This document shows, piece by piece, positions 1-64,000 of a stretch of 64,000 bases of DNA. This DNA is from Paragordius varius. Lineage: Eukaryota > Animalia > Nematomorpha. A model generated the notes under the pieces. The model saw only the letters and a list, made by a program, of their open reading frames with translations, did no database searches and was not told the DNA's origin. The position numbers and the translations under genes are program-made. The stretch's first letter is position 1. Every line of letters begins with the position of its first letter. The DNA is taken from the NCBI GenBank assembly GCA_964247055.1, contig OZ176050.1, positions 8,308,001 to 8,372,000 of the forward strand, in the 5' to 3' direction.

Positions 1-287
1 ATGTCAAAATCTAATTCTGTCTCAACAGTTAATTTGTAATATAATTTAATTAAAGTTATATGGTCAGAATATGTAAATTTCCACCCATGTCTGATAATAT
101 AAAGCCGCATTTGATGTGTCCAGTGAAGTAATCCTGGCCGAAAATTGCATTTGGAAATGGAGAGATAGATATTTTCTTTAATATGTTCAAAATGTTGCAA
201 TAATTTTTTGTTTATTATTGGAAAATATGGAAGAAATTTATCAAATTTATTAGATTTTTGAAATTTCATTTCAAGCGAATTTAACAT
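1..287 (-). CDS. PSME4: Proteasome activator complex subunit 4 (PA200/Blm10), 5' end only; runs off the window edge
   Basis: Minus-strand frame open from ATG at 287 (alternative ATG at 269) to base 1: MLNSLEMKFQKSNKFDKFLPYFP...FRPGLLHWTHQMRLYIIRHGWKFTYSDHITLIKLYYKL. This matches the recalled PSME4 N-terminus (QKEIVYNKLLPY...[38 protein letters not shown]). It is absent from the ORF track because there is no stop in the window. Confidence 0.85.
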   Translation of the reverse strand, partial: MLNSLEMKFQKSNKFDKFLPYFPIINKKLLQHFEHIKENIYLSISKCNFRPGLLHWTHQMRLYIIRHGWKFTYSDHITLIKLYYKLTVETELDFD

Positions 288-338
288 CCGAAGATTTGCA
301 TTATAAAATTAAACAACTGGTATAATTATAAGCGTCAT

Positions 339-969
339 ATGGATTCTGTGACCAACCCAATATTTTACTATCCCACTCCAGATAAAATTAAAGAATTATT
401 TGGAAAATTAAATGACAAGGTAAAGTTAAATTAAATTTTCTAGAAACTTGAACTTAAATGGAAAACTCCCGGGCGCATTGATTTAAATGAAAAGCCCGTA
501 GTAAAAAAGCAGCCAAAAAAGCATATCCACCGAAAACCCACAACGGCACATAATTTACAAAAACCTGACTTGTATGATGTAGACATTGATTCAAACAACG
601 AAAAAGATGACCTTAAAAGTTTTAAATTTTGGCTTAAAAGCGAATATTAATATAATAATTATCAACGCAGCCTTTCCACAGAACAATGTAAAGATCGTAA
701 TTTATGGAGGAAACTACTTCGTGGATACAAAACTCCGAATATGGAGTCCTAAAATTATCCATCCATCCATTTATTATTTTTCCTTTATAATTTTTAATTA
801 AATTTAAAAATGCAAATTCAATCCCTCATCCATCTTATAAGTTTTATTTAATTTTATTTTAGCTATTACGTCTTCATCTAAAAAGGACAAGAAATTTTCC
901 CCAACAAACTTTGATTCTGTTTTAAAGGATGTGATAAAACATAAAATATGGGACAAGGAAAAGATATGA
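339..969 (+). CDS. PAGR1: PAXIP1-associated glutamate-rich protein 1 (PA1)-like; exons 339-419, 444-618, 863-969
   Basis: Spliced product has YYPTPDKIKELFGKLNDK|KLELKWKTPGR (cf. invertebrate PA1 W.P.P..I..LYE.L....LEL.W.CPGR) and C-terminal NFDSVLKDVIKHKIWDKE (cf. RLDKVLSDMKRHKKLEEQ). GT-AG introns at 420-443 (24 nt) and 619-862 (244 nt). The start codon is uncertain. Confidence 0.7.
671..770 (+). mobile_element. RTE-type LINE 3'-terminal stub inside PAGR1 intron 2
   Basis: Translates LSTEQCKDRNLWRKLLRGYKTP*, resembling the RTE ORF end (A.DR..WR.L), followed by an (ATCC)n tail. Confidence 0.45.
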
Positions 970-1309
970 ATGTTATATAAATTAAGATTAAATGGGCATC
1001 ATGATCTCGCGAAGGTGAATATATTTACACTCTTGGATATTTTTAAACTAATTATGATTTTATTGTTTATATTTATTTAATAAATTTTATTACAAGGACC
1101 AAAATCTTTATATGAAAAAACAACTACACATAGCCTACTTTGGGTTTGATTGATTAAAAGAATCGTGGCTGACCGCTTTCACTCCATTACATTTTGTGGT
1201 AGTTTTATAACCCAGGGCGATTTCATTTTTGGATACTTTGATAAATATTTAAGATATTAAGCCGATTTTAAAAATATGCTTTATACAAACTATATAGATA
1301 GGCATATTA

Positions 1310-1485
1310 GGAAAACAAGGACGTGGGCGGCCTAAAGCGAAATGCATAGACACATCAAAAAGAGAGCTAGCAGAATACGAGCTTAAAGCAGAAGACGCCA
1401 TAGATAGAGTATATGGCGAGACAGGTTGTATAACCTGACCGCTCTCACGAGTCAAAACATGTAATGTAATAATAATAATAATATA
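1310..1485 (+). mobile_element. RTE-type LINE 3' fragment
   Basis: GKQGRGRPKAKCIDTSKRELAEYELKAEDAIDRV matches the RTE C-terminal G.R.RGRP...W.D....D......EDA.DR motif; followed by a (TAA)n tail. Confidence 0.7.
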
Positions 1486-1799
1486 ACAAAAAAAATTTCT
1501 TTAAATGTAAATTTGTGAAAAAATTCTCATCTCAAACTTTGCCGCCATTGCAACAGTCAAATAATGTATATTATTAGAAAATGAAAAAAATTAATTTAAA
1601 AAAGCGTTCAGGCTATATTTTACCACCAAAAATCGATATATTTTGATTTTCTCAGGTGTTTGTTTCAAGCGTGTTTTGGAGCTGTCCCAAGTTTAGGTTC
1701 TAGAAGTCACAAAACTGTAAAAAATATAATTTTTTTCTAATACATGAGAATTAAATTATAACTAAAATAACTTTTATAACTGTAGTTTATTTACAAAAT

Positions 1800-2800
1800 T
1801 GAGCTTTGAGATGTAAAACTACCTCAAAGGGAAACACGTCATAAAATTTAAGAATTTCGAAATCAATTAAATAATATATTTTTCAGCGTGTTAATTATAA
1901 TTAGCAAAATCCGCGAACCTTATTATTTTAAATAATTTTTTTCGTAAACCCTAAATATTTTTAACCAATATATTTCGTATAGTTTTATTATAATTCTTAG
2001 GCTATAGGCCCATAAATTTTTTTAATATATTGTTATTAAAATTAACGAGTTCGAGATTACCCCATAAAATTTTAAATATTGCCATCGATAAAAATATTTT
2101 TTTAAAAAACGCTTAAATTGCATTTTAAATCGAAATTTAGCATTTTATTACGTAGTTATGATATATTGCAAATTTCTGGAAATGGTATTATATATGCATG
2201 AATATTATAAAAAAACTTTTTTATATGATTCGATGCCTGAAGATTTCTAGAACATAAAAATTTGGTTTAAAAATTATTTTTTACGTTCAAATTTAGAAAA
2301 AAGCATTTTTACAATAATTTTTTGAATATGAATAGAAAACATTTAAAAAATGCTCTAGATGTCTTCCCCGACATCGAATAATATATAAAGTGTTTTGGAT
2401 ATTCAAACCTCCTTAATCCATTTCCGGTTGCAGTATAGCATAAAACATCGTTAATATAATTATGCAAAATTAAAATATAATCTATAATTTTTTTGACAAA
2501 AGCTAAATTTTATCGTAAAATGTAATGCTAGTTTAAAATTTTTATCGTTCAGCCTTTTTGTGTTAAATAAAAACCTGTGGCGTATATTAATAAAATTTCA
2601 AAATATTATTTTTAAGGGTACATTAAAACACAGGAGGGATTTTGCGATTTTCGAATTCGCCTAATTATGAAAACGTTGTAATATTTTTTAAGCTGGATAA
2701 CCTCTCATAAAAAAATACATCATTTTAAAAATACTTACTTTTTCAGAAATGCCTTAGTCTGATTATTTTTACCATTATTAAGAGAAAATAAATTAACTAT
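1800..2800. repeat. Degenerate ~1-kb foldback (palindromic) element centred near 2300
   Basis: Several matching inverted blocks, e.g. 2220-2255 (tatatgattcgatgcctgaagatttctagaacat) vs 2350-2390, 2140-2190 vs 2420-2460, and 2085-2140 vs 2500-2550. Ends approximate. Confidence 0.55.
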
Positions 2801-2829
2801 TTTATAACTATTTTTTAACCGATTGACCG

Positions 2830-2860
<31 letters not shown>

Positions 2861-3153
2861 CATCCTCCAAAATTATTAGAATGTGTTTTGAAAGTTTATA
2901 TATAAACTTAATTGTATGTTTTTAACATTTAAAATACTATGTTCGGTATAACCTTCCAGTTCCATGTTGTTACATTGGCTAAACTCCAATTATGTGCCAA
3001 ATGCATAAAATTTATATCCCAATTTTTTTACCATAAATTTCCCTACGATTTTGTATCATTCTATAGTACATAAAAGAGAAAATGTTTTTTAAGTTATCTC
3101 ATTCCTTTTTTTAAAATCACTTATTTAGTGTTAGATACAACACATATATTTAA

Positions 3154-3634
3154 GTCCTTTGATTCAAACTGGGGTCTTTGGGGACGTTTATGAAAATATG
3201 GAACAAAATGAAACCATTGGAAAAGTTTGCACTTTTATAACATTGATGCACCGAAAAAAAAGATCCATTTAAAAAACTTAATATAAAAATATTAATTATT
3301 TTATGGATAAACCTGAAGGAACATATGTGCATTAGTCAAATACATAGATAATGCAAAATAAACCATTTTTTCATATGTTAATGTTAAATGTAATTTTAAT
3401 TAAAAGTAAAATTTTAGCGTTAAAATAAAAAAACAATAATTTACAAAAATGGTGTAAAATAAAAATGGCGACGAAGCAGTTTGATATGGGAAATTTTTTT
3501 GAATCAAAATGTAATTATAAATTAGCTTATTTAAATAGTTAGGATAGAAGCATAAATTTAAATTAGGACCGTCTCCTTCAGCAGTTTTTCAATATCAATT
3601 TAAATATGGTGGATCTTTAATTTGAATCAAAGTG
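3154..3634. mobile_element. TTAA-flanked piggyBac-like MITE, family B
   Basis: TTAA on both sides; ends gtcctttgattcaaa / tttgaatcaaagtg form an imperfect TIR; internal sequence shared with 11160-11702 (inverted) and 23835-24330. Confidence 0.55.
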
Positions 3635-3769
3635 TTAACGTGTAAATCAGAGAATTATAAAAAATAAAAATTAACGTGCATCTAATCAAAGAGATAATAA
3701 GGCAATTTATTACATTTTTAGTATAAAATATTATTATTATAAATACATGTATGATAAATGTATTAGGTA

Positions 3770-6700
3770 TCAGAAGGATGTTAAACTTTCTTCCACTATA
3801 TGCGCATGTTTATAGGATACAAGATTATATTCACCCGGAGACTCCTTTATAATTACGTTTGTGTTTTGAAATATGGGATAATTATTGTATTTAATATCAC
3901 ATTTTGGTGGCGTATGGCCATTTTCATTACTAGTCATAATAATATCAACATAGTTTTTATCATCTTGGACGGTAGGGTAATCACATGCATTTTTGTTTTT
4001 TATAACATTGGCATCTGTAAGAATATTCGCTTCAATTTTATTTGAAACGGTTTGTGTTAGAGTTTCATCACACACTCGTTTTTGTTCAGCCTCTAACAAA
4101 TTCTCTTCTTCAGACGTGTAACTGCTAGTTGTTGGGCATATCGATTTTTTAACATTACCATCACGTTTAAGTATTCCGACACCGCTATCTTTGTGGTTAC
4201 TGATGTTGGCAGTTTTTGTGTTATCTATGCATATGATGACATTTATATTTATATCGTACTTTTATATTATTGATGGTATCATAATAGTTTTTAACTAGTA
4301 CATCGTTATTCAAGTGATGTAAAAGCATTTCTCCCAATCAATTATCTTTCTACTTTTAGTATCATGAACTGCATATAAGATTATTAAAACAAAGTAAGAT
4401 GTAGATTTTGAGGTTTGTATATGCTATTTTTATGGTTATATTTACATTATTTACAATTAATTATTTCCATTTGGGAGAAATTCAAAATGTTTGGAAAGGT
4501 AGGAGGGTAAGGAAAACGATGCCGATCATAGATAAGGTGGGAACATAATAAAAGAGCAAACTAAGACAACATTAAAAGATTTGAATAAAGCGGTAAAAAA
4601 CAGGTAGAAATAGAAGATAACAGTGCACAATATATCCATAAAAGTCGATTTTGACATAAATAATTAACCAATCATTTTGAAATAATTGAGCCATAAATTC
4701 AAAAAAAACCCAAATAAGAACTGGCCAAAAAACGATTCAACCGAATACATGTTTTTTTGGAAATAACCCAAAACTAGGAAAATTTTGAGCCGAAACGGTT
4801 CCGGTTTCAATTCCTTAAACTAGCGTATCTAATATTTCTAAATTTAAACAATAAATATATTAACATGTATTAAAAATAACTTACGTAATTCTTGGTTATT
4901 TAAGAGTGACATGGTAGTTGTGCCCAATATAGTGGCAGCGCATGCTGAAGTGAATAGTTCTGTGCATAATGAACAACAATGATCGTGATAACATGCAATA
5001 TATAACTCAAATTTATTTAAATGTGCAAAATAAATTCATTTTTTTGCATAAAATTTGGCAGCGAAACTCAGTTTTTAGCAAGGTTTGTAAAACCGAAAAC
5101 TTTACTTTGCGGGTTTGGGTTTACACATGTAAAAAATCTTTTAACGTTGTACCTTGATTATATGTTGAAGTACTATTTGTCCCTCCAGTTTTCCCGTATC
5201 CACCAGTGCCCATTGTCAACTTTCGGACATTTTTTTCAGGATGAAAAACTATTATATAAATTTTTGGACCAAACAGGCAAAATAGGGTGACTGAGGCACT
5301 TAGGCTTATTGATATACAAAGTGTTGTAGTTTGTATCTAAGGTAAAAATAATCATAGGAAAAAATTATTTTTTTGTAAAAAATATAAAACATTATGCAAA
5401 TACTTGGTATTCATTGAGCGTACTAAAGTAGATGGGTATAAATGCTAGCCAAATAATACAGGTTGTATACATCGAAAATCCAATGAATTTGGATTCATTA
5501 AAATTTTCAGGTATTTTGCGAGTTTTTACAGCATAAACCGTACAAACTATTATAAGTACGATATTGTATGTTAAGGATACCAAAAACGATGTATCTTTGA
5601 TTCGGCATTTTAAAATGACGATATCTCGTTTATTTTCGGGTGAAAAATTTCTAGTCCCAGGTGTTTCAAGCGTAAACCAGATTCCAGTCATGATGACCTG
5701 GATTGAAATTAGAATGATGGCAATTACAAGCTGAGAGGCTGGGCTTATAAAAGCTGGTCGTTTGGCTGATCGATTAGCGCTATCGAATATTCGAGATATT
5801 CTATTTGTTTTAGTTAGTAAGCTGGAATACATAATGGCGAAACCGAACCCAATCATAAATCTTTGCAAAGCACAGACTAAGAGAGTCGGCTTAGCTAACA
5901 ATGGAAACGTGCAGAGGTAACACAGTAAAATCCCAATTAACAGCATAAAACTCAATTCTCTACCTGAAGCCTTAACTAGTGGTGTATCAATATGAATGAG
6001 GAAAACGAGTCCAACATAAAGAGTCAATAACGTTCCCGTTAATGAAACACAAATTGGTATTATGGCGTACATGCTGTCCCAATGTATGTAACGAAGTGGA
6101 AGTTCAAAACATTTATTTAATAAAGGAGGTCTTGGCCACCACCCAGTCCCACAATCCACACAAGTGGTTTCATTGAAAACATATTCCCAGGGTTGACATC
6201 GGGTACAGATCCAGCAACATACGTCTCCTTTTAAATAAATTATATACATTAACCGATAAGGGAAGTTAAGTTTCTTCTGAAAAATAATAATGATAAAACA
6301 TTTATAAAAAATTTCTTTTTAATTATATATAAATTAGCATTATTAAGTCATCCCTTTATACTTACTAATTACTCTACTCTATTTGTTGGATTAAACAATA
6401 TAAAAAAGCTACTTAATCATAGAGACCCTAAACCAAAACATTTCCAATTAAAATGTCTTAAAAAGCCGTATGATTATTAAAACAATACCTTTTTGCATAT
6501 TTTTTATTTCTCCTCTCTTACATGGTTCACTACATCGTGAAACAGGAATTCGAACAACCATTTTCGAATTTTCAGATCTCTTTACATTGTTTTTGAAAGC
6601 TCTGTTATACAAAACGGATGCATAGCACAAAAAACGTTTTTGTCTTGATTGTTGAAGTATGGTTGAGACATCAGAATCAGTGGCGTCAATTTCAATATCA

Positions 6701-9329
6701 TCCGTATCATCGTTAGAATTTTGTGTATCGATTCGTGTTAACGATTTATCCGAAACGGCTTTTAAACTATTATTATTTTTCAAGACATTCACCATTTTTT
6801 TAGTTATGAAATGCAATGGTTTCGTTATCTGATTATTTTTGTGAGTGCTAATGTCAACAATTTCATTTTTACCCTGTATAGTAATTGTGGAATTTTGGAT
6901 AAGGGTATAATCTTCTCCAGCACCGTCCATAACCAAAGAAGCTTTCCATTTTATGTCTGAAACGTTGAGGTGCAAACCTTCATGCCAGAAGCCTACGACT
7001 TTGTATTCATACATTTTTTGCACATCATTGTATTGATAATTTAAAATATTATATTTGGGTATGCCATCACCATGATTATCAAATTTGCTTATTTCTCCAA
7101 CAATGTCTATTTTATTTTAATTAAATAAATGCGATTTTAAAATAAATTATTATTGGAAGAATATGTATGACAGAGCCACGGCGAAAAAATACCACCAAAA
7201 ATGTGTTAAATAATAACGGGGTTTCACATCCCCAATGTTAGTTAAAAAACAATTATTCAACGGGTCATATTTTCCGAAATCGGTTCTGGTTTCAAAATAT
7301 TTTAAGATTATCAAATAAATAACCTTTTTCAATTATTATAGTATTCAAACATTAACCATAATAACGGATAAAATTGTTTTTCAATAAATCTTTTTAATAT
7401 AAAAACCAATCATCATCTTAATGTCTTTTTATTCTCACAAAATCACAAAATCTGTAATCAAAATTTTTTGGTAAACTTATTTTCAAATAAATTTGTTTTT
7501 TGATAGTAATTATATTAAAAGATTAGAAATATAATTGTAATAATTTTGTATTCCTTCCATAACATTCTATTAATTTTTTACAAAACTTCTCTTAGGTTAT
7601 TTCTTAGACCAAAAAATTTCGTCGTCCAATTCTTTTACAAAATTAAACTTAACTTATTTTAAAAAAATTTAACCAAATATAATATATGCATACTTGTAAA
7701 TGACATATTGAGAATGTATGTTTTAAAAAATTCGGCACCATCCATTTTTTTCATTTCTGTACATGCACCATGTTTATCAGTGCATTTATCCTGTTGAAAC
7801 CGATGGAGGGCGTTAGCCATAGCGAATACTGCATCTATGATAAATTGGGTCTTTCCCTCTTGGTTATAATTTGTATCATCAATGATTTGGCTTAAATTGC
7901 AAGCGGTTTTGTGATTTATTGCTCGTATCAAACGTGTATTGGAGTTTATTGTATGGAATTCCAAATTAAAATTGGATATATGTGTATGATGAATAAAGCT
8001 GTCGTTTTGTAGCGATCTTATTTTTCTGTTTAAAGCATTTGGTTTTAGGTTATCGAAATCCATATTTAGTTTACACCTAAAATGTTGTTCCCAAAACTCT
8101 TTTAACCATAACCATCCACTTCTCCAAGCTCTACTAGGGGAATTAAAATTGGTCGGATGAATTTGCTTAAAATAAGTATCGAATCCAGTTATCCGCTTTG
8201 ATTGTAATTCGATAGTTATTGCCCCTACTGCTGCATCTTCTCTCCCTCGAACGACTAAATCCTCACGGCCCCAACCATCTCCAGAAATGTATACAAAATC
8301 GTTTCTCAGAGTTGATCGCTTAACCGCTCGTAAGAAGTCAGCGGCATCTTCGATTTTAAGAAAAAGGATGAGAACTTTTGCATTTGGTTTTTGATTTAGG
8401 TTTTTTAGTACCATATCAAAGTCATCTGGTTTGGCATTCATTGGAATCTTTTCCGATAAGGCGATACATATATTTTTCTTTTTAGCTTCATGAGTAAAGG
8501 ACTCAATCCCAGATTCCCCATAATCACCCTGACTAGCAACAGTCGACACATATGTCCAACCCAATTTATGAGCTATATCTACCATAGCCCTTGCTTGGTA
8601 TTGATCTGGTGGAACGGTTCGTGCAAAGTAATCATATCTGGATTTATCACTTAAAACACTAGATGTTGATGCATAACTAATTTGAGGAATACGAAAGAGC
8701 CGTAATAAATTAGCCACTTGTATGGAGACACCACTATAGGAACCGCCGATAACGCCCAAAACTGGGGTCGGTAGTTTTTTATATCGAGGCATTGAACCAT
8801 CTGAACATACCAAACTGCTTGTAAAATCATCTTCTTCATCGATTGGTGTGCTACTATTTTTTACTTCAATATTTTTGTGGATTTTATTAGTTGGCTTTGG
8901 TGAAGTTTTTGGCAGGGGGTCACCTATTTTTGTGTCCATCAGATTCATTTTGACCCGAACGAATTCAAGGGATTGATTCAAGGCATAATTTTCTCGTGCA
9001 CATGTATCTAAAATGTTGACGCCCAATTTTATGCCTGGCAATATATTTGTGTCATTGTTGATTAGTTCAATGGCATAAAGCATGGCCATAAACCTTTGGA
9101 TTCCCCGTTCAACGTTTATTCGCCCGCATGGGACTTCATCGCTCCCCTTCAAATGAATGGGAAACAGGCCTCCTAATATAATGTCTCCTGAGAGCTTTAT
9201 AGATGCGTATGAATATCCACCAAATAGAATAATTGTTATAAGTAAGGATAAATGTTTAAATTGTTGGCTAGCCAAGAGTATTATTCTGAGGTGATTAGAA
9301 TGATATTTGGTTTTATAAATAAGATTCAT
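3770..9329 (-). CDS. mGluR: Metabotropic glutamate receptor (class C GPCR, group II/DmGluRA-like); exons 9329-7694, 7106-6489, 6227-5404, 5336-5153, 4959-4885, 4224-3770
   Basis: Signal-like N-terminus and Venus flytrap domain ([48 protein letters not shown]). Cys-rich domain (CSEPC...CCWICTRC) and 7TM ([29 protein letters not shown]; TM7 [25 protein letters not shown]). All five introns are GT-AG and phase-compatible (587, 261, 67, 193, 660 nt). The last two exons are joined on splice-phase evidence only. Protein ends ...ESLTSF*. Confidence 0.93.
4490..4655 (+). mobile_element. RTE-type LINE 3' fragment in mGluR last intron (antisense)
   Basis: Decayed FGKVGG*GKRCRS*IRWEHN...KITVHNIS resembles the RTE end GKVEGKR.RGR...RW.D.I.....WR..VH. 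Confidence 0.5.
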
Positions 9330-11159
9330 AAATAGTTATTTCCAATAAAACGACGAGCATTCATTCCTTAAGGACTCTAAAAATAATATAGTAACATGAT
9401 TTCAAAACATTGCAAATAATACTTATCATATATAAAGTATACTAAAAGTTAAGAAAATGATTGACTATCATTCCATTTAAGCCTTGCGATTTTCCAATTA
9501 AAACATAAAACTACTTACTATCAATGCAATCGATAAAATCCAACTTGTAATGATATTCATACTACCAGTTACTATACTAATTCCGATTGTTTTATTATTT
9601 GGAAAAGCGGAAATAATAATTTGTATGCTTCATTTCTCTAACTAATGAAAACTAAGTCGATAATGTATAATGAATGAAACATTTTTTATTTTCTTTAAAA
9701 AATCATAAACTGGCACGAAATTGGAAAAAAATTCAGTTTTTTTGAAAAAACATTGGTAAACCGAACATTATGGAGACATGCTGCCGGTTCCTTATTGAAT
9801 ATGTTAAGTTGTTTGATTTTGATCAATATAATCGCATTGGTTAAAGTTTAAATAATCAATTTAAAATCTCATATCCAAAAATTCAGGGATCATCCAGCCA
9901 ACAAATAGATAAAATGAAACTTTGCCATAAAGAATAGTCATTAAATATTTCTTTCCTTATAATAACAGTGTTCTCATTAGTTAAGGTTAACAATGTAAGA
10001 AAGTTAATTTTTTTAATGCTTATTATTTTTTGAGTGTTTAATAGATTTAACATTAACTAATCTAAGCTAAACTTAAATGTAAAAATTGTCATTTGAGATA
10101 ACGGTTTAAAAATTTTGTTATAATCCAGGCAGTTACACATAACATAAGCATAAGAAGATTTAGTGTGCATGCTTAAAAATTAAACCATTTTGTTTTACGC
10201 ATTCACTAAACAGTTATAATCTATATTTAAAAAGTGTGGTGACTCTGGGAAACAAACTATTATAGCTATTATTGTAATGATTTAATCCATATCAACTTAT
10301 TTTACAGCAAGCATAAAATAAAAGTTTTTATTAAAAATAGAATTTAAGTTATTTTTATATTTACATTTAAATCCTTTCACAAAAACGACGGGAGTCATCG
10401 AGTATTGAAAATTGCATGGTTAATTTCAAAAGCGCGTAATTACTTTTTTAATAGTTTCGCTAGCTCGCTCATCCCTCTTCGTTTCGTGTTATTATTCCAT
10501 TATAAAGATTAAAAAATGAATGAAAATTCTCCTTTTTAAATGATATTTATTAATTTGTGTTGTGTGTGCTATAAATTTTTAATATTTTTAACGACACACA
10601 CATAAAAAAATTGATTTGGTAATTAAAATAATTATATTATGGTAGCAGTTACAGACCTTTAGATTGTGCTTTTTAATGACCTTTTACAATGATGGCACCA
10701 CATATGAACCACTAATTAATACCATCATTATTAATTAAATAAAATTAATGTGTTTAAATACTATTATCGTGTAATCGTATTAGCGCGCTCATTTAAATTT
10801 TTAAATAAAAAATTGATTGAAATTTGGATATAATTTTGTTAAAATAAATGTCTATCCATTGTAATCTATTTAAATATAATATTTTTGGATGATGTCCAAA
10901 AAAGCTTATGGTATTATGACAGATAAAAACTGTTCACAACACTAAATATTTAAATATGGTTTATGATGGGCTTTCAAAACTAAAAATTTTTGGGGTTGAA
11001 GCAGTTAATATTTGGAAAAATAGGGTATATATTAAATAACTCATTATCAATTTATTTGCCCAATACTTTTTAAAACCAAAAAAATGAAAGTAAACGCACA
11101 AAATTATTATTATCTTTTATAATATAGGGAGGAAATAAAATATAACTGAATAATTTTAA

Positions 11160-11702
11160 CACTTCGATTCAGATTGGGGTATCTAAATACCCAGACTAAA
11201 TTTGAGTTAGGATGTTTAAAAAACTATTGGAGGAAAGGGTCCTAATTTAAATTTATGCTTCTATTTTAATAAAAATTATATAAATATGTCAAAATATTTG
11301 TTTTGAAAATAAGTTTCATGTCAAAATACTTCGACGCCAATTTTATTTTACAAAATTTTTGCAAAATATCGTCTTTATTTATTTTTGAGGGAATTAAATT
11401 TAATTTTTTATTTAAATTATATCTAACATTGATAGAAATAGAATAAGCAATTTATTTTGTATTATTTTTCAATTTTATCATTCACATGTCACGTAAGGTT
11501 TTATCTTTAATTAAGTAATATCAAGTAATTTTTGAATGAAATTTTTATATATTTAGGTTTATTAATGTTAAATAATTGCAAAATTTTGCCATAGTTTCGA
11601 TTCCTTCCAGATTTTTTAAAGAATTTAATTTTTAACAGGCCTTGGGTATTTAACTACCTAATTTGAATCGAGGGACTAAAATGAATGTGTTGTATCCAAG
11701 TG
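11160..11702. mobile_element. TTAA-flanked piggyBac-like MITE, family B
   Basis: ttaa|cacttcgattcagattggggtatctaaatacc ... ggtatttaactacctaatttgaatcgaggg...aagtg|ttaa; internal sequence similar to 3154-3634 in reverse orientation. Confidence 0.55.
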
Positions 11703-13299
11703 TTAAACATGTGCCAAAAACATGTCTCCCATAATAAAATTTAACAACAAGCCATCGATCAACTAGTTTGTAAAAAGATGAAACGGTAAAAATAGTTTTG
11801 CATTGTTAATTTAAGAAATTATATAATTAATATTTGGTAATCACCAAATGTTAAGATTAATGACATATATCTAAAATATCAAAATTGGATTGTGATTATT
11901 TCTTTGCATTAATTTATCCAAAAAAGCAAACTCTTTGATTTTGTTATTTTAGAAATTGTATTGTGAACAAGAGATTTTATACTCCTTGAAACTTAGCTCT
12001 TATGAGGCTGAATGGATGGATCTTAACTAATCCCACTTTATAGCATTTGTGTGTTTTCTTTTATAATATTAATAAAAAATTAAAAAACCAAGGGTTCATT
12101 TTGTTTCCTACTCTTTTTTCAAATATTTTGTTTTTTGGCTAACCCTCTAAATTTATTCTAAAATATAAGATTATGCATCACATTTCTGAACTATTAGACG
12201 TAAAAAAAGTGGTGAGATTAACCACTTTTTGTTTTAAAAATAACTCTAATTCAAATATGAAACAGAAAAAAATTTCTTATAAAGAGTTGTGAAGATAATC
12301 CATACATAAAGATTTTTAGTAAAATCAATAAATTTGATTAAGTAGCATGTATCATTCCTTATATAGAGAAAAAAACTGCCTGTCATCTTTTCTTTCTTTT
12401 TTTTTATTAAATTATCCCAAATTCATGTAGAAAAAATGCAAAATTTATGTAAATTAATATTTTTGCATATAATTTTTAATATACTTTTGGTATTCATTTT
12501 TGGTAATGTTTGTAGATTAGCCATGTCCTCTTTTTTGCATCCTTATATAATTTCATAAAAGCACACTAAATAAAATAGATTTTCCTAGTCATGTACTCAA
12601 AATAGATTTGAACTTAAAGAAACTTTGATGTTACCTATTTTAAAAATCACATCCCTACGAAATAAATATTTTTAAACTAATTCTGTCATGAATAAATCAT
12701 AACTCTGTGCTAAACTGGCCATAAACTCTATTTTATAATTACATATTTATAGCATTATAAACTTTACATTAAAAAAACGACGCCTTCATCCCTTATAGAA
12801 TCTCATATATCTATATGAATTTCTATAAATTAAATAAAATTTAATGAAATCTTTCAGAGCTATATTTTGGTTGATTTGCCTCTGTAGATGTTAAAAATTA
12901 TTGAGCAAAACAGTTTTTGTTGTGCATATTAAATTTATAATCTCTTTTGTGAAATATATTGATACACATGGGCATTTTTATATTTTAAGATTATTTAAAA
13001 TTTATATATAATGATATTAGAAAATGCTAAGCTTGAATATGATTGACTAGTGCAGGGGTGGCCAATTTTTCCACGGGCTACTTTTTTGGGAGAAAATTTT
13101 ACGCGGGCACGTATGATTATTATTATTAAGTAATAAAACAATAATTTATCACTTCAACACAAATGATGCAAGTCTTTATATCTCTATTTACGGATTGGGG
13201 TAACTAGCACAGGCCATTAAATATTACAACAATTATTTAAGTAGATATTTTTATATAATCCTAATTTTATTAATATACATAAATAATGTTGATTCAGAG

Positions 13300-14120
13300 A
13301 ACCTCTGGTTGCCACAATCCGTACAAATATTAAATCATTTACATTATTTTTTAAATTTACAATGGATAATTAACTGTACATCTTGCGACTTATTTTAGAT
13401 GATTGAAGTATAAAATGAATTTGTAGCTCTTAACAAATATCTTTTACCAGATTTTTTGGATTACGGCATATCAGGTTTTAAATAAAGGACAAATGCCTCA
13501 AGATAGTATATTCCATTAAATCGAAAAGAGTGTCTCGCCGCAGTTTGGAGTTTAGTTAAAAAATATCATGCAAGATCATGCCAATAAAAACCCACAATTG
13601 GGCAATTCCAAAGTAATCGGTGGACTCCATAATTTGAAGCCAAATAATACATAAGATTAATATTTTCATGAAAAATTTCGGTAAGAGTCGGATTAAGATC
13701 ATCACCTCTCCGCATCTTTATATTGATTCCATAATAATCTTTTTGACTTCATAATGTTCAAACAGCCCAGATTAATAAAAGCGTCTTTCCGAATTTCTTC
13801 CTGGAAAGATTTGTTGTTTTTTATTAGGATTTCTGATATTCGATAATTTGCAATTATGGATTTTTTTGATTTTCCTGTATTACACAATGCAGTGTAGTTG
13901 CTCTTTCAATAGCTTGATTTTTAATTTGCGAATATTTGAGTTGTATTTTTGATAGTTCATATGAAGCGCAGAAAAATGTCTTTCAACATTTGCTTTTTTA
14001 AGGCAAAGCCACGGTGGAGTTGCATGAATACACATTTATCATTATGCATTTTTAAAACATAATCTTCTTCCCATTCATTTCTACAACAATATTTAGCATC
14101 TTTCTGACTTGAATTTTTAA
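13300..14120 (-). pseudogene. Frameshifted, internally deleted hAT (Buster/SPIN-type) transposase
   Basis: Minus-strand pieces: RNEWEEDYVLKMHNDKC...KKANVERHFSALH (BED-like zinc finger), KKSIIANYRISEILIKNNKSFQE (cf. A..ASY.VS..IAK..KPF), and ESTDYFGIAQLWVFI (cf. DESTD..D.AQL.IF). Confidence 0.7.
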
Positions 14121-14123
14121 TCA

Positions 14124-17100
14124 TCTATATATTTATAAAAATGGAAAATGCTGGCTTTGTGATCTGGTACAGGAAAACCGGTAGACCCAATCAAATCCAA
14201 ATATCGAAAAAATATAATCATTAATAAATGTCCCGACAATAGCTTCGCCCTTTTTTTGAAATAGGCCCCCAGTTCGGGCCCACCCCGTATGAAAAACGGG
14301 TTTTTTTAAAAAACAGAAGTCCATAAAATGGTGTTTTTGAGACAATTTTCCGGAGAACGTGTTGGACCATTCAATTTCAAATATGATTTTTGTTTACTTA
14401 TTTTCGATTGCGCCGAACATAGCCGAGCCACTTTTTTGATTTAGGCCCTCTTTTTACCCGCTCCCCCCGTAAATTGCCACCTTTTTCAAAAAACAAAGTC
14501 CACAAAAATAATTTTTTAAATCGATTTTTCGCCCTAGGTATGAGACCGTAAAAATTCTATATGGATTCCACGTATTCCCTGTTAAAAGGCAAAAATTTTA
14601 GTCTACCGTTTATTTGATGATAGCTGCTGGGTAAGGAGCTACCCGCTAAAAACTGATTTTTCATATAACTTTGTGATCTGTTTCCGGAAAACCGGTGAAC
14701 CCAATCAAATCCAAACATCGAAAAAATTTAATCATTAATGAATGCCCCGACAATAGCTTCGCCCTTTTTTGGAATTAGGTCCCCAGTTTGGGCCCACCCC
14801 GTGTGAAAAATGGGTTAAGTCAATTTTTTGGAGAACGTGTTGGACCATTCAATTTCAAATATGATTTTTGTTTACTTATTTTCGATTGCGCCGAACATAG
14901 TCGAGTCACTTTTTTGATTTAGGCCCTCTTTTTACCCGCTCCCCCCGTAAAATGCCATTTTTTTCAAAAAAAAACAAAGTCCACAAAAATATTTTTTTGA
15001 TTGTATTTTTTTGCCCATGGTATGAGACTGTAAAAATTCGAGAAAGATTTTTCGTATTGCCTGTTAAAAGGCAAAAATTTTAGTCAATCGTTTCTTTGAT
15101 GATAGCTGCTGAGTAAGGAGTATCTATCATATGTATAGCATGTTAAAAGATATATGGATATTAATACATTATTTATCCTCATCTATATATTTATAAAAAT
15201 GGAAAATGCTGGCTTTGTGATCTGGTACAGGAAAACCGGTAGACCCAATCAAATCCAAATATCGAAAAAATATAATCATTAATAAATGTCCCGACAATAG
15301 CTTCGCCCTTTTTTTGAAATAGGCCCCCAGTTCGGGCCCACCCCGTATGAAAAACGGGTTTTTTTAAAAAACAGAAGTCCATAAAATGGTGTTTTTGAGA
15401 CAATTTTCCGGAGAACGTGTTGGACCATTCAATTTCAAATATGATTTTTGTTTACTTATTTTCGATTGCGCCGAACATAGCCGAGCCACTTTTTTGATTT
15501 AGGCCCTCTTTTTACCCGCTCCCCCCGTAAATTGCCACCTTTTTCAAAAAACAAAGTCCACAAAAATAATTTTTTAAATCGATTTTTCGCCCTAGGTATG
15601 AGACCGTAAAAATTCTATATGGATTCCACGTATTCCCTGTTAAAAGGCAAAAATTTTAGTCTACCGTTTATTTGATGATAGCTGCTGGGTAAGGAGCTAC
15701 CCGCTAAAAACTGATTTTTCATATAACTTTGTGATCTGTTTCCGGAAAACCGGTGAACCCAATCAAATCCAAACATCGAAAAAATTTAATCATTAATGAA
15801 TGCCCCGACAATAGCTTCGCCCTTTTTTGGAATTAGGTCCCCAGTTTGGGCCCACCCCGTGTGAAAAATGGGTTAAGTCAATTTTTTGGAGAACGTGTTG
15901 GACCATTCAATTTCAAATATGATTTTTGTTTACTTATTTTCGATTGCGCCGAACATAGTCGAGTCACTTTTTTGATTTAGGCCCTCTTTTTACCCGCTCC
16001 CCCCGTAAAATGCCATTTTTTTCAAAAAAAAACAAAGTCCACAAAAATATTTTTTTGATTGTATTTTTTTGCCCATGGTATGAGACTGTAAAAATTCGAG
16101 AAAGATTTTTCGTATTGCCTGTTAAAAGGCAAAAATTTTAGTCAATCGTTTCTTTGATGATAGCTGCTGAGTAAGGAGTATCTATCATATGTATAGCATG
16201 TTAAAAGATATATGGATATTAATACATTATTTATCCTCATCTATATATTTATAAAAATGGAAAATGCTGGCTTTGTGATCTGGTACAGGAAAACCGGTAG
16301 ACCCAATCAAATCCAAATATCGAAAAAATATAATCATTAATAAATGTCCCGACAATAGCTTCGCCCTTTTTTTGAAATAGGCCCCCAGTTCGGGCCCACC
16401 CCGTATGAAAAACGGGTTTTTTTAAAAAACAGAAGTCCATAAAATGGTGTTTTTGAGACAATTTTCCGGAGAACGTGTTGGACCATTCAATTTCAAATAT
16501 GATTTTTGTTTACTTATTTTCGATTGCGCCGAACATAGCCGAGCCACTTTTTTGATTTAGGCCCTCTTTTTACCCGCTCCCCCCGTAAATTGCCACCTTT
16601 TTCAAAAAACAAAGTCCACAAAAATAATTTTTTAAATCGATTTTTCGCCCTAGGTATGAGACCGTAAAAATTCTATATGGATTCCACGTATTCCCTGTTA
16701 AAAGGCAAAAATTTTAGTCTACCGTTTATTTGATGATAGCTGCTGGGTAAGGAGCTACCCGCTAAAAACTGATTTTTCATATAACTTTGTGATCTGTTTC
16801 CGGAAAACCGGTGAACCCAATCAAATCCAAACATCGAAAAAATTTAATCATTAATGAATGCCCCGACAATAGCTTCGCCCTTTTTTGGAATTAGGTCCCC
16901 AGTTTGGGCCCACCCCGTGTGAAAAATGGGTTAAGTCAATTTTTTGGAGAACGTGTTGGACCATTCAATTTCAAATATGATTTTTGTTTACTTATTTTCG
17001 ATTGCGCCGAACATAGTCGAGTCACTTTTTTGATTTAGGCCCTCTTTTTACCCGCTCCCCCCGTAAAATGCCATTTTTTTCAAAAAAAAACAAAGTCCAC

Positions 17101-20100
17101 AAAAATATTTTTTTGATTGTATTTTTTTGCCCATGGTATGAGACTGTAAAAATTCGAGAAAGATTTTTCGTATTGCCTGTTAAAAGGCAAAAATTTTAGT
17201 CAATCGTTTCTTTGATGATAGCTGCTGAGTAAGGAGTATCTATCATATGTATAGCATGTTAAAAGATATATGGATATTAATACATTATTTATCCTCATCT
17301 ATATATTTATAAAAATGGAAAATGCTGGCTTTGTGATCTGGTACAGGAAAACCGGTAGACCCAATCAAATCCAAATATCGAAAAAATATAATCATTAATA
17401 AATGTCCCGACAATAGCTTCGCCCTTTTTTTGAAATAGGCCCCCAGTTCGGGCCCACCCCGTATGAAAAACGGGTTTTTTTAAAAAACAGAAGTCCATAA
17501 AATGGTGTTTTTGAGACAATTTTCCGGAGAACGTGTTGGACCATTCAATTTCAAATATGATTTTTGTTTACTTATTTTCGATTGCGCCGAACATAGCCGA
17601 GCCACTTTTTTGATTTAGGCCCTCTTTTTACCCGCTCCCCCCGTAAATTGCCACCTTTTTCAAAAAACAAAGTCCACAAAAATAATTTTTTAAATCGATT
17701 TTTCGCCCTAGGTATGAGACCGTAAAAATTCTATATGGATTCCACGTATTCCCTGTTAAAAGGCAAAAATTTTAGTCTACCGTTTATTTGATGATAGCTG
17801 CTGGGTAAGGAGCTACCCGCTAAAAACTGATTTTTCATATAACTTTGTGATCTGTTTCCGGAAAACCGGTGAACCCAATCAAATCCAAACATCGAAAAAA
17901 TTTAATCATTAATGAATGCCCCGACAATAGCTTCGCCCTTTTTTGGAATTAGGTCCCCAGTTTGGGCCCACCCCGTGTGAAAAATGGGTTAAGTCAATTT
18001 TTTGGAGAACGTGTTGGACCATTCAATTTCAAATATGATTTTTGTTTACTTATTTTCGATTGCGCCGAACATAGTCGAGTCACTTTTTTGATTTAGGCCC
18101 TCTTTTTACCCGCTCCCCCCGTAAAATGCCATTTTTTTCAAAAAAAAACAAAGTCCACAAAAATATTTTTTTGATTGTATTTTTTTGCCCATGGTATGAG
18201 ACTGTAAAAATTCGAGAAAGATTTTTCGTATTGCCTGTTAAAAGGCAAAAATTTTAGTCAATCGTTTCTTTGATGATAGCTGCTGAGTAAGGAGTATCTA
18301 TCATATGTATAGCATGTTAAAAGATATATGGATATTAATACATTATTTATCCTCATCTATATATTTATAAAAATGGAAAATGCTGGCTTTGTGATCTGGT
18401 ACAGGAAAACCGGTAGACCCAATCAAATCCAAATATCGAAAAAATATAATCATTAATAAATGTCCCGACAATAGCTTCGCCCTTTTTTTGAAATAGGCCC
18501 CCAGTTCGGGCCCACCCCGTATGAAAAACGGGTTTTTTTAAAAAACAGAAGTCCATAAAATGGTGTTTTTGAGACAATTTTCCGGAGAACGTGTTGGACC
18601 ATTCAATTTCAAATATGATTTTTGTTTACTTATTTTCGATTGCGCCGAACATAGCCGAGCCACTTTTTTGATTTAGGCCCTCTTTTTACCCGCTCCCCCC
18701 GTAAATTGCCACCTTTTTCAAAAAACAAAGTCCACAAAAATAATTTTTTAAATCGATTTTTCGCCCTAGGTATGAGACCGTAAAAATTCTATATGGATTC
18801 CACGTATTCCCTGTTAAAAGGCAAAAATTTTAGTCTACCGTTTATTTGATGATAGCTGCTGGGTAAGGAGCTACCCGCTAAAAACTGATTTTTCATATAA
18901 CTTTGTGATCTGTTTCCGGAAAACCGGTGAACCCAATCAAATCCAAACATCGAAAAAATTTAATCATTAATGAATGCCCCGACAATAGCTTCGCCCTTTT
19001 TTGGAATTAGGTCCCCAGTTTGGGCCCACCCCGTGTGAAAAATGGGTTAAGTCAATTTTTTGGAGAACGTGTTGGACCATTCAATTTCAAATATGATTTT
19101 TGTTTACTTATTTTCGATTGCGCCGAACATAGTCGAGTCACTTTTTTGATTTAGGCCCTCTTTTTACCCGCTCCCCCCGTAAAATGCCATTTTTTTCAAA
19201 AAAAAACAAAGTCCACAAAAATATTTTTTTGATTGTATTTTTTTGCCCATGGTATGAGACTGTAAAAATTCGAGAAAGATTTTTCGTATTGCCTGTTAAA
19301 AGGCAAAAATTTTAGTCAATCGTTTCTTTGATGATAGCTGCTGAGTAAGGAGTATCTATCATATGTATAGCATGTTAAAAGATATATGGATATTAATACA
19401 TTATTTATCCTCATCTATATATTTATAAAAATGGAAAATGCTGGCTTTGTGATCTGGTACAGGAAAACCGGTAGACCCAATCAAATCCAAATATCGAAAA
19501 AATATAATCATTAATAAATGTCCCGACAATAGCTTCGCCCTTTTTTTGAAATAGGCCCCCAGTTCGGGCCCACCCCGTATGAAAAACGCGTTTTTTTAAA
19601 AAAACAGAAGTCCATAAAATGGTGTTTTTGAGACAATTTTCCGGAGAACGTGTTGGACCATTCAATTTCAAATATGATTTTTGTTTACTTATTTTCGATT
19701 GCGCCGAACATAGCCGAGCCACTTTTTTGATTTAGGCCCTCTTTTTACCCGCTCCCCCCGTAAATTGCCACCTTTTTCAAAAAACAAAGTCCACAAAAAT
19801 AATTTTTTAAATCGATTTTTCGCCCTAGGTATGAGACCGTAAAAATTCTATATGGATTCCACGTATTCCCTGTTAAAAGGCAAAAATTTTAGTCTACCGT
19901 TTATTTGATGATAGCTGCTGGGTAAGGAGCTACCCGCTAAAAACTGATTTTTCATATAACTTTGTGATCTGTTTCCGGAAAACCGGTGAACCCAATCAAA
20001 TCCAAACATCGAAAAAATTTAATCATTAATGAATGCCCCGACAATAGCTTCGCCCTTTTTTGGAATTAGGTCCCCAGTTTGGGCCCACCCCGTGTGAAAA

Positions 20101-20472
20101 ATGGGTTAAGTCAATTTTTTGGAGAACGTGTTGGACCATTCAATTTCAAATATGATTTTTGTTTACTTATTTTCGATTGCGCCGAACATAGTCGAGTCAC
20201 TTTTTTGATTTAGGCCCTCTTTTTACCCGCTCCCCCCGTAAAATGCCATTTTTTTCAAAAAAAAACAAAGTCCACAAAAATATTTTTTTGATTGTATTTT
20301 TTTGCCCATGGTATGAGACTGTAAAAATTCGAGAAAGATTTTTCGTATTGCCTGTTAAAAGGCAAAAATTTTAGTCAAGCGTTTCTTTGATGATAGCTGC
20401 TGAGTAAGGAGTATCTATCATATGTATAGCATGTTAAAAGATATATGGATATTAAAACATTATTTATGGTAA
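14124..20472 (+). repeat. Tandem array of six 1058-bp units, each an A/B dimer of ~515 and ~543 bp subunits
   Basis: Unit starts at 14124, 15182, 16240, 17298, 18356 and 19414. No differences seen by eye among copies 1-5; copy 6 has a few variants. Both subunits begin ctttgtgatctg...ggaaaaccggt (14154, 14669). Confidence 0.97.
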
Positions 20473-20623
20473 TCTATATATTTATAAAAATGGAAAATGC
20501 TGGCTTTGTGATCTACAGGAAAAACGGTAGACCCATTCAAATCCAAACTTCGAACCCCCCCCCCCCCCCCCAGAAGTCCGAAGGACTTCCTCGGGCTGCG
20601 AAGCAGCACGAGATTCACGCTAG
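20473..20623 (+). mobile_element. 151-bp mini-Helitron terminating the array
   Basis: Own A|TC left end (TCTATATATTTATAAAAATGG), C17 tract (20555-20571), two GAA-loop hairpins (20573-20589, 20595-20607) and CTAG end. Confidence 0.65.
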
Positions 20624-23600
20624 TAATATAATATAATATAAATTTTACGATACCTACTTCTGTTATTTTACTAAATTAAAACTCTTTTCTAAGGAAATCA
20701 CAAATGATATAAAGTTCAATTAAAAAACATATGATTAAATAAATATATTGATAAAATAATAAATTGACTTAGTTAAATATAAAATTTTTAACAAGTAAAT
20801 TTCTCTAACACAATATAAAAATAAATTTAAAAAAAAATTTATAATTTTGTGGAAAAAATTATTGCAAAAATATTTTTTACATTTTTTTAAAAAATTCGGG
20901 CGGTAACGCAGTCGACCGCGGTCTACCGTTTAGCCACTCCTGCTCTAGTGTTATTAAGAATTTTTGTGATTTACAATCTCAGGCTATAAAAATTAAATTA
21001 AGTAGCCAGAGGGGTTAATTATTGAAAAATTTCACTTTTTTGGCCAATGTTTTGATTAACTGGTAAATTTGTTGATTATTATATAAATACTTTTGTGATT
21101 AAATTCTAAAAGACATCCATGAATATTATATAAGCAGCGTTCGGTTTTTAAACGAACATATATAATCGATCTCACCGCCTAATGAAGCTGTCATTCATGG
21201 TTACAAACAGTCTGATAAAACGCAAATGCAAATATTTTATTAAAATAAATCTAACAAAATGATGTTTGCCGATCTTATATTCCTATAATACCAATTATAT
21301 TTTACATAATACAAAAAAGCTTAGATTTTTATAATATATTGATCATATTGTCTTCGTCGGACTCAGAATTTTAACTTCAAACTTATTATCATGACAAGCT
21401 TTGAGTCCAATGTTATATGGGCATCATATATATAAGAAAATAAATTAATAAATAAATTATAATATGGTCTGGTTGATAATAGTTATTATTCTTGGGTACA
21501 AACACATCTTATTATACAAAAACATTAGCATAAACCTAACCCTAAATAAAAGTACTAATCCATCAAAATTTATTAATATGCTGCAGAATATTGTATATGG
21601 TAGTATACAATTTAAATAAATATTTAAAGCAATATAATTTATTCAAACGAAACGTAACAAAAAACATAAATTTTTTATCAGAGTCTCTAATCAATATTTT
21701 TTCCATGGTCATTCACAGTATACGATGGACCCATTTAGCTTAAAAAAATCGTAAAATTATTAAAAAAATATTTTTGGCGGCGTCGGCAGAAAATTTAAAA
21801 ATAATGCATGATGGATTAATTTTTTTAAAAAAAAAGATAAAAGAACACTAATGAATAGTTACTCATTTGAAAGAATTAATTTTAGCATAAATATAAGCGG
21901 TTCTTTTAACTGATGGATTATAAAGTTAAAATTTTGCAAAATAAGTTAAAATGATGGTGCAATACACTAATTTACAGTCAAATCTGTTTATGTGATGAAT
22001 ACAGTTCCGCATTAGAATTCACTAAAATGTCAATATTATAATTATAGAAATTTCGTATATAATCATTTGTCGGCAAAAAAACAAACTAAAAAATAATTTT
22101 TTTTATGTATAAAATATAAATCGGAGAAATATCTTGGGGAAACGTATAATATATTTTTATAGTAATTGTTGTTATAAAGAGGTTTCCAACACAAATGGCT
22201 ATATGTGCCACATTTTTAACCCAAGAATTTCGGCGTGACTTAAAATATTTGCCATGCACACACATCAATAGATTTTTTACAATATTGTGCATCCAATATG
22301 ATGTAGCTTTGGTCAGAAAGCCTAACATAAATTTAGTAAAAAATCTTATTTTCAATGTATGAGATTTATACTGTGCTTCTCTCAAAAGCCAAAGAAAGCG
22401 ATTTTTAAATAATTAAACACTTATACGTTTTTAAAAGAAACATCAGTATGGAGTGTTTTGACATTGCATCATTTTTATTTAAATCCGAATATTTTTTTAA
22501 AAAAAATGAAAAATTAATTTTTCAATTAAAATATATTTAAGCGTTTATAATTTCATAAAAACAATTAATATATATATATATATATATAATTCTAAAAATC
22601 AATGGTGTTTACAATGTAATTGGTTTATTCTATGAAAAGAAACAAATTTTTAAATATATATTTTTAGTTGAAAATGCACAATAGTGGTCAATTTAAATAT
22701 CTTCTTGAAGTAAATATTTTAGCATTTATACTTTTGGGTAGTTTTCCACCGGGAGAAATTTGAAATATTATTAGGTCAAAAATGCACTATATGGTCATTT
22801 ACTTGGTTAATTTAAAAATATCTTTCGATGAACACACTGGTATATATAACCATATTATGATTAAATATAATATGTTATCACAGCAAATTTTTGAATTATT
22901 GATTATAGAATCAGCTGTTTTCTATTAGGCATAATATGCCCAGACTGTGCAAGTAAAAAACTGATAAATTTAAAAAAATGTTCAAAATACAAATCTATTT
23001 AATAAACTATATTTAAGCCACACTACCTTTTATTATTATGTTCTATAAATATAAGCCTCCCTGGTAAAAGAAAACCCTAAGATGTATTCACCCTTTTACT
23101 CACTAAAAGTAATAAATTTATATAAAAATTATAACCTAAGAAATCATGGAAATCAGTTTTATACGAATTATGATAAAATATGGGCCGTAGAAAAAGTCGC
23201 CGAGAGCCGCATGTTGGACCTGTTATAGAGTTTCCAAAATATACTTTATCAAAATATACTAAAATTTATAATAGTAATGGGGATGCAAATTGATACTATA
23301 TTATTATATTATTTTTATCTAGATCTTTAAAAAAATTAAATATTTAAATATAACCTATTTAGACAAAAAAATGCTAAAATCAGTTATTAACATGGACATA
23401 AAATGGTCTTGGACAAAAAAGTCACAAAAACTAGGGAAACTTCAGTTCTAAAAACAGTTCCATAAAATTTGAGCTGTTTTTCTTAATATTTTAACATCAA
23501 TATATATAAGTCATCACCCTTTAATATATAAAAGAAAAAAGTGACTATCCATATTTCAAATATATTTACGATAGGCGCAAAGAGTAAAAATAAATTATGT

Positions 23601-23834
23601 TTATTAGCTAATTGAGGCATCTTTTTCTATATTTAATTCGTTAACACTTTTAAAGCATATTCCTTAAGACCTCAGATAAAAGTAGTATCAAATTTTATAA
23701 AGTCTGAACAAATTTGATAATTATATCATACCAATCAACAAACCACAAATAGTCACATAATGAATATTCAAATTATTATCGTAATTTTATATTATATTTT
23801 TATACTTATACATGGATACAACACATTCTTTTGG

Positions 23835-24330
23835 TCCTCCGATTCATATTGGGTTTGGGGAATCCAGGCCTGTTTAAAATTAGATATTTTGACAAAGTAT
23901 GTAACATATAAAAATCATTGCAAAAGTTTGCACTTATGTAACATTGATGCACCGGAATAAAAATATTCATTATATTTTATGGATAAACTTCATGGTAATT
24001 TAGTCGACACCAGTTTATTAGCTAAATATTAAAATAATTCAATATAATCCATTTTTTCTGTTTATAGTTAAATGTTAGATGTGATATAACTAAAAGATTA
24101 GCTTATATTTTAGCGTTAGAATCAAATAAACACTACATTTTGCAAAAAAGTTGTAAAGAAATGGCGTTGAAATAGTTTGATGCGGAACCCTTTTTCAAAA
24201 CTAAATTTTATTAAGATATTTTGAGTTAGTTATATAATTTTTATTATAAGCATAAATTTGGAAGCGTTTCTTTCATATTATTTAAAATTATCATCTTTTG
24301 ATACCTCAAATTGAATCGAAGTGCTTTTAA
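23835..24330. mobile_element. Degenerate copy of piggyBac-like MITE family B
   Basis: Shares acattgatgcaccg, ttatggataaac, aaatggcg..gaa..agtttgat and aattgaatcgaagtg with 3154-3634. Confidence 0.45.
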
Positions 24331-25306
24331 CGGAAACCATATCATTTGTGGAATGCGCCAATAATTAAAAAATAATAATTATTTATTATATTAGATCCAT
24401 TAAAAATATATCAAAACTAAACACCGTCGCTAAAGAAGCCATACATGCTTTTACAAAAAAGTTAATTTTGATTTAAAAAATATAACATGTTATTGTATTG
24501 AAACTACTACATTTTTAAATAACCATTTAACCATCATCCAACAGTTATTTGCAATTACCAATACTGTTTAATAAGTCATATCGTTTATATATATATATAT
24601 ATATATATAAAATTGTAAAAAATCGATCACCAATAGGTTGCTTTCCATTTAAATTAATTTATATAAAGTGGTAAAACAAAACACTAATATCTGTCAGCCG
24701 TATAGTTCTTTGTGTGTTGGAAATTGTTGTTTGATCATTAATGCACAGGCCACATTTGTCATTCAATTTTTTGATTTTTTAAATTAATTCTGAAGTTATA
24801 TTGACCATTGGTAACTGTAATTAAAGGTAAATAAAATGTGTCGTCTGGCACCTAAGTTGGCAACTCTATATATGTATAATTAAAATGTCACACCTAGTGT
24901 CAATAAACCAAGCAATATCAAAGTATTTCCTTTCGTATTTTTAGCAAAGCTTTTTCTATAAAATATAGCCTTATATGTGTTTTGATTATAATAGCTGGCT
25001 TACAATTTCATTAACCTAAGGCAATATATATATAATTGGGGTAAAAGGTGCTAAAATTATTATTAATTATATATATTAGACTAAACCTTATTTTCAATAC
25101 ATATAGCAATTTCCATCGTAATATAGACTACGCTAAAACAGAATAATTATATATTAAAGAGTTAAAAATATTTTCTACCTTAAGGTATAAGCCTTGATAG
25201 GGACTTTCGTCGCCTCTCATAAAAGAAAAATCTTAAACAGGGAGAAGATGTTTTAATAAAGGGTTAAAATTTACACCCAACAATTGCGATTATCGATCAC
25301 TCAAAT

Positions 25307-25544
25307 CAGGGGTCCTCAAAATATTTCTGCGGCTCGCGAGAAATTCCAAATACAAAATTTACGAAATCTAGGGAAAAATATTTTCATAAACAAATTCTCT
25401 GATAATTTTCTAATAGCAAACTAGCAAAAAATTTAAAAAATAGTTGTTTTTGCAGTCTAAAGTCTAAAATCCAATAAAATATTTGATAATGCTTATATAT
25501 TTTTCAAATTCAACCCGCGAAGCCATTTGTGTTGGACACCCTAG
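25307..25544. mobile_element. hAT-type MITE (decayed)
   Basis: Starts CAGGGGTCCTCAAA, ends ttggacaccctag; flanks actcaaat / acttaatt resemble a decayed 8-bp TSD. Confidence 0.4.
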
Positions 25545-28459
25545 ACTTAATTTAAAAATAGATTTTCAATATTTTTTTAGTGTCCAATTACTTAGGTCTT
25601 CATTAATTTTTTGTCATTAGTGCAAGTTTTCCTCATGCACTTTATCAACATTGATGATTTAAGTGTTAATTAGATTTCTATGAAATTTTTATAGCTTTAT
25701 GAAATGTATATTTTTTCAAATTAATTTAATATTTGTCCACACTAAAAGATAAAATATCTCATAATGTTAAATAATCTAATAATATAGTTTTAAAAAAACG
25801 TAATTGGTAAAAAGTGGATATAAAAATATTTATGGCATATAGATACTATCTTTAACGTCAAAACGGCTAGCTAAAACTTTTTAAATGTAAACTTAATCCA
25901 CTCTTTATAATTGAAAAACTGCTATCTTAATCTTAGTTTATCTGATCAAATTTTATTAAAATTGTAAAAATAAATATTAATCATTTTAAAATAGTAAATG
26001 AAGAAAGTTGATAAAAAAATATTCTTTAATATTTAACAACAAACCATTAAATTAATTTACATATTGAAAAATTGAGAGAAAATTACGCATTATATATAAT
26101 ATAATAATTTATTTAAAAATAAGGTAAAATAATAAGAATTTTAATTTTCGACTTTTATTTCATTGGCATTCGAGCTTATTTTTTAATAAAAATTTATATA
26201 TTGTTATATAATTAGAAAAAATTCATTATACCTTATATGATAATAAACTCAGTTCCTTATAGCTATATCTAAAATTACTCTCCAACATCTCAAAAAATTT
26301 GTTTAAGGCACAGCACTTTCAAATATTTTTTTGATAAAATATATAAATCATTTTTTCATAATTGAATTTCTTTTTTAAACAAATTTATTCAATAATGAAA
26401 CTACCTGATAAAGAATAATTATGTATCAAGAATCAAAAATAATTTTATAAGGCATATTAACTGTTGTCATTATTTAGCCATCCATAATTCTGAATTTGAC
26501 CAGAATGGAAAACAAAAAGGGAAAAATAAGAATGGTTTAAAAGTAAAAATAAAAATATGTTAATATATATAAAAAATAATATATATAGGGACATTCCAAA
26601 AAGTCAATAAAATAATATTTTACATTGTTTGTACTAGGTATTTATAATAGATTATTGTGATCTCTCTCCTATTGACTGCATGGAAAGGGGAATAATGAAA
26701 AATTCCTGAGTTGCGACCAATTTCAGCATTTTCAAAAAAATTATATGTATTAGTATATAAACAATTGTTTATGTATTGCGAGCAAATAAAATTATCCATT
26801 TATTTCTAACCAATATTTAATATGGAATATTTTTTCAAACATTTAATCATTCATATATCATTATTAAAATGAGTTGCTTTATCGTTCATCGTTTTTCTAA
26901 AATTAGTGGAAAGCGGGTTCTATTAATACAAATTATTACGCTCAAAAATATTAAAATCACTAATAAATGTATAGTTAATATTAGGTAGTATTTATAATTA
27001 ATATTAAAATTTTATTGAAATACGAGGAAGAGTAGATCTGAAAAAATATTATAGAAAACGTTTTCCCCTTTAATAAGAAAAAAGAACAATCTACAGAAGC
27101 GTAGAAAACCGTATTAGTTTATACATTAGCATAAAGATTGAATTTCGTGTCACAGTCAAAATCTATCTATAATAATGCTCTTCTAGATTACAACAATTGT
27201 TTAGAGGAGAAGACAGTCCCTAAAAAAATCAAAAAATGCAATTATGCAGCAACAATTCCGTTAACACAGAATCTAAATTACAAATTATATTGCCTTAGGG
27301 TTAATATTCGTGTTTTTCAGATATATTGTTGCAGAAATATATAATAATTTTTTCCATCCCAAGTTGGGGATATTTTCACCAGAATCTGTTCATCATTTTA
27401 GCCTGGCGATTATGACACTTGCATATATTGATCTCTTTATAATTATTAATTATCTATGGTGCTCATAGTATTACTTGTCGCCATTATTTTATTTATTAAA
27501 AATTTTTTAATGCAAAAAATTGATTTCTATTTGACTTAAAGCTACATATTTCTAGCGCAATTAAAAAAGTAATGGTAAATTTGGTACTTTCTGTGTTACG
27601 AAACCAGAATATTTCCGAATACATAATTTGGTAAACCATTAATGAATGGGTTTTTAGGTTTCACTTAAAAGTTTTGCAAAAAAGTACGAAAGCAAAAAAT
27701 AAAGATTGAAACATTTATGCGTAAAATATTTAAAGATACGTATTTAAATTTAATACAGTAATAAATCTATTCGCCATTTAATTAAAAGGAGATTTAATTT
27801 ACAGATAATATGATATTTCATAGCTAACAGGCGACAATGTATTTTTTCGCTACAATTTTGATCAAATATGTAACTAACTTAAAGGAACCATAAACATCAA
27901 CACACATGTAAATTAAGTTTCCTATTATTAGCTAATTAAAAGACAGAAACGGCCAATATAAACTTACGTTAAATTATATAACCTTAAACGCGAACTTGTT
28001 TAGTATGCTTGTTTGAAAATTAGGCACAAATTTTATTATATACTATTACAATTCTCTAAAACCATATTGATGGGAATTAACTTTTCATCCATAGAAAAAA
28101 TACTTAGGGAAAATTACAGATAAGTTAAATTTGTGTATAGATTTTGCATATATTTAGTAATCGTTTTATTTTTAATGGCTAAATAATTCTTATTAAATTT
28201 TTATCAGTTAATCTTGGATTTAGCTAAAATTAAATTTACTCATCTTATGCTCAATAATTATTTTTGGTGTTTTAACTAATTTGTATTAAGTAACTAGATT
28301 TTAAATTAATTGTTTCCAAAGCCCTAATATTGGTGTTTATTTTTTTAATGTATTTTCTGATTAAAATTCTCTGATAGTGTGAAAAAGGTATACAAATCAT
28401 AATTGTGACCGGTAATTTGGTAAAATAACATGTTATTTTAAAGAAAATCAATTATATAT

Positions 28460-29400
28460 TCTATTCATAAAATTGTCCATCGGCTTCTACACATTTCGTC
28501 CATATTTCAATTTATTTAGGAATGCAATGCCCGAAAAACTCATTGCCTTTTTCGGCAAACCCTAGTAAAGCCATTTTAAGCCTTCGACATTATTGAAGAG
28601 CTGATTCTCCCTCATCGATGCAAAAAGCTAATAAGATGGCGCCATATCGGGACAGTACAGCGTATGCGGAAGAAATTCCTATTAAAGCGATTTTAATGTA
28701 GTCACTGGTTTTGTTATGTGAGAAGGATCATTTACATGTAGTTAAATTACTTTATTCTCCCATCTCGATCGTTTTTCGATTAATACATGGTTTAATTTAA
28801 TTATTTGTTGGCGATCCGTTTTAATAACTAGGTTTCAAAAAGACACAGAGCGTGGTCTTTTTGCTGAAAGATTCGGCTTTGATGTTGATGGACCGACTCG
28901 GCAAGATGATAACCACGATTTTTTTTCGCATTGGATAAAAATAAAGCAACTCCTCATTATCCGTCTAGATTCGATGTAAAAATTATTTTCCTTTGTCGTT
29001 GGACAGGAATTCATAAGTAACTTGCGATTTTCGATTTGAAATTCGAATTGTGTGGGACCCATTTACAAAGTTTATTTGTCTTTCCCATCGCTCATAGACA
29101 GCTATTGATATATTAATACATATATTTTAATTCTGCCCATCGGCGTTGAGTGTGAGTTAGGCATCATTCAATAACTCTTGCAGGGATTGTCTTCGCAGTT
29201 ATGTGGACCAGAGCGCCCTTTCTCTATCACATTGAAAACTTATTTTTGATACCATGTTTTGTATTATAATCAACATGTTCACCATATCTTTCTACCCTGA
29301 AACCACAACTTTCAACAGCCTTTTACTTCTGATATAATAAGAAAAGCAATACGTGCCATAAATGTTCTTTTTCAAGCACAAAATTTGACATGATTACTGG
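28460..29400 (-). pseudogene. Decayed mariner transposase (element roughly 28370-29540)
   Basis: Minus strand gives EKEHLWHVLLF, DRERALV (cf. D..RSGRP), KWVPH, RKKSWLSSCRVGPSTSKPNLSAK, LPHTLYCPDMAPS (cf. YSPDLAPSD) and WTKCVEADGQFYE*, with many stops and frameshifts. Confidence 0.85.
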
Positions 29401-30531
29401 ATAATAGTAAGATGTTATTTTAATGTGCATGTGGGTTAGATGATTAAAAATGTCTGTAACAAAGTAATCGTGTTCCTACATTTTTACGCCTTCTCTTAAA
29501 TCAACCGGTAATAACTTATGACAATGCCTGGTAATTATACAATTTAATCATGTTAATCAATGTGAAAAATAAAGCATATTTTATATTCACGTTTATAGCG
29601 GCGAAATAATTATATATAACATCAAAAAATAAATATCTAGCATTATGGAATAATTTGTTAGTTAAATATTATGGGAATTTCAAAAACTGTCAAGGAAATA
29701 ATTTGAGATTCATGGTCTTAATCTATTTGGGTTTTATACTAATGGTTATTTTTATTAAATTTATCAGATTGGTAAGTTGGGCACACTTTTTTCGCTAGAT
29801 TTTTCAAATATCACCGATTAAAGGCTTCGGATATGAAATGAATTTTAATCATGTGATACACAAATCCAAATAAGATTGTCAATAATGCACTTCACCACAA
29901 TTAAGATGTGCAAGTGCACCTATTTTTTATATACGCTAATGCCAAATTTATGCCACCATGAGTTATACAAAACCACAAATTTCGAAAGCTTACAGAAAAT
30001 ATTACTATTTTTGAATAACTAACTTACAAATAAATTAATGTTGAAGAATCGCTCCCCAAGGGAAGGCTAAAGACTATATAAACCAAAAACTATCGCATAA
30101 ATTTATGCACCGTTTTTTGTATAATTTTAGCTAAAAATGAATGAAACCGAAAGCCTAGCTATTTCTTTTTTTGTTTTAACATATTTGAAAACTTCACCAA
30201 AGCAATGAATATTAAAATTGACTTTAAATGACATATAACTTGGATGTTACAGAAACGCAATCTAGAAACGATAATTGTCATCCTTTTACCGAATTAATGA
30301 TAGGTAGCTAGCTGTGTTTAGATTCCGCTTTGTTTTATGATATCGAAAGTTAATTTTGAAAATTGGCTAGTGGATAAAAAATGACTCCTAGCAAATGAGT
30401 GGCAAAACAGAAGGGAAAAATTCCTCTAAAACAAACATTTGAGATTATTGTAATCAATAACAGTTACTCTAATATTCATAATTTATTTTCAGGGTGTAAA
30501 TTTAAAAACAAATTTGTCTAAAAGTAAATTA

Positions 30532-30703
30532 CAGTGGTGTATGGCATAAAACATTATTAGTCCATAAAAGAATAAAAAAGTGTTTTTTTAAAAAACAAGA
30601 CTAGTTGTATATACACATATCCATAATATCCCTTGTTTTTTTTTAAAAAAAACATTCTTTTATCCTTTTATGGATTAATATTGTTTTATGCCATACGCTA
30701 CTG
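30532..30703. mobile_element. 172-bp Tc1/mariner-type hairpin MITE
   Basis: TA|CAGTGGTGTATGGCATAAAAC ... GTTTTATGCCATACGCTACTG|TA; ~70-bp imperfect arms with a short spacer. Confidence 0.8.
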
Positions 30704-31586
30704 TATATTTATATCCTTGATGATAAATTTCATTAACAAATCCCAATATATATATTTTAATCAAATGTTCAACCGCAAATGGTTTTGTATTATTGCCAAT
30801 TGATCTGAAAATATATAATGACATTTTAACCAGTGAATATTGTACTTTATTTTATTTAAAAACGTTTTGTTCTATATTCAATGCTTTTTGTTTGAAATAA
30901 TATTTATTTTGTCAGGTTCGAGATATTTAATTCATATTTACTAGCAATTAAATTTAAATAGAATTATAAAGCACATTTTTGATTAAACGTTTTTTCTTTG
31001 ATTTTTCTACGATAGATTTTTAATTATTCACCAATAAATTAAAAAACTATTGTAGTGAATTAAAAAGTTGTAAATTTGAACGATTAATGTTCAAACGTAA
31101 TATGATATATATATATTACAAAACTGGGGAATATGTTAAATTTGCTAAGTAATCCGTCGTATTTAAAAATTTGTGCATCATTTCCAGCTATGCTTGGCAG
31201 GCTCACGCTCCAAGCTTGATGATTATTTCTTTAAATAGTGTTTTGGTAAGCGAATTTTGAAAAGAATAGCATGTTGCCGACCCATGTTCAATGGAATTTT
31301 TTTATCTCCAAAAATATTTATAATATTTTTTAATATTTAACTTAATTTGTTTGATACTAGAATGAAAGAATTATTTAAATAATGTGAAATATTTTTTTGT
31401 AAAACTTTTTTGCATAACAAACAAGATATAATAATCGTTTTATAATAAAATGATAACCTACTCCAAATTTCCAAACTATCATGTGTTTTAAAAATATTCA
31501 TCACAGACTCTGACTGAAATGTAAAAAAGGTTTAACCAAATCTTGGAGATGAGCAAACTAACGATAAATGACACTTAACTTTGGAT

Positions 31587-31896
31587 CAGTGGTTACCAAC
31601 CTTTTTTTGTTGGTCCCCCACTCCCCGATATTGAAAAAATAAATTCCTGCGCTCCCCCCTTTCCCATAAAAAATAAAAATGCAAAACCTATTATAATTTT
31701 ATAAATATTATAATCAATGAGATCCCTGTATCTGCGTTTGCTGTATGTTCTGCATATCGAGGACAAATTTTGATAAATTGAACCTGAGATCTACTTTATT
31801 AAGCTAAAATTTGTTTTTATTTATATTTTATGACTTTGATTCTCCAAAGTTTTCGCGCCCCCCTAGATTTTCCACGCTCCCTTTTAGAAACCACTG
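31587..31896. mobile_element. 310-bp hAT MITE with perfect 8-bp TSD
   Basis: TIRs CAGTGGTTACCAA / TTAGAAACCACTG; identical flanks CTTTGGAT at 31579-31586 and 31897-31904. Confidence 0.9.
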
Positions 31897-34477
31897 CTTT
31901 GGATAATCTCAATATTTTGCAGTATATGATTACTCAAAAAAATTGTGTTGCAAAAAGCCTAAACTAGAATTAATTTAGGTTAACTGCTGAAAAGTTATAA
32001 TATTTAATTTTATAACTAACCACAAACTTTATTAAATGTTAAACTTTTATACAATACTAAATTTTTATGAGCTGTCGTAACAAAACAGAAGTTACAAGTG
32101 TTTTCTTAAAAATTAATCTGCAACCTTTAAAAAGTCGAAAGGTTAGCTATGTTAAAACAAAAAGAATTGATTCGGTAAAAAGCGACCATCAATGGCTGTT
32201 CCACAAAAACTTTGTCAAAAATATATTGACAACAAGCACGACCCTTAATTAAATCATAACACAGTGTTGCCATTTAAGCCTGGAATAAAAAATGACTTTT
32301 ATTATATTAACGCTTTAGATCTCCGATGTTAATTAACACAACTCTATAACAGCCACAATGCTTTTTTTTGTATTTTAGCAAAAAACCACATTTACTACAT
32401 ACTAAATTAATTAATATTGTCATTTTTGTCATATAATAAAAGATATACCATGATTTATATTTCATTATTTAGCCTATCCGCCTCACAAATCCAATTTTCT
32501 GTGGCGTTTTTTCGAGACAAAAAATCTGTATCGTACCAGTAAATTAATTATTTATATTTATTATAGCCGTTGTTGAACATATATATTCATAAATTATACC
32601 ATTTAATTATATTTTAATCTAAAGAATGTAATGTAATAAAAAAATCTTTCTAAAACTCAATATTGTAAAGAAAATAAAATGGTGGACAATTCGATTTCTT
32701 TCTTTAAAAAAAATTCCATTTGTTATAAACCAAAGACTTAAAAATATATCTGAGGATATATTAATTCTTTGAAGTTCAGGCTTATGTTTTACTAGAAAAC
32801 AATTTATTTGTCATTATGTATCCTTCAGCTTTTATCTCTGGAGAAAAAACAAAAATGTATCATATAAGGCAATTACCTAAAGTGAAAACTAATATTTTTT
32901 ATGGACAGAAGTAGGATTACATAAACAATGTATCTCGTGTAAGTTTGCATGTACTAATATTGGCTTAAACTAACCAAAAAATTCCAATTATAAACATAAT
33001 CAATAAAGTATTGGGATTAATGTTATGTTATTGTAAAACCAATACGAAAAGATAAATATTCAAAAAACGATTGATAAATTTTTCGTCATAAAATATTTCA
33101 CAATGTGAATCGTAAATCACTATAAACTCACGAATAAAAATCATGCATTCAAGTCCTTCAAGGATACAGTATATATGACGGTAACTTTTACCTTAACATA
33201 GATGGTTTATTATCTTATATTTTTAATTTATGTTTTTACTAATTTTATCTATTTATATTTACCCTTAATCCTCCAAAATTTAAACTTAATCTTGCCGAAT
33301 TTTCGATTAGCATTCGACTTTTCAACAGATTTGGGATATTATATCATATTAAGAGTTTCCGGATTGAATGGAAAAATGACACATTTCGAGAGACTTTTCG
33401 GGCCTAATTTAAAAATTTTTACACATGTTGCTATTGCTCCTCAATAGATACTTTCCGTCATTTATACGCAAAAAAAATATTTTAGGTTAAATCTGGTTAT
33501 TAAAGACTTTTCTTAATAAAAAATTAAATTAATAATATGGAAAAATGTAATTTTTTAGGGCGATTATATTTTAAAACTTTGTAAACATTGATTTATTTAG
33601 ATTTAAGATTATTTGATTATCATATCGTTTTATTATATTTAATCTAAACCATTAAAATAATTATAAATAACATGAATATATTTATCAATTATTGTAAGAA
33701 TAAAAACTTACCCATATAAATAAAAAATAACCTAAAAACAAAACTTTTTAATTTAATTCTATTTTATCATTAATATATAATAAAAATGTTTATGTGGCAA
33801 AATAATAGCGCTAATTAATAAGTTTTAGTATAATAGTTAAACGATACACCATCCAAAGGGTAATTAAAAATGCATTGTTATTAGTACAATCAAAACTATT
33901 ACCAAATAATAATTTAACATGCTCTGTGTCTGTGTTTTAATATTCAGTATTTTAGCGCCCATTAATATATTCAAAGGTAAAGGGTAATTATTAGCAAACT
34001 CTTTATTAGGACGTAAAACAGATCTAGGAAATATTTTCCATTGTAATAAATGTTTTCAAAAAAGATTAAATGTTTTATTTATGATAAACGATGGAATAAT
34101 GTAGCTAACAATTTTGAAATGTAAATTTCGAAAGATCTCTCTTTCTCTTTGCCAAAAACAAACAATAAATTGAAAAAAACGTAAATTAATAGTAATATAT
34201 GTATAGTCACTAACTACTATTGGGATCATCTCATACAAACGGGATGACATTGCTTTCAGGGACAAAGTTATAAATATCTGAAAAGTAATTTATTTCGTTT
34301 TTTCGTACTACATTCGCGAAACATTTTTAATTCAAAAAATAAATTTAGCTCTATTGAAACTAATTTTTTTTCATATTTATTTATAAAAGTATCACCAATA
34401 ATAAATTATTAATGATGAAAGAGATAAATTAATTTTATTATCTTTATTTTTTGTTTAATATTTTTGATTTATTGCAT

Positions 34478-37085
34478 TTATAAGATTAAATTCTTCATTG
34501 CAGCTCGCCAAGTGTGGGCATCCAAATCATCTATTATTTTAAAAAAAGATGATTTTATTATAAAAATTTGATAAATTTATAAATCTGTTTTTGAGACTAG
34601 TAATATGACAGTATTAAAACTATAAATTTCACAGTTTTTTAATGAATTAATAAATGAATGATTCAGAATACAATATAAGTAAAATTGTAGTTTCAGTAAT
34701 TAAAAATGTCAAATAAGATATGTATCTATTTTATGTTAGAGTGTCAACTGCTATATATCATTCAAACAAAAAGTTATGTGCTTTTATTAAAGAGTATAAC
34801 TTATGTCTAGTTTAGAGAAGAGTGAGGGAAAAAGCTAGGTTATCTTAATTAAAATTGTCTATATTAATTATAGAAATTGAAATATGCTGCATAATATTTT
34901 TATATGCGATTTCAGACATACACATTCAAAATCAAACAACTCCAAGGCTTTTAGCAACAAAATATTATTTTATAGATAATTAGAAAATCAAAATTTCGAT
35001 AAAAATAAAAGGAAATAGCCGAATTTCAATATATTTGTAAAAAAAATTATCAGACTTTTATACATAGAAAAAAAATTATACTGTCTCACCAAAAAAATTG
35101 TCGATTCAAAATACCAAATAAAAAATTTATAATTATACATATTAGGTTTCTTATAATATGATTCAAACAATCTATATTCATTTTTAAAGATTTTACTTAA
35201 TAATATTTATAGCAAATCATTTTAACTATAATGTATGTTATAATTATTATGATTATGGTCATAGAATTATGCCATATAAACAGGGTCTTACAGATACAAA
35301 TTTAATATACGATTTTATATGGCAATATCTGAAAAAAATAAATATATACATATTTTTGGCTTCCCCTGAATTGGAATCTTTAATTTAAGTCTTTTGAGAT
35401 CCGAACATATCCACACATAAGGACTTTCTGACATTCCATTTGGTTCCTGAAATGATATTGATAAAAAAAAGAATACCAAATCTCGATACGCCTCTTGCGT
35501 TAAGCAATCATCAATGTTAATACATCCCAGGATGCAGCTTGTGGGATAAACGTCAGGAAATTTGATATATTCTACATTTTACGTATTATTATCTTGATAA
35601 TAAAGATAGATATTTATCTACACTAAGTTAAAGGAAAAACTAATTCAGTCATCTATAGGGTGCTTTATGTTTTATTTTTCATATATGTTTTGGTATTGAT
35701 TATGTTAGATTTTACCAGGAAAAAGGTATGAATTGATTAATGAATTACCGTTTGAATTTGTCTGATAAATTTGTTCCAGTGATTTGACTTCATTGGGATC
35801 TATTGGTTTTCCTGTTGAAGCAATCCATAAGCGACCTCGATGTGCCGTAGGCCATGACCTTCCTTCTTCTCTAAAATGTTATTAACAATATATGTATTAA
35901 TGACAGAAAAATATTTAGCATTACTTCTTTTTGTAAAAAATGGCTTTTTTGTTATTCTATTATGTAATACTGTTTAGACCCACAAATGAGTAGTGTTTTA
36001 GTTTTGTCTACAAATGACGTATTAAAACGCAAAAAAGCTATCTATATTTGAAAAAAACTTTTAGATTTAACCTGATTTTTCATATAAAAGAGTGTATATT
36101 TTGTATATTTATTATATGGCCATCATAATTGATGACATTTCTGATTTTACAAACAAAATTCTTTGTGTTGCCGTGTTTCTCACAAAAGAAGTTTGACCAT
36201 TTTATTATTAATAATATTTTTACGTAACTAACAATAAGGAAATAGAAACCATACAAAACTTTAGCATTATCATATGGTTAAACAATTAGTGAACTAGCTA
36301 TTATTTTAAAAATTAAACATAAATTGTGAAATTAAAAAAATGATGTTCACACAGATATAAACCAAAATAATGTTAAGATATTAAGAACATATCATAATTG
36401 AAAATTAAAAGAACGTTTGTTATCATTCAATTAATTTGATGGAAACACTGTTTTTCAGTTAATAAATTTTAGAAATCCCATTATTTTATTTATCTAAAAA
36501 ATTTAACCCACTAGACAATCGAAATAAAAATTAATAAACTTTTTAATGCCATATATCAGGAGTGAGGCGTAAGGTTGGTGCATACTGAGACATTTTCTTT
36601 GATCAAAAGCAGCATTGAAATCATCATCCTGAATTCTTCTGATTTTTGGCGATTCCAAGGATATTTTAGGGGATAATTTTGTAGTATTTGTCTCAATAAA
36701 CTAATTAAAAAATATTAATATATTATAAAATTATAAATTTTGGAATATGCTTTAACTAACTTTCTAACTTCAAAATGGGATTTTAAAAAATTGAAGAGTC
36801 ACGAGGCAAATTCAATGATTTTAATAAAATTACAAATAATAAAGATGTCGTAAATGATTCCATTTACAATTCAAACTCACCCTTAAACAATTCAAATTCC
36901 CCCTAAAAATAAATTATGTGTTTTCGGGATAATCTATATTCATCATTAATAAGAAATATATTTTTATGTCATAGTTTATTATTTTTTCAGTATTATATTA
37001 ATTTTAAAGTAATTTCATTTTTTTAAATATATTAATAAAGGTAATTTTTCACATAATTTATTTTAGGATAAATTTGAATTGTTAA

Positions 37086-37173
<88 letters not shown>

Positions 37174-39051
37174 ACCCTTTTTGACACTTATGATCGAAAA
37201 ATGAATGCGCGAAAAAAAACACCAGAAATGCTTTTTGATAAGAGAAGCCGAATAAAGAGTTGTATAATAGAGATACATTAAAAATGTCAAAAGGGTATTT
37301 TGTAAAGATGAAGCGTAAAATTAAGATGCAAGAGTGAACTTGAGTATATGGTATAAGTGAATAAATTTAAAATTATTAGCATTTACAATTCAAATTCACC
37401 CTTAAACAATTCAAATTCACCCTAAAAATAAATTGTGTTAACGCTAATATAACTCATTATTATGAAATATTATCTTTATAGCTTATTTTATTGTTTGTAT
37501 TATTTATATATTTTAAAAAATATAAAAATAAGCTAATATTTAATTTTAAAAAATACGTAATCTATTTTAGAGTGAATTTGTTGTTCGAGGGTGAATTTGA
37601 ACTGTAAATAGTATATATAACACAATTGGTTGTTAATAAAATATCAAAGTTCACAAATATTTTTTGGACAACATTTATAAAAACAAATTTATATTATAAT
37701 TTATACAATTATATGTTATAGAAAATATTTAAGATAATTTACAAAATTAAATTATAATTAAATTTTTTAATAAATTGACTAAAATATTTTAAAAATAAAA
37801 TTAAAAGCCCTAAAAATATGCCATAAAGGCCAATTATTTAATTAGTTTAGCATTGCAAATTATATGAGGTTAAAGAAGTTGAAAATTATATTATATGAAA
37901 AAAGGGATATAGTTTTAAAATAATAGAAATAAAACTAAACCAAAAACAATATGTTTTATTGTCTAATTACAAAAAAATATTTTATATTTTTATTGAATTG
38001 ATCAATATATTAATGGGTTCAAAATACATAACGAGCATATGATTAATAAACTTTAGGCTAAATTATTCATAATAAAAATTAATAATATCAAATTATATAT
38101 TAAACTTTTGGCATAGGATAGTTATTTATAATATTGTGGTCTATCATCTCCGAGTTTGCTTCAGGCACCGTATTTTCAACTAAATCTTTCTTTTTTTGTT
38201 TGGAAATTTCGTTAACAAAATTATTATCTGGAACCGTTTCGGAGATAGATCTTAAAAAACAAAATTTAAAACACATATGCCTAATAATTGTTCCATCGTA
38301 CCTTAAACATATCATAATTTTATAATTTGGCATAAAAACTTAAAAAAATAAATATAAAAATTTTTACATTAAAAATGTATTTAAGATGTGAAAATTATGG
38401 ATAAAACAGCTTGTAAGCCTGAGAACCATTATTGTATAATAAACTGTACAAAATTTAAAATTTATAGTACTTTAAGAATAATATCTTACTTACAAATTTT
38501 TAAAATTTATGGATATTTCTTTGGCCTTGCCAAAACGTGAACCATGTTTTTGATCATAATTTTTTGCTTCCATTTCTTGCATGGTAGCCCTTTCTATGGG
38601 ATTAAGCCAATGTGCATTTTCGGAACTAAAGTAATCAGACTGATCATCAATGACAACAGTTCGTTTAGCACTGATATAAAAAAATTAAAATACGTAGTTT
38701 TATCATAATTTAACAGTCGTTTTTTGTTTGCAATCGCTTGCCCCTCATCGCTCATCAGCTTTATTAACAATTTATCGCTGGCTTTGGATGCGCGATTCAA
38801 TATTTCTTGTTCTTCATTCGTACAAACATAATAATTATATAAAGTGTATACTAAATTTCCGCAAAAAAAACATGGACCAGAACCCTCTTGAGCACAGATA
38901 ATACGCCCACACTTTAAGCAATTGTTGATTAACTTATGTTTGTAAGCCTGACACTCGCATTCATGTCTTCCAGGTAATAAAAAATATTTATCCTTTTGAA
39001 CATCTATAATTTTTCTCACCATGTGAAAAAAAGATCTTACGATTTTGACAT
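34478..39051 (-). CDS. TRIP4: Activating signal cointegrator 1 (ASC-1): zf-C2HC5 plus ASCH domain; about 10 exons, 5' start tentative
   Basis: LPGRHECECQAYKHKLINNCLKCGRIICAQEGSGPCFFCGNLV, KRTVVIDDQSDYF, RRIQD, CLSMHQPYASLLIYGIK|EEGRSWPTAHRGRLWIAST, FPDVYPTSCILGCI, KIPIQGKPKI|YDLDAHTWRAAMKNL*. Introns 38693-38671 (23 nt), 38493-38251, 38105-36701, 36539-35871, 35748-35572, 35476-35447 (30 nt), 35349-34531; odd 24-nt insert at 38851-38828; tentative first intron 39040-39015. Confidence 0.9.
36862..37609. mobile_element. MITE with ~45-bp TIRs (37381-37609) plus a second left arm at 36862, in a TRIP4 intron
   Basis: atttacaattcaaa(c/t)tcacccttaaacaattcaaattc occurs directly at 36862 and 37381, and inverted at ~37565-37609. 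Confidence 0.65.
37088..37170. repeat. (AT)n microsatellite, ~83 bp
   Basis: Pure AT dinucleotide run; shorter runs also near 2833, 22568, 24586, 55529 and 61235. Confidence 0.98.
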
Positions 39052-40958
39052 GCTGATTCAAGACATATTTGAAATTGCACAAAAATAGTCAGAATGGCCA
39101 AATAGTTTACCATTCCATTGCTTTTTATATGATATATAAGCATAGGGGATTATTTATTCTAGAGGGAACTTGGAGAATAAGCATAATTAGAGTTAAAGTG
39201 GCCCATAAACTACCAGAGAAAAATATGTAAACTTTGATTAGGTTTTGATAAACTTATTATGTTAAATTACTCTATATATTTGCAATCGCTCCATGCAAAA
39301 TTCATAAAATCATTAGGTTCAAATATATCATAAAATATATATAATCTGATGGAAAATATACTTATAAATTTTCATGTGGATTCTGTCTTTGGGTCATACG
39401 TTTCAAAATTTTTGATAATTTTTTTTAACGAACACAAAATTAGCGTCCATTAGCTAGATTAATTTTTATTTATGTATGCTTACATTCCAAAAAAATATTA
39501 GTTTATATTATAAATTTGTAGTTTTTTACTCTAAATGGGCCAGTTTTTTTAAAATACACGAACAATCAGGCCTAATAAGAATCATAAAAATATGGTAGAG
39601 CAATGGTACTAATTGAAAAAAATGGGCCAAAACCAACTATCTATCTTGTTTCCCGGGCCGTGCCCCATCTAAAACAGTCGGCTCAAACCGCGTCCCTAAA
39701 AATGCATTTTCATGACCGTAAGTTACCTAATAAAATTTTTAATGCATATATTTGGATTATAAATGTCTACGAATTCATCAACAACTACCCAATATTTTAT
39801 TTTATAATATGGTAAACTGCCCTTGTAAAATCTTATATTTTTATATGAACAGGGAAAAAATAACAGCTGATACTAAAATTAACTAAATCAAATCAGGTAA
39901 AAATTAATATGAGATCTTTTCAAAGATAATTATTTATTTGAACATACATTTATTGCCTGTATTATTACCGATTTCAAAAAGTTTAAAAAAAATGACAAAG
40001 AAGTTGAGATCAATATTTTTTACAATTTTATAGATCTTATGTAAAAGTTTTTAAATAAGGCTAAACAAAGCATGATTTTGAAATAGGCCTAATAAATTAC
40101 TTTTTAAGATATTAAAATTTCAAGTATCTTCAATACCTATTTTCTATCTCAAATCTTTGATTCAAATTAGGAAACTAGGGATCCCTGAATATATCTAAGA
40201 CTTCCATACCTTTCCATTTTTTGTCGTATAGCTTTGTAGGTTGTTATATATTTCAGGGCTCAATTTTGTAATAAACAATTTTGAAAGTTATTAATAGTTA
40301 AAATTATGGCTCATGTTGTTTACAGTTTTGTGACTTCTAAAGGCTAAAACTGTGATAGCTTCAATGCATGGTTGAAGCGAACGATTGATATTAAAATAAA
40401 AATTATCAAGATTTTTCTGGTAAAATATAGTTAAAAAGCTTCTCAAGGTTAATTATTACGATTTCTAACCAATGCATTTATTTGCCTGTTGCAATAGCGA
40501 TTTAAATTTTAAGCAAATGGAGGCTGAGACGAGTTTTAGAATTTTACATTTTTTAAAAAAAAATATTTTTGTATAATGCCCCTAAAGACAAAAGAAAGCA
40601 TTTTTTTAAATTTGGCTTATTTTAAATACTTTCTAAAATATAAAAATTTCAAATCCCCTATGATATAAAACTACCCCAAAAGGTAATGGGTTAAATTATT
40701 TTTAAAGCAAACTACTGATGGAATCAGTTCCATTTTAAATTTATGCTTCTATATAAATATTATCTAAAGAAGCGCCAAAATATCTAAAATAATTTAGTTT
40801 TAAAAAAGTTCATATCAAACTGCTTCGACGCCATTTTTATTTTCCAACATTTTTGCAAAATTTCGTGTTTATTTGCTTCTAGCGCTTAAATTAAAGTTAA
40901 TTTTTTAAATACATTTAACATTAAAAAAACTGTTTATTCTTCATCACTTATATATTAA

Positions 40959-42489
40959 CTATCCATCACCTTTTGGGGCAGTTTTATACCTCAGAGCGAT
41001 TTGATATTTGTAATCTTAAAAAGTATTTTATGTATTAAGTCTGAATTAAAAATACGTTTTCTTTAGCATTTTAAGTGCGTTATACAAAAAAATGTTAAAA
41101 TAAAATTGTAAAACTCATTTCAAACTTTGCCGCCATTTTTTATATATTTCTTTTCAAATCGCTAATGCAACAGGCAAATAAATAAATATTATGGTTAGAA
41201 TATGTAATTTATCTTTAAAAGCCGGATATAATTCACCAACGAAAACTTATTTTGATTTTAATATCAGCTGTTTGTTTCAATCGTCTCAAGCTGTCTCAAT
41301 AACCTCTAAAAGACACAAAACTTTAAAAAAATATAAGTTTTTTTATCTAATACATGAGAAAAGTGTTTGATAAATCTAGTCCACAAATTCGGACATTATT
41401 GAGAACCATCACTCAATATTTTAATTTATAACTGATTTCAGTGTTCTAAAACGATCTGAAAAAATTTTGATCCCCCCAATCAGAATTTTGAGATATTACA
41501 GGTTTTTCAATTTTTCAAAAACAAGAGAAAATATAAGTTATTATATTATAAAACTAATATCATTTAATACTTTTCAAACTCTATCTTTTGAATATAAAAT
41601 GTCGTTTAAAATAGAGATAAAAAAATAGTACGGGGCTTTAATCACCTCATTATTGTATACCTTTGCCATATCTGGCATGAGGGTTGCATGGGGGATTTTT
41701 GCAGGGTTGTGCAAGCCGACGACATATTATACCACACACACTATATATTAGCCCTTACGATTTTTGATATCTTTGATTTACAATACTCTTTGGCTCTTAG
41801 CAATATATTTTAATTCTATATTCTTACAGTTTTGTATCCTCTTTTATTTAATACATAGAATTAATTAACTTATTCAATAAATTGATATATTGTGTATTGT
41901 CTATTTCTTTGTCGAATAAAGCCCGCTCGGTAAGACGTAATTCTCGTGCAGAAGAAATAACAAACTTTCAGCAGCGATTTCGGGCAGTTTATATTTTAAT
42001 ATAAAGATTGACCACATATTTATAAAGTTCTTTTATATGGATCATCAATAACATTTTTTCTGTAGAATTTTAGTTAATAAAAAAATCTCTGTGGTATCAT
42101 ATACTGAGGCTGGTATATTTAAATCATTTTTGCATGTTCGTTCTAAAAATAAAAAACCTGGCGTTGGAATACCACTTGTGGCTTGCTCGTTTAAATATTT
42201 AAATATATCTACACGAGGAACAATTGTTTGTAATTAAATACAAAATTTAAAATTAAATTTTAAAAAAATCCTATTGGCGGCCTCAAATCTTTTTGTTTTG
42301 GCCTTTTCATGCCATTAGGTAACTGAAAATGCAAAAAATGGGCTGGTGCAAAACCTTGTTGAGCAGTGTAATTAAATTTTAACAAAAATAATTTCTAAAA
42401 ATGTATTTAATTTACGAGATTGAGTTCTGGGATATGAAACTCACCCCAAAAGGTAAACTAGGGCAAAAGAGTGAAAAGCTAATGAAGTG
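40959..42489. mobile_element. TTAA-flanked piggyBac-like element, family A, 1.5-kb version
   Basis: ttaa|ctatccatcaccttttgggg ... ccccaaaaggt...atgaagtg|ttaa. First ~400 bp shared with 49380-49791; internal 41650-42330 is repeated inverted at 56770-57320. Confidence 0.65.
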
Positions 42490-42689
42490 TTAAGCTAATG
42501 TATTGACTAAATTTCTACCTTAAGTTTTCTTAAAATAAATATTATTAGGTTTTTTTGAATATATCTTTTTTATAATTCGGTACATCAATGTTATGTATGT
42601 GGAAATTTTTGCAATGATTCATTCAATTTATATTTTTCATTTTTTGAAATATTTGTTTTAAAAGACGAGTCCCTATAAACAATCGGACT

Positions 42690-43320
42690 TCAATGAATGT
42701 GTTTTATCCAAATGTTTATATCACAGCCTCCACAAATAAAATAATCTGAAATAAATATGATAAGATGTGTAAGAATTATCATGGTGCTTTTAGTTTTAAC
42801 CCTCACGAGTGATTTAAGAAAGTTATTTACACTTATGTAGTAAGTGACCCACATCATGAAAAGGAAAAATTTGTGCAATTTTTTAAATATAAAATTTTTG
42901 TGAAATCTAGTGGTATTATCCCAAAAACTATCGCTAAAATATATTATAGTTTTTATATAAAAAGCAAAACAATATTTTCAAAAAAAATAATTTTTAGATG
43001 TGGGCTCTGAAAGTTCTACATATTTTTTTCTTCTAAAATGGGCTAGTCTTCTTAAAACAAAATTTAGCATATATAATTTTATCGCACGATTGTTGCATTT
43101 TTGATTTTTATTTAAAGGACTAACTCATTCTAGCTTCCATAAAAGTTTTATTTCAATAAATAAGCGTACATTTTGCCATTTTCTGATATGGAGGATATAT
43201 TACTAAAGTGTAAATAACTTTCTTAAATCATTCGTAAGGGCAAAAAATTAAAGCACCATGATTTTCCTAATACATTTTCCTTTCAGAATACATATATTTC
43301 AATAGGTTTTTTTGGACCCC
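42690..43320. repeat. Foldback element (family shared with 43860-45010 and 49830-50570)
   Basis: Left arm atcatggtgctttt...aagaaagttatttacact (42778-42835) is inverted at 43207-43262. Confidence 0.6.
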
Positions 43321-43859
43321 AAATTTGGACGCAGTGTATTAATAAGCAATGAGTATTAAGGTTTGAGGTAAAAACCAGAGAAAAGGCTTCTTTTCCCACA
43401 TTAAAAAATTTAATATTTTATCGATAAAGCTTTTTTGCATTTTTGCATACAATTGAAAATGATTACTTATAAATTAAATCAAAATCGGCATTTATCCAAA
43501 ATATGCATGGATATTACGAATCAATCACAATTATATTTATATAATCGTATTTGAAAATGTTTTAACCATGTTAAAAGCCTAAAGAAATATCTTTTATCAA
43601 TATTATATAAAATTTTTAATTTTTAAACACATTTTCTAAAACAATGTTTATACAGTTGTGGGCAAGTCTTGACTTCATAAAACCACATATAAAAATTATT
43701 TTACCTTTCAAGAGGTTTTATACCCTACAAATACAAAATACTTGGTTATAACATTGATGTTTTTAAAATTCCGGGTTCAATATTAACCATAGAAGGTGTG
43801 CACATAAAAATAAATTTTTTATTTGCATAAATGATGTGATAGTAAAACTCAACAAAACT

Positions 43860-45010
43860 ATGTCAAATCGGGGGGTATAGAAAATAATCTGATGATATAA
43901 ATATATTCTGATACGAAAATGTATCAAGATTATCATGGTGGTTTTGGCCCGAGTAATATAAGAAAGTTATTTAGACTTTTGTGGTAAGTGCTCCATATCA
44001 TAAATGGAAAAATTTGCGCAAATTTTTTTAAATAAATTTTTTTAATGTTTCATTCCAAAAAATATAAATTAAATCATAAATTATCTATAAAAAGAACAGT
44101 ATTTTTAAAATATTTTAATTTTAGATGATGGCTCCCAAAGTCCCAAATTTTTCCGCTCTTCTAAGATGACTAGTTATTTAAAAATAAACGCAAAAATGCC
44201 GGTATTGCGCGATAAAAAATTATAACATGCTAAATTTTGACATGAAAATTTTTTTTAAATGCATATTTATAATATAATTAATTTTTATAAAATTGTTGAA
44301 GCGTACTTCATAATATTTTTAGGCATGATAGAAACAGTATATAAACACTTTCTTCAGAATTATCATTTAAAGGTTCATCTTTCAAATTTTGGTGAATCAT
44401 ATACAAAACACAATTTATATTTGTTATAAATCTAAGCAGGAACGAATATTTTAATCAAAATTCTGAGGTGATAGAAATGTTTAGCATCATTAAATTATAT
44501 TATAAAGGTGTTTATATAATATCTTAAAGCGTTTTTATACCGTTTCCATCATGTCTAAAAATAGAATGAAGTACACATTTTGCTAAAATTAAATTGTAAA
44601 ATGAATTTTTTTAAAAGTCTCTTTTTAATGTCAAAATTTATATTTAATAATCGCTCAATCCCGGCATTTTTGCGCTTATTTAAGAGCAAAGCATATTTTG
44701 AAGAGCGAATAAATTTGGGACTTTAGGATCCCACATCTAAAAATTATAATATTTCAACAATTATTTTTTGCTTTATGGTTGTTTATGATATATTTTAGTG
44801 ACATATTTGGAATAAAACATTTAGCATTCGCGATAAAATTTTATTAAAAAATATGTGCGCAATGTTTGCCATTTTCTGGTATGGAGTTACCACAAAAGTG
44901 TATATAATTTTCTTATATCACTCTAAGAGCCAAAACCAAAATAATTATCCTGATATATTCTATGATAATATATTACATCAGCTTATTTTTTTGTTGACAC
45001 TGTGTAATTA
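43860..45010. repeat. ~1.1-kb degenerate palindrome (foldback element) centred near 44430
   Basis: Arms match throughout: 43925-44020 vs 44860-44950, 44120-44250 vs 44630-44740, and 44300-44350 vs 44505-44575. Confidence 0.7.
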
Positions 45011-45717
45011 GTGAAAAATGCGCTTTAAATATTACAAAAATAATTTAATTTGTCCGCTATTAGCCAAAATCAGAAAATCGTATTTTTATTGTGCACTAGG
45101 TCGAATATTAAATACAATTCAGTTAAACGCTTCAACAAAATTTTATATATTAATATTTATTTTAAAGGCAATTTTAAACGAAAAATACTAATTAAGATTC
45201 TGAATTTCAGTGTTGACAGAATAATAATGATAAAAGAAAAAAAACCGTACTTTGGTTTCGAATTCCAATCAAAAACTTTGCGCTTATGCGGTAAAAATTT
45301 TAACTTAATTAACTATCATAGATAATAGTTTACCAAATATTTCGCGTTATGATTTTTTATATTTAATATATTGCGCTAAAACCGTAAATTTTAAGAAACG
45401 TTCAAAAGACATATAATTTCCAAAGAAAAGTTAAAGCTATTTCTCTATTTTAAATGTTTTAGAGATATTTATACTTCCCATTTTGCCCAATGTTAAAATA
45501 AATAATCTTTTATTAACTATTTAGGCTATAGTCTAAATTTATGTTAAATAGGAAACTAATAATATATAATTGATTCATTTTTTTGTATATAACACTTGTT
45601 TTTAGTTCATGATTGAGTAAAACAACAATCAATATTTAACTTTTTTACACGAAATGTTTATTAATAAATAATTGATAATGTGCTATATCATTGATTGAGT
45701 GATTAGTGTGGTTGTAC

Positions 45718-48220
45718 ATGGCTTTAGACACGTCAACGGCCCGGTTATCTCGCATAGAAAAATATGTTTCATCGCTCTGGGCCGAAGGAAATGCCAAATT
45801 TCCTGATATCAAAGTTAAGGTTGGTGATAATACGTTTCCAGCTCATAGAATAATACTCATATGTCACAGGTAAAAAATGTTCTATACATATTTACAGGCA
45901 AATATGAAAATATTCTTGGTTTTTTTTCATAATCTTAACTTAAAAAATAATACTAAAATTTTTTTATCTAAACATATTTAATTTATATTAGTGACTATTT
46001 TTGTGACAAAATCCTGAACGAGCCATCCATTACAGAAATAACGATCCCATCCGAATTTAACATAACAGCTGATGCATTTAAAAGTACCTTGGAATTCATG
46101 TACAAATCGGAGCTGAATTTAACTCCACAAAATTTAGATGCACTGATGAATGTTTCGAAAAAATTAGGGATGTTTCACATTACTAGATTGTGTGAAACAT
46201 TAGCGGTTCCACCTCCAGAAAAACCAGCTGAGAAGGTTTTAACTCCTAAAGATCAGCCTGGTATTTTTTATAAATAGCTATGTTTTTAACGAAAACCATT
46301 TTAATAGTTAAAACTCTGCAATACAGCTTATTTTATTAAAACGTTACTTAATATAAGCTTAAATGTCGTTAATGTCCAGATAACGCATTTACTGTTATTT
46401 CATTTTGTATTATTATAATGTAACATGCAAAAAATGTGGCTATTAAAAAGGTAATAATCGAAGTGGATATTCATACATTACCAATTATTTTAAGGTTATA
46501 ACAACGTTGTAAAATTGAAATAGTTTTTTATAAAAATGGCTATATATAAGAATAGGAAAACCTAAATTAATTTTGTATAAGATAATAAATTTAAAAAATT
46601 ATAAAAATATCAAAGATAAACAAAGTAATAAGATTATTATTCAACAATTTAAGTTAAAAATTAAATTTTCTTGTAAAAAAATGCTTGTTTATAACAAATA
46701 TTTATCATTCAATGCTCTAAGTTTGAAAAAAAATTGTTCATTTACTTTTACTAAATAATTAGATATTAAAATGCAACAAGTGCCTTGGGGAGATATTTAC
46801 AGTGCAAGCGATATGAATTGGCAACCGACTATGAGAACATCTGCCGTGGGTCATTACATGAAATATTTGTGGTATAAACGGTTAGATGATACAGCAGATT
46901 TTGTATTAACTATGGGACCATATAATTACAAAGTCCATAAATTCGTACTTAGTTGTCACAGTTCGTATTATGCCGACCTGTTTCGGAAACAACCCTTCTT
47001 AAATGCCTCAAGTTTACCCAATTTTTTGGTCACGGATGACAGCACTTTCCAGGAGTTTCTTAAAATTTTGTATACTCAAGACATTCCTACTACGATTGAT
47101 GGGCGAACGTTTAATACGATCCGTAATTTGGCACAAGCTTTACAAATGTCACACATTGCAAACGCCTTAAATCAAAAATATGGCGGTGAGATGCTTAACA
47201 CACAATGTATGATGGGAACGGGTGGAATAAACGCTGCACAACAAAATGCAGTACCATTTCAGCAATCAAATATGTTTCCTCTCATAAACAATAATAACAA
47301 TGTACCAAATTATAACATAATTGGCAATAATAACGCCGCCGGTGCCGCCCCATTTTCCCAACCTACCATGAATATGATAAGCCCAGGAGGTTTTAAAACA
47401 TATAACGGTGGACAACAAAATATGGCATACCAACAGCCAACCAACGCAATGAACGGAGATGAAAATGCATTTCTTCAACTGTTATCGTCAGACACGGTCC
47501 CGTACGCCAGTGAATGGGAGTTGGCCCAAAGCGCCATATCTTGGCTAAGGAACCAACAGAACCCCGAAACGTTAGTCTGGAAAGTTCTCTCGTGTATCCG
47601 TTATAATTTGCTTACAAAAGGCGAAATACAAAATCTTGTGAGGATAACTAAAGATTGGTTTACCAAAATAGCAGAATATAGGGATCTAATCTACACCGCT
47701 GATTGGTAATATTAACATATACACAATTTAGCTTTGTGTCAAAATACATACGATCCCTATCTTAATAAATTTGATACAATACTTATATTGTATATTTCTA
47801 CTTTTATACAAATAAAGTGTTAAAGTCATATCACAAACTATATAAGTAACGAATTTTTTAATTATGATTAGATAAAATTTTAATTTACTCTGTATAAGAT
47901 TCAATGAATATACTATATAACGATTTCAGATTGTTAGATAAAACTATTTATAAAAACCATTGGATATTTTACATTATGGATATTCACTATACCTTTTTAT
48001 TCTCTACTAAGTATTAAATTTGACTGAATTAAAATAAAAAATCGTAAAACAATTTATTTGTAAATTCATGATAAATTATATTTGAATATAATGATAAATG
48101 GTATATTATTTTGTTTATAGGTTGTTATCCTGTCAAAGATTTAACCTTGAACCATTGTTTGTAGGGAATCCAAGATCGCGATTTTATTCAAAACAAGCGC
48201 AACCATATATAGCATATTAA
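45718..48220 (+). CDS. Protein with two tandem BTB/POZ domains, a Q/N/G-rich linker and a partial BACK domain; exons 45718-45869, 45992-46260, 46763-47705, 48121-48220
   Basis: BTB1: DIKVKVGDNTFPAHRIILICHS|DYF...LEFMY. BTB2: DFVLTMGPYNYKVHKFVLSCHSSYY...LKILY. BACK-like: FLQLLSSD...SEWELAQSAISWL...VLSCIRY, ending ...GNPRSR. Three GT-AG phase-compatible introns (122, 502, 415 nt). Confidence 0.85.
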
Positions 48221-48244
48221 ATATTGTATTAAAATGATTTAGTA

Positions 48245-48689
48245 TTATGATTTTATATTACCATGCATTCGATTAAAGCTTAGTTTATATAATAAATATA
48301 CTGATAAATCCTGTATAATTGATATATACCGGTTGCACCGACAAATAAATTAACGCTCATGAGATAATAATTTTTCGGTATAATTACAACTGAATATCTC
48401 GCCCAAATTAAACCTATATCAGAAAAAAATATTACCTGTAGCTGCGAGAGCACCGGATTGAAAAAGACTCAATTTCTCTGCAGGTCTGGTTATATCACCG
48501 ATTCCTGCTATAACAAGCGCCTAAAATATATGAATTCAAAACCCATTTAAAGGTGGGTGCCCAAAAGAAAATTGTTTTCGGGCCTAAATATATAAGATTA
48601 TAACAACCTGCTGGATGATCCCATGTCGTTTTAAATGTATTTACAATCGGATCAACACTTTTGACTAAAAAACGATACAGGCCAGTCAT
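48245..48689 (-). CDS. MPC2: Mitochondrial pyruvate carrier 2; exons 48689-48608, 48583-48543, 48520-48436, 48413-48302, 48278-48245
   Basis: After removing four GT-AG introns (24, 22, 22, 23 nt): MTGLYRF...WDHPAGPKTIFFWAPTFKWALVIAGIGDITRPAEKLSLFQSGALAATGLIWARYSVVIIPKNYYLMSVNLFVGATGIYQLYRIYHFNRMHGNIKS*, colinear with recalled MPC2. Confidence 0.96.
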
Positions 48690-49379
48690 ACGAATTGCAT
48701 CTGCCGCATGAAATATGTGCCAAAACAGATTTCGCAAAAAAAATATAAATCAATTTTTGGGTATAAATTCAGTAATATTATATAAAATATATTATATATA
48801 AATAATATCGAATTTGATTTTTTATCCTAATGCCTTGTAAATGGTAAATTATTTATATAACAAACTAATAAAAAATAAATAGCCTTTGCATTTCATTTTT
48901 AAATATTTAACTTGATATAATATATGTGAAAGTAAATACATGGCTATTTAATAGAATTTTTAATTAATGTCTGCAAAAACATAGAGTAAAAGAAAAAAGT
49001 GGATTTTCGAATTGATTCACAGCTAAGAAGTGTACTCAGTTATCAACCCTCGGTGACCTTTTCACTCGAAAAAAAATCAACATCTGGTAACAGAAAAGTA
49101 CTTATTGGCTTTCAAAACACCCCCGGGCGCGCAGGTAGAAATTATTTTATATATTACAATATCAATTTTTAATAGGCTATATCTTGCATTCTGAATGCAT
49201 TTCAATAAATAGCATCTATTCAATCTTGCGATTATGTATTATTTTATGGAATATTATCCACATTATTTGAAAATAACCTCGTATTAGAATGCCAAGCTAA
49301 ATTGGAATCGGAACCCGAACTATTTTGTCCGCGTTTTTAATGAATAAGTAATACATATCGAGAGTCAAATATACCTTAA

Positions 49380-49791
49380 CAGTCCATCACCTTTTGCGGT
49401 AATTTTATACGGTTTAAATTCAAATATCTTAAAAGTATTTAGGCTAGTAAGTCAATTTTAAAACGCATTATGCAAAAATATTTTTAAAAATATAAAATTG
49501 TAAAAAAACCCTCATATTAAACATGCCATTTTGTTTTATAAATTCTTTAAATCGCTAATCCAACAGCAAAAAAAATTATATTATAGTTATTATAAATTAT
49601 TGATTTAAAAAGCTTCAGTGACATTTTAAGACTAAACTTTATATATTTTGATATCAGGTGTTTCAATCGTGTTTTGAAGCTGTCCCAATTTTACTCTAGA
49701 AGTCGCACGAAAAAATATGAGCCTTTTTATCTAAACATGAGAACAATATTTGTTGGATAAATTAAATTTTAACCGAAAAGGTCATGAAGTG
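49380..49791. mobile_element. 412-bp piggyBac-like MITE, family A
   Basis: TTAA at 49376-49379 and 49792-49795; TIR CAGTCCATCACCTTTT vs CACTTCATGACCTTTT (13/16 identical). Confidence 0.75.
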
Positions 49792-49829
49792 TTAAATTGG
49801 AACTGAGATCCTTGTGCATAATTGTGTCT

Positions 49830-50570
49830 AAAATCGGCTGGCATAAAAATATCTTGATAAAATATACATATTTTGATAAGAAATCATATTTTCATCGTGC
49901 TTTTGGTTTTAACCTTTATCATTTTAGAAAGTTATTTTCATTTTGTGGAAACTGCTTCCTTTCAGAAAATGGCAAAATTTGTATATGCCGAATATTTCTT
50001 ACGCCACAGATTTTTATTAAATAATTCGTTTGTCTCCAAATATATGTTAAGTTTAACTGTGTTTTTTTACAAAATTAACTCAATTATAAAACATTAAAGC
50101 AACGAAATATTCAATTTTTGATTAAAAAGTGTTTTTATGATATCTACAAGTATTTTCTATTCTTTACACCATACTCAGAAATACCATAAAATAGGGTTCA
50201 TTAAATTTGGAAAATATTTTTGAATTATGCATTTTTTCAAAAAAAAGTTTTAATCTAAAAATCTGTCCAATAATAAATTGATCGCAAAATCTCGACTTTT
50301 TGCGTTATTTTAAAAAAACTAGCTTATTTCAGAGGCGGTAAGAATTGAAAAATATTGTTTGCTTTTTTAATATAATATATATATTAATAAAATTTTCGGA
50401 ATAATTAATTTTCAACAAAAAATGTTAATTAGTATAATGTAAGCAATTTGGCAATTTTTTGATATAGGGCACCTACCACAAAGGTGTAAATTTTTTATAT
50501 CAGTCATACGGCCCAAAAGTACTATGAGAATCCTGATACTCTCTATCAGAATATATTTATATATATAAAT
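49830..50570. repeat. Foldback element, same family as 42690-43320 and 43860-45010
   Basis: Left arm catcgtgcttttggtt...tagaaagttatttt...gaaaatggcaaaatt; right arm aatttggcaatttt...ccacaaaggtgtaaatttt...aaaagtactatga. Confidence 0.5.
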
Positions 50571-50759
50571 TATATATTAGGATTTATTTTTAAGCGACCC
50601 GATTTTATGCACAATGTATTTATAAACATTGTTATTAAATTTTAAAATTGAATAAATTATATGTAAATGGTTACATTTGCAAAGATAGTATGATGTGAAA
50701 TTTTGTGAAATTCTTCATATACTTTTTTGTATTTATCATACGGTTAACTTCACATTAAA

Positions 50760-52165
50760 CATTTATTTGTGTATCGTCTTTGTGTAATGGCCCATTGTAC
50801 GTACAGAAGCTGCCTGTAATATATGTGATCCTGTCAGAAGTTATCATCACTGCTGGCAACACTTAAATCATATTGTTTTTTTTCAGTTAAAAATTGGTCT
50901 AGCACTGCGACTGTTACCTTCGGGATGTAGGGATAAAATTTTATTTGTTCATTGTCCTTGAGCACGTTTGATGTGTCCGAAATATCTAAGCCTATTTTTT
51001 CTGATCATAATATATAAAGCTTCGATTTGGTACAGTTGTTGCAAATTTGAATTTGGCTTATTGGGGTTGAATAAATTTAGCATTTGCTTTTCTATGTTCA
51101 TTAATCTTTTCTCTATTGAATCTGTCATCGTCCATGTCTCGCGCTTTATAGAGGAGTATGGGACGTATACCTGCTTTGTAGATCAAGTCTTTGTTTTTCG
51201 CAGTTATATGTTTATTTTTGAGCACTATTTTAAGTTGATGGTATTTTACCGAAGCCAGTTGGGATCTATATTGAACTGTCTGGTTTATTCTACCTAGACA
51301 ATGTATGACATAGCCCAAGTAGTTAATACTATTAACCACTTCAATTTTGGCGTCTGGCATTTAAAGGTAATTTAGGGAAATAGGTGAGTGTTTTATAGTT
51401 TTATTTTTACATTATTCACACACAAATTTTTCATTGTTGATTAATGTCCCTTTTATAAGCGAGCACTTTTTGTGTAACCACTTATTGCAAGATGTACATA
51501 GGATTGAATTAAGTTTTACATCCAGATGGAAATTACGCCGTTCATATACATTTTCACCCATTATTAGCACCTTTGTTTTGCATACAAAAAATATACAGTT
51601 TAGAGTGTATTTTTTTATTAAAGGGTAGGGATTTAAATTGTATCCCGACATATAATGGCTTTAACACTCGCCTGCCCAGAGCTAACAGTGATGATGGAAA
51701 AATTGCGTAGTTTCGGGGTTCAAACTCTGGAACGCAGTGTAAGAGTTTGGCGCTCTTCCTACTATACAATCACGCCTTCTTTGTTTTGTTTATGTTTGTC
51801 TTTATTCCAGCTTATAAGTGTGATTTCCATGTGTTATACTTTTAATATAATTCCTCCATAGATGGTGCGGTGAAGACAATGTCGTCCGCATAGATAAGCT
51901 CCCATGGTGGGCCTTGTTTTATATCTTTAGTTAAGTAATCCATTATTAAAATGAAACGTAAAGGGCTTAGTATGCAGCCTTGATGCAGATCAGTTTCGCT
52001 TGGAAAAAAAGCTGTGTTGCCTAGTGTTAATCTGACGCATTTTGTTGTTTTGTAGTACATCATTTCTAGAGATTTGATTATCCAATAATCTATGTTGTTG
52101 CATAGTGCGAATGTAATTAACTTCCAGGGGATACAATCGAAAGCCCTTGCCTATAAAAACACCAT
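50760..52165 (-). mobile_element. RTE-type LINE, 3' half (RT core, Cys-rich insert, thumb, C-terminus), decayed
   Basis: MVFL*ARAFDCIPW (KAFD), LHQGCILSPL, LIYADD, SILCTSCNKWLHKKCS, INYLG, IYKAGIRPILLY and LRYFGHIKR in order on the minus strand. Confidence 0.88.
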
Positions 52166-53520
52166 AACCAACTATACGACATTTCTCATTCAATACCTCC
52201 AAATTACAAAATTTTTATATGTGAAAATTTTAATTTTTACTTTGGCACTAATGGTCAAGTCTATATGAGAATACATGGAGACGCTTTTGACAGCCGTAAC
52301 AAAGAAGGTGATCATTATTAGAGTATTGCGCATCTCTTAAACTTAAGATCTGGAATACTCTCTTTATTAAACAAGCAAAGAAATTATTAACTTATACAAA
52401 TGGTAACCAAAACTCTATGGTAGACTACATTTTAACACCTATACAAGATGATAATTTATCAAAGATTCCAAAACAAATCTCACTGATAGACAACATAAAT
52501 TGAATGTAGCAATAATAACAATAAATAAATCCTATTACCATAGTAACCAGAAACCCAAAATAAATTTAGAAAACTACACCTTCCTGATGTTAAACTTCAA
52601 CTCTCACAAACTGTTAATGCAGCGTTTGGACTCAACCGCAAAACAACTGAACAAGCTTTCGATAATCATAAAAACAGCATCATTCCAAATATACTAAATT
52701 TTTGTGGAAGAAAGAAACAGGGAAAAAACAACAATCAAAGTGGTGGTCATAATCCATAAAACCTTTAATCAAAATTAAACGCCATAACTACAAAAGATGA
52801 AAACAAAAGATAAAAGAGACTTGAAATCATATATCAAATCAATTAAAAATTTACAAAAAAAGCCATCAATATTTCAGCCAACAAAAAAGCTTTGGATTTA
52901 GCTAAAAAACTAGAAAAGATATGAAAAATCTTAAGATTTTCCGAACAATAAATTCAGTTAACAATAATAAAAAAGACATTAAACTTGTCTATATTAAAGA
53001 TAAACACACTAGAACTGTTTGGAGAGACATAAGCAATGTCTGAACCACATATTTCCAAGAACAATTTGCACAAATATAAGATTTTGAAACGACAAACCAA
53101 TTACCACCAATTGGTCCCCCATTGATAACTAGACGATTTAAGAGATGCCTTGGCCAAGATGAAAAATAACAAAGGAGCTGGTCTATCTGAACTCAGTTCC
53201 GACATGACTTACCCGAATGCATTCCACATTTTGATTTATTTAATCTTATCATGTCAACGAATCGCATCCCTAAAGATTGGTTAAAAAGTACCATCATACC
53301 CGTTTATAAGATCAAGGGAGTACTCGATTGTTCTTCCTACAGGACATTCAAGTTGTTGGAGCACCGTTAAAAAATTTTGAATTCATTATTGAATCAAAAC
53401 TGAGAACAATCACGAGCATAGAATCCCAATATGCCTATAAACCAAACACTAGCACAATTGATGCTGTCTTCATTTTAAGAAGATTTCAAAAGATTATTTA
53501 GCCAAAATAAAAACATTTAT
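52165..53520 (+). mobile_element. RTE-type LINE, 5' portion (APE endonuclease C-terminal part to RT domain 2), inverted
   Basis: Plus strand: SIPPNYKIFICENFN...HG...RNKEG...NTLFIK...TYTNGNQNSMVDYIL (endonuclease), then KMKNNKGAG, WLKSTIIPVYK, SSYRTFKLL and STIDAVFILR. Confidence 0.85.
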
Positions 53521-55967
53521 TTCTAATAACATTATAAATTAAAGCGTATTAAGGCGAACTCCGCTCACAGATCATATTTATTTGGCAAATTCCAAAACAT
53601 TTGTTGCAAAAACATAGGGCAGTGTTCAACAGCCTGGGAATCACACCCTTCTTGTGGAGGTTGGATATATTTGGGGGAGGCGTAAAAACTGACAGGTAGT
53701 GCAGCTTGCATTTTTGGCGCCCACTTCCCCTCCATACGACCGCTTGCATATTAAAAAAATCATCAAATTTAAACCGTAGTGATGACCACTCATAAATGGC
53801 TGATTATTTTCTGTATTGTTTAAAATAATAAACTTTAAATGCCTATTTGAAATAAAATTATTTTTTTAAAAAATCCGGCGATTACTATGGCGCCCGATGC
53901 ATCAGTCTCCTTTCCTCGCCCCTTGCAACTACGCCTCCGAGGTAGTAACAAATTAATTGGGCGCAATATAAAGAATTTGATTGAAAACAGAAAAGGTTGG
54001 TAAACAGCATTAATGGAATTTACGGATTCCTTAGTTAAGAAAAATTTTTTTCTAACCAATTATTCTTGTTAATTCTTACTTTGGCAACTTATTTTGATCT
54101 TGAATTCTCATATTTTTATACACGAGATTAATATATATTTTTTCATGCCAAATAATAATAATTTATTAGATGGTTAAGGGACTTCTATTATTGGAACCTA
54201 TATTTAATGCTTTAGATAAAAGTTTGCATATTCCGCTATTAACATACCTAATGAGTTCTTTCAAAATATAATAAAAAGAACCAACCATCTTCCATTAATT
54301 ATTTATATGTTTTAATGGTAGTTTGGTCCCATAAGTATAGACTTTGTTGGCTATCATTTTTATCTTTTTCATTGAAACTAATTTCTGAAAAAAAATTGTT
54401 ATCGCATATGTATGCATATATTTAATTTTTTAATGCATTTTTTAGTTTTGGTTAATTACAATTTAAAAGTTTTTCTTTATTGTATGTAAGGAAGGACGCA
54501 CGCACACCATTAGGCAGATATCGATGCAATAATTTGGAATAAAGATAATAAGGCAAACTCTTTTTTCTTTAGTCCCAAGACTTTTTCTGCTTTAAAGAAT
54601 GGACGCAATAATAAGTCCCTATTTTGCATAAATTTATATAATTTTTATATTATCAACTTATTATTACATCGAAGTCAAAGCCGTTAGAAAAATAAGCAAT
54701 ATCCACAATTTTAACAGAGTTGAACCCAAAACTATTAATTTTATTAATTAGGATCTCAAAACTTTTGGTGAATATATTGAGTTTTTTGAATACTTTTATA
54801 AATAATCATTTATAATAGAATGGGGGAAAGTAAATTCTTTTGGTGCGCGTCAATGTACTCTCAAAATATATTATCATCATTCTCGTTTTTATATTTTGTC
54901 CTAACTAATGGGGTTCAAAAACCTCCAAAAAAATTGAAAAATCTACCTTTACCCCAAAATTAGACATTAATACATACTATGAATGCTTATGAATAAATAT
55001 TTTGCTATTTTGCATAAAATTACCTTTGCATACTACATTGATACTAAGGATCCAATGCGTTCCACGCACAAAAATTAAACGGAAACAATTATAATGGCTC
55101 AATAAATGTGCATGCTCAAACTTTTTTATAGAGGGTTTCGGCGGCATACATCTAAAAAACCCAAACACACACACACCCAATGATTAGGCATCTAAAAGTA
55201 ATGCGTTGAAAACCATTAACTACTATTAATATAATAGAATCAATATATTTATAGATATACAGATAGGTAGATAAGTCTTCAGGTATTTTTGGTGGTAAAA
55301 TTTTTTTATTTTGCAATTTAAACCACGACACAGTCATAATAGATGCATAAAACCTATATTATCCATTTTTCAAAGTAAAATAATGCGAAAAAAAGGTTAT
55401 TTGCATATTTAATCAAGTAGGAGAATATTCTATGAGATGCAAAATAGAATTTAATGGAATATAAAGCAATATTAAAAATTTAATTAAAATTTATAAGGCA
55501 TAATTTTGTATAAAAATATCATTAAATTATATATATATATATATATAATATATTAATATTATTGAAAAAAATTTGTCATATATTTTATGGTCAGCCCATA
55601 TATGGAATCCTGATCAAACACAATGTTAATAAAAATAATAAAAAAATGTATCAATGATATCTGGTTTTTGGATTAATTAAAATATATTAAAAATGAAATT
55701 ATATTTTTACGGGGCTGAAATTTTAATAACGGTGTTACGAAATATAAAATTGGTTTTGCATTCATATCTTTGTAAAACATGTGGCCGGTTTAAAAAATTG
55801 TTTAACTGATATTGATCAAACATCCGGAGGCGGTTTGATTACCGATAATTAAATCTGCTTGTGATAATAATTTATCTTTTTACCGAAGTTTGCATTTAAA
55901 AAAACATAAAATTGAACGATAATTACGTTACTTGGATTAACAATAAGCTAATTATAATGTATTTTAA

Positions 55968-56497
55968 GACTGCATGACCTTTTCAATTTTTTGTCCGCCA
56001 TTCTATATTGGGGTAGTTTTATATCCCATAGCTCAATCTTGTAAAAACTACTGTTTTGAAAGTTATTTTTTAAAATATAATTATCAAACATTGTTCTCCT
56101 ATATTATTCAAAAAAGCATATTTTATTTGTACTTCTAGAGTCTTATATTGGGACAACACACGATTGAAAAAAAAACAGCTGATTTTAATAGTAAGTTTTT
56201 GCTGGTAAAATGAAACTTTAAAAATTACTTAAGTTATATATTTACATTTTTAACCATAATATATTTTTATTTGCCTATTGTTTAACGATTTAAATAATTA
56301 AAGAAAAAAAGGGGGGTGAAAAAGTTTGAGAAGAAGATATTATAAATTTTACATTTTTAAAAAAATTTCACCCAGCATGCGCCTTAAAAATTAAAGAAAG
56401 CATATTTTTAAACTCAGCCTAATACCATAAATACTTTTTAAAATATTTAAATTTCAAACCTATGGGATAAAAAAATACCCCAAAAGGTTATGAAGTG
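55968..56497. mobile_element. 530-bp piggyBac-like MITE, family A (reverse orientation to 49380-49791)
   Basis: ttaa|gactgcatgaccttt ... ccccaaaaggttatgaagtg|ttaa; internal sequence is the reverse complement of the 49380 copy. Confidence 0.65.
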
Positions 56498-56769
56498 TTA
56501 ATGGATATAAGTATCTCAATATATTAATGTTTTGCGAAAAAGGCTCCAAATAATGGATACACATATGCTGCATATATATATCGATTTTCTTATTATTCAA
56601 TCGAATCTATCAATTTTTACATTAACATTGATGTTATATACCAAAACTCATAGATATATTAAACTAGCCTATGGACTAGCAGTTTTACATGATGGCAAAT
56701 CTTTATTATTTTTTATATATTTCATTAAACTGCTCAACAAGGTTTTGCACCACCCCATTTTTTTGCATT

Positions 56770-57320
56770 TTCTGGTACCTAATGGCATGAAAAGGCCAAA
56801 GCAAAAAAATTGAGGCCGTTATTAGGATTTTTATAAAATTTAATTTTTAATTTTGTATTTAATTTAAAAAAACAATTATTCCTCGCGTACATATATATAA
56901 ATATGAGCAAGTCGATACAAGTGGTTTTCCAGAGCCAGGTATTTTATTATAATTTTAAATGATCCAAATATACCAGCCCCAGTATACGATACCACAGAAG
57001 ATTTTTTTATTAACGAAAACTCTACAAATACGTTGTGGGGGCTTGTTATTCGACATAGAAATAGACAATAAACAAATACTTAATTTATTGTGTATATTAA
57101 TTAAAAATTCTATGTTTTAAATAAAAGAGGATACGAAACTTTAAGAATATAGAATTAAACAAATTAAAAGCTAAGAGCAATAGTATTGGACATCAAAAAT
57201 ATTTAAAATCTAAATGGGCTAATGTATGGTGTGGTGTTATAGATCCGGTCGGCTTGCACAGCTCTGCAAAAATCTCCCAAGCAATCCTATAATTATGCCA
57301 GATATGGCAAAGTATACAAC
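56770..57320. repeat. Inverted dispersed copy of the internal part of the 40959-42489 element
   Basis: cctaatggcatgaaaaggccaaa...gtcggcttgcaca...atgccagatatggcaaagtatacaa is the reverse complement of ~41650-42330. Confidence 0.75.
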
Positions 57321-59123
57321 ATGTCAAATTAATCAATTCACAGAATAGAGTTAGACAAATTCGACCATAAAATCGGATAGGATTAGATAAGTGGAAGTGG
57401 TCCTATTGTAGCCCACAGTAGATATCCACATACAGGTAAAAAAAGTTGCCAACATCCATCTGAAATTCAAAATCCGCATCCAACATTTTCAAAATAAACA
57501 ATATCCACTAGGTATAAATAACAGGGTTTGTAAGAATCAACCGAAGAAAAAACCCTAATAATACTAATAACCAAGACTAAAAAATATAGCCTACCTGAAA
57601 GCCAAAGGTTTAAACCATGCCTCTTTTAGTATTCTTTTAATATAAATTTATACGTGTTAAAAATTAACTTTAAAAAAACAGTAAATTTTAACGTTTATAC
57701 CTGTACTATTTTTTCCTCCCTGATATTTAAATGACATATTTATATTCAAAAGATAGAGTTTAAAACGCTTTATTAAATAATACCAGTTTTATAATATTAA
57801 ATTTTTATTAAGTATATTTGATTTTCTGTCTATTTTCTATTGAAAACTGAAATTAGTCAAAATTTAAAATTTCGCGTGGTGGTCGAAAAAGTCCATATTT
57901 GTCGACTAGTCTTATTGATTAAATTAAATCAAAATTAGCAAATTGCAATTATCGTATTTTTGCTAGAGTCAGGGTTTAAGATTCCTAGTGGTACATATAC
58001 GAGCGGCAGAAAGTAGATTTTGCATATTTAGACAATCTATTCGAAATTGCCATCATACCAATGTGATTTCCTTTTATTTCCTAACCAAACTTTGATTATG
58101 CCCTTGTGAGTTAAATATCTATTCCGGAGCGGATGCGGATTAAAACAAAAGTCTGACAGAATTAAGAGTGGGACTGATCGGCTTTTGACCGTGGCCATGT
58201 CCGCTATATCTATCAAAATTTTTAACAAATATCGCGCGGTATAAAATAAATATAAATGTATTGGTAAAAAATTATATTTAATGTAATAAATTAAAATTAA
58301 AGAATTTGCTAATACTAATAAAACCAATATTGGTTCATATCGTTTCGTTGATTACATATATATTTATTATTAAACTGGTTATGACCTTACTTAAGCGGTG
58401 GTTACTCACTCTAGTTAGAACATATGGTACAATATCCATAATTTTGCCTGCAGATTCTAATTTTTGGTAAATAAATTAATTTCCTCGATGTATTGCACCC
58501 TATCATGTTTTATTTAGTTTAAACGAATTTTCTACAAATTTTAATATTAAAGAAAATTCGATAAATACTAACAAATTAATACGTTGTAACATATCCGAAT
58601 CATTCTACATGATTTTAGCATGTTAAAATTCAGCAAAATCGCATAAACGGTTTAACTCAAAAATTTGAATTTTTTTGGAGCCACCTCAACTGTTTTGTTT
58701 TTTCTAATGCAAACAAATGGTATAAATTTCATATGCATTTTAAGTGAAAATAATTAAGGCCAATATACAGAAAGCAGTTGTTTCTATATTGTTTTTTTCA
58801 TTTGCTTCTTATATTTTGACCGCCACATTCCCATCATCATATTTGTCAGAAAAATTGAGTCTATCAAAATATACAAAAGATACCCCCAGATTCGACTGAC
58901 AATGTATATTATACCAAAACTTTTTATCGAATCCAATTTTGCCAAATCTTGATTATGGTTACTGAGAATGTCGTTAAATGTTTTAGCCATATAAGCTTAC
59001 CTAAATTGGAAACTATTAAAAATTATAACTAAGGATTAATGATAAAATTGGATTTACCTATATTCAATAGCTTTTATAGTCAGCCCATGTTATGAAATAT
59101 ATTATATACATCTAACAAAAGTC

Positions 59124-59126
<3 letters not shown>

Positions 59127-59165
<39 letters not shown>
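59127..59165. repeat. (AT)n microsatellite
   Basis: Pure AT run of ~39 bp. Confidence 0.95.
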
Positions 59166-59169
<4 letters not shown>

Positions 59170-59299
59170 TAAAAAATTTATATTTACCGACGATAATGCT
59201 ATGTTAAATTTAAATAAATGCCTCTCATAAATGCACTATTTAAATTTGAAGAATATTGGATGCATTTTTGATGATTAAACTATTTATATATTAATATTT

Positions 59300-59825
59300 C
59301 GTTTGCACCTCAAGAATGTCCTTGAACATTTCAAGTTGGTCCTTAAACATTTCATAGTCGTTCAAATTTTTTTAATTTGTTTTCGACTTTTATCAATCAA
59401 ACCGCGTACCATTCATATATTTTATTATTTTTAACCTATTCTCTTAATATAACCAAACTTTTAAATCTATATTATCTTTTAATCATTCAGAAACCTTATA
59501 TCTTTATTATCTTAAAAATATATTTTTAATAAGATTTTAACATGTAATTAGAAAAAAATATTAGTTTTCTGGTTATTAATTAGAATTTTTTGTTAACATT
59601 TTTAATTGAATAATATTGCCGAATTGAAATTAGTTTGAAGCAAAAAGTCGGTTTTTATATGAGAATATTAATTTTAAATGAATAAATATATAATAAATGA
59701 AGAAAATTAGGATAAAAAATAATAAAATAAATAAATAAATGAACAATTTATGGTAAAATTAATAGTTTAAGGATCAACTTGAAATATTCAAGGACCAATT
59801 TAAAGCGTTCAGGGACACATGAAGT
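59300..59825. repeat. ~520-bp element with inverted terminal blocks
   Basis: gtccttgaacatttcaagttggtccttaa (~59318) vs ttaaggatcaacttgaaatattcaaggac (~59768). Confidence 0.6.
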
Positions 59826-62800
59826 ATTGCTATTAGATGAAAGCTTCAAGCATCATACTTTGAAAAATAAGTACTTTTATTCAACTGTATGACACAATCT
59901 AAATTTTTATGGCTTTTTGGGCCGGATACGGATTCTTAAAGCCATGAGTCTCTGTATCTGCGCTAAGACCTGCAATATAGCCCAAACGGGACATAACTAA
60001 ATATTATAACTCACAGTCGGTCGGGGTTAGACCCTTTATCATTATAGCATAGATTTAGGGACAAGGCCCCATCTGAATAGTTAGAAAATTGAAATTAATC
60101 CAGTTTAGTTGGCTGATTACAGATTACATCCATGCTTGTTAGCAACGGCGGCTATATATAAATAATGCAAATTAAAATAAATCTATCCAAAAAATATTGG
60201 AGAATATAAAATACAATGAGGTAAACGAAATCGAAAATATGCAACTCGCACTTTTTATGGTAAATATTTTTGGGATAAAAAAAATGATTGTAAATAGATA
60301 TCTTATATCCATTTATATACATATGTTCCCAAAACCTTAAAAAGATGAAAAAAAACCGTGAATAATGATAAACGAAAATTAAATAGAAAATTTAACTGAA
60401 AATTATATCAATATAAATGATATGGGAAACCCTTTCGTCAATAGTAATTACAGACTAGTTTCGTGCTTATTAGCACTCATCAGTACCACGCAACTATTTA
60501 ACTTGTTAATAATTATATATATGGATTATATAGCATCCACATTTCATTGGAGCAATTTGGACTTTGGTCTCATATCAGATAAACAAAGCTTTAATAAAAA
60601 TATAAATCTTTCTACATACATTATATCAGTAAATTAAAAATAAATACAGATTAAATAAAAGCGCCATTATTAAAAGAAAAGTGATTTTAGGGCATCTATA
60701 AACATTATGCAATCCTTAATGTATTAAAGAAATATTTTTAATCTCTTTTGTATTTAAATATATGTTTATTGTCATAGCTTCTTGTTAATTTTAAAAATTG
60801 AACTCATTAACATTAGAATCTGACCAATTTAAGAATAAAATTAAGTTTTCAGAAGCTTCGCCATTTTATGATTTCGGCTGTATATAAAAAATAATTATGT
60901 AATTCTAAATATAAATACTTAGACTTTAGAAGTATGAGTCAAAGGTTTGAAGCCCGACATGGGTGTAAGCTAAGTAAATTTGTGTGACTGAATATATTCC
61001 TTAAATTATGGTTAAATATTAAACATATGCACAGTTAACATAATATATGATAAAAAATGTCATTTTTATAGATTGGTTTAAGCAATAAGCATATTATGTA
61101 TGCAAAAACGATTGTAACTAAAGGCTAATTCCGATAGCAACAAAGGCACCAAATTTATTTATTTTAATAAAGATGATTAAATTTTCCGCTTTACTAAACT
61201 TTGCATACGGTTAGCTATCTTAGTTAGTTAGATTATATATATATATATATATATTAATGTATGCATTCAAATCATAAATTATAGGATATTGAATATTGTG
61301 CAGTTTGGAAATTCGCATCTCATAACTTTCCTTATTTATACTTACCAATTAGTTTTATATGCAACACACACAAATATTAAAAAAAATTGATAAAAATATT
61401 AATATATATATTGTTGACCAAAACTTTGATGACTTTTTTAGTTAAAAGCTGCTATACTTGTCACTTCCTCCATGAATTTGTGGAAAATGAAAAAAAGAGT
61501 TTTTTTATCTAACTGGCCTGTCTAATTTATTCATAAATTTGGATTCTATATATACATACATATATTTGATTGTCAATTTAATCATAAAAATTGCATATAT
61601 CATAAAAATATTTCATCTAAGGACACACAAAATATGCCTATAGTCTCGCGCGAAGCAAATGATAAGTTTTCATTACATATAGAGGAGACATTAATAAATG
61701 AATATTATGAATAAAGGCAGGCATATTTTTAATAAGTATTGATAATGTTTATATATATATATGTGCATATAATAAAAATTAATGAAAATATTTTAATATA
61801 TCATAAAAAATACTACCAATACCAATACTAACAATAATAATAATTGATTAAATATGAATGCCAGAGTGTTTTGGCGATGATATTTTTGACTGACTTTTTG
61901 ACATTTTGATATGGAAAAGGACAAAAAAATTTTCCTAGCTTGCATAACGACTGAAATCCAATCAATATTAATGTTACTTATACAAAAATACGAAAGATTT
62001 TAAATATGTTTTGAGCCCAACAAACGTGCAATGATGGGTACATATGTTCTTATCTATAGATTTTTTAAAATGAGTAAAATAGTATCAGAGGTAATTTAGC
62101 GGGATGATGGGAGGTGTTTTTGTCAATCTCACAAACATAAAAAAATTAATAATTATGTTAAAGCTTTGTGGTATATGGAGTTTAATTAAAAAGGCCATCG
62201 GAACACCTTGGATGTAGAGCTTTTCAACTAATTGAAAAAATGATAAAAATACAAAAGTTTTATTGTGATTTAGTAATTTTATAAATCTTATCAGAATCTT
62301 ACACATATTTTATCTTATAATTTAGCCAAAAAAACGTTATTTTTTTAGAAACTATTCCTAATTTTAAGTTTCTTATATTCATGAAATCATATGGTTATAA
62401 AGCTTTTGCGTTAAGATAAAAGAATTATAATCAAAATAGTGATAATAGCTGTGTTTTTCGGTTTTTTGCATTTATTTCTCTTTTGTTAAATCTTGTTTTT
62501 TGGATTCTAAAAGCCCATCCTGCCTTTAAACGGAGATACCACGTAATTAAACTATATTTGTATACCTAAGAGACAAATTTTTTTATAAATTCATATATTT
62601 GGAATGAGAAGTTCACCCTTCAGAATTTCAAAAGGCTTTGACATCTGTAGGTAAAGCGTCTAAAAGAATTTTTCTTAAATAAAGTCAAAAGTATTTCATA
62701 ACGTTTGGTATAAATTTATGTTTGGTGTATTATATTTTAAATGTACAAATATTTATAAAACTAAGCTTCGGATTGTTGATTAATATAATTTCCATAGGTA

Positions 62801-64000
62801 CTGATAGGTTAATTACATGTTTTAAATACAATAAATTGAAGAGCTAGTGCAAAAGACTATGAAAACTGATACTATTCGTATTTTAATCGCCCGAATAAAT
62901 TTTTACCATTTCTTTCAATTTTTTTAAATATGTGATTTTACATTTTGAAAGCTTTATTTTATACTTTTCTGAGTTTGTTTAAACGTAACTTACAACTTTG
63001 ATATTCTATCATTATCTAATGTTTTATTAATAAATGAAATTTATATCGCCGATTCTTTGGGAAAAAACAGCTGACTCTCCCTAAAATCAATTTTCAGTCT
63101 CTTTCCTTTATGCAACGTAACACCCAAACTTTTTTCGGATTCTGAAAGCTAAATTAATTCTCTGTTCAAATATAAATTATAAAAACTATATTTCAAAATT
63201 TGGCTTACTCTATATACATAATAAAGAGATTTGTTATCGCCGTCCGCTATGATAAAAATTACATTTTTTTGTTAGATAAATAAATAATTATTCAAACGAT
63301 ATTTATTAGGTTAACTTTATTCATATAATAATTAAAATCCTTACCTCGGGGATGCAGTTTTTTGGGTTTTTCATCTGAAATGTGAACTGGCTTAATAGTA
63401 AGTTTTCAGGGTTTTGAAAAATAACCTTAATTAATAATATGTATTATCATAAATATACATAATGTGCCCCGTTTTTTGCACATTGAAAAAGAAACTGTAG
63501 TAATTTATTGGAATTATGATTGGGCAAAATCTGTCTACTTAGAAAAACTAAAATATTATCTTTAATTTCAAAATGTTAGCCTTGTCTTACAGCGTTTACA
63601 TTAAATTATAGTCAAGATTTTTATATAACATTAGTAATATGCATCTAATGTATCACAAAAAATTATTTTGTATTATTTTAAGAATGGGCATTAACTGTTT
63701 AAAGGATTTGAACGAACCAATCTAAATACCCGTTTTAGCCCACTCTGTGATAGCACTAATTATAAAAATAGATAGATTTTATATAGATCCTATTTTAAAT
63801 CAAATAATAATTTATAATCATATGCTCTAAAAATTAAAATTTTTATTTATAATAATAAAAAGTGTTTCGTGTGCCAAATTATATTAAATATAGATATTCA
63901 ATAATTTTAATCACAAAAAAATTTCCATGGTCAAAGGAGATAACGTATGTTTGATAAATCACAATATCAATGGGCGAGGAATAAGTTATGGCAAATTATT

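Follow-up and report, generated by a model that had tools for sequence, protein, structure and literature searches.

Plants are known to carry Helitron arrays in which multiple 5′ ends precede one 3′ end (Xiong, Dooner and Du 2016, Plant J 88:1038; in PMC12628747). As summarized in the latter source, the plant arrays consist of tandem truncated Helitron units that each carry a 5′ end, the hairpin and CTRR terminus follow the last unit only, and unit numbers range from few to many. These arrays are partly decayed, mostly centromeric and ascribed to rolling-circle amplification. In Fusarium oxysporum, FoHeli elements likewise combine one 3′ terminus with multiple 5′ termini; they are proposed to have arisen as composites, through self-insertion and transposition that began at the leftmost 5′ end (Chellapan et al. 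2016, PMC5148889). Internal satellite-like arrays are found in a third group of Helitron or Helentron elements, namely DINE-TR1 in Drosophila and Cg170/HINE in the Pacific oyster (PMC7492417, PMC8268682), and Heli2Xen in Xenopus (PMC12001565). Several members of this group are Helentron/Helitron2 elements with other ends and target sites.

We analyzed a 64,000-nucleotide stretch of Paragordius varius DNA, hereafter the window. The 21-nt motif TCTATATATTTATAAAAATGG had exactly 7 matches in the window (0 expected by chance), all on the + strand, starting at 14124, 15182, 16240, 17298, 18356, 19414, and 20473. The spacing from motif to motif was 1058 bp five times and 1059 bp once, and the base before every copy was A. 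These copies belong to a non-autonomous Helitron of ~6.5 kb (14124–20623, + strand), inserted between A (14123) and T (20624) and composed of six units and an end module, with seven left ends and one right end. Its first 5′ end (TC..., 14124–14144, +) recurs in six identical copies downstream. By repeat search and pairwise identity, unit 1 (14124–15181, +) measures 1058 bp, and units 2–5 (15182–16239, 16240–17297, 17298–18355, and 18356–19413, all +) are 100% identical to it and to one another. Unit 6, the edge unit (19414–20472, +), measures 1059 bp and is 99.4% identical to units 1–5, from which it differs by two private changes, the lack of 965T, and a distinct last-unit spacer. With a longest period of 500, Tandem Repeats Finder did not detect the array; a separate repeat search recovered it.

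Each unit is itself an internal dimer. Self-BLAST aligned unit positions 32–515 (sub-repeat A, 14155–14638 in unit 1, +) with positions 546–997 (sub-repeat B, 14669–15120, +) at 83% identity, and no 5′ end motif lies ahead of B. A 61-bp spacer ending in ...TATCCTCA (15121–15181, +) then leads directly into the next 5′ end. The 3′ ends of the units read ...TATCCTC followed by A, and CTRR was found at none of them. The 151-bp end module (20473–20623, +) combines the 5′ end and an 82-bp head variant with a 17-C tract (20555–20571, +), whose length differs among family copies, two adjoining GAA-loop hairpins (20573–20612, +; 20573–20589 and 20590–20612), and the CTAG terminus (20620–20623, +; CTRR), after which the host T follows at 20624. 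The hairpins are followed by 11 nt that end in CTAG, and they fold as DNA at –15.3 kcal/mol (z –4.64), with 0 of 200 shuffles as stable. This 3′ end signal occurs once in the whole window. By eye, the element termini carry no inverted repeats, as the 5′ end (TCTATATATTT...) and the reverse-complemented 3′ end (CTAGCGTGAAT...) show no complementarity. ORFs within the units had no match in Pfam, and the unit and the left arm of the host element had none in Rfam; the units are therefore non-coding and of no known RNA family. The layout agrees with the preliminary description of this DNA, which had listed six 1058-bp units that each open with a Helitron-like left end after A, an internal dimer, and hairpins plus CTAG before T only in the final 151 bp. 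Classical satellite DNA was rejected as a description, since the six units (6.3 kb) lie exactly between the Helitron 5′ and 3′ ends; the array is part of a mobile element, not a free satellite.

Genome-wide searches for the two ends produced 2179 matches to the 5′ end with up to 1 mismatch (reversed control, 0) and 450 copies of the 30-nt 3′ end (control, 0). The expectation that other genomic copies would share the TC and CTAG termini at AT sites was borne out. From several hundred elements, 27 at different loci were sampled, including the window copy. Each of the 27 has an A on its left and a T on its right, the flanks are unrelated, no target site is duplicated, and all 27 terminate in CTAG. 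The A^T position had already been stated for the window copy. The first left end begins with TC in 26 of them, the exception (L029) having a mutated first end. Because of the 5′ TC, the 3′ hairpins with CTAG, and the A/T insertion without target duplication, 14124–20623 is a copy of an abundant non-autonomous canonical Helitron (Helitron1) family. The sampled elements hold 1–14 units, and arrays reach 14 or more. Many 5′ ends with a single 3′ end characterize the window copy and the 26 other sampled elements, and the family arrays are dispersed over all large contigs with units 96–100% identical. The variable-copy multi-unit layout is thus a family-wide trait found at dozens of loci and not a one-off. 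This does not accord with the earlier picture of a single satellite being born inside another transposon, given that 1–14 or more units occur at dozens of loci and the host is incidental. The 151-bp end module had been read as a complete mini-Helitron. On contigs C1–C5, 61 of 65 end modules directly follow the family spacer, and at least one (L056) of the four others has a variant spacer. Free-standing copies are rare or absent, and an independent mini-Helitron is ruled out.

Compared with the plant arrays as PMC12628747 portrays them, the family has the same tandem truncated units with a 5′ end each, the same single hairpin/CTRR terminus after the last unit, and a similar range of unit numbers. 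Unlike them, its arrays are young, dispersed at A^T sites, and mobile as a whole, the host is an animal, and the sequence evidence favors recombination in place. The duplicated 5′ piece of FoHeli is <200 bp and usually repeated once (PMC5148889), whereas here a 1058-bp unit is repeated to 14 copies or more. DINE-TR1, Cg170/HINE, and Heli2Xen are likewise non-autonomous rolling-circle elements, and their tandem middle, which varies in length, can give rise to longer satellites. In those elements, however, the 5′ terminus of the element is no part of the repeated unit, which is internal.

The Helitron lies inside a hAT-like element that spans 13053–20942 and would measure ~1.39 kb without the block. 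The left part of this host occupies 13053–14123 (+) and the right part 20624–20942 (+), the latter assigned by paralog alignment and TIR match. The left TIR (CAGGGGTGGCCAA, 13053–13065, +) is complementary to the right TIR (20930–20942) at 11 of 13 positions, and the flanking 8-bp target-site duplications, GACTAGTG (13045–13052) and CTCTAGTG (20943–20950), agree at 6 of 8. About 50 paralogous pieces of the left part are present in the genome at 70–78% identity. Two paralogs, L068 and L069, share the TIR ends, have target-site duplications matching at 7/8 and 8/8 (GTATACAT), respectively, and align straight through the insertion point with no Helitron present. They represent the empty site, its base-exact position being approximate at a paralog identity of ~75%. 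The nesting proposed earlier is accordingly sound. The "hAT transposase remnant" placed beside the block fared differently. The three short degenerate minus-strand ORFs that adjoin the insertion (13702–14124) had no Pfam match, and a language-model lead to ZBED5/GTF2IRD2-type hAT zinc fingers was weak, its score lying under the trust level of the tool. No long transposase ORF was found in 26 paralogous host loci, and the host element showed none of the hAT transposase domains sought (BED/zinc finger, RNase-H-like, dimerization). The host is a short, non-autonomous, degenerate relic, classed as hAT-like from its ends and duplication only. It is incidental and plays no part in array growth.

The history of the array can be read from variants within its units. 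Unit clustering follows the array, with 99.8% identity within the window versus 98.1% for the best match elsewhere (98.1–98.3% among sampled units). All six units, the last-type one among them, carry 201T, 207G, 351T, and 895T (numbered by unit position), four variants that none of the 26 other arrays has, while 965T is confined to units 1–5. A 30-mer carrying 201T and 207G had exactly six matches in the 110.6-Mb assembly, all within the window array. Most other multi-unit arrays have 2–6 private fixed variants each. Four shared private variants, then one or two separate ones, then five identical units suggest stepwise growth, not one burst.

The spacers carry a second, older set of markers. 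The last-unit type reads ..aaaac..ggtaA, as in unit 6, and the internal type ..aatac..cctcA. Nine independent loci have this last-unit spacer type in common, and likewise the end-head type; they form a series with 0, 1, 2, 3, 4, or 5 internal units ahead of the same last-unit type. Since these types are shared so widely, the multi-unit architecture predates this insertion, and multi-unit elements transpose as such.

This mobility of multi-unit elements raises the alternative that the array came ready-made, copied into the site from a donor of at least six units, and that the locus has been static since. The 3′-hairpin loop variant of the window has one other carrier, L070 (C2:6625930), which also has at least five units and counts in favor of this alternative. 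The units of L070, however, do not cluster with those of the window, the best identity of the window units to any sampled outside unit is 98.1–98.3%, and a genome search of the unit yielded no outside hit scoring above 98%. Helitrons copy and paste, so a donor with the private variants should persist, and none was seen in the assembly. An array that arrived ready-made is made unlikely by the confinement of the 201T+207G 30-mer to the window array, and we consider this course of events quite improbable. The donor could be lost, unassembled, or polymorphic, in which case amplification might have preceded transposition.

The identity of units 1–5 over 5.3 kb is also the situation in which assemblers are prone to error, and a true locus with one or two units might have been expanded during assembly. 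We judge such an artefact highly improbable. Unit 6 is unique, as is each of the two junctions, 6.5 kb falls comfortably inside long-read length, and the same layout, with 2–14 units and small differences between units, recurs at many loci of this 44-contig assembly.

A different origin would be enzymatic. The Helitron Rep/helicase would have built a concatemer of 5′-end-bearing units, either by starting and restarting at the repeated 5′ ends or from a circular template that lacked its terminator, in the course of transposition or through abortive nicking at the site. This model, that of Xiong et al. 2016, addresses exactly the pattern of many 5′ ends and one 3′ end, as PMC12628747 outlines it, and each unit does begin exactly at a 5′ end and is nearly identical to its neighbors within an array. 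The genome also holds Helitron Rep-like coding remnants (16 matches to PF14214, Helitron_like_N), with Rep-like loci at C8:2817195–2824424, C1:10593054–10595656, and C6:4227766–4228304. Most of these matches contain stop codons, however, and on C1, C2, and C4 none is near a family 3′ end (≤1 mismatch), the nearest lying ~68 kb off. The differing age markers of unit 6 and units 1–5 point instead to stepwise growth, and the private variants leave no donor in view. A concatemer from a one-unit circle would not reproduce the last-unit spacer, which is kept at 9 loci. Copy-number changes have also occurred in the A/B register, where the sub-repeat borders carry no 5′ end; units of 576, 516–540, and 1570 bp are A/B exchange products, and unit variants with one, two, or three sub-repeats arise in this register. 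The array at L058, a 2-unit higher-order repeat (1057/1052 bp, three times), and the heads of the end modules, which mix unit-type with end-type sequence as mosaics, also speak for recombination independent of the 5′ end. A rolling-circle origin is therefore unlikely in our view. Amplification between repeated left ends had been attributed to rolling-circle read-through or unequal exchange. The amplification itself stands, with unequal exchange better supported and rolling-circle read-through unneeded and fitting less well.

From the observed anatomy, Helitron hallmarks, variable copy number, position markers common between loci, and array-private variants, we conclude that a multi-unit Helitron probably entered the hAT relic and then expanded and homogenized where it lay, through unequal exchange or gene conversion. 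We infer that the copying was done by recombination and not by the Helitron enzyme. The starting copy would already have comprised two or more units, one of the internal "cctc" type and one of the last "ggta" type, followed by the end module. It would have transposed into an A^T site of the 1.39-kb hAT-like element, which was old and degenerate. Driven by their homology, units that paired out of register may then have undergone unequal exchange or gene conversion, and this process may both have expanded the array and homogenized its units at the locus. A final, very recent burst would have left the five identical units. Unequal exchange and enzyme-driven local re-replication would both give the whole-unit register, and sequence cannot separate the two mechanisms for that reason.

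A further reading gives the repeated 5′ ends a function. They may be working start sites, such that the enzyme begins at any of them and sheds nested progeny that keep the same 3′-most unit, with internal nicking driving local re-replication. To us this seems doubtful. If true, the element would be equipped to produce and spread a satellite by itself, and the arrays would be a selected multi-origin design instead of a recombination by-product. Two observations can be set beside this reading. The series of 0–5 internal units fits it, as does the pair L009/L029, in which a one-unit element most closely resembles the second and last unit of an element with a mutated first 5′ end; neither proves it.

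Published cases of the layout with many starts and one end exist for plants and fungi, and the layout is common in this genome, so that the locus alone adds little. Its value is modest, as a clean and young animal example in which the order of steps can be read from the sequence, from the landing at A^T, through the rise and spread of variants and an edge unit that keeps the old spacer, to a last burst of five identical copies. Taken with the sister arrays, of which there are dozens, it provides a natural series on recombination versus transposase in the growth of Helitron-borne arrays, and it shows transposon-carried arrays as seeds of longer satellites.

The block at 14124–20623 contained seven copies of the 21-nt Helitron left terminus TCTATATATTTATAAAAATGG (5′ end), starting at 14124, 15182, 16240, 17298, 18356, 19414 and 20473. 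All were on the plus strand with an A directly 5′ of each; they were the only matches in the 64-kb window, and no shuffle gave any. A repeat search returned six copies spaced 1058 bp apart and an inner half-period of ~478–482 bp, and Tandem Repeats Finder made no array call solely because its longest period was 500. Units 1–5 were mutually identical, and unit 6 was 99.4% identical to them. Each unit consisted of the 5′ end (unit positions 1–31), sub-repeat A (32–515), a 30-bp linker, sub-repeat B (546–997) and a 61-bp spacer. Sub-repeat B was 83% identical to A and was not preceded by a 5′ end. No known protein or RNA family was found to be coded in the unit. A 151-bp end module (20473–20623, plus strand) closed the array. 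It opened with the 5′ end seen in the units, and an 82-bp version of the unit head came next; then followed 17 C, a pair of hairpins and 11 nt whose last four were CTAG, with T directly after. The adjoining GAA-loop hairpins (20573–20589 and 20590–20612, plus strand) folded at −15.3 kcal/mol (z −4.6), and this Helitron 3′ signal occurred once in the window. The A variant of the second hairpin loop (GCGAAGC, not GCGTAGC) was found genome-wide only at 20594–20623 and in L070, another array of the family (G000:C2:6625930). Both arrays are multi-unit, and their units did not group together in the tree.

The assembly searched comprised 110.6 Mb in 44 contigs. The 5′ end was counted 2179 times in it (≤1 mismatch) and the 3′ end 450 times (≤2 mismatches), against 0 for both reversed controls, and BLAST with one unit found arrays on every large contig. 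Sequence was compared for 27 elements (the window element and those at 26 other loci), which are part of the family. All 27 started with TC after an A, ended in CTAG before a T, and had unrelated flanks and no target duplication. Their unit number ranged from 1 to 14, so the single-unit composites that the preliminary description proposed to seek do exist. The condition named there for its refutation, a lack of further genomic copies sharing these ends at AT sites, did not hold. The layout is a family trait, and the window array is no one-off. The window element displayed every structural feature of a canonical Helitron that could be tested. The 151-bp module, previously taken for a complete mini-Helitron, formed no population of free elements; on C1–C5, 61 of 65 end modules lay immediately 3′ of the family spacer, and among the other four L056, at least, merely has a variant spacer. 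In an unbiased stretch of C1 (1.8–7.35 Mb), exact 5′ ends formed 72 clusters, 17 of which held at least two ends, so the 5′ end is also common to many single-headed elements. Helitron_like_N gave 16 matches in the genome, mostly with stops; none of those on C1, C2 and C4 lay near a family 3′ end, the closest being ~68 kb off. At L014/L013 (G000:C6:2889805–2893936), a three-unit copy was inserted in opposite orientation within another copy's unit, its flanks matching the minus strand of the unit at positions ~272 and 277; the family thus nests in itself. At L066 (G000:C1:6418151–6418202), two 5′ ends lay on opposite strands in head-to-head order, with 10 bp between them.

Unit types were tied to position. 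At nine independent loci, the last unit ended in ...aaaac..ggtaA and internal units in ...aatac..cctcA, and six of the nine shared an end-module head with a 3-bp deletion. The number of internal units before the ggta-type last unit was 0, 1, 1, 1, 2, 3, 4, at least 4 and, in the window, 5. These shared spacer types indicate that there was a master in which two or more unit types were already present, and that elements of several units transpose whole. Some units held A alone (576 bp), B alone (516–540 bp) or three sub-repeats (1570 bp); these are products of exchange in A/B register that ignored the 5′ end. One array was a 2-unit higher-order repeat, and end-module heads were mosaics of unit-type and end-type sequence. 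The locus L6263 (L062+L063, G000:C1:7348137–7363579) had 14 units, one of 1570 bp with three sub-repeats, in two interleaved variant groups. In most copies, the 65-bp C-tract/hairpin tail joined after unit position 85. Other joins at ~356, 373, 537 and 860 (L009, L029, L055, L064, L066 and L067) indicate several tail-junction variants.

Units also clustered by array of origin. Variants at unit positions 201, 207, 351 and 895 were present in all six window units, including the ggta unit, and in 0 of the 26 other arrays. Most other multi-unit arrays likewise had 2–6 private fixed variants. Variant 965T was confined to window units 1–5, and unit 6 had two changes of its own. Because Helitrons copy and paste, a donor with the private variants should persist; none was seen in the assembly, where the 30-mer with 201T and 207G occurred exactly six times, always in the window array.

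Position markers, concerted change and recombination blind to the 5′ end together favor growth of the array in place through homology-driven unequal exchange or gene conversion, which we consider its probable origin. Unequal exchange would be expected to spare the last unit at its 3′ edge, which is indeed untouched. In the simplest history, a Helitron would have inserted at the window locus, mutations would have arisen and spread over the units there, and the array would have expanded very recently. The same three observations count against a single rolling-circle burst, which is unlikely to have built the array. They likewise oppose transposition of a ready-made array, which is less probable still, and an expansion of copy number in assembly, the most doubtful of these explanations. 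Truncated-Helitron arrays that combine several 5′ ends with a lone 3′ end are described from 27 plant genomes and ascribed to rolling-circle amplification (Xiong, Dooner and Du 2016, as reviewed in PMC12628747). Fusarium Helitrons are reported to have more than one 5′ terminus but only one 3′ terminus, in a paper that also points to Helitrons inserted in tandem in bat, Drosophila, rice and maize (PMC5148889). Helitrons bearing internal arrays are reported from oyster, Drosophila and Xenopus (PMC7492417, PMC8268682, PMC12001565). In the L009/L029 pair, transposition may have started at an internal 5′ end. L029 (G000:C9:1284955–1289012) has two units differing by 2.3%, the first with a mutated 5′ end (TATATAAATTT...). 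The single unit of L009 (G000:C8:4392387–4396444) was 99.4% identical to the second unit of L029, and both loci had an unusual long end module of unit positions 1–537 plus tail.

The array lies in a 1.39-kb element with CAGGGGTGGCCAA-type inverted repeats (11/13 match) at 13053 and 20942 and a flanking 8-bp duplication (6/8 match), which make the host hAT-like. About 50 paralogous pieces, at 70–78% identity, were present in the genome. Two paralogs lacked the Helitron, L068 (C5:2668695–2670036) and L069 (C4), both aligning uninterrupted across the insertion point, with 8-bp duplications matching at 7/8 and 8/8. Judged by paralog divergence (~25% versus 2–4%), the host is far older than the Helitron family. 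The supposed transposase remnant beside the insertion was not confirmed: it had no Pfam match, and only a sub-threshold atlas lead pointed to ZBED5/GTF2IRD2-type zinc fingers. Overall, the array noted in the preliminary description was confirmed, and its interpretation as a satellite grown from a composite with a mini-Helitron was borne out in part.

The nest lies ~4 kb past the 5′-most of three long ORFs of a minus-strand gene (5395–9329), on its upstream side. These ORFs carry class C GPCR (metabotropic-glutamate-like receptor) domains, namely a ligand-binding domain (PF01094), a nine-cysteine domain and a 7TM_3 domain. The window also holds a zf-C2HC5 (TRIP4-type) exon (38597–39082, minus strand) and a BTB/BACK-domain ORF (46771–47706, plus strand).

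Follow-up and report, generated by a model that had tools for sequence, protein, structure and literature searches.

The MPC2 gene of the hairworm Paragordius varius is interrupted by four segments of only 22–24 nt that are, very probably, genuine U2-type GT-AG introns, shrunk to this size at ancestral MPC2 positions and spliced out so as to leave the message for a 117-residue carrier that is colinear with the MPC2 of other animals. The gene lies on the minus strand (48689-48245) of the 64,000-nt stretch of DNA analysed here, which we call the window, and the four GT-AG segments that interrupt its exons measure 24, 22, 22 and 23 nt. An earlier note, made from the letters of this DNA alone, had listed their coordinates and lengths, which match the sequence exactly. 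It described the segments as almost pure A/T; their G+C content is 13–18% compared with 24–47% for the exons, the window as a whole standing at ~27–28% (27.8% computed). A broader reading is that a lineage outside Myxozoa and Dicyemida has acquired, by shrinkage, a discrete class of 21–30-nt introns that stand beside introns of 0.1–1.4 kb in the same genes and are served by a complete canonical spliceosome; we give this about even chances of being right.

The MPC2 gene and its intron positions

All features of the gene model are on the minus strand. The coding part of exon 1 (48608..48689) runs from the ATG at 48689 to HPA and the G of a split codon. Intron 1 (48584..48607; 24 nt, GTTG...TTAG, GT-AG, phase 1) would, if kept, leave the frame open and without a stop, adding eight residues within the conserved HPAGP motif. 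Exon 2 (48543..48583; 41 nt, GPKTIFFWAPTFKW) corresponds to residues 37–50 of human MPC2, and exon 3 (48436..48520; 85 nt) to residues 51–78 and to positions 25–52 of the Pfam MPC profile. Intron 2 (48521..48542; 22 nt, GT-AG, phase 0) lies between these two exons and intron 3 (48414..48435; 22 nt, GT-AG, phase 1) follows exon 3; either would shift the frame if kept. Exon 4 (48302..48413; 112 nt) covers human residues 80–115 and Pfam MPC positions 54–88 (E 8e-12). Beyond it, a probable intron 4 (48279..48301; 23 nt, GT-AG, phase 2), at a conserved position and in a conserved phase, leads into exon 5 (48245..48278), which is drawn from the reading frame, requires splicing of intron 4, and would supply the last 11 codons and the stop. 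Without that splicing the protein would end merely six codons further on, and the C-terminal tail is not conserved in either reading, spliced or retained. At the other end of the gene, an upstream open reading frame of seven codons (48687-48709, minus strand) begins with the ATG at 48709 and contains a second in-frame ATG at 48700; its TGA overlaps the MPC2 start codon (ATGA).

We searched the exons one by one against Pfam profiles and against the sequences of solved structures (PDB), among which the best match was human MPC2. At the intron 1 junction HPAG/P joins exactly as human H33-P37, the exon 1 Gly codon preceding P37; at intron 2 human residue 50 is followed by residue 51 with zero gap; and at intron 3 the split codon corresponds to G79, so that human T78-G79-80 is matched without a gap. 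Removal of introns 1–3 therefore aligns the exons with human MPC2 across three junctions without a single gap. The earlier note had claimed colinearity with the family after removal of all four segments; for the first three this stands in full, and the fourth is probable from the position and phase of its counterpart on another contig, L035.

L035 came from a word search with the MPC2 read-through open reading frame, which returned two mis-called proteins, P0001 (L034) and P0002 (L035). Both are public protein records that represent other organisms' MPC2 genes translated through their introns; the matches otherwise consisted of some chytrid fungi, with no hairworm-type relative among them. L035 itself is a scaffold in a public metagenome assembly, an unrelated animal contig with an MPC2 gene. 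Exons 2–4 of that gene measure 41, 85 and 112 nt, exactly as in the window, and its introns, of 74, 50, 448 and 509 nt, match window introns 1–4 respectively in both position and phase. The fourth intron falls, in L035 and window alike, after R-I-Y and two bases of the following codon, and L034 carries a 45-nt intron at the position and phase of intron 1. Each of the four MPC2 introns thus shares its position and phase, as a U2-type intron should, with an intron of L035, and intron 1 with one of L034 as well. We regard these conserved positions as the strongest evidence for the predicted micro-introns of MPC2. Since all four sit at positions used in L035, the positions are older than the lineage, and this makes shrinkage of ordinary introns the simplest history. 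P0001 and P0002 also provide, as read-throughs in other organisms, a concrete case of what the earlier note had anticipated, namely that gene callers with a minimum intron length mis-call such genes. Both records illustrate how intron-blind gene calling yields chimeric 'proteins'.

Independent contigs covering MPC2

We compared positions 45500-49500 with contigs of run X3, from a separate study, and with contigs of three runs, X9-X11, that are guessed to be RNA. X3 coverage extended over 24 of the 30 bins of this interval at low depth and included intergenic DNA, so X3 appears to behave as genomic DNA. One X3 contig spans 48173-48620 with no gaps and a single mismatch over 448 nt, from which it follows that all four MPC2 segments exist in independent DNA. 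DNA contigs from two studies contain the segments. The sole mismatch, at 48432, is position +4 of intron 3 and leaves the length of that intron the same.

The X9-X11 contigs gave a different pattern, with coverage of the MPC2 exons only and at high depth, their RNA nature being a guess. They align with exon 4 (48308-48410, ~83% identity) and with the end of exon 1 (48607-48626), and between the aligned points they have 128 letters, compared with 196 in the genome. The shortfall of 68 letters is the sum 24+22+22. Next to 48410, 30 letters read QSSALAATG-I-IW where the spliced window reads QSGALAATG-L-IW, and are therefore the end of exon 3 and not intron. Introns 1 and 2 are accounted for in these contigs by length alone, and intron 3 by its exon 3–exon 4 junction; intron 4 lies outside the alignment because the tails diverge. 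At ~83% identity in exon 4, the contigs are those of a diverged relative that bears the same species label, under which more than one species is probably gathered. The N- and C-terminal coding parts of MPC2 in X9-X11 differ strongly from those of the window. Read in this way, the relative's mRNA would have the predicted MPC2 structure for introns 1–3, and we infer that the species itself splices likewise. The earlier note had named pseudogenes and assembly errors as the readings that would undo its own. On this point the segments are present in X3 DNA with no gaps, and the transcript-like contigs without introns 1–3 are those of a relative.

Short and long introns in other genes

The earlier note also described TRIP4 as a gene that mixes both intron classes, and so it does: an intron of 23 nt stands beside introns of 177–1405 nt, the figure of 1405 nt being right. 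The 23-nt intron (38671..38693, minus strand; GT-AG, phase 2, with a split codon) connects the zf-C2HC5 exon, whose match to human stops at residue 279, with the TRIP4_3rd exon, which starts from residue 281/282, matches its Pfam profile at E 2e-11, and is in a different frame. Just 5' of the acceptor a stop closes the downstream frame, which fixes the 3' site, and from its sequence context this intron is well supported. A second proposed micro-intron of the gene, 35447..35476 (minus strand; 30 nt, GT-AG), is a plausible candidate. A PDB sequence search places it within the ASCH domain, flanked by human residues 529 and ~533–536; the Pfam ASCH profile had given no match to the short TRIP4 exons here. 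Against the human ASCH-domain and full-length chains, the loop would be 2–3 residues shorter if the segment is spliced and 7–8 residues longer if it is retained, and as the segment is in frame without a stop, homology alone gives no decision. Of the two micro-introns the earlier note had assigned to TRIP4, then, the 23-nt one stands on its split codon and change of frame, and the in-frame, stop-free 30-nt one is a candidate.

The long introns of TRIP4, all GT-AG and on the minus strand, were placed from splice sites and frames in the sequence: 38251-38493 (243 nt), 36701..38105 (1405 nt), 35871-36539 (669 nt) and 35572-35748 (177 nt). Read in order from the zinc-finger exon, the introns are thus 23, 243, 1405, 669, 177 and (candidate) 30 nt, with ~2.9 kb of DNA between the exons that match human residues 332 and 499. 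Two further features of this gene may be mentioned. Within the zinc finger, at 38828-38851 (minus strand), there is an AT-rich in-frame insertion of 24 nt relative to human ASC-1, VYTLYNYY, which has no GT-AG ends; it could be a true insertion in the coding sequence or a non-canonical feature of some kind. At the gene's 3' end, just ahead of the stop codon, there is a possible GT-AG segment of 21 nt (35329-35349, minus strand), in frame and without a stop.

A 24-nt intron in a PAGR1 gene had been claimed as well. The segment itself is there (420..443, plus strand), with GT-AG ends and a stop inside, joining open frames of 27 and 68 codons; the identity of the gene as PAGR1 found no backing: no Pfam match appeared at E<=1, Atlas scores stayed below 0.8 and the word search gave nothing.

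Outside the window, the MPC1 paralog (L002; G000:C5) has introns of 23, 24, 26 and 121 nt. Its region L002:1213-1305 consists of the 23-nt intron, a 4-nt exon, CACG (1236-1239), the 24-nt intron, a 16-nt exon (HFWGP) and the 26-nt intron, so micro-introns even flank exons as small as 4 and 16 nt; a single canonical intron could not connect HFWGP in frame with the conserved ...KDFRQYLMS block. A 3' splice site and the next 5' splice site only 4 nt apart could hardly be recognised simultaneously, which points to ordered removal. In the 200 kb on the downstream side of the window, PSMD4/Rpn10 contains a 22-nt intron (L028:5230-5251, minus strand) whose flanks match human residues 10–55 and from ~57–58 on, with 39 of 46 residues identical to human. 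A 23-nt candidate is found over the same distance in a gene that we take to be GHITM-like (L021:3646-3668, plus strand). These last two came out of a homology-free scan of 264 kb (the window and 200 kb more), in which we counted GT..AG segments joining two open coding-like frames and compared them with five decoy end pairs. The scan itself gave no clear excess with loose filters, and 4–5 with strict ones versus 0–5 for the decoys, the 264 kb having too little power.

Lengths below 30 nt were hence found in several metazoan protein-coding genes: MPC2 (22–24 nt), TRIP4 (23 nt), MPC1 (23–26 nt) and PSMD4 (22 nt). The gene content of the window is that of an animal, with a class C GPCR, TRIP4 and BTB-BACK recognised by Pfam. 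Altogether the genes examined contain 12–13 introns of 21–30 nt and five defined introns of 121–1405 nt, to which the class C GPCR gene adds two introns of ~250 and ~650 nt estimated by eye. None of the ~17 defined and two estimated introns, a small sample, is of 31–120 nt, which is a weak test of the strongly bimodal lengths that the earlier note had proposed. Because TRIP4 and MPC1 also carry introns of 0.1–1.4 kb, the short ones would be a size class within a normal repertoire and not a mark of overall genome compaction.

Splicing machinery and comparison with other systems

All 12 micro-introns examined for splice signals (the four of MPC2 and eight others) begin with GT and finish with AG. 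Position +3 is A in eight and T in four, position -3 is T in eight, C in two and A in two, and the pyrimidine tracts are very short. Each has several inner A residues, and no evident branch-point consensus, in keeping with what had been reported from the first look at the sequence: no k-mer survived correction for multiple testing as a branch-site motif in the 12. ATAT occurs in 11 of them versus 42% of background segments, a nominal p of 5e-4 that is lost after correction for ~1300 k-mers, and TAAT, read by eye, in five. U12-type motifs (5' ATATCC/GTATCC, TCCTTAAC branch site) were seen in none of the 12.

We also took an inventory of the spliceosome. Full-length snRNAs were found for U1 (124 bits; 5' end ACUUACCUG, DNA ACTTACCTG), U2 (178 bits, with GUAGUA, DNA GTAGTA, intact), U4 (107 bits), U5 (91 bits) and U6 (114 bits). 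Of the protein factors, SF1 and SF3B1 are present, as is a gene that aligns colinearly to the profile of the U2AF large subunit. The major spliceosome is thus encoded, and the 'reduced spliceosome' suggested by the earlier note is not supported by this inventory. U6atac was found too, likewise full length (66 bits, G000:C2:4857045-4857187), and the genome search gave no match to U12, an absence that is not conclusive; some component of the minor spliceosome is apparently kept.

From this we picture the following course of events. The 22–24-nt introns would be removed from the MPC2 pre-mRNA to give the 117-residue carrier. Most likely, the ordinary major spliceosome would pair the splice sites across each micro-intron (intron definition), using a branch adenosine that would lie within the ~18 A/T-rich inner bases, and the micro-introns would derive from ordinary introns by shrinkage. 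In this picture we infer that the species itself splices, where the branch site lies, that splice sites pair by intron definition and that shrinkage was the origin.

Could the segments be something else? If MPC2 were a decayed pseudogene, or the segments errors of assembly or polishing, there would be no splicing, and two of the MPC2 segments would indeed shift the frame if kept. Yet independent X3 DNA is identical in length, with no gap over 448 nt; all MPC2 exons are open and exons 2–4 match the L035 lengths; the GT-AG ends are placed exactly at conserved intron positions; and the same class recurs in TRIP4, MPC1 and PSMD4. On the X3 DNA, the open exons and the conserved positions we rejected both pseudogene and assembly error, and we hold either to be extremely unlikely. 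The small size and A/T richness of the segments also recall the eliminated sequences of Paramecium, which are similarly small and A/T-rich, and the segments might then be cut out of DNA, in the manner of ciliate short internal eliminated sequences, and not out of RNA. This we likewise rejected, as having practically no chance of being right: the ends are GT...AG and not TA...TA, the segments coincide in position and phase with spliceosomal introns of other animals, and DNA contigs from two studies contain them.

Even with genuine U2-type introns, which we prefer, splicing might be constitutive for the frame-shifting segments only, the MPC2 24-nt segment, the TRIP4 30-nt and possible 21-nt segments and the 23-nt segment in the MPC2 tail being partly or fully retained, where they would act as coding insertions or alternative ends. 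The MPC2 24-nt and TRIP4 30-nt segments are open and have no stop, the MPC2 tail is unconserved in both readings, and TRIP4 has its AT-rich 24-nt in-frame insertion lacking GT-AG ends. If retained, however, the MPC2 24-nt segment would split the HPAGP motif; it sits at a conserved intron position and is counted among the 68 letters absent in the relative's transcript-like contigs, and MPC2 intron 4 is conserved in position and phase. We therefore think such retention unlikely as a general account, and intron 1 and the TRIP4 30-nt segment could be retained in some transcripts. The remaining question is whether introns this small require a specialised or reduced spliceosome, in which U2AF, SF1 or U1 function has been lost, or a second machine. 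A length of 22–24 nt is less than the spacing usually deemed necessary from 5' splice site to branch point, the pyrimidine tracts are very short, and U12 is unmatched, inconclusive as that is. But U1, U2, U4, U5 and U6 are full length with the U1 5' end and U2 GUAGUA canonical, U6atac, SF1, SF3B1 and a U2AF-large-like gene are found, and long and short introns of the same genes are alike in their GT-AG ends; a special machine was also argued against for myxozoans and Stentor (PMC13644364). We consider it very unlikely here.

The system thus pictured, of genuine U2-type micro-introns removed by the major spliceosome, has partial parallels elsewhere. A survey of 51 animal genomes (PMC13644364; Mol Biol Evol, September 2026) found introns shorter than 30 bp only in myxobolid Myxozoa, with medians of 27 bp in Henneguya salminicola and 22 bp in Thelohanellus kitauei and Myxobolus rasmusseni, and in Dicyema japonicum, and concluded that the spliceosome is conventional in myxozoans and in Stentor; hairworms are not mentioned in it. 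Our search of the literature for hairworm or Nematomorpha introns found nothing relevant, and the two hairworm genome preprints consulted do not contain the word 'intron'. One of them gives 26.9% G+C, 64% repeats and 71.6% BUSCO completeness for a hairworm genome, a G+C content close to the 27.8% here and near the 29% of Henneguya. The myxobolid introns resemble those described here in being GT-AG introns of ~22–27 nt at conserved positions between conserved exons, with weak splice-site motifs and canonical U2 and U2AF kept, in an A/T-rich genome (29% G+C there, ~28% here; PMC13644364). They differ in that the short class makes up the bulk of the introns and sets the median, and in that their bearers are reduced cnidarian parasites, whereas here it shares genes with introns of 121–1405 nt. 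The proteins here are also far nearer to human than the myxobolid ones, as the PSMD4 comparison exemplifies.

In Dicyema japonicum, too, introns below 30 nt occupy conserved positions, and about GTA is all that is left of the 5' signal (summarised in PMC13644364 and PMC2222250). Dicyemid genomes are small and compact and short introns are the rule in them, whereas in the present genome the short class occurs beside kb-size introns and many repeats. Among ciliates, Paramecium (~25 nt) and Stentor (15–16 nt) have introns like these in size, A/T richness, GT-AG ends and a conventional spliceosome (PMC5014332, PMC13644364). They are protists with variant codes in which essentially all introns are tiny, in contrast to the standard code and animal gene set here. 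The 'ultra-short' human introns of 43–65 nt share the truncated pyrimidine tracts and the setting in a genome of long introns, but are about twice as long and rare, and some of them rely on SPF45 in place of U2AF (PMC4463651, PMC8363638). Introns of 22–24 nt are not accepted in human.

Before 2026, introns of less than ~30 nt were thought to be absent in animals, and the published animal lineages that have them, myxobolid Myxozoa and Dicyema japonicum, both have compact genomes (PMC13644364). Judged from sequence, the MPC2 case speaks for one more animal lineage in which introns shorter than 30 nt are removed, apparently with a normal spliceosome. Gene predictors and read mappers that impose a minimum intron length would break or drop such genes, and if the finding is true, low completeness scores and 'gene loss' in genomes of this kind could in part be artefacts of annotation. 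It would also offer a natural system in which to ask how a 5' splice site, a branch point and a 3' splice site fit into ~22 nt. Finally, the major spliceosome of an animal would cope with both size extremes within one transcript, and intron shrinkage would be separable from the reduction or compaction of the genome.
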